Below are positions 1 to 41,876 of a stretch of DNA of 41,876 nucleotides, piece by piece. The DNA is from Atractiella rhizophila. Lineage: Eukaryota. Location of the stretch: positions 91,903-133,778 of the forward strand of contig MU271229.1 in assembly GCA_021432655.1 (NCBI GenBank). The letters are read 5' to 3'. Under the pieces are notes generated by a model. It saw nothing but the letters and a program-made list of their open reading frames with translations. It searched no databases and had not been told where the DNA came from. The translations under genes were made by a program, and so were the position numbers. Every line of letters begins with the position of its first letter. The first letter of the stretch is position 1.

Positions 1-1230
1 CTCAAGAAGGGAGGGTGTGCATCGTCACTGGCGGGTATGGTGGAGGAATAGGAGAAGAAATCGCACGGGTCTGTTTTCTGTTTGTTGCAAGTTTGACAAT
101 TGAGGCCTGACTTCTCTTGCCTCGCACAGGTGCTTGTACAAAAAGGAGCCAAGGTATACATAGCTGGCAGATCACGGGAGAAAGGTGAAAAGACGATCAA
201 CAGACTGTTGAAAGAAACAGGCAAGGAGAAAAGCATGTTGCTATTCTTGAAGTTGGATTTGGGCAGCTTGGAGGCAGTGAAGAAGGCGACTGAGGAATTT
301 CTTTCGCGAGTGCTATAGTAGTACCACAAAACAAAGCTCTAACGCCTTGGATGTAGCAAGGAATCTCGACTCGACCTGCTCATCAATAATGCGGGAGTGA
401 TGAATCCACCTGGTGGCTCAAGTGCGTTCTTTCTTAACTTTCCCAAAATTCTTCCTCATGCTTCTCCATTCAGAGACCTCAGACGGTTTTGAACTCCAAT
501 GGGGAACAAACGTCCTTGGACACTTTGTATTCACTATTCCCCTTCTTCCACTCATGGAAAAGACGGCAGATGCTCAAGAGCCCGGCAGAGTGAGGATCGT
601 GAATTTATCGAGTGCCGCCAATCAGGTACTGCTCAAATTTCCACGGATCCTGAAGCTGACTTCTGTTACAGATGGCGCCGAAAGAAGGTATCACCTTGGA
701 CGATAAAAAAAGAGGCACATATGGACGATCTCGTCCTTTTCGTTTGTCTTTGCTTTTCCGTACTTTCAGGATTTGTGATACTTACTGTTCTTGGTACCCG
801 TCATAGGCATGGCAGGCGACTACGGTCAATCTAAACTCGGAAACATTCTTTTCGCTCGCTCCCTTTCCCGTCGCTATCCCAAGATTGTCTCACTGGCTTG
901 TCATCCTGGCATTATCGCCACCCCACTTTGGAGACATGGGGATCCTATTCAGAAGTTTGTTCGTCGATATATGATGGATCCTCCAGAAAAAGGAGCGCTG
1001 ACTCCACTCTATTGCGCATTGGACACCCAGGAAGTTGGCCTGAAGACAAATGGTTGGTATGGAAGGCCGTACGGACGACTGTTCCCAACCGGTACATTTA
1101 CCTTCACTGGTTACGTGTCGGAGCTGAAAACCCTGCTTTGGGGACAGCTCAACATCCAAAAGCGACTGACGAGGAGTTGGCGGACCGAGTGTGGGAGTGG
1201 TGCCATAACCAGCTGAGAGAACTCATTTGA
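1..1230 (+). CDS. Short-chain dehydrogenase/reductase (retinol-dehydrogenase-like SDR), 5' end outside the window, multi-exon
   Basis: Spliced reading gives [13 protein letters not shown] (Rossmann motif, from ~15), [46 protein letters not shown], catalytic YGQSK (~820), CHPGII and a last exon LADRVWEWC ending at TGA 1228-1230. Confidence 0.93.
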
Positions 1231-1454
1231 TCCCATATCGCCACGTTCAGGATAGTATTTTGCCCGGTTTTGGGAACATAGCTCGATGGGAGTGGTATGA
1301 TACGTGGGAGAACGCGCTTACTCTACGGTACAATGAACGTTTACATTGCGAATTTGTAGACTGGTAATCAAGCTATGTTACATGACCATTGTAAATGACG
1401 AAACAAACAGAGGGACCTTTTCCGTTCAATTGAGTACAACAAAGAAAAAATTTC

Positions 1455-4400
1455 CTAAAGCTGTTCAGTTGTGTTCTGAGCCATGTCTCCCATTTCCCAC
1501 AGTCTCCGGAAGTGGCTGGTACGATCCTCTAGCAGAGTTTTAGGATGGTCATCTTCAACCAACCTTCCAGCATCGAGGACAAGTACGCGATCATAACCTG
1601 CAGAATTATCAGCTAAGGACAAAAAGAAGCAAATACCGCACCGAGAATGCTTCGAACCCTATGGGAGATGGAAATAATCAAACTATGTTCGAACTCGGTC
1701 GCTAGCATGGACTGCAATGTATCTTCGACAGAAGCACTAAGTGAGGAGAAGGATTCGTCCAGAATAAGAATGCGATTTTTGTTCAATAAAGCCCTAATGG
1801 ACGGTCACCTCCCATGGTAGGCAGAGAAAGGCGGGCACCGTACCTTGCAAGGATGAGAAGCTGTCTCTCTCCCGCGCTAAGATTTGAGCCGCCTGAAGAA
1901 ACTGGATCCGACAAGGAGGCACGTAAGGGATAACCAACTAGATGCAGAGCTCGTTGTATTTCCTGCTTCTAAGCATTAATGCCAATTACTTTCATATATG
2001 GGAAAAGCAGACTTTATCATGATGAGCACCAACGTCATCAAGAGCAGATTTAATAGTTCCTTCCGTTAGCGTGCCAGTCGAGTCTTGTGTGAGAAATGTG
2101 ATACTCTTCCTCAAAATCTCCAAAGGCACACGTCTCAAATCCAATCCGTCAATTTCGATCTTCCCCTCCGAGTTCCAATCCACAAATCGCATCAAAGCGT
2201 TGACGCAAGAGCTTTTTCCGCTTCCGGTCCTCCCAACAATAGCGATGCGATGACAGCTGGCTGAAGAAAGCGTGATATTGATATCCGACAGAGCGGCTCG
2301 CCCACTGGAGGGATAACGAACCGTGACTTTGCGGAACGTGATGGTCACGGGCAATAGGGCGCTCTGTGATGACGGAGAAGGCTGAAAGAATGTTGACGGT
2401 ACTTGAATTGGTGAGCGTGTTTCTTCTCTTTGAAGCGACGTCAAGTCTGATATTCGCTGAACAGCCGTGAGGTTCAAAGCGAAAAGACACCAGGTTTTGG
2501 CCAGCCAGTAGAGACCAGACACAAGGTCGACTGCCTGAGATAGAGCATTCCCTATGCAAATCATGTTAGTCATTCATTCACTGTCCTGGAATAGAAGCAA
2601 ACCAAACGGAGCCGGGGGAACTCCATTCGTAAACGCCAACAGTGTGACCGCAAAAATGAGGAGCCTCCCCGCTAGTTCGTAACGGAGCAGCAACCATCTG
2701 TCCAAGGCGACCATGAAACTAGTTGGCGCGGAGTATTCATCAACCATTGTCTGAAAATTCTCGAGCAAAGCTTCTTCTTTCTCGAATGCCCGGATGACCA
2801 CGTTGCCACTCAGGGCTGCAGTGAACTGCGAAAGAACCCTTGCACGGTTTTTCGCCTCCAATCGATTCAGTTTCAGACTCAATCTGACGTAGCGCCGCAA
2901 AAGTCGAAAGCAGTACAAAAATGTGGGCAGGCATGCCAAGCACAAGATTGGCATCGCTTTGAATATCGCATTGAAGAGGCCTAAAAGGTATGAGCCGTTG
3001 TTGAAGCTGCAGTATTGTTAGTAAGTTGGGAAGTTGGGAAGCTACATAACACTGACACGAGGCCTAAAGAGATCACGATGTGGTTGTCAACAATAGTGAA
3101 GTCGGTGAAGCGGGCAAGGAAGGTTCCAGCGCCAATCTCTGAGTGAAGCTGTAGCGGAGCGTAAAGCAGCGATCGAATTGCCGACGCGAAGAGGTTTCGG
3201 CTCGCCCGTAGGCTGCCCCAGTAAGAGAAACCTATGTTGTTAACAGTAACAACGAGCCGGAGGAAGGAGAGAGAGAACAGCTGGAAAAGGTGCCACGCAT
3301 TTCTGCCATCCGACCATGCGCTGTACACGCTTCCTTCCTCAGTATAAAGCTGACGTATAACGAATATACCAGAAATCGTGACGACCCATGCGAGAGGACC
3401 AACTGCGCGAGCGTAGACCCAAGCTATGTACACGGGGACCGAGCCATGATGGTCCGGGAACGTTAGAGGGACAGTATTCTTCTCGATCCCGGGAGTGGAA
3501 TATTGCCGTCCAAGGGGAGAAGGTGTTTGCGATGTTCGGGCAGGCGGCTGAGCTAGACAAGTTTCTCCAGTCATTCGTCCGCCGTCCATCTTGAACACTG
3601 CAGTTGCTAGAGGTCGGAAAGCAGAAGGGTTATGGGTCGTGACCACCACCGTTCTGCCTTCCATGAGAGGGCTTTGAAAACAATACTTGAGGAGATAACG
3701 GGCTGTTTCGTTATCGACGGCCGCAAGTGGTTCGTCCAAAAAAATGTAACGATGAGAAGAATAGAGAGCTCGGGCGATTGCTATTCTTGCCTGTGAAGGT
3801 GTAAGATTTATGTATTCAAGAACGGTTTAGCTCACTTGTTGACCACCTGACAGCGTCGAACTTCCGGCACCAGTTTCTGTGAAGTCACCGTCTTTCATTT
3901 GGGCCTATGATCAACAATAAGTAAAAGAGCTCAAGAGAAAGTAGTGTATACCATGTCCGACACCAGGTTGCAAGCTTCCAACTGGCGCACTCTTTTCAGA
4001 TGGGAGAGCAGGACAAATGCAACAACGCACCACTGCACGATACCTCGATTCGTCCCATGGAGAATAAAAAACGATCTGTACGTCCACATGAGAGTCCAAC
4101 GAGTATTGTCGTTATGAGAACATACCTGGCTTCTAATTGTGCCTGACGCGCACCAAGGTTGTTGGTCAACGTAAGCAACACCGCCGGTTGGTCGTATGAC
4201 AGAACCTTGCGATAAAGACAATTCTATTATGCGGTGGTCAGCTCACTGCAGTAAACCGCTATAGCTTACCTCCCAACAAAGCGAGCAGCAAAAAGGTTTT
4301 ACCCGATCCACTGGGACCAGTAATAACAGTAATGCCTTCTCCTTGGAGCGAAAAGGTAAGATCACGAAGCCGGAATTCAAGAGTATTCTCAGCATTGTTT

Positions 4401-7058
4401 GATCTATTCGAGGTCGGACGGAACCAAGCGTTCGTAAGATGAAAGCCTTTATCCACTCCAATGGCGTCCCAGTCTCGAGGTTTCGTCTCTGTCTGTTGAA
4501 GATACTTTGCGATGCGGGTTAAGTTGGCCTTCACTATTGAAACCGTTAGCACCGTTTCAAGTTTTCCAGAAGCAAGGTACTATAGCTCAGATTCTCTACC
4601 AGTGAGCATCATTACTGTTAGTGGCAAACAAATGCTATGTGAGGGACTTACTAATTGCTTCAGGTAAAACGCCGAGGGGTAACGACAGCTGCTATCATCG
4701 TTAGCGCATAGTAGACGGGGATGTGAGTACGAACCTGCCGTATCAGAGTACTGACTGCTATAGCGGCGCTGAGATCGAACGTGGCACCTTGCACGACAAA
4801 GAACAAAAAGAAGCAAAGGCATATGATCAGGTCAGGACAAAGCATCCTGTGAAAATAGTGAGGCTAGCTTCTCAATGACGACATTCACGTACCAAAAACT
4901 GTTCAGGAGAGCTTGATAGCGCTTTTGGGCAGCCCAGAGGCCAAGAAAAGCGTTGCGATACCGGAGGACATCGGATAAATGCTTGTTTTCAGAGGCGCTG
5001 GCTTTGATGGACTTGATAGCTGTGCTATCGTTAAGCAAATAGATATGGACAGAGATGACCTACATCGAATGAGTTCGCTGATCCTCCCAATCGTCGCGTC
5101 ATGGGCACTGTTCATTCGAACTCCTACACGGAATGCTCTGACAACTGCCCAATTACTGGCGATGTAAAGAACCGTCAGAACAGCAAGGAGGGATAATAAG
5201 GCTCCCCAGCCCAAAAGACTGTAAACAGGATGAGGAACAAGCTGTTCGACAAAAGTAACATACTACCACGTCCAAAAGACTGTTCCACAGATAGAGATCG
5301 AGGGACCGAGAACGTTGTCTAGGTTGTGAGAAATGACGGAACCGATTGTGGCGCAGTCCTCTGAGATGAGGTTGTAGGTTTGTCCGCGGCTGCCTTGAGA
5401 GCTCTCATCACTTGTCGCCAGAGTGTTGATCCGCAGGGATTTTGCGTAGATAGTATTGATCAAACCTGTCGGTTGGTTCAGATGGAGCGGTAAGTGAAAT
5501 GCAAATACTCACAGGACTTAATTCGAAGTGCGAGTCTCTGTTGCTCCCACTGATAGAATGCTACTATGAGAGCGCGCAACATATTGATGATGAATGCGTA
5601 AAATGCGAAGGCAAAGATCCGACGACGATTCTCGTGGTCCGATGTTGCATTAGCCTGAAGGGTAGAGACAATTTCCGTGATATAGAAGATCGTAGCGAAA
5701 GAGAGGAACGTGGTGACGGAACTCAAGGCCAGGATGATGAATAAAGACTTTCTGGAGACGCGAAGCAATAATTTATACAGATCTAGTTCTGCCGAATTGC
5801 TGGTCGAGATATTAGCTTCAAATCCTGCGGCATGGGTGAACTTACGGAGTAAACGATGCACGGATCCAAAATCTAGCGATGTAATGACTTCTTTCGAAAG
5901 GGAAAAACTTCCAAATCCATTTGGAAATGTCGTCTGGCCCTTCTTCAACTGTCCGAGCATTTTCGCTGAGAGCAATCAGGGACCAAACCCACGAAAAAGT
6001 GGCACGGGAAATGATGGAGGAGGAATACTCTGGAGAGACATTATCCTGCATCAAGAAACGTCAGTCGTTATGGAAGAACATCTAGAAATCGAGATAAAGA
6101 GTAGCACAAGTCTGCTGTGTGTAGGAAAAGTTGTTCTTAAAAGGACCACTTTACTCTGCAATTCGCCTGCAACACTTCTAGACGAAGCACTACCATAAAG
6201 CGCAATGGAGGCATACTAGACGGAACAAAAACGCACCTCCCCTGCTATTATTCCTTGTGTTGTCGCTCCTCCTACCACCCACACGACGCCAGCACTCGCG
6301 ATCGCTTCGAAAGCCATGAGCACCGCCTCCGCTCCAGCTCCCAAGTAATCGCGCTGCACCAACCCAACCGTAGCGCACACCGCATCAAGTGTTGACCAGC
6401 CGATGAGGGGCCATTGAGCGCGGGGAAGGCTGTGGATTGAGAGGAAGGGGAGGAGAAGGGGAAAGAGTGAGAGGAGGGTTAGGAAGGAACGCAGTGAGGG
6501 TGAGGACGGGTTGGGCTTGTCCGATCGAGAGGAGAGGAGGAGGAGTTCCAAGTCGAGCTCATCGTCTATTGTTGGGGTCGACTGCAGCGCAAAGCTGCCG
6601 CCGCCGTTTGGGGAAGATGGACGTGGTAGGGTTAACCTCACCAGTTCCAATGATATTCTAATCCCAAGTAAAATGGCTGTCCCTTTCCATCTCTTTCGAG
6701 CCACTTTACTGCTCGCGCTCTCGATCTCAGGCCTATCCTTCTCCTCCAAATCCTCCATCTTGACCTCCATACCGAACCTCCGCGTGTCTTCCTCGTCCCC
6801 ATCCTTATCTACTCCATCCTCCAACCACGGCGCAGGAGAAGAAGGAAACAGGCTCGGTCGAGATCCTCTCCTGCCGTTGAGTGGGTTTGCTTTAGAGGAG
6901 GACAACAAGGAGAGGGCTGTTGTGAGACCGATACCACTACCACCCGCTGAGAGGGGAGACCGTCGGCGAGTGCGAGGAAAGAAGGGCAGGGGAAGGCGGG
7001 AGATGAACGGATAGAGGCAGATGGAGATAGAATAGAGCAGTAGGAGGTATTCATGCAT
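1455..7058 (-). CDS. ABCC/MRP-type full-size ABC transporter, multi-exon
   Basis: Two TMD-NBD halves. NBD1: GPSGSGKT, QQPW, LSGGQQ, IFLDEPLAAVD. NBD2: IAIVGRTGSGKSS, LSAGERQLL, ILILDES, SISHRV, YDRVLVLDAG. MRP-type L0 segment SPEYSSSIISRATFSWV. Stop TAG at 1455-1457; start 7058 is tentative. Confidence 0.92.
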
Positions 7059-8057
7059 GGTTGGTGATTGGATTTGGAGTCAAATCGGACGATTGAAGCT
7101 GAAACTCGTGAGTCGTTAGAGTGAGAGGGGTTATTATACCCAACTGTCTTGTGCTGCTGAAGAGAACAACAATCGAAGAGTTCGATCAAAGGAAGAGACC
7201 TAGCACTTGGGAGTAACTAAGGTGGTCCTTTGTTGAATCTCCCTTCTTTAGCTCAAATGTTGCTCTCAAAATGCACACGCAAACGCAAATACGGGCTGAT
7301 CGAATTAAATCGAATCAGATGACAAAAGGGAACACTAGATGCAAACATTCTGGCCAAAGAGAAGGTTATTCAAGGAAATCGTTCAGAAAAGGAAAACAGA
7401 TGCAAATAAGCCTTGTTTGTTTGGCTTATTCACAGGCCATCCTGTGAACCACGACAAAGAGTGTGCATGATCTAGATGAGCGGCCTTTCATGGCTGGATT
7501 CATCCAGTGACTCTTCAAAGCTTCAAAGCACTTTCAGGACCAAAATCATGAAATTGAATCTTGTTTGTTATGTTATCAATTTGAAAGCCGTTTGGCGTAC
7601 GTACGCCGCGTCCCTTTGCACAAAAACAACATCCAGGACAACACCAATCCCGGCAATCTAATGTAATATCCTGGATCCTCTGGGCAAAACTGTATATTGG
7701 ACTGGCTGCATGACGGACAATATGCGAAAACGGAATACGGGTCAGAAACATTAGAGGTTTCAAAGTTGGTACTGTAGGAAGGGGCTTCCTACTAACTGTA
7801 GCAGCCCAGTTTGAAACCCCCTATTGACTGGCGCATTTCATGGTCATTGATCACCTTTTCAGTCGCTTCCACTGTTCCTGCTTGGGATTTCGTAACCATC
7901 AAGAGCTTTTATACATTTCAACATTGCCTCATAACGACCAAAGACCTGAAATGACTGATCGCAACTCACGATCAATTTGACGACGAACAGATATCGACAC
8001 ATAAAAGTCGGACCACATAACTTACCTTGCGCAAAGACGGTGTGAGAAAACGTCCTT

Positions 8058-9968
8058 TTACGATCCAAACTCTCCCTTCTCCCTCTTGTCTTCCGCATCG
8101 CTCACCCCGACTCCATCCTCATACCCACTCTCAAGGTCATCTTCAACCACTCTCTTCTCAACGACGACGCTGATCCCTCGTTGTCCCTCCACATCTACAG
8201 TCTCTATGTGGTTGTTAAATGTCGTCTGTCCGACTTTCGCATTACGCAGGGGTTTCATACGATGACCTGACGCAGGGGTTCGTCTCAGCAATGCAATGGT
8301 TTTGTCGCGGAAGGTACTCACCACTCGCCCCCCCACCACTCATGACGTTTGTGCTTCTAGCCCCTGTCCTCGTTGTGCTGATCCCCACATTGGTCCAAGA
8401 AGTCCAAGAGCCGTCTGCGGTCTGTATACCCAACATCCAAGTTAGCTCAAACTGGGAAAGGTTACATAAGGACGCACGATTTGAGAAAACCTTCTCAGCT
8501 TGAGCATGAGTCGAGAGGCCATGATGGACGTTCTATCACCTTCGGGTCAGGCGAGGCCGAAAGGAATATAAAGAACTCACATGACGATGGCGAGGCCGGA
8601 ATGGAGAGCTTGAAGAGCAGGATTTGGTAAGAGGAAGAAAACCTCGTTCTATATCAGTGTTAACGAAGCTCTCTGGGGCGAGATCGAGGGGAGGAAGCGA
8701 ACCAACAAGTTGACAACGAATACAATTATGAAGTAAAGAAGGCCGTCGTGTAAAAGTCTTCAGCAGGGCTGCAGTCAATTGCTAGTTCCCAAGAAATGGC
8801 AAGAAGACGCACTGTTTAAGTAATGGGGTGTTAGTGCCTCCCGCCAACTTCCTGCATACGTATACCCTCCAGGCGGTGAGAGCAAGGGTAGTCGTACTAT
8901 ATCATCATTCAGTTTGTGGACGTTATCAGATCGATATTCATACTCGAACAGGAGAGGGCCAAGCCTGGAGATAATCAGCCGCAGCACATTCCACCAACCT
9001 GAGAGCAAGACTAACCAATACAGCCAAATGTAGGACACTCCGGATCCAGAGATACAACCGATGGTTTGACCAGGGAGCACTGTAGAATCAACATGTCAGA
9101 CTGCGTCTTTCAAGATCAGACTGAAATGAAGAGAAGACGCACAGACATTCTTAGCTCCACTGGCAAATTCGGACGCGATTTCGAACACCAGAATGACGAC
9201 CTGGACGGCGACTACGTACTTGTTCCAGGACCAGAGCGCGCCGGTGCGGAGGAAGAAGATGAGGTGACATCCGACGAGGACGAAAGTGGTGAGGAAGGGT
9301 TCCGTGAGAAACACCTTGTTGCAGAAGGATCGAGGTAGCTGGAACTCATCCATTGAGGACGGAGACAGGAGCATAAGCTGAAGACGCACAGGAGCCCACC
9401 AGAGGACCTGGAGCCAAGTCATCTATTGGGGACAGAACTGGAATTAGTCTCTTAATTGTAAAATGAATGGAAAGGACAAACCACAGCCAGAGTGTAATAG
9501 CGGTTGAAAAGGAACAGGACTTTCGCAATGGACCAAGGGGTTCTCCAGATGTACTTGTATTCGCTAGGGCTGGTGTCACAGTCAATGTGTCTATCTTCGT
9601 GGACGAGCCGAAGCGCCTACAAAGTGACAATCCAATCCCAGATGAGGACGCTGCTCTCCAACAAGCTCGTCAATAATCAAGTTCGTCACGGAGAGGGACG
9701 AGGACGAACCTCATGCAACTGAAACATCGTTTGGTGTCATTCTCTTGCTAAATTCCACAGCTGGAAGGAAACGAACCAAATGAAGTAGACCCTGTCCCAC
9801 AAAGAGCATGTCAGTTCCACCAGAAGTCGAATGAATGAGGGGAGGAATTGTTCGAGCGTGCGAACGCTGAAAGAAAGAACGGACGAACCTGGAGACGTCT
9901 AAATCCTTCTCGAGTTTTTTGAAGATGGCCTCTAGAGCGGCAGGATCAGGAGGAGCGGTAGTCGACAT
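8058..9968 (-). CDS. DUF6533-family multi-pass (7TM-like) membrane protein, multi-exon with microexons
   Basis: Splicing gives SVLIWDWIVTL, IWRTPWSIAKVLFLFNRYY, FFLRTGALWSWNKYV and IMASRLMLKLR. These match the motifs of basidiomycete DUF6533 proteins. A hydrophilic tail ends at TAA 8058-8060. Confidence 0.85.
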
Positions 9969-10765
9969 CTTGGGTCACTATTTCCCTATAGAAGAATTGA
10001 GGGAGTACGACTTTCAATGAAAGTGAGCCTGGGACACGCCTCGTGGGCTTGAATGGGGGGTGTCAACAGTCAAAGCTTTATAGGCGCAGGAGTAAATGAA
10101 TGAGACCGTTTTGATGGACTTAAGGGTGGGAAAAAGGTTTCTTGGGTTGCAACGGGAGGGCAAGGAACGTCGAACACATAAGTCGTTACTAGTAAAGGAA
10201 ATCAAGTAAGGTTGAATGGACCAGGCTGGACAGCAACACGAACGTTATGAAGCTTATTATGATATTACTGACATGAATAGCGCCTGGGTTGCGCATTGGA
10301 GCTGCAGGAGTGGATGAGGCAGAAGAGCGAAGAGGAAGGATAATTTAGAGATCATTAGGCATAAAGTTGGGTTTAGAAAGGATGCGTTACCCTAGTCTGG
10401 GAGTGTAAACTTTGAGTTTGCTGCCCTCTCCCATCCTAAGGTGACTCTTGTGCATGCTTCCATGCTTTCAGTCTGTCAAGCACATTATGATGACAAATAA
10501 CAGCGTGGCGGAAGAAGGCCCATAAGAAGATCAGGAAGACAAAGAGAAGAAGGGCAGAGAAGAATAAGATGCAGGACGGAACATTAAAGCAGATCAGACA
10601 GAAAACGTGTAATTGTAACTTTATGTAAGGTTTAGTTGAATTACGTTCTTCCAAACCCAATCAATACACCCACATTCACTCATTGAAAGGGAGCTCGAGC
10701 CCAAAAGAATGTACCTCGTTTCTCTCGCCCTCTTCGTGTTCCTAAACACCTTCTAACGACCAACG

Positions 10766-13700
10766 ATGGAGGTCAATCAATTGCTCGCCTACGCAGCCCT
10801 CACCGGCCTCGTTCGTCTAATGCTTCTTACCTCATTACAGTATCTGATCTAGAAGCGGGAAACAGTTGGTACACCAAATCTTCAAACGCTCCGAGCCGTC
10901 GCTCTTCCAGTTCTCGTTCTACGTCGCCTCCCTCTTCGTCATATCTCCCGTCGCTCTCTACACGTTCCACGTGACCCTCTGGTTGTCTCCCCTGCTCCCT
11001 GTCGTTCACCTCCTCACACTCGGCACTTCCATAATCACATATCGACTAGCCCCCTTCCACCCTCTCGCGTCTTTTCCTGGACCGCTCAAGGATAGGATCT
11101 CTAAGATCTTTGGTGCCACAACAACCGCCAGAGGACAGTGGCCTTATTACGTCCATCAGCTTCATCAGCGTTACGGGGACTTTGTACGAGTCGGTGGGTC
11201 ATTCTCTCTCAAGCACCGTCGTGCTTCGACGATGACTTCTTGCTGCAACTTGAACCTCCTTTCTCTTCCAACTGACGGTAGTCCTTTCCTATTCTCTTCT
11301 CTGAAAGCTTCCTCAAAACAAGCTTTTTCGTCGTGTCCCAAAGACGGTAGAACGAGAGTGGGTCTGGAACAACCGAAGTTCCTCCTGTCCGCCGCCTCAT
11401 TTGTCTGTAGTTGCATCTCAGGTCTTGCTTTGTCCAGCTTGGCCCCCTTGACGCGACTGGCATGGGATCGCATGGATTATTGGTCGTTGGTGCGATGTGC
11501 TCTTATCCGACATTATCGCGACGAACTGTTTAATCTTCTGAAGTCACCTCTGAATAATGATGCGTTCATATCTGTAACCCATCTCTGTTCCTCCTAATAT
11601 CCTTCACCGTTCGTTGGTCACCTATCCTGACGCCATGTTGCTTGCAGGACCAAACGAACTCAGCGTCAATAACGTAGACGCGATCACCGCTATCTATGGA
11701 CCAGGTTCGTTTTTTCCTGTCGTCTTTCTTTCACAGACCGCACTGATCAAAGCACAGGCGGATTGGTGAAAGGCCGTACGTATCTCTCCTTCCCCACTTT
11801 GGTTGCGAATATGCCCCAGTATTTACTTGACCTAAAGCCTTCTATGACGCATTCATGCGACCCGAAGGTGCCCAGCCCATGTTCACGATCCGGGGACATG
11901 CAGCGCATCACGCCCGCCGACAGGTGAGTCTCTTCTCCTCTCCCCTCCTCCCATCCAGCAGAGCTGATGCTGACAGTGATAATTGAAGGTGTACAATCGA
12001 GCTTTCCAAAATGAAGCGATGAACGGCTACAAAAGCGCCTTGGTCACTGACGCGGAAGAATGGCTCAAGCGTCTGCGGGAAGTCGGGAGCCAGGGACCGG
12101 TGGACATGCATGCGTGGTTGGGTTATTTTACCTTTGACTTCAGTACGCATTAGCCCATTCCTTCTAATCTGGCACCCTAGGATGTTCCTGACCGCTTAGT
12201 GTAGTGGGAGAGTTGCTCTTTGGTGGTAGCTTCAATATGACGAAGGAGGGAGGCGATCCTATCGGCATGTGGCCCATGTTAGTTCTGACCTCTTGTTTTC
12301 TCCAGAGACATTGCTGACTCTAAACGCTTGCCTCCTGGAAGCCTGAACACAGGTATGGAATCTCTCAATTCCCATCCCATGGAGCGCATGGATGAATGAT
12401 CGTTGTCCAGCGCTCGACATCTTTGCGCTCTTTGGAAACATTCCTTGGCTCACACCCATCCTGGCTCTTTTGCCAGCTAACGATGATAAGAAGCGGTGGC
12501 AGTGCGTGGCTCTTCCTCCCTATCATATAACTGCTAACTATAGACGACCGATAGGCATCATGCTGTAACAAGGATTGCAAGGAGAACGGAGGAGGGTGGT
12601 CAGTCTTTATCTTCCCATCAATTTTACGTGATGGATTCTGACTGGTCTATCACAGCAAAGCATAAGGACATGTTCCATTACCTTGTATGTCGTAGTTGCT
12701 TTGTTTTTTGGCGACTACATTGTTGAATCGTTGCTAGATGGGAGAAGACAGACAGGACTCTGATCCCCCTCTTCACCCGTTTACTGTTCTCGCTGAGGTT
12801 TGCGCTTTCCTCTCCACTTCCTACGCCTGCTGACCCCAAGATGAGGTGGTGAATATGATGATAGCTGGTTCTGAGTGCGTTTGCTTCATTTCTACCATGG
12901 CATCGCGTTCAACGAAAACGCTAGTACGACTTCAGTGGCAATGACTTTCCTTCTGTACTACATTCTCGCCGTTCGTCCCGAATGCTACAAAACCCTCGTT
13001 GGAGAACTCGACTCTGTCTTCCCACCAAGTCAACCTTTTCCCATGGATGACGACAAGCTGTACGATAAACTTGTAGGTTTCTTTTCCCTATTTGTCCCAC
13101 CCATCGGCTGACTCGTGAAATTGGTTGAAGGCTGACTGTCAGTACCTCAATGCCTGCATCAATGAATGTATGCGACTTGCACCTCCCGTCCCAAGAGGAA
13201 TGCAACGCTTCACCGGTCCAAAGGGTCCCTTCTCTTTGTCACACTTTGGAGAGCAGGGTTAATGAAATGATACTAGGCGCCATCATCGTTGGGAAATACA
13301 TCCCTCCCAATACATCCATATCCGTACCCACCTATTCGATTCACAGGGATGAGCGGTGCTTTTCTCCTCGCACCCTGGAGTTTTGTCCCGAAAGGTATAT
13401 TTCTGCTCCCTATTGAATTTGGATGCTAATTCGAATTTGTGGAACTCAGGTGGTATGAAGACGGATGGAAAAACGAGAAACTCGCCTTTTTGCCGTTCCT
13501 CTATGGACCGTACGGATGCGCAGGAAAGAATTTGGCGTATCACCAAGTGAGCCATCCTGCCCCTTAAACTGTCGGAACTGAAATGGACCCGATGAATAGA
13601 TGAGACTGGTCATCGCCAGTTTGATGCACGAGTTCACGCTTGAGCTGTCAGACAGTTGGGATAGGCGCAAGTTCGAGACTTCGTTCCATGAGAATTTTGG

Positions 13701-13812
13701 TGCGTGGCTTCCACCATCATCTCCACCCCAACCTGAGTGGACATGTTCAGGAATACATATCGGTGCAGTCGACGTCAAATTGACGGGAAGGAAGGACGTG
13801 CTATCAGCCTAA
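10766..13812 (+). CDS. Cytochrome P450 monooxygenase (possibly CYP5035/CYP67-like; family not verified), multi-exon
   Basis: HPLASFPGP, YGDFVRV|GPNELS, I-helix AGSDTTS, K-helix YLNACINECMRL (ExxR), FCPER, heme motif FLYGPYGCAG (~13495-13525). ATG at 10766, TAA at 13810-13812. Confidence 0.95.
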
Positions 13813-13910
13813 CCGTTAGAGCGAGCCTACCCATGGTTTTCTATCAAGCAGTTGTCTCTTTTTTGGGTCAGGGTTCAAAGGATCTGGAAGGTCAACCTTC
13901 TAGGATCGTT

Positions 13911-13982
13911 CAGCTTCTTCTTTGATCAGCAGTGTCATTTTCACTCGCAGTTTCTTCTTGATCAGGAGTGTCATTTCACTCG
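13911..13982. repeat. Imperfect tandem duplication (~36 bp x2) downstream of the P450 stop
   Basis: cagcttcttctttgatcagcagtgtcattttcactcg is followed directly by cagtttcttcttgatcaggagtgtcatttcactcg. Confidence 0.85.
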
Positions 13983-14427
13983 ATCATAACAGCCTATGTC
14001 TGTAACAATTAAACGACCGTCTATGAATTTACGTGCAATCCGACGATACATCACATCCAAACTTAGTTCATTAGGGTTTATGTGAGGAACGTTGAGCTCA
14101 GTAACGAGTGGTCTGTGATACTTCCACTGCTGACCACTCCGTTCTGCTCAGCCATGTCAAACACTTTTGACAATATATTGAGGCGCACATTCAACCAAGT
14201 AGGGATGCTTGAGACAGGAAGTTGCATTTCATAATAACGTCGTGATGCATTCGTCGCTGGAGTACAGGATAATACAGGCTCACAGGAAGTGGATTAATCA
14301 TCAAGGCAAGAGTTCAAGGGCTTAAGGGTAACACCAACAGCATCGCTCAGAAATCGTAGTACAGTCATCCAACAAACCAAAGCATCAATCCTCACTTCAA
14401 TTCTGCTCCTCCCCATCAGTCATCCTT

Positions 14428-15813
14428 TCATATGTTAGCGAGCTGATTAACCTGGTTCATGCTCTGGATCGCCCCGTCAGCCCCTCCATGCCCTCCACTC
14501 CCACTCGCCTCTCCCTGGGCCAATAGGTTGGCCTGCATTGTACCCATCGCCTGCAACGACATGGGCACAAAAACAACCTTGCTACTTGCGGTGCGAGCCA
14601 TTTGCTGCAGTGCCTCGAGCTGTCGAATTTGGATGGCAGCGGGACTATTTTAAAACCAAGTTAACACCCTGTGCGGAGGGAGAGCAGAGACGAACCTCGA
14701 AAGAATATCTGCCGCTTCTCTCATCAACTTGGCAGCGTCCACTTCGGCGCGTGCAGCAATGACCTTGGACTCTCCGATACGTTTTTGCTGAGCTGCGGAG
14801 GAGAGGGATTGCTGGAGCTCGGCAGAGAAGATGACATCCTAAGCACACCATTTAGCGTCCTTCCTTCATTCAGAATAACAACATAAAATACGAACCTTGA
14901 TCAAGATGCTCTCGATGCTCACTCCCCACTTCTCCGAAATAGGCTCTACAATCTCCTCGATCTCCATCGCGATCGCCTCCCTTTCCGTCACAACACTTTG
15001 GAGCACTCTCGAGCCGACCACGTGCCTCAGGGTAGTCTGAGCCCTCTCGATGAGCGCGAGGCGCACATCAGCGATTCCGAAGGCAGCCTTGTACGGGTTG
15101 ATGATGTGGTAATAGATGACAGAGTCGACCTCGAGGTTCACGTTGTCGCGCGTCATGACCTATGTACGCTGTTGGTCTGCAGCCAGAAGGAAATGAGGTA
15201 GCAGGGCTCACGGTCTGTCGTGGGATGTTTGCGATTTGGATCTTGACATCCACAACCTTCATCGACTCGGAGAATGGGTTGATCTTGACCAGACCAGGGT
15301 CTGCAGCCTTGTAGAATTGCCTGCATTCCAATTGGCTCCCCTGATCGACTCAGAATGAGACGGAAGGACGAACCCAAAGCGCGTGACAAGTCCGACGCTT
15401 CCCTGCCTCACTTCCTTGTACCTAGTATTCCACACGCGTTAGAATTGAACAAAAAGGCGGGATAACGCGTACGGGTTGGGACAACAAAAGCAGCATGGGA
15501 CAGAACCGAGGGTTCCTGCGATAGCGCCGAGACAATTGATCATGGTGCCATCTGCAGGACATCATCACCTCCCATCCAAAGAAGCGCAACAAGGAGACGT
15601 CGTAGACTCACAGCAACCATGCTCGACCTCCGCCAACCCCAAATCTTGCGCATAAGAAGGTTGCATCTCGCTCCTCTTCAACGGTTCGACAGTGATCAAC
15701 CCCTCTCGAGGCTGAGCATGAGCAGGCCGCTCCCTTCTGGAGACGAGCGTGCTAGGTTCATCTTCATCCGTTACATAACGGTCGAGGGCAGGCTTTCCGT
15801 TTGCAGTCGACAT
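14428..15813 (-). CDS. Stomatin / SPFH (band 7) family protein, multi-exon
   Basis: PCCFCCPNPYKEVRQGSVGLVTRFG, MTRDNVNLEVDSVIYY, ERAQTTLRHVVGSR, LSSAAQQKRIGESKVIAARAEVDAAKLMR, AAIQIRQLEALQQMA. TGA at 14428-14430. Confidence 0.95.
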
Positions 15814-17213
15814 TATGATTGCGTTTGGTAAGGAGAGAGCGTTGGAGGGTAGTTGGAACTCGGGAAGTAGTTATATTATGAACCGGCTGGAGGTGAAATA
15901 ACAGTCAGCGGCGGCCTCTTTTTATGGAAGCGAGTGGGGTCAAAGTCACCTTTGTGGGGCTGTGCTCGTGTTCACTGAGAGAGAGTTCGCACGAGAAAAA
16001 CCACGTCAACTTGTGGTGGCGGTTGAGGCAAGCCAAAGCGAGGACCCTCCAGGACTCGTCCGTTTTTACAGCGGAATGTAATGGCGGTCGGGAAAGGTCA
16101 ATCCACTCCTTCTCTTCTTTCTTGCTACTTTACTCTCCTTCAGGTTGATCAACTCCTTCAGGAAGCTGGCAGGGATTGGGGCAGGATTAATTAGCTATAC
16201 TTAGGAGTAACAAATTCAGCATGGAAGTGGTCGGAGTGGTTCGACAGAAGCCGTTGGGAGGTCAGTAGAAACTGAAATGAACGAGGTTTGTCGATTGCTA
16301 ATTAGCTATTCAACGATCTGCCTCATGAGCACCTTTCCCGGGTTGATATGAACGAGATTGAGCGGGGTACGACTCTGAAGGTCTGCACTGGAGACGAACG
16401 TCTACCGCATTGCTCAATAGCGATAAACGCGCATCTGTATTTATGTCTACCGTACTCCAGGTCCTGCGCGTATGTCGCTCATTGCTGCTCCTGTAGAAGT
16501 TGTTTTGGATGTGATGCAGTACATTTCTGATTGGCGAATGTCTCACTGCTTTCAACTCGATAGTTTCTTCGGTTCAAGTGCAATTTGTTCCTAGATCTCC
16601 CAACCAGTCTGCGTGAGAGGGCTTTTCAGGCTTGGGAAATGGTCTTTCCTTGCGGTTAACATTGCCACATCAATCTCGAGAAGTAAAAGCAAGGGCCTGA
16701 AAATCAGTCATCTGTTGCACTTTATCCTGAAGCTGTATTTCTGTTGGTCACTTGAACTTCCCACTTTTATCGAGCCGTGAGCCGTCCCTTCAAATGACTT
16801 GTACTAGCGCCGCTATGCTCCAAATTATTAATCATTCATGTAAATTAATATCAAACATCACTTCCTGTTCTTAGTTAAGGCCAATATTGTCTGAATGTTA
16901 CCCTTGTCTGCAAGATTGGGGGACTTCCTATCGTCGTTGTGAGACGATATTACTGCTATGTCTCCTATACACAACGGACCAAACACTTAACAATACAACG
17001 GGTGGATGCGTTGTGCGAGGTAAAGACCTGGCCGTCTGGTCACTATATCTGCCGTGATTTCACCGCAATCTTCCTTTGCAAGCTACCCCACTTCCTGGTT
17101 CGCAGATGATGATGATGGGATGAGATCTTCTTCCCCACGCGCAAATTCAAATTCCAGGCGACATATTATCCTTTCGCCTGACCTTGACCTCCCATAGGGC
17201 TCGAATAAGAAAG

Positions 17214-18614
17214 ATGCCTCAAGAATTCAAAGTGCTGACGCCACAGCAAAGGGCACAATGGATGGAACGCGGATGGGTGAAGATTGAAAGCGCTGTGCCG
17301 AAAGAGCACATTGAACGGTGGACGAAGGATGTGTGGATTCGTCTCAACATGGATCCTAATGACAAGTCTACCTGGACTCAAGAGAAGGTTGGTTTGCGCT
17401 CTTCCCTGCCAATGGTGCCATGAACGTAATGAATAAAGAACAGATCCATTTACCTGCTCATAAACAAATGCCAATGAAACAATTCGCTCCGAAGGCTTGG
17501 GCAGCTGCTTGTACGCTGAGCTCTCGTCACCTTCTTTGCTCACTGACAACGATACAGGTGAGCTATGTGGCGGGGAGGATAAGATTGACCAGAGTCTCTT
17601 TTCCATGGTCACCGACTCTCTTATCTGCAATCTTGGAGATCCAACTGATAATGACGTACGCAGTCTCTTCTGACTGTCCTTTATTGATATATTGCACCTT
17701 CAGGAAGAAGTGCATCCGAGAAACACCAGGAACTGGCATATAGATGGCGATTGGTACGCCGCATACTTGTCCTATTCTCGCAGATGATCAACATTGCGTA
17801 CAGGTTTACACATCACCTTGATTCAGGAGACGGAGCGATGACGGTTATCGTTTTCTACAACGACGTCGTTCCACGAGGAGGTGGGACATGGGTATCTCCC
17901 GAAGCAATGAAGCATGTCGTTAAATGGCTATATGACCACCCAGAAGGTACGTTTGTCTTTAATTCCCTGCTCAGAATTAACACTGCCTAGGAAGCGACGG
18001 ATGGCCCGAAGATGAACTTGGGAGTCGTTCGGTTTGCAATATTGGAGCTGTTACTGACTTTGAAGAGGTCTGTATCTTTTCGCAATATCCAAGTGAAATA
18101 TTAATCCCAAGGACAGATGCACGGAAAAGCAGGAGATTGCATCCTCTTCCATCCATTCATGCCACACTCAGCATCCAAAAACTACTTACGAATTCCAAGA
18201 TTCATTACCAATCCTCCCATCGTCCTGAAGGAACCTTTTAATCTGAACCGAGAGAATTGGGATGATTACGTTCGTTCTGTCGCCTTCTTCTAACGATTAC
18301 TCTGGTTGACAATTACATCTACTTCGACAGTCATTGCTGGAGCAGAAAATTCTGAAGGATCTTGGCAGGACGTCATTACCAGAATGGAAACGAACAACGC
18401 CACGGAAGAGGTTCATTCCCCATACCAGAGCGGGAAAGGACGCAAGGTTGAAGGAAGAATTGCAAAGATTAGAGGCACACGCTTTGAAAACGGGTGGAGA
18501 GCTCGATAGCATGCACAAAGGTACAAGTTCCTTCTCAGCATCCCTCAATCGCTCATTGGGGCTGCAGATGGCATTGTACCTTATCTGGTGGTAACACCTC
18601 GCGTGGTTGCGTGA
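17214..18614 (+). CDS. Phytanoyl-CoA dioxygenase (PhyH)-like Fe(II)/2-oxoglutarate oxygenase, multi-exon
   Basis: N-terminal WMERGWVKIESAV, HxD motif WHIDGDWFTHHLDS, GGGTWV, and GKAGDCILFHPFMPHSASKN (distal His). Last exon ends at TGA 18612-18614. Confidence 0.85.
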
Positions 18615-18789
18615 TCCCAGTCAAAGACACAGCTTCAGTAACCCATGGAAAGAAGTATGGCAGCTGTATAACCGACATCATCATTAGAGATCCTTCATAG
18701 CCTAACCGGAATGCAGTGGCAAAGTACAAAATGTGGATGTAACTGTGCGCCGTGATCATCAACGTCATATCCCACGTTCAACCAAGAGA

Positions 18790-21436
18790 TCAAAGTGGTT
18801 TCTCCGTAAACAGTTCAGGATGGCGAGAGATCCACAACCTAATATGCTTGCCGAAAACCCAGAGTGGGAGTGCGAACAAGAGGCAAAGCGTGAATACACC
18901 TGAGAAAGAGCTGAGCCTCGTTTAAATGAGTCGGCAAAGGGGCATACCAGCCAAGAAGCCAAAGATCTTCTTCAAACCCCAATCAATAACCCAGTTCGCT
19001 CTGTTTCACATACTCAGAAGGTGAAGTGAGGCTAATGGGAAACAGCTTACACGAATTGAGTGAAGCCATAAATAATCATGTTCTGTTCACACATTAGCAA
19101 GGACATACAGAGGTTCAGGACAGACCCACCTTGACGAAATTGATGATCGTAAATGCCTCTGGAGCCATCTTTCGATGAACATCGATGATATACGAGACAA
19201 TCGCAGTCGACGCAAGGCCATTTCCGAAGTAGATAATGGAGTACATGAATTCTGGTCCAACCCACGAATCAACCTTTCCGATCATTCCATACCATCCCAA
19301 GAATCCAGCAAGGCAGATAAGCGTTGCAGGGAGGATGAGGATCAATCCTGTAGCAAGTTTCAGCACATGTTTAGTGACGAGTGTTCCGAAACTTGCGAAA
19401 TTCAGGCTCGAACACGCCGTTGTTTTTCCTTGCGAGCCACTTCGAAGCTTCATCCAGGAGATATCCCGTCACAAACGCGCCGAGAATAGAGGCAATGAAA
19501 GGACCTGACGAGCGATCAGGGAAACATCGAAAAATCCAAGGTGAACTAGACAGACCGATTGACATGTATCCAACGCCTTCAGCAGAGAAATTCAGCGGCG
19601 GGCCTCCGAAAATGATTGAGCTGGCGACACTCTTTTCTACAGTTGAGCCGGTAGCAGGATGATGGAAAAAAGGGAACGCACAAGCGCTACAATCCAGGCT
19701 GTCGTCATTCCATATACAAAAAAACCGCAAATAACCTGAATACCAGTTAAGCGAGCTAAGTTTGTACAAAACGCGTAAGCAAATCAGCTGAAATGCGTAC
19801 GACAGGGCTCAAAGCCACGGGGAAAGGCCTGAAGAACATTTGCCAGAATGGAGTGTCTTTGTAATATCCACTCCATGGCCGCAACTCTTCCCAAAACGTT
19901 TTCGCAGGGAGATAGGTTCTTGTTGAAGTTTCAGCTCGTTCGATCTGCCCGATTTCTTTCTCATTCTTCTCGTCCGCTTGGGAAGGAGTTGTTGAACGAT
20001 CTACAGGCGCTTATTAACCGACAGGTTTGGTATTTCAGACGTCGTGACCCACCAGCTGGGTGAGCATGAGCAATCGTCCTGTCTAATGCTGCAGCATCGG
20101 CACCAGAATCTGTCTCGTATTTCTCTTCCCGATCGTATACCGTTTCAGGCATGAACAGGATCACCATGATTGCGGCAACGCCGTAGAAGATTGCAATTAG
20201 CCAGAAACACTGTCACCATGTTTTAGTTCAGAGATTAAACAGGTTTAGAGAGTATTTCGTACCCATTTCCAGCCAAGATCGGAGGTGATAACCTGGGATC
20301 GAAAGTTAGAGTTAGTGGTGAAAGTTCAGTGAGAATCACCTTTCCGTTAATGATTGGTGCGAGCGAAATCCCGCCTAACACAGGACGATTGAACGACTTT
20401 CACAGCGCAAACACCGACCTTACCGATAATAGCGAATCCCCAAATCGTTATACGCAGACCACTGAGCTGCAATTAGCGAACGATATGACAGTGGAAGAAA
20501 ATCGGACCGCTGATGAACAAAATAAAGGTCACCGATTGTGGCGGTTGCCAAAGCTTCGTACGGAGCCATACCGCATCCCTGCAGAGCTGCAGAAAGGTTG
20601 GAAAGTGAAGCGAAGAGCCCATAGAGTTAGACTCACCTCTGGAAACAGTGAAGGACGTATTGTTCTTCGCGACGCCAGACCAGATGGAGAAGAAAAAAAG
20701 CATCAAGGCACCCAAAATAAATACTGGGCGCCTTCCAAATTTGACAGCTTCAAATTGGAATTGAGTTCTGAGATGTCGACGAGAGAGCAGGAGAACTGAC
20801 CAATGGAGCTCTGGAAGAACATGGCGACTCCTAATCCTATGAGTGTCCATCCATTGGACGAAGCTACAGCGTTGACTGATGTGCCGAGCTCCAAGGCAAT
20901 GTCGGCGTAGCCGTTCGAGATCAGGGCTGAAGTACAATGTGTCAGCGAAAAATCGTAAGGTAAAATCAGTGAAGCTGACGTCCAATCGCTCCAACAAGAC
21001 CAGCTTCCTGTAAACAAATAAGTTGATGGGACATCAATAAAGAAGCAAGTCTTACGAAGCATAGAGTCCAGAAACAGAGCTCGCGCTTGAGAATTGGCCA
21101 ATTGAGAGGACTGTTGTGAACGTTAAATATCATGATACATAGAGAATGAAACATACTCTCGGGGGCTATCACAACGCGTTAACGTGGAAATTCCATAATT
21201 TATTAGGAGATAGACTCACTCGTCACTAGGTTGAGGAACAAGCACCGTCCTCCCATCCCTATCTTTCTTCAGGTGAGATGTATCAGCGCCATCGTACTGG
21301 GTCTTCTCCTTCGCGACCTCGTCGAGCAAAGCAGTTCCTAACAGTCCAATGCAATCTCATTAACCAGATAGACAGAGAGCTTGGGAAGCCCACCTGGTAC
21401 ATTCTCAGCTTTGGGCTGCAAGATTCCCCAGATCAT
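18790..21436 (-). CDS. MFS transporter (HOL1-like/DHA1 type), multi-exon
   Basis: MIWGILQPKAENVPGT, VLVPQPSDDPRDPLNWP, motif A KFGRRPVF, FMPETVYDR, NNGVFEPEFR, many hydrophobic segments. TGA at 18790-18792. Confidence 0.92.
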
Positions 21437-22671
21437 CGCGAAGGCAGTTATTGTTCCTAAGCTGCTAGGGTACAACCAGCAGAAGTGGTGCTCTTATATC
21501 ATTGCTCATAGAGTGCTCCCTCTCATCAACAACAAGGCGGTAAAATCGTTTGGACGGTGACAAAAATAGCGGGGACCCCGCAAGTGGAAGAAGCAGTAAC
21601 ACGAACACGGTTGAACGATTTTGAAGCCACGTGGTAACATTGGTCATGCCAAAATCTAGGCCAGGATACATGTAATCAAGACAGTGATGTTTTGGAAGAA
21701 ATGTTGCGGTGGAGGAAAAGTCTACCTTTGGCAGTCTAGCTGAACTTTCCTCTTCAGATTGATATTGCCAGCGACTAGGCAGGTTTCAAACGCTACCTAC
21801 GTGGAAGCAACCTCGCCAGGGTAATTCGATATGGCCTCATCAGTTCCTTCTACACCAGCATGTATAGGTTCAAACGTTAAAAAGCAACGTTATGCAGAAA
21901 GTTCGAAGCAAAAAGCAAAGATGGCCGCTGGCGCTTTGACCTCACGTCGTCATCTACATCTCTATGATCTGAACATTCCATATTTTATTATTAGTTTTCC
22001 CACTCAGGCTCCTCATGACTGCAACATACCTATGGTCATCATCTGTTCCAGAAACGTCACGAGGGCAGGTTTGCGCTGTATGAGCAATTGTGAAACTGTC
22101 CCAGCCAACAGATTCGGGGTTCTTATATTGAGTGTGATATGTTTGTGAAGAGGTAACCTTTAGGAAAGTGTTTCCACAGAAATGAGAAACGAGAGAGTGT
22201 GTTTCTCCACTTACTGTCTCACCATTAGTTTAGCGATTTCGCAATATTGAAAATTCATCTTGACCGCAACAGATAGCGTCCTTGAAGCTGGAAACAATGT
22301 ATTTAATGACGCTGAGCCTCCAATCCCAGCGGTAGTACCCTAAGCTGAGGTCCGCAACATGAGAACTAGCATTGCTCGAGGTTAGATCATGTACTTCATC
22401 ACTCGAACTTTGTATAGATCACGGGAAAGCAATTTCTAGAAGCAACCCTCGCGAAGACTTTTCTGGGCATCCTCTAAGCGTCGATCACATGGCGAATTCG
22501 ATAGCAAAGGAGCACCTTCCTACCAAAGGAGTTCTTGATTCTCCATCTGTCGCGAGAGAAGTTTGAAGTTTCAGAATCTGGTGCGTTGCAACATTTGTTT
22601 GGATAATTAGCCAGTCATCGTTCTGATAATAGAGGTAGCCAAATTACGGGCCCGGCTGGAGTCCAGTAAAA

Positions 22672-24006
22672 TCAAACTGATTTCCCAAAACTCTCAAACC
22701 CATCCTTAAATACGCTCAGGGCAATCATGAGCGCTTCCTATCCTTTGATTCAGCATTTCTGACGTCGTGAGTTAATAGGGAAAGGGCCCACCTCAGTTCT
22801 GACAGTCCGACTCCCCTGTCCCTCTACGACATTGACCCAAAAGTCAAACAGGTTGTCAGCCTTGTCAGCCTTCATCCCCAACTTTCCGTCCTTCTCGATC
22901 ACTACCTCTAGCCCGGAAACTGGGCCAAAAGTCATCAACGCATGTCTACACTCTCATCTCAATGCCTTCGACTGAAAGGAGGGAGCGGGACACAGACTTG
23001 AATCTTGGGAGGTCATTGATAACGGACGAAGAAGCACGGCCGCGCTCGGACGTGCCGATGAGGAGATCGTATCCTTCACGCTCAGCCTTGCTAGAGGATG
23101 TTGACTCCTTTTTCCCTTTTTTGGAGCGGTAGGGACAGCCAGAAAAGACCGCGCTGAGAGAAGGAGCATATCGGACGGTATATCCCCAATAAACTGCTGG
23201 AGTAGTGGGCGAGCAAAGCGACACTGTCATACAACATCAGTAACCCAAGCTACAGAATAAGTAGAGATGCACATTTGCCATCCTTCCGTTGCACGGTAAC
23301 GCGAGTATTTGTAGGTGGGAGCTTCCCCTTCTTCGCAGTCACAAGGACCGGTTCGTCGAGTCCCACTTCTACCATGACACTCTCTTCGTCTCCATCTTCA
23401 CCTCTTTTCCTTTTCTTGCTCTCTTCGCCCTGTCCCACGACCACTCCTTCCCGGAAACCCCCATTCGCTTCCCATGTGTCTTCCTTCCTCAAATGATGGG
23501 GACAGTCCAGTGGAGGGAGAAGACCAGCCAGCTTAAGCGCAGGCTGAAGAGGAAAGAGGGCTTTTCGAAGGTATTGGGGTGTCTCTAGGTATTCGAGGAG
23601 CAGAGAGAGGAAAGCATGGGGATCCTCCTTCGTGTTCCCCGTCGGGTAGGGAGATAATAGGTCGTTGTATATCACAATTTCAGAAACACTGAAGATTGCG
23701 CATGTCCTCGCTATCTTTCCGCACAGTCAGTCTTCTTCTACTTATGAGAAAGGCAAAGAGAACAGAAAGAGGCAAAACGCACCTGACCAGCGAGATACGT
23801 TTTCAGCTCAAAATTCTGCGCATTATAGATTATCGAGCCAGGGATCGCGACGGATACGGTCCAATCTTTCTTTATGTTGCTGAGAGCTGCCTTATAAGAA
23901 GGTTTGTGAGGGTTGTGAACTTGCTCGAATGTCGACTGTCGCGATTTGGCATCAGCAAAGGGCAGACAACGGCAGTGACACATACTTTTAATGTTTTGGA
24001 GCTCAT
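22672..24006 (-). CDS. SPOUT-family RNA methyltransferase (SPOUT1/C9orf114/DUF171-like), multi-exon
   Basis: WTVSVAIPGSII, LKTYLAGQ, EYLETPQYLRKALFP, LPPLDCPHH, FREGVV, YWGYTVR, IGTSERG, GQGSRTVRTEEALMIAL. Start 24006 is tentative (an extra upstream exon is possible). TGA at 22672-22674. Confidence 0.92.
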
Positions 24007-24396
24007 TCGTTAATTTGTGAGGCTGGGGGTATTAAAACCTTTGATCAACGTTGTAGCCCTGAACCTGGCTATAATGAAGAATATACCCTTTGACCACTTC
24101 CGTATCTGGTATGTTTCGTGTGGCTGCCAAAATCTCCATTCTAGGCAACACGTGATCCAGCCGGTTCCGATATCTCGAAAAAAACGACGAAACCAGCTTT
24201 TTAGCTTTCTTGAGCTTTTGTTCTTTCTTTAGGGAAGGAGAGGGAAGAAGAAGCAGAGAGTGGAGAGTTAGAGCTGAGCAGAAAGCGAGTTGAGGTGTGT
24301 GAATCGCAATTCGGGCTTGAGAACTTGAGATCGATGGAAGGACGTGGGTAGAAAGCGTAGCGTAGCATTTGAGATCGAGCTGAGAGAGAAGAAAAG

Positions 24397-25201
24397 ATGT
24401 CGCTCGCGAGGAAAGGATGTTTTAAATGTTCGTCTTCCTGGTCTTAGCGTACTCTTACCCTATGGGTTTCGTCGGCTGACAGCGGTGGTAAGGTGGCGAT
24501 CTTGGTCATATCGCCGAGAATTGTGGAGCGGAAGGTCGTCTTTGCTACACCTGCAAGCAACCAGGTTGGTCTCATTCTTTCATGCGTGCAGCTGGATGGC
24601 TTATTGGTCTTGCAGGCCATGAGAGCAGTGCATGTCCCAATCCAAAGACCAACGAGAACAAGCAGTGCTTCAACTGTGGTGGCACTGGACACATCCAGAT
24701 GGAATGCCCATCGCTGAAAGTATCGTATGGTTCCCGTTCAGGCACCAATATTCTGGAAACTGAGGGGTATGAACAGTGCCGGAGTACCCGCTGCCCCTGG
24801 AGCTAAATGCTTCAACTGTGGTCGTTTTGGCCACTTGGCGCGCAATTGTTTTGCCCCACCTGCTTCGGCTGGAGGAGCTGGAAGAGGAGCCAGCGGACCT
24901 GTTCGCTGTTACAAGTACATCATTCAATTGACCCCCAAAGGGAAGATATGCTGATGAACAATGTCAGGTGCAACGGCATCAATCACTTCGCCAGAGATTG
25001 CATGGCCCCAGCTGCAGTTGGAGGTGCTGGACGTGGGCGAGGAGCTGGAAATGGTGTACCTGTCGCCAAAAAGACCTGCTACAAATGCCACACAGAGGGA
25101 CATGTTCGTTTCTTTTCTTGGATACTCACACAGTGACTGACATCTCGTTTGACTAATAGATTGCGAAAGATTGCCCATTGTTGAAGGAGTTGTCTGCTTG
25201 A
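24397..25201 (+). CDS. CNBP/Gis2/Znf9-type CCHC zinc-knuckle RNA-binding protein (6 knuckles), multi-exon
   Basis: Six Cx2Cx4Hx4C units after splicing: CFKCGDLGHIAENC, CYTCKQPGHESSAC, CFNCGGTGHIQMEC, CFNCGRFGHLARNC, CYKCNGINHFARDC, CYKCHTEGHIAKDC, with GRG-rich linkers. Confidence 0.95.
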
Positions 25202-25686
25202 GACCAAGGTTCTGCCTTAGTCCCTCGATAAACAGATTGGCTGGATATTATCACGTGAAATGAACAATTATTGGTAGCTTTTTGCTTTTCAAAAATTTTG
25301 TCAAGCTTTCCGTTGAATAAACAATGAGCACGAGTAAGTTGAAAAATTGATTGGGGGAGTGAAAGGGGAACAATAGGATGAAACGTCCGAATGAGGGCAT
25401 CGCCGCGGCAATCTCCTGTCGGAGTTGTTTCCTCGATCGCTTTTGGGCAAAGTCGATAATTACACGTCCACACCCGCCTGAAAGACGAATTTCTTCAAAT
25501 TCCCTGTAAATACTTCTCAGGACTACACTCTCTCTGTCAGCTCTCCAGCAGCTCCTGTTGCCCGAGCTGACGCGAAGAGGAGCTCATTTGACTTCAGCGT
25601 CCCTACTCGCGACTTCCTCTTGACTCGTCCATTCCAAGTTATCACCTCTCAGTCTTTTCAGTGACAACCAACACAGTCAACATGTC

Positions 25687-26652
25687 ATGTCTACCATCCT
25701 TCACGATCATTCCCTCGTTATGGTGTTCTTCAGCATTCACTGCGTCGCTCCCTAACCGCACTCACTCCGCTGCCACTTCTGAGGCCACCAACTCGACTCA
25801 CCAGACAGCCACCTCTTTCAGCGCTACTTACCCAAGACATTCAGAACATTCCGCTTATCTTCGTATCATCAAAACCGGAAACCCAAGGTCTTCGAGATTC
25901 GGAATATTTGTAGTTCTTGAAGATGAGTTTCTGGGGTTGAAAGGTAACGCAGCGGAAAAGTACCCCCGAGAAGTGCGGATCAAGTTCAAAATCACCTTTG
26001 GAGATATTGTTAGTTTATTGCTTTGGGGATAAGTGGAGCTTACGAGTTAACAAAGGAACCGTGGCACGTCGCTTGCCACCTTGTTCCCGAACATCCCTCT
26101 GATCACCCTCCGCTCGACTTCTTGATCTACCTTACGGTCACTTCTCCCACCCTCTCCGGTCTGTCAGTCTCCTCCATACGAACATACTTCGATCCCTGGC
26201 GAAGCAAAGAGTCCTTCCGAGCACCAGTCACAACCTACTCTCCATCAGACGGCAGTGGGGCCGTACGAATTGGACGTTTCTTTCTCTTTCAACCATCGCC
26301 GGTGGAAATACGCCTACACGATTTACGAGAAGGGGAGACTATATTAGAGCAGCAGCAATCGGGAACAGGGAAATACGGCATTGTCAAACACGTGAAGCTC
26401 CTCTCCGGCTCGCGAGGTGGACAATCCATCGAGCTCTATTTTTTCCCTTATCTGCCTGCCACGGCGGGTAAAATTGCGAAGTGTCTATATGACAAGTCGA
26501 CGAGGAAGGCAAGGAAGATCTTGGGATTTGGAAATCGTTGGGAGGAGGGGAGGGAATTGATCATCGAGCGGGATGATGAAGAGAGCGAATTCGAGGAGGA
26601 CTTCGGGGAAGATGGCAGAGTCGAGATTCGTATAGGCAAGAGAGGCGGGTAG
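25687..26652 (+). CDS. Hypothetical protein, no family recognised
   Basis: Two long + ORFs (25661-26032 and 26023-26652) join in frame through a GTTAGT...AAAG intron at ~26009-26054. Start codon uncertain (25682 or 25687). Confidence 0.6.
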
Positions 26653-27040
26653 GACAACTCATCAGCGCAGATCATAACAGGTTCTCTCAGTAATTCCACA
26701 GCAGTATCCGCATCTATTGCGAAGTGCGCACGAGTATAACAGGCTTTTGTTGTGACCGATTTTCTCAAAGGCAGTATTCATCTATGTCCTGTATTTAACT
26801 CGCGCTTATCAACTCAACACTGCAAGCAGTAATCAGTAATACCATCCCTGCTGAGCGCATGACTTGTGGATGCCGTTACTTTGGGTCAATCGCTCCTCCT
26901 AACCTTTTCCTCTTCTCCACACTTCGCACATTGCAAATGCCTTCAGGATGACATGGAGTCCAACCAGACCTAACTACGAAGCACAACCAGGGGAAAAGAT
27001 AAGTAAATAACAGAACATTAGTACATCAGTCAAGCGGATA

Positions 27041-27644
27041 ATGGAAATCAAGAAATTTGAAGAAGGAGCGTCTCCGGAAGACCGAGTCGCGTTTGCAGAT
27101 TTCTTGACGACTATACCTCCGGACTCTTTCAAAGCCACACGGGAGTGCGTTCACTCCAGTTCCTCCTCCTTCAACATCCGCTAACATGAAGTTGTGCAGG
27201 GAACTGTTGTCCACGGCTTTCTCCCTCTGCTGGGACTTCCGTGTGAGGGCTCCAGTCGAGAAACTCTTGTCGCACTTCGACCATCGCGCGGTCTGTATCG
27301 AGCATGGTCATCCCAACATCGCACCTTTCCTCGGCCGTCAGTTCCGCACTACACCTGGCGTTGAGGGGTACTTCAAGCTGCTCTCCCGCTTCGTCAAGTA
27401 CCGAGACATCGATTTCCCAGTGGACGACTTCACCGTCGATTTAGATAAGGCTGTGGTTCATTGTACGGGCGAGGGATACTTTACTTGGATACCGACAGGT
27501 ATCGAGTGGAAGGAGACATTCACTTACAGGCTTGTGATTGTGAAAAGGAAGATCATGTGGTATGAAGTTTGGGCGGACGCTGGGAGCATGTTGCTCGCAA
27601 AGATGGGGATTGAGGCTGCAAATTCGAAAACAATACAATCGTGA
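27041..27644 (+). CDS. Conserved fungal NTF2/SnoaL-like protein, 2 exons
   Basis: ATG 27041, intron GTGCGT...CAG at ~27145-27199. Motifs LLSHF, IEHGHPNIAPFLGRQF, GVEGYF, FTWIPTGIEWKETFTYRL and YEVWADAG fit a SnoaL-like fold pattern. Confidence 0.75.
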
Positions 27645-27859
27645 AGATGAGGTTTAGCTGCCAACTGTCAAATCTTTGATGATTCATGCATAGAACGATT
27701 TGTCAAGTCATGGAGTCTGACCGACGTATCAACTTTGTATCATCAGTTATCCACATAGTTAGAACAAGACCTTTATGCACAGAGCCACACAAATTTTTGG
27801 AAAGAGGATCTCAAAAAGGATAGCGCTTCCGCTTTAGAAAAGTCCTAGAAATCAACTGT

Positions 27860-30800
27860 TTATCGTTTGGCATAACGCTGTCAATGACGTGGTCAAAAAG
27901 TGCCTTCAGTGAATTATGAATGAAGACGTACTAGGAATGTAGAAGCCACCACTGTTACCACTGCATTAAACACGGTATAAACCTAGAAACAAAGAACATC
28001 ATCCAACTAGATCAGAATCAAGCTTAGGGGGACTTACCACTAAGAACCCGAAGTTCCTGTACCTGTCACCGAAGCTAATCTGAAGAGGTGTGTAGAACTA
28101 TACCGTAATGTCAGGTACAAGAAAGATCAGGACGGAAGGGCCTGACCTCGTCTCCCACCTTGATGGGGCAGTATGAACACTCTGACGTAGCGGTAGGGTT
28201 GGCGAGGTAACCAGCAGTAGCGTTCACGAATGGCCCAGCCCACTGATCGCAAGTTTGGCCAGTCGGAGGGTCAAACACAAACAGTTCTGAGTCGTTGCAT
28301 GTGATCTCCAAACCCTTCAGTAGGCATTAGCCGTCTCCCAGTGATGGTGAAAGCACAGACGAACGTGAAGTTCGTTCGATACTAATCCGCCTATAAGGTA
28401 CGTCAGTGGATCGACGTAGTACAGCCCTTAGCATTCGTATGAGCGTTTGACACAAGATGGAAAGACGAGGTGCTGGTCTTACACGATCTCCAAAACTTTG
28501 GCATTTGTGGATACGGTATGGTAACCTAGGTGGCATCCATCAGCACAGAAGTGGTGCATAAAAGGAATCAAGACATACACCAGCGAACAGTGTGGTAATA
28601 ATCAAGAGGAAGGGATTGACCATTGCTGCGATGAAAATAGAAGGAGAGAGAGCTGCTATAGCTTGGCCTATGGTTACTGCCCACAGTTCCACGATCATCA
28701 CGATGAGGAAAGCATAACCAGCACGATCGCTTGACGTGTTGAAACCAGTTGGGTAGTACAAACAGATGAAGAATCCCACTCCGCACAAAACCGAATAAGG
28801 TAGCTCGGCGATCAATTGGGAGATTGAGAAGACAGTGGGGGAGTACATTTTGCTACTGGCTTCTCGAATGAAGACCTGACGAGCCATGATGAAGGTTGGT
28901 TCGATTTGTGAGATGATTATGGCTGTGTAGAAACAGGTCAGCTGGAGATGGAGCCGGAAAGGGTTCAGGGACAAACCAGGCATGACGGTAACAATGAAAA
29001 GGGAGAAAACTCTGTACTGCAGGCCGACGTAGTTTGCTGGGACGTTTAGGAACGTAAGTCCCGTGAGAAGCGCGATGACAACCTAAATATGATTTGCTAA
29101 GCACGAGGATGAGCCCCGACGTGTACTTACGTGTGCGAAGAGGCGAGTAAAGACATAGTCTGGGGATCTCCACAGGCTGCGATTGGTTCTTTCGATCACA
29201 ACCTTGAATTGCTGTTTGTGGTACCATTTAGTGAAAGACTTTCAGGCAAGCACAAACATACTGTAGACCACGGTGCGGCATATTCCAGGATCTTCTCATC
29301 AGAAACATCAGGTTCTGCCGCAGCCTGCTTGTTGATATCCGCGATCTCTCTCCTGACCTGCTGGAACTCCTCAGAGTCTCGCCATCGATCTCCCCAATCC
29401 TTGTTACCAATGCGTTTTTGGGATCCAGCTCCTTCATTTCGGTACAATGCGTGAGTTCATTCCGGAAATCTAGAGGGAGAGATAGGACGAACCAATGGCA
29501 TCCAACATGAATTCTGCCGGATTAGCGTTCGGAGGGCATTTAGCACCATTTTTTGCAAAGTAATCCCGTAGAACCTGCGAGTCTTTGCCGATTGGACCGA
29601 AGTAAACGCAGTTCCCGCCGTCTTTCAGAAGGAGCAGACGGTCAAAGTGCTCGAAAAGGAGAGCGTTAGGTTGATGGATAGTGCAGAGGATGCTTTGTCC
29701 TGCAGCCGCGAGTTTGCGAAGAAATCGAACGATGTTATAAGCAGATTGGCCCTTCATCCAAGTTCAATATGCGCGCGCCGCTTGAATAGGATACCTACGT
29801 CGAGACCAGAAGTAGGCTCGTCCAAAAACAGGAGGAGCTGAGGTTTGGCTGCCAACTCAACACCAATTGTAAGACGTTTCCTTGCTTCCACTCCCAAACC
29901 GAAACCGGGGAAACCAATCATGGAATCTGCGAGATCTTCCATCTCAAGCAGCTGGATAATCTCTTCGCAATACGCATCCTTTTCTTCCTTCGATACATGG
30001 ACTGGTTGACGAAGATAAGCAGAGAATCTGAAAGCTTCTCTGACGGTGGACGTGTATTGATGCGTGTCCAGTTGCTCGACGTCTAACATGTTCCATTAGT
30101 TGCAACATAACATGACAGGAAAAAAACCTACAGGCAGTTCCTCTCTGAAAATCCTTTCCGAACGCCCTTCCATTCACCAAGATATCTCCACCAATAACGC
30201 CAATCGTCTTGCGATCTGACAACTGTACAGCTTATCTTTAAAGAGTCCACTTTAGAAGGAAGGACTACGGACGACGTCGAGGAGGGTGGTTTTACCGGCA
30301 CCAGAAGCACCCATAAGTGCTGTCAGCGTGCCAGGTTTGACATAACCATAAACTTCATTCAGCAGTCTCCTTTTCCCACTACAAGTCATGTTACACATGG
30401 TCTACATGCAGGTCAGACTGCTTACCCAGGTACAGGGACATCGTAAATAACTTTCTCCCAAGTGAACGGAACTCGCTTCGTCGTGAGAGCTGAAAGGTCC
30501 TGAGTTCTCTTCCCACTCCTAAAATCTGCCTTGTTCGCTTGTAAATGCTCGTTAAGTTCTTTTAGTTCCTTGAGCCGGATCAGATTCATAGAATGGAGGT
30601 CGGCAAGTGACTTACTTTATTCTCCTTTTTGTAAACCTGAATCGCGGGCATGCCTTGACCAAGTCTGAGGTAAGTCGCCGCAAGCTGACGTAAAGGAGTG
30701 AGCCAAGTTTGCCTTATATTTGACGAGGACGCACGCATTGTAAGGTCATGAAAAGGGTGAAGTAAGCAACTAGGAATCCAAAGTTCCTCCAAGCTACTCC

Positions 30801-33755
30801 AGTCTCGTACTGGAATGCTGCGGAGATGTAATCTCCTCCACGAACGTACGGCTCCGCTGGGCGAGCACCTGTGGCGGCACAATTAATAGCAATATCAAGT
30901 AAGGAGAGCACTAACCAGGCAGAGTGCACACTTGATTCGGGCCAAGATCATTGGGATAACTATCAACGACTCCAGGTACATTACGTGGTATGACGTTACC
31001 GCCAGTGCAGAGCAGTTCCAGACCTTCAAATTCGTTGGACATCAAACCTTGGAATCCCCAGTTTACGGGATTGGCGTAGTACCTGGGTATCGTCTTGGTT
31101 AGCCGTTGAGTTGGCACCTGTTGAGAATACTTGCAGCCAGAAGAGCTGTTTTTGCATTCCAAAGACCGTCAGCTCTGTCTGCGGAGAGTGGGTGGAGATG
31201 GCGCACCCAACGTTTCATGCTGAAGACAGGAATGAGATAGCCGGAGTAGAGCACCATAGCGGACACAATTGCGGCAGCAAATCGAGCGGCAACATCGAAT
31301 GAGATGCAGCAGGCACCGAGCAATCTGAAGAACGAGGCGAGGGCGAGGAAGCCCATAAAAACCAAAGCCAGGAACGTGAAGAATGCGCCAGCAGTTCCTT
31401 TTAGACCTGTCATCCAGTAGAGGATTAGGGAGAAGAAGAGTATCTGTTCATGAATCAATAGATGACCTTATGTATCGTGTGCATACCTGGAAAAAGTTGA
31501 TTCTGTCACGGTTTTCAGTTGGAATGCGCTACAAGAGTCAACAAAAGCTCACGGGATGTCAGCCAGAGTGGAAGCGATTGATAGAGCCGCCGGCCGGTAG
31601 AAAGCAAAACCGCGATGCCTCCAGAGAATAGGACGACCTAGCATTTGAGTCGGAAGTTCGTTGAAAGCGTTGAAACTGTTCAAGAGCAAAGCCAAGAAAA
31701 GAACACCACCACGAGTGAAAGCGCCAGCTGAAGTTTCAGGAAGGTTGAGGTAGACAGAACCGGTGATGATGGCGATGGTGATACTGGTGATGTAAGCCAC
31801 AGAGAGCCCTAGACAACAAAATCATCAGAATTGCAGTCAAGAGATGGGAAAGACATACCTAGGGTGTCTTGAATACGAAGCCGAAACTGTCTCACGGTCA
31901 AGGCCCATATCTGATCCAAGAACGAGACCTGGTATGGGCTTTTCCCGGAGAGAACAAGCGGCTGTTTTGCGATTTTATGAAGGAACCTAAGCTCCTTTTC
32001 AAACTCGGGGAGCGCCTTCTCTACCTCCTCCTTGTATTCCCGCATATCCTCCATCAACACTTTGTTGTAGGAGCTCTTGAGGAACGCCTCTTCCAGCTGC
32101 TCCGGAGTTGAGGGCACACTAGAAGCGTCCTTGCCGTCTTGAAATCGACGTTCGTTGGGATCAGTGCAACCGGTAAGGTAATCGGCAGTGGTTTGACGAG
32201 GAAGGTCTGCAAAACCGAGAGACACGAAGTATGCTCGAGCCTCTGCCGCTGGACCATAAAAGACACATCGTCCGTCTGTGGAATATGTTGAGCGAAATTA
32301 GATGACAAGCCAGAGGAATGTACCGTCAATTACCATAACTTGGTCAAATTGCTCGTATATCCCTTCTCCCGCTTGATAAAGCGAAACGAACGTTGTTCCG
32401 TCGAAAACATCCGTCATCACTCTCAAGGACTTAGCGTAATCCAGAGCGGTAGAAGCGTCAAGACCGCTATATACTCCATCATCACTAATAATGACAACTA
32501 TGAAAGACGAACCGGGTCGAGTTATCCCAAGCCTGTACGATCGCTCTGGTGACCATCATTTCGGCAATCGACACCCTCTTCCTCTCTCCTCCAGAGACGC
32601 CTCTCACAAACTCATTTCCAACAAGGGTATTCTTCGTGTGCGGGATGCCCAAGATCTTAAGAAGGTATTCAACAATCTTAGTCCTGAAAGCTGCTCGGGA
32701 TTTTTCGTCCGCGAGACGCAGTTGATGAGGAGGCGTTTTGTTCCGGAGGGCAAACTCCAACGTCTGCTGGACCGTCAAGGTAGGCAAATGATTTTCGTCT
32801 TCGGGGCAGTAAACGACCTCCCCTTCGTACCTTCCATGCCTCCCAAAATTCTCAGCTGCCAAACCGCCGTAGGTCACGTCCCCTTCGACGCTCAGAAAGC
32901 CAACCCGCTGGTTGGATATATTCTACAACAAACTTCAGTAACGCGTAGAAATGCGCTGGACACATACCTTGAGGAACGTTGTGCACCCGCTGCCGGGTCG
33001 ACCGAGCACCAGACACATTTCTCCTGGTCTGAGAAATCCATTGAAGTTGTGAAGAAGGGTTTTGGTCTAGATCAACTTCAGTATCGTGCGAAAGGACTAG
33101 AATTGAGCCACCTTGGGAGCAAATTTCGGGAGCTTCATCATAAGAGGGAAGACAGGTGAGAGGAAGAACTCGATGACAGCGTTCGGGAAGGTCCTGATGT
33201 TGATCTACGCCTTTTTGAGTTTCAATTTGTGGCAAAGAAGAGATAATTGACCTTGATGCCTCCAGTTCCTTTTACAGTCAAGTTTTGCCATATAACACCC
33301 AACTTCCTCGCACCAGAACCAGTGAACTTCTCCTGCCGTCCTTCCTCAGCGGTTCCCATCTCCAAATCACCTTTCTTCATCTTCTTCGCCCTCTCCCTCT
33401 TCGCCTCCTCCAGTACTGCATCTCTTCTCTCTTTGTCACCTTTCAAATATTCAAGCAAGTTAAACTCTTCATCTTCATCTTCTTCTGCGACATCCTTAAG
33501 AGCTGGGGATCCACCCTCTTCCAGCTGCGAGCTCTTCCGTGTGGATTGCCCTCGGAGGTGTTCTTGTAAAGAAGCGAGTTCGACTTTTGCAGCATTGGTC
33601 GACAGAGGATGCTCTGAAGGGGACTGCTCTGGAGTTGGAACCCTCGTGTGGTTGTCTGAGTGGACTGGTGCGATCAATCAGTCCTTCGTACCAGTGAAGA
33701 GTACAGAGCTAAAAAGGAACGCGAAACTGAGGGGTCGCTTACTTGAGTCCGTCAT
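27860..33755 (-). CDS. PDR-type (ABCG, SNQ2-like) pleiotropic drug resistance ABC transporter, multi-exon
   Basis: NBD1: [42 protein letters not shown]2: [64 protein letters not shown] extracellular Cys motifs present. Ends RYAKR-TAA at 27860. Confidence 0.97.
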
Positions 33756-34880
33756 TGCGACAACCCGATTGCGCTTCCCTTCAACTCACTGACAAGTCAG
33801 ATGGAAGAGAGGAAAGATATTTGGCAATGGGGGACTTTTAGCCCCACCTGCCCCGCTGGTTTTGTACCAAGCGGATGAAGCCTTCGCAATCGCCACGGCT
33901 AAGGTCAAACTCCTGACCTTGACTTTGAAAGCCACAAGTTCCTCTCTTTCATGCTTAGCTAACTCCACTGAGAACAATAACACATACCGGCGGCATTGTT
34001 TGCATTGTGGGGCATCTGTCAACATGTCCATGTCAATGGCGGAGTCCAGCGAGCGAGTAGTCCGCGCGAACCGTGGTTCTTTGCAGGAAGCGTCGACCTG
34101 AGGAGTTGGAGTGAGTAGCTTTAAAGCTCGTCCAAAAGTGAATGCCAGTGTGCATGTTAGCGAAAGTGATGGTTTCTTCAAGTCGTAATATTGGAGAGAG
34201 ATCATTCGCTTGAAACGCAGAGTCTGCTTGTGGGATTTCGGAGTTGTGTTTCGATCACCACAGTGGGCCAGTGGGCACTTCTTTTCTCTTCAGTTCCGCA
34301 CCTGCTGCAGAGCCTAAGAGTTTGCATTGACGTTTCTTATTGATGCGCAGAGAGCGCTGAACCCACTGGGTTCAAAGAAGGAGACCCACAGGTGTGAGAA
34401 CTTGCTGCCAGTGGCTCCCACACCATCATGTCACTGCTCCACGACGACGAGGAGATCTGCCTCCTCACTGGCATCTCCCTATTCGGAGGTAGCTTTAACA
34501 TCAAACACCCCGCTTCCATTTTAGCACCATCATCGACACCGTCTACATTCTATCGATGCTTCATAACAGCAACGAACAACCCACACACTGCAATGGCTAA
34601 GCCTCCAAGTCTCGAGCCCCGCTAGCTATTGGCTGGAAGGAATTCAGCATCATGGAATGTATGTCGTTCCACTCCCGTATCCTGCCTCTTCCTCATCTTT
34701 TCCGAACTGTTTCAAGGGCTCCTTAAGCTGAGGCAGGTTATACGGTTTGGCGAAATGTCAAAGAGCTTGGGCTAATGTGTTAGCCTTGTTCACGCCCCGA
34801 AATAACTTTACTTATATGTCGATAGACAGGCGATGGGGTAACGATGATTCTGTCATAACCGTTTTCTAAGTAGCGAAAGC

Positions 34881-35180
34881 TCATCTAATCCTTCTGTCAG
34901 CATTGCGGCTGTCAACACCGCAATGTTTTCTGGGACGGTGCTCCACAACCTTCTTCATCCTCCCGAGAATAGTTTCGTCTAGCCACACATGCTTGATGAC
35001 ACCGTACCCTGTCCCGTCTTCAAACTCGCAAGTCCAAACTTGTGTACCGCTCCCCGTAATCGAGTGCTTTTGAAACAACCCTTCTGTCATGACGTTAGAT
35101 GGCTGCCCCTCGACCTTCACAACTCCAGCTGTAGTTTATTTCCCCCCAAGCACTTATCGTGTTTCCTCTCCCATCCGTCA
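34881..35180 (-). pseudogene. Fragment resembling the N-lobe of a fungal-specific FunK1 (Pkinase_fungal) kinase
   Basis: LFQKHSITGSGTQVW...GVIKHVW resembles the FunK1 LF.R.SL.GRGT.VW...VIKD.W pattern. No downstream HRD/DFD-type motifs found and the frame stops at 34881. Confidence 0.45.
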
Positions 35181-36387
35181 AGCGTACCTGACACAGTTCA
35201 TTGGATCACCTATTAATGTATGCCCCATCCTACGTCCTACCAAAGGCAGCCGAGACTGACGTGTTGCATGTTGTCAGATTGGATCATCGGCATCATCTTC
35301 CTCGTCGCCATCAGACTGCTCATCGTGAAGATGACGAGGAACCCTCGCAATGTTCGGGAATAGGTTCAAAATGCTCTGGCTTCATCCTTCACACGAATCT
35401 CCGGTAGGAGCTGATGGTCAGTGACTCTCAGTCTCGAGGGGTGAAACATACGCTTGTTTCCCTGTCGCATCGCGACGAAGAAAATGGGTTTGAAACCACC
35501 CCGATAGTAACCCTCTCTTTCGACGAACGATCGAAAATATGCGACGGGCGGCAACATGGGTTCCTCCAATCCTGGACCATCTTCTCTCTCACTCCCACAA
35601 AAGGATGGAAAGGGAAATGTAGGATGAATCAGATCGTCTATGCTTGCAACATGCTGTAGTGGATGAAGGTTCATGCGGTAAGGAGTGGAAGGAGCAGGGA
35701 AATGAAGGAGGATACTGGTGGAGAAGAGGGAGTGGATAGAGCCGCTCACGGGAAGTGGAAAGAAAAGGGGAACTGTGGAGGAGGATCAATTCGCCTGGTG
35801 TTATCCATGAGTTATTCAGTGTCTCATATCCGTATGCAGATGTCTCAATGCAAACCAAACCGACGTTTTCTCGTGCAGTCAAGACAAAGGTGTCTGCCGA
35901 ACCACCCGAGTGTCTCAACTCCATCATATCTCCTTTTGACGTCGGCAAGCGCAAGCGGCCCTTCGATCCACGAGGGAACGATTGCGGCTTTCCCTGCCCC
36001 TCAAACAATTTGCTCGACTGGCCTTTATGATGCGGCAACAGGGAGGGGGGAGTATCAGCAGTGATATGCGGGACAGCGGCCACGTAACCCTTGAACCAAC
36101 AGCGCACTTTCAGCACACCCGTCGCCCAAAGGCTGGAAGTTGGTCGGCGATAAAATTGGTCGACTAGTTCTGACCTGCTTTTTGGCTGCAAATTTTCTCA
36201 AGCGCAAAATCATTTTTCGCTTGCAGCCTAACCCGCCGCTTGCGGAAACCCCTAGGAGCGACCAGTTTGCCGGGGGCAAAATATGGAGCGTCGGTTTTGG
36301 TAGTTCTTTGTCTTCCCAAAATGATGGATGTGGTGACAGATCAGGCAGCGACGGATTTGTAGAGACGAACGCGGGGAGTTGATCAGG

Positions 36388-36435
36388 AGCAGCAGGGTTA
36401 ACCTGAAGATTAGCAGGAGGGTTAACATGAAGGTT
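36388..36435. repeat. 24-bp tandem duplication inside the Q/P-rich minus-strand ORF (NLHVNPPA / NLQVNPAA)
   Basis: agcagcagggttaacctgaagatt / agcaggagggttaacatgaaggtt, 3 mismatches. Confidence 0.8.
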
Positions 36436-37014
36436 AGGCACAGCGGGTACAACAGTGTGGAGTTGCCGATGGTGAAATGGATATGATAATTTGTGCCCGG
36501 GTGGAAGTAGCGGTCGCATGAAAGGCTCCAGCAGGAGAGGTTGGATTACATTTTGTGTAACAAACGTAATCTGCGGCTGCAACTGAGGAGGGTGGAAATT
36601 ATGGGAAGGAGCCGAAGTTCCCCAGACCCGGCTGCTCATATTTTGATTCGGATAGGATGTCATGCGTTGTCCTTCAGGCTGCCATTGAGATTGCTTCTGA
36701 TCATCTTTCGTTGCCGGTACAAGGAGATCCGAATTCTCACGTTTCCTCTTCTTCCCTGCTATTCCCTCACTGTCATCGTCGTCTTGAGTGAGTAACAAAC
36801 GCGGAACGACAAGAAGGAAACATCTGTCCCCTTCCTTAATATTTTCTGATACTCTCCGTCCTGGATCATCGATAAAAGAGGTGAACGGGGGTTCAGCAAA
36901 AGCGCCAGAGAAGGATGTGCCGACTGTCTCATCTGCGGGTCCTAAGGGTGTGATTTTGACGTTATTTTGTGCCGTGGAAGAAGGGTTCTCGGAATCGGAG
37001 GTTACAGTGATGTT

Positions 37015-37520
37015 CCATTCTACCGTGAGGAAAAATTGCTTTCGTCTGGAAAAGTCAACAATGAAAGCAAGTCAGCACACCACGACTGCTATGGAAGAAG
37101 TCGAAAGCGCGCTTATCATCCCATTTGCTACTATTCAACTCTCTTCGCTCCATGCCATGCCGACGGGCATTCGCCTCACAATCCGTCCGTGCCTCTGAAT
37201 TCTCCTCTCCCACTCAATCCGTTTCTTACTCCTCCAATTCTCTGTCAAAAACGGGTCACGTTTCACGTCTCCCAAACCATTCCCACCCCTCCAAATATCT
37301 CAAATCATTGCCCATCTCCATATATCCATACTGCTTCAGAGGAACGTATCCCGCCACATCTCTGAGCCCATCGTTCGCCAAAGTTCAAAATTGATTTGTG
37401 AGCCTGGACACACGCAGCCCTGCAGGTTCGAAGAGAACAGCGAGGACAGGTATATTTAGATGGGCCCAACTGGCAGAATCGGATGTGCCGTTGTTGGTGG
37501 CAAATGCAACGGGGACTCTC
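37015..37520 (-). pseudogene. BCD1: Frameshifted copy of the N-terminal half of BCD1 (box C/D snoRNA biogenesis factor, zf-HIT/ZNHIT6)
   Basis: Blocks in BCD1 order but in different frames: CQLGPSKYTCPRCSLRTCRAACVQAHK, DGLRDVAGYVPLKQYGYMEMGNDLRYLE, IVRRMPVGM/ERRELNSSKWDDK, RKQFFLTVEW. About 4 frameshifts, including a CATGC tandem duplication at 37151-37160. Confidence 0.8.
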
Positions 37521-37581
37521 GATAACAGGATCAGGGGCTTTCTTCTGAGAACATAACCACGAACCACGAACCAACACAAAC

Positions 37582-40214
37582 ATGGAGCTGGGCCTGTTTT
37601 ACGCCGTTGTCGGAAAGGACATTTATGACCCTCCAGCATTCATTAAGACGTCAACCCAATTTCCACTTGTATCCGAACTCAGAGCTCAGCTTCAAAGCGC
37701 CACTCGAATGACATCACTCACCCTCCCAACAGCGAGTGAAGGGGCTTGTCGACTCAGGCTTTGGAAAGTCGACGCCACTCCCACGAGCAAACCACTTTCG
37801 GTACTAAAGTCGCATCTAGACTACACGGAATCGGTTATCCGATCGCTCACGTTTCCCTGGAGCCTTCCCGAGAGCGATCATCATGCTGCTCCCCCCGAAG
37901 ACCCTCGTTTGGTATTGGAGTTTCTTGCTCCAGGTGATCCCCTCAGCGTTTATTGGACAACTCAACCGGATGTGTCTCGCCTGCACATTATTGCAGAAAT
38001 TCTGCCGTGTCTCCCTTCCGATTGTGCGTCAGTCTCATCTCCAGCACTTTGCGTTTTTCTCTGATTAAATCATCAGCATCGACATGGCAGCTTAAACCCC
38101 ACAACCTCACAGAAATACAACGATTGGCGCGTTTCCAAGTTGAAAAGCAGCGGTCGTTTCCTCCATCCCTGGTTTTGAGGAATAACATCCACGACGTTAC
38201 ACTGAGGTCTCCATCCGTGCTTAAGGACGCGAAAGATGAACTAGAGAAAATTTTCATCGTGCCCCATGGAAACAGGAGCAATCTTGGTCCATACGTTGGG
38301 GTGGCCAACGCTTTTGTGTCCGAATTTGGTGATGGTCAAGCTACTTCAGACCGGCTGGTGACAAAGACAGAACTTATCCACTATTCTACAGCCGTAGAAT
38401 ATTGTGGCATGCGACTCGAGCGCTATCGTGAGGCTATGCAGGCATATTTCAACATGACGTTCATGGATCCCGTCGCGATCGAGCTAAGTTCCCGGTTGGG
38501 TGTGCCCTTGAGGTCGAATTTTTTATCGTAAGCTCACTTGCGATACCTGGTTCAGAGCCGACACTTCACTTTACAGCAATAGAAACTGGAAATTTCACTT
38601 ACTGCCTTTCATATCCAAGCCGAATGAGCACGGGGAGACGAAGACTACTCAGTTTAAATATCAACCTCGAAGTGATTACGAGTTTCGAAACGACGCCGAC
38701 AAACTGCCGCGACTTTTAGTGCAGATTCAGTCGCATGTGGACCAAGAGGACGAAACGCGAATGCTGCTACAAGCTGCTGTTGTGGTTAGGCTCGCGCAAA
38801 ACGCCATCAACAAGAGTGTGATCATGGACAAGCGATGGCGATTCATCATAACTTGTTACTATGTGAATAAAGAGCTGGAGGTTAAGCGTTACCTAATGTG
38901 TAGTAAGGCTATCGAACAGCCTAGCGTGAGCGCATCACTATTCAGAAGCTCGCTCTGAAGGTTATACAGGCGGAGGTTATTTACCGATGTGACAAATTTT
39001 GTCTCACCTCTCGGCGGGATGCATTCAAGTTTCTCCTCGGTCTGTACAATTCACCATCTGTGATCGACTGGAGGCATCCCATCGATTCGGAAGATATTCA
39101 GCTAGACCTGAATGACGTCGAGTTAAAGAAGTACAAATCTTTGACTACGCTTGGCAGTGGCCCGACAAGCCGAAAGCGCAAACCGGCTGACGATAATGGC
39201 GGCGACCAGTCTCAAGCCAGGACGCCAAAGTCGCAGAAAGTAGATGATCCTGCGGTCACAAACGCTCTTCAGAGCGCAGGTTACTCCCTCATCCGCCCTG
39301 ACCCCAATCGTTGGACCCTTCTTGACGAGGTGCGTACTGGCTAGCCGAGAATTTCAGCATTAATGACAACATTCCAGCCGTCATCCATTTCTTCCCCGTC
39401 AGTGGCGATCGTTCGGCGACAAGACGAAGAGGAACAGCAGTTCATCATCAAGGTAGTTGAAGGACCCGATTATGAAGAAACGGAGATCCACCGTTCTCTC
39501 GCCTCCATGGCCGACCCGAAAAATCATACCATTAAGATCATCGAAGTTTTGGAAAGTGGAGGCTATCAAATTCTTGTTCTTCCACTCGGCAAACCTCTCC
39601 GCACTCTCAAAAGTCAACTTGACACTGCCCTCGCGAGCTCTCTCTGTGAGCAACTGCTCGAAGCTGTCGGTTTTATGCACAGTCAAGGCTTTGTGCACTT
39701 GGATTTGAAACCCGATAACCTCGTTGTCACCGGCGATACTCTCCAAATAATTGACTTTGGACTGTCTTGTCGAGTTGGCTCCGACACATTATTGAGAGGT
39801 TTCAGAGGGACAACAACATGGGTTGCCCCCGAAGTCGGGGAAAACGAAGGACCGAAGCAGACGTTCGAGCCCATCCCTGTCGATCTTTGGGCTACTGGAA
39901 GCATTATTCTTCGTTTCTTTGGTGCATTCCTCCCAGCTGGCCACCAGCTTTTCGACCTTGCAGGGCAATTGACCTCCCCTGATCCGAAGGCCCGCCCACG
40001 CTTGGATCCAGCGCGAAACCTTAAAAAGAGGCCAATTGAATCTCATAATCTGCCTCTTACTAAACACATGTTAGTCCATCCTCCCACCGTTTGTTCGAAG
40101 TTGATTTATATTCATAGCAGAAGAGACTATGCTCAGCACTCGAGACTAGAGTATGCACGCGAGTTCGGATACCCATACTCCGTGCAGCCCTTCGAACAGA
40201 CTTCCGTTCGATAA
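37582..40214 (+). CDS. Crinkler (CRN)-like protein: Ubl-like CRN N-terminal domain + PD-(D/E)xK-like middle domain + C-terminal protein kinase, multi-exon
   Basis: Header: LFYAVVG...LVSELRAQL...LRLWKV...LAPGDPLSVYW...P...LHIIAEI. Middle: YQPRSDYEF...LPRLLVQIQS...DETRMLLQAA...FLLGLYN. Kinase: FIIKVV, EETEI, HLDLKPDN, IIDFG, GTTTWVAPE, DLWATG. In-frame GT-AG introns at ~38926-38969 and ~39330-39377. 5' introns and exact stop uncertain. Confidence 0.8.
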
Positions 40215-40285
40215 GGTCCGGGACTCTTCCGTTACGTTTACACTGTTCTGCGATATCTCCTCTTTCAACATTTGTTCGTTATCCG

Positions 40286-41630
40286 TAAGGCATCGACACG
40301 GTCCACCGCGGGGGGACGCGGGGTAAACGTGCGGTTTCGTGGCCCCCAAGTCCAGACCGCAATCCGTCCTCGTCTCCTTCGACGAGGACCCCGTACCCCC
40401 GGCGAGGAACCGTACGAGGAGGCGGGGAGCCCACGGTGACGTGTATCAAAGGTGACAAAGTTGCATAAACGTGGCTGTAATTGACTGCTGATTAGGGTAC
40501 TAGTAAGATGTCATTAAAATAAAATGCAATTTGAATTTTAAATGTTCTCCAAAGTCTCATAGGGATATCACTTCCTTCTCATTGGTCTTTTGCTTCTTCT
40601 TTGGCCTTTTCTCCATCTTGTCTGCCTTCTCAGCCTTTAACATCCCTATAAGCCCAGGCAAACTGGGGAGCATGCCCTGCTCGTGCCACAATCTCAACAT
40701 GGTCTGAGAGCGGAAAGTCTCGTCTTTCATGGAAAGGCGGAGGAAAGTGGCAATTTCCCCTCCATCTGAGAAGCTACGTTCGAGGTCGGCCGTGTGTGCT
40801 GATGTTCATGTGAGCCGCACGAGCAGATTGACAACTAAGTACTTACCTGGGACCGCGGAAATGTCCATCGCACACTGATGGAAACTCCTCTCAACAGCAT
40901 CCGGCGCTTTCTTGTAGCGTTGATAGTGGTACCGAAGAGGGTCAATTTTCTTCATAACTGGCTTTCCATTGACCTTGCGCCGCAACGGATCAGGTTTGGC
41001 ATGGATGAAGGTATTGACCGGATTCTCAATGCTGCATGTAACATCTACAGATGTAGCGGCCAGCTGAGGATCATACTGAGCCAGTGTATTGAAATCCTTT
41101 TCCTTCAAGTTATCAGCACATTTCCACAATCAGTGCTTAAAATACCACCTCAGACGACACGGCAACATTGACAGCTTCACTCAATGTCTCAGTTGCAGCT
41201 GGTTTGTAATGTGTATCCCAAAAATTGTAAAGTGTTTTTTCAGCATCATTCATCCATTCCTCGTCCCAGTTTATCATCTTCAGATACTCCATGCGACGCT
41301 GTGGATGCAGCACTGTGGTGTTACAGTCAGCCATTAATTAATAACAAACAAGCTCAGGGACAAATTGACATACATAATGCCCAGATATAGATGTGCGATT
41401 GATCAGCACATTTCAGATAGTATTTGTCAAGTACCCTGTGAGCAATCTGACCACCAGCTTGAATTGCTGTGTGTGCTGTTGGCTTGACAATCAGTTTGCT
41501 AACAGGATCTTTTAGTCCTCGTAGATGTGCAAGAGATGCATGGCAATATTGTTGAACAGAACTACGATCTCTCCGAGGTCTGATGTGTCCGTCTTTGAAA
41601 ATTCTTCTAACAGTACTTTAGGGTTTAACC
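40286..41630 (-). mobile_element. hAT-superfamily DNA transposon, 3' half only (transposase stop at 40557; 5' part lost at the chromosome end)
   Basis: Spliced minus-strand reading: EEFSKTDTSDLGEIVVLF, IQAGGQIAHRVLDKYY, YIWALLLHPQRRMEYL..WDEEW, then the dimerisation domain AMDISAVPAHTADLERSFSDGG...LRLSMKDETF. One in-frame TAA at 41512-41514. The left boundary is inferred from a GC-rich subterminal block. Confidence 0.85.
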
Positions 41631-41781
41631 CTGTCTCTTTCAGGAATGAGATCCAGGCTGAATCCTTGCCTCCTGGCTGCCCAGGGTACAACCCTACCTC
41701 TGTCAGGAACAAGATCCTGGCTACATCCTTTCCTCCTTGGCACCCAGGATACGACCCTGATGCTGTCAGGAACAGGATCCC
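41620..41781. repeat. Telomere-adjacent 63-bp tandem repeat, ~2.6 copies
   Basis: CAGGAA recurs at 41641, 41704 and 41767; (A/G)ACCCT recurs at 41627, 41690 and 41753. Units 1 and 2 differ at 16 of 63 positions with no indels. Confidence 0.9.
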
Positions 41782-41783
41782 GC

Positions 41784-41876
41784 TTAGGGTTAGGGTTAGG
41801 GTTAGGGTTAGGGTTAGGGTTAGGGTTAGGGTTAGGGTTAGGGTTAGGGTTAGGGTTAGGGTTAGGGTTAGGGTTA
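41784..41876 (+). repeat. Telomere (TTAGGG)n, right chromosome end
   Basis: 15 perfect TTAGGG units plus TTA run to the end of the window, G-rich strand 5'->3' toward the end. Confidence 0.99.

Follow-up and report, generated by a model that had tools for sequence, protein, structure and literature searches.

The gene at positions 37582-40214 (+ strand) of a 41,876-nucleotide stretch of Atractiella rhizophila DNA, the whole of which is here called the window, is a new example of the known Crinkler design and not a new system. Its architecture is very probably that of a CR (Crinkler/RHS-type) gene of the class that combines a ubiquitin-like (Ubl) header with an REase domain and a kinase. A first-pass annotation of this DNA had proposed a basidiomycete CR-type gene, and the header, the REase-like middle and the kinase were all found; its further proposal of an undescribed system is not supported, as Ubl header, REase and kinase are already known together in CRs and in other fungi. 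The CR proteins of Zhang et al. 2016, as presented in the available text of PMC5289972, show the same three-part order, and resemble the window protein in their want of a signal peptide, multicopy nature, recombination at the header boundary and repeat-rich sites. In contrast to them, the window protein has a middle domain with neither a Pfam match nor the Lys of the ExK motif, and a header with two insertions that escapes the Pfam model.

Gene structure, transcripts and chromosomal setting

The exon/intron model drawn from the window DNA has six exons that encode a stop-free product of 796 aa and five introns of 44-53 nt, all of them GT-AG. Between the gene and the telomere there are two truncated repeats and nothing else.

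37582-38023, + strand: exon 1, CR header of 147 aa, predicted to be ubiquitin-like (beta-grasp), carrying LRLWKV and, at its end, LHII
38024-38076: intron 1, 53 nt, GT-AG, phase 1; the header boundary and, in paralogues, the site of head swaps
38077-38527, + strand: exon 2, helical linker and start of the REase-like domain, with conserved E..H
38528-38576: intron 2, GT-AG
38577-38925, + strand: exon 3, PD-(D/E)XK-like core, D...[E/Q]xxS...D..R...Q, with Gln in the assembly
38926-38969: intron 3, GT-AG
38970-39329, + strand: exon 4, last part of the REase-like domain, then a linker bearing the basic NLS-like RKRKP (39171-39185), and kinase strand 1
39330-39377: intron 4, GT-AG
39378-40069, + strand: exon 5, Ser/Thr-type kinase, non-RD (HLD), Gly-rich loop absent, Lys/Glu/Asp/Asn/DFG/APE present
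40070-40117: intron 5, GT-AG
40118-40214, + strand: exon 6, 31-aa tail and stop codon
40285-41605, - strand: 3' part of a transposon-like repeat, dispersed, 97% to a longer copy on contig C553
41604-41783: second dispersed repeat, one end only, with 63-bp units, of which 2.6 remain before the telomere cuts it off
41784-41876, + strand: telomere, (TTAGGG)n, 15.5 copies, contig end

The gene is real, intact and expressed. Four of ten listed runs (X1, X2, X7 and X10), all of which look like or are RNA, were aligned to it. The X10 contigs have all five introns spliced out, X1 has introns 2-4 spliced with intron 5 visible as a loose end, X2 has introns 3-4 spliced, and X7, a root metatranscriptome, contributes three contigs that are unspliced exon pieces. 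The intron-1 joint, which connects the header to the rest, is carried by a single X10 contig at a depth of 48, with a shorter side of 29 letters that falls just below the bar of 31 letters used for calling joints; second support comes from a loose end that fits the sister copy when spliced at the identical donor. The transcript evidence consists of partial contigs, none of which spans the full transcript, and transcription of the locus is seen across three studies with near-identical alleles. The earlier description of an intact gene is thus borne out by 796 frame-open codons that are spliced and transcribed, and every motif it listed was found at 37582-40214 on the + strand. It had also envisaged that header, middle and kinase might be separate transcripts; X10 has joints at all five introns, with the header-to-middle joint on one contig. 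A separate header transcript was not inferred from the header being uncovered in X1, X2 and X7, as those contigs are of low depth. Near 39128 in exon 4, X10 has an in-frame 6-nt insertion and about ten further differences, and at least three haplotypes of the locus occur among the window and the RNA runs.

The deposited protein model of this locus, P0001, has a kinase sequence identical to that of the window and shares introns 2-5 with our model; its start lies in a different frame, so that the header is missing. We rejected its first exon, as the joints listed from the four runs include none of that kind and the header frame is kept in 20 genome matches; the RNA joint together with these matches favors the header-containing model.

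The gene had been described as the last host gene before the telomere, in a subtelomeric, transposon-flanked site, and indeed it sits among repeats at the contig end, with only dispersed repeats and (TTAGGG)15.5 beyond it. The element at 40285-41605 (L055) may be hAT-like, judging by its motifs; its intron-split fragments gave no match in Pfam, including PF05699 (hAT dimerisation), and it is absent from the 131 genome matches in a PF05699 search. It is truncated by the adjoining element with 63-bp units, and its C553 copy runs on into transposase-like frames. The element at 41604-41783 (L057, L058, L059) is dispersed; one of its ends is fixed, and its 63-bp minisatellite varies in length. It has many copies, several of them near telomere arrays (C11, C113, C120, C418, C468, C495) and one inserted in a Pif1-like helicase frame. 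It may represent the end of a retroelement associated with telomeres; its examined stretches showed no reverse transcriptase frame. This end of the chromosome appears to have been reassembled from nested repeats not long ago.

Upstream of the gene, 33800-37480 is a mosaic of segmental duplications (C764 and C1622 at 90-97%, C808 and C491 at 87%). Here 34884-35135 is a fragment weakly like Pkinase_fungal (E 0.0012), 36055-37071 (- strand) is an unassigned 338-codon frame, and 36106-36276 holds a repeat of ~165 bp, possibly a MITE, with more than 30 genome copies at 79-87% identity, that also lies upstream of the paralogues L031 and L033. Further inward, 1995-7079 and 28543-33677 contain ordinary intron-rich genes with two ABC transporters (PF00005 match at 32488-32922) and, by their look, what we take to be a short-chain dehydrogenase, a P450-like protein, an MFS transporter and a SPOUT-like methyltransferase. 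At least five of the 30 loci of the gene family, the window locus among them, are no more than 30 kb away from a telomere array, with 25 of some 30 arrays listed; without the window gene and with the C403 copies counted once, at least 3 of 28 are that close, where 0.5 would be expected (P about 0.01, estimated roughly), which amounts to a modest lean of the family toward chromosome ends.

Header, middle domain and kinase

The structural model shows that the header folds as a ubiquitin-like domain. Exon 1 encodes the header motifs LFYAVVG, LVSEL, LRLWKV, PGDPLSVYWTTQP and LHII, and both LRLWKV and LHIIAEILP, the equivalents of LxLFLAK and HVLxxP, are conserved across the header alignment. The AlphaFold2 model of the header (pLDDT 82, pTM 0.81) has the Ubl domain of ISG15 as its best match in VIA-align (Z 8.1, rmsd 2.1, 75 residues aligned), and its best 50 structural matches are ubiquitin-like folds throughout by their titles or domains. 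Foldseek with this model returned nothing at E<=0.001 and only weak beta-grasp matches; superantigen rows in that output were set aside as reflecting the common beta-grasp fold and no closer tie. A PDB sequence search with the header profile likewise gave nothing at E<=0.001. The window's own header has no match to the Pfam Crinkler model PF20147; however, 14 of 18 aligned paralogous headers match that model at E<=0.5 (best 3.8e-8), the header of P0005 exceeds its cut-off, and genome-wide at least 31 Crinkler header matches lie over the Pfam cut-off. By profile, the proposed Crinkler similarity is thus seen in most of the aligned paralogous headers at E<=0.5 and not in the window header. The CRN-type Ubl header proposed earlier is supported by the Ubl fold in the model, by LRLWKV and LHII, and by the Crinkler matches of the paralogous headers. 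A simple hydropathy check of the N-terminus found no signal peptide, as had been stated before; the sole short hydrophobic stretch near the start (residues 3-11) is strand 1 of the Ubl model.

We consider it probable, with good confidence, that the middle domain has an REase fold, and nuclease activity would have to be rated below that. The motif PRSD...LLVQIQS...D..RMLLQ is present in the window, and a profile built from 16 exon-3 segments and searched against a protein library retrieved a family of 487 proteins at E<=0.001, 120 of them at 1e-10. Among the best 150 of the 487, the site residues are kept as D in 138, E in 136, S in 141, D in 144, R in 138 and Q in 121 (of 148-150), and the upstream E..H is conserved in 15 of 17 sequences; going by the alignment, the polar residues appear to be conserved like an active site. 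The canonical site of CR/Cif nucleases is given as E...D...ExK...Q in the available text of PMC11342252. This pattern is not found here: the ExK Lys is absent family-wide (Lys at E+2 in 5 of 148 among the best 150 relatives, with S, D and R conserved in its stead), and in the window Gln occupies the E position. As variant sites are common in the superfamily, the missing canonical site lowers the case for a canonical nuclease and not that for an REase fold.

Searches place the middle domain near, and short of, named families. In the Atlas feature search the nearest entries are PD-(D/E)XK families at 0.88-0.90 (PDDEXK_12), and its structural look-alikes are DUF7924, Uma2, PDDEXK_12 and McrBC (TM by query 0.54-0.70), in both cases below the naming bar; exon 3 alone scored 0.81 in the Atlas search, which is chance level. 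The REase-like middle of the first-pass annotation accordingly stands as a resemblance to PD-(D/E)XK nucleases that stays below the bar for a name. Pfam gave no match at cut-off for window exons 1-4, and for 108 members of the middle-domain family six single chance-level matches and nothing else. A PDB sequence search with the middle-domain profile gave nothing at E<=0.001, and low-sensitivity homologue searches by word index, run with the middle region or a full-length profile, returned P0001 alone. AlphaFold2 runs on seven full-length sequences modelled the domain poorly, with pLDDT <50 at 199-256.

The C-terminal domain is a kinase, matching Pkinase PF00069 with E 9.7e-24 (84.6 bits against a cut-off of 31.7), and its model matches the kinase fold with Z 13.5 in a structure comparison of the kinase part alone. 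Across all 20 full-length members there is no variation in the beta3 Lys, alphaC Glu, HxDxKxxN, DF and PE. The description of a compact non-RD kinase with HLDLKPDN, DFG and APE and no Gly-rich loop was right, as was that of a basic RKRKP linker (39171-39185), a motif present in 14 of the 20 full-length members. The window kinase shares its non-RD state with the majority of the family, and a GxGxxG loop precedes the beta3 Lys in just one of 20 members, so that both peculiarities appear to be mostly family traits.

Family evolution and the Glu/Gln position

The middle exon has 33 matches in the genome, which correspond by hand count to 30 distinct loci, many of them broken; the paralogues are thereby counted and mapped, as the first-pass annotation had suggested doing. 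Among 26 paralogue stretches, eight are free of lesions in exons 1-5, 13 have stops or frame changes, two are rearranged or unclear and three are cut by gaps or contig ends; the sister copy on C491 is broken by six frame-breaking indels. This background, together with the mosaic of duplicated segments and repeats in which the gene lies, is what would be expected if the window gene were itself a decaying copy, a selfish or redundant chromosome-end duplicate of no special role, with its Gln as an early loss of function or an assembly error. We regard this as improbable, given that the 796-codon frame is intact, spliced and transcribed in three studies from near-identical alleles, and that dN/dS against intact paralogues is well below 1. 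In seven paralogue pairs, of which some have saturated dS, exon 3 has dN/dS values of 0.14-0.30 and the kinase of 0.15-0.45, which shows that both the middle domain and the kinase are under purifying selection.

The family splits into two clades, and comparison of paralogues other than the window copy shows that heads have been exchanged between them at intron 1: L028 and L024 are 93% identical from the start of exon 2 onward, and in the header L028 shares 82% identity with L032, in the other clade. Header exchange is also seen in L027 versus L026, with the break at intron 1. Contig C411 has extra headers (L029 at 7174-7668, and L054) with no matched downstream exons, one of them beside an assembly gap, and C401 (L023) has two tandem copies with no matched kinase and a 1307-N gap nearby. 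The genome contains other CR families as well (L047-L053, on C418, C40, C475, C113, C391, C46 and C885), laid out as headers, often two or three in tandem, with a D...ExK-type domain after them and then an APH/kinase-like domain; in L051 the header is followed by a P-loop-like frame, and a tandem CR pair on C418 lies 12-14 kb from a telomere.

At the E position the window assembly has Gln where the family usually has Glu. The Gln reported earlier is therefore present in the assembly but absent from all four RNA runs, which have Glu in contigs otherwise at least 99% identical to the window. Glu occurs in about 15-16 of 18 paralogue segments matched by motif, a count in which the window is separate from the 18 printed rows, one Glu row is the second copy in L023, and the printed rows L021 and L022 have Gln. 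The Gln carriers among these segments are the window, its broken sister (C491) and a distant copy (C140), the latter two of which differ at the conserved Arg too. Among the best 150 of the 487 library relatives the position is Glu in 136, Gln in 6 and Lys in 4 of 148, and 4 of 19 records with a kinase have Gln. Gln carriers do not form one clade (p-AU 1.5e-8 on a 63-row tree from which rows under 78 columns and short Glu records were excluded) and keep the remaining site residues. Gene conversion from the C491 sister was rejected as the source of the Gln, as differences to C491 flank it on both sides within a few bases. RNA editing is unlikely to lie behind the Glu/Gln difference, since to our knowledge the change is not a known editing type, and since three runs agree against the window at a second window-private site. 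Hence Gln is a recurrent, tolerated variant that is not fixed at this locus, and for this reason it does not show a dead domain; the variant may leave activity as it is or reduce it. A precedent for catalysis with Gln, and cited solely as such, is MspJI, which in the available text of PMC3479186 and PMC2938202 cleaves DNA with a Mg-binding, required Gln at the equivalent position; these Mrr-like endonucleases differ in being bacterial, in having an SRA domain and in keeping the Lys (D-x20-QAK).

These observations bear directly on the reading first offered for this gene, in which the Gln marks the middle domain as a pseudo-nuclease that senses nucleic acid and the non-RD kinase delivers a self/non-self output. 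The invariance of the kinase residues in all 20 full-length members, among which the Glu position varies (Gln in 5, Lys in 1), speaks for it, as do the family-wide loss of the ExK Lys, a Gln common to the sister copy that may be old in the lineage, and the precedent of CidB, where an inactive REase domain is coupled to another enzyme according to the available text of PMC11342252. Yet a domain already inactivated by Gln sits poorly with Glu in all four runs at the locus and in 136 of 148 relatives, with Gln carriers outside a single clade, with retention of the remaining site residues in Glu and Gln forms alike, and with MspJI cleaving DNA by means of Gln. The kinase as output also sits poorly with CRN8 of Phytophthora infestans, whose cell death is independent of kinase activity: in the available text of PMC3426532 the kinase-dead D470N form still kills cells. 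We therefore hold this reading to be doubtful.

Possible function and relation to known systems

Past gene structure, splicing, header fold and selection, we infer each of the steps that follow. Our best reading, which we hold somewhat more probable than its contraries combined, is of a nuclear, kinase-regulated nucleic-acid-targeting conflict protein acting inside the fungus; the mechanism taken as a whole has about an even chance of being right. The family of about 30 copies evolves by birth, death and header exchange; under this reading, the unsecreted protein would enter the fungus's own nucleus by means of the basic linker motif. There, the PD-(D/E)XK-like domain would bind or cut nucleic acid as the output, by way of a variant site (E..H / D / [E,Q]xxS / D..R..Q) in which the conserved Arg perhaps replaces the missing Lys. 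The kinase may gate this domain by auto-phosphorylation, and the exchangeable header would set partner binding or triggering. The role would be in conflict within fungal cells, as defence against invading DNA or viruses or as non-self cell death, and would not be that of a plant-specific effector.

The kinase-gated reading inside the fungus is favored by several lines of published work. In the available text of PMC5289972 CR headers have a Ubl fold and no true signal peptide, REase+kinase pairs make up about one sixth of the CR C-termini in the published classification, and the REase is regarded as the toxic component and the kinase as its regulator. CRN8 has a CRN header, REase and kinase domains and an NLS as in the window protein, and differs, as far as the available text of PMC3426532 goes, in having an RD kinase, against the non-RD one here, and in being delivered by the pathogen into plant cells. 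Most CRNs of the root-associated fungus Rhizophagus irregularis lack a signal peptide and may act inside the fungus, according to the available text of PMC6131194. Some fungal NLRs, which are intracellular, are headed by Crinkler domains (available text of PMC9815663), and an animal Crinkler-like protein spreads with transposons (available text of PMC12957317).

The chief competitor is a plant-directed effector that would be secreted unconventionally and taken up by means of its header, would act in root-cell nuclei and would ease colonisation like RiCRN1 or CRN8. The host is a root endophyte of the Pucciniomycotina (described as such in the available text of PMC6450171), its header is of the LxLWKV type as in the Rhizophagus CRNs, most of them also without a signal peptide, and the protein has an NLS-like motif and belongs to a subtelomeric family of fast turnover. 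Oomycete CRN headers without a signal peptide are reported to be sufficient for delivery (available text of PMC5289972). The transcript pieces in the root metatranscriptome (three contigs, X7) fit a plant-facing role too, and so count against our best reading. However, the hydropathy check found no signal peptide, and RiCRN1, which shares with our protein the root-associated fungal host, the LxLWKV-type header and a predicted REase, was picked from the few Rhizophagus CRNs that have one; it is further set apart by belonging to CR-REase 5, by having been tested in plants and by having no kinase described in the available text of PMC6131194.

The distribution of the relatives also bears on the plant-directed role. 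When 26 longer relatives were scanned, 17 matched Pkinase, six Crinkler and four both. Thirty of the 487 relatives were looked up; the 24 with an organism name are one from Atractiella and 23 from 17 other fungal species, in genera that include Cyclocybe, Candolleomyces, Russula, Serendipita, Sparassis and Grifola. We take all 23 of these named outside relatives (P0014-P0158) to be from mushroom-forming fungi, none of them a rust or other member of the Pucciniomycotina, and many of the species to be wood or litter decayers. A family spread over decayers without a living host argues against a purely plant-directed role, which we consider unlikely, if less so than the pseudo-nuclease. The patchy spread of the relatives could reflect lateral transfer or loss. 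The direct relatives are unnamed proteins with Crinkler and kinase domains from Cyclocybe, Serendipita, Phellinidium, Russula, Candolleomyces and others (P0030, P0057 and P0156 among them), alike in the middle domain (E down to 1e-14), in kinase type and, in several, in a Crinkler header; they differ in having ~22-28% overall identity and are annotated merely as kinases or hypothetical proteins. Zhang and colleagues are said to have listed basidiomycetes among the CR carriers in 2016. The literature on CR-REases and on Crinklers in basidiomycetes or in this fungus, of which few subscription papers were covered, yielded no experimental work on a basidiomycete protein of this type.

A bolder proposal, which we rate as unlikely to the same degree as the pseudo-nuclease, is that these genes represent a basidiomycete-wide unannotated CR subfamily that would serve as an intracellular fungal immune or allorecognition system. 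On this speculative proposal the subfamily would have its own nuclease site (E..H / D / ExxS / D..R..Q, without Lys) and a non-RD kinase devoid of the Gly loop, the headers, swapped as whole exons, would be its sensors, and the recurrent Glu/Gln polymorphism, which would segregate at this locus and have arisen more than once among fungi, would tune the nuclease between killing and signalling.

Taken alone, the window copy changes little, as its design is known. What is noteworthy is the middle-domain family, hitherto without a Pfam model in spite of its 487 library proteins, the exon-wise swaps of headers and the Glu/Gln variation. The analysis restores the header missing from the deposited gene model, and documents a Crinkler repertoire with several C-terminal types in a culturable, non-pathogenic root endophyte of the Pucciniomycotina. 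It thereby makes testable, in a tractable fungus, the question whether fungal CR proteins that are not secreted have the plant as their target or work within the fungus.
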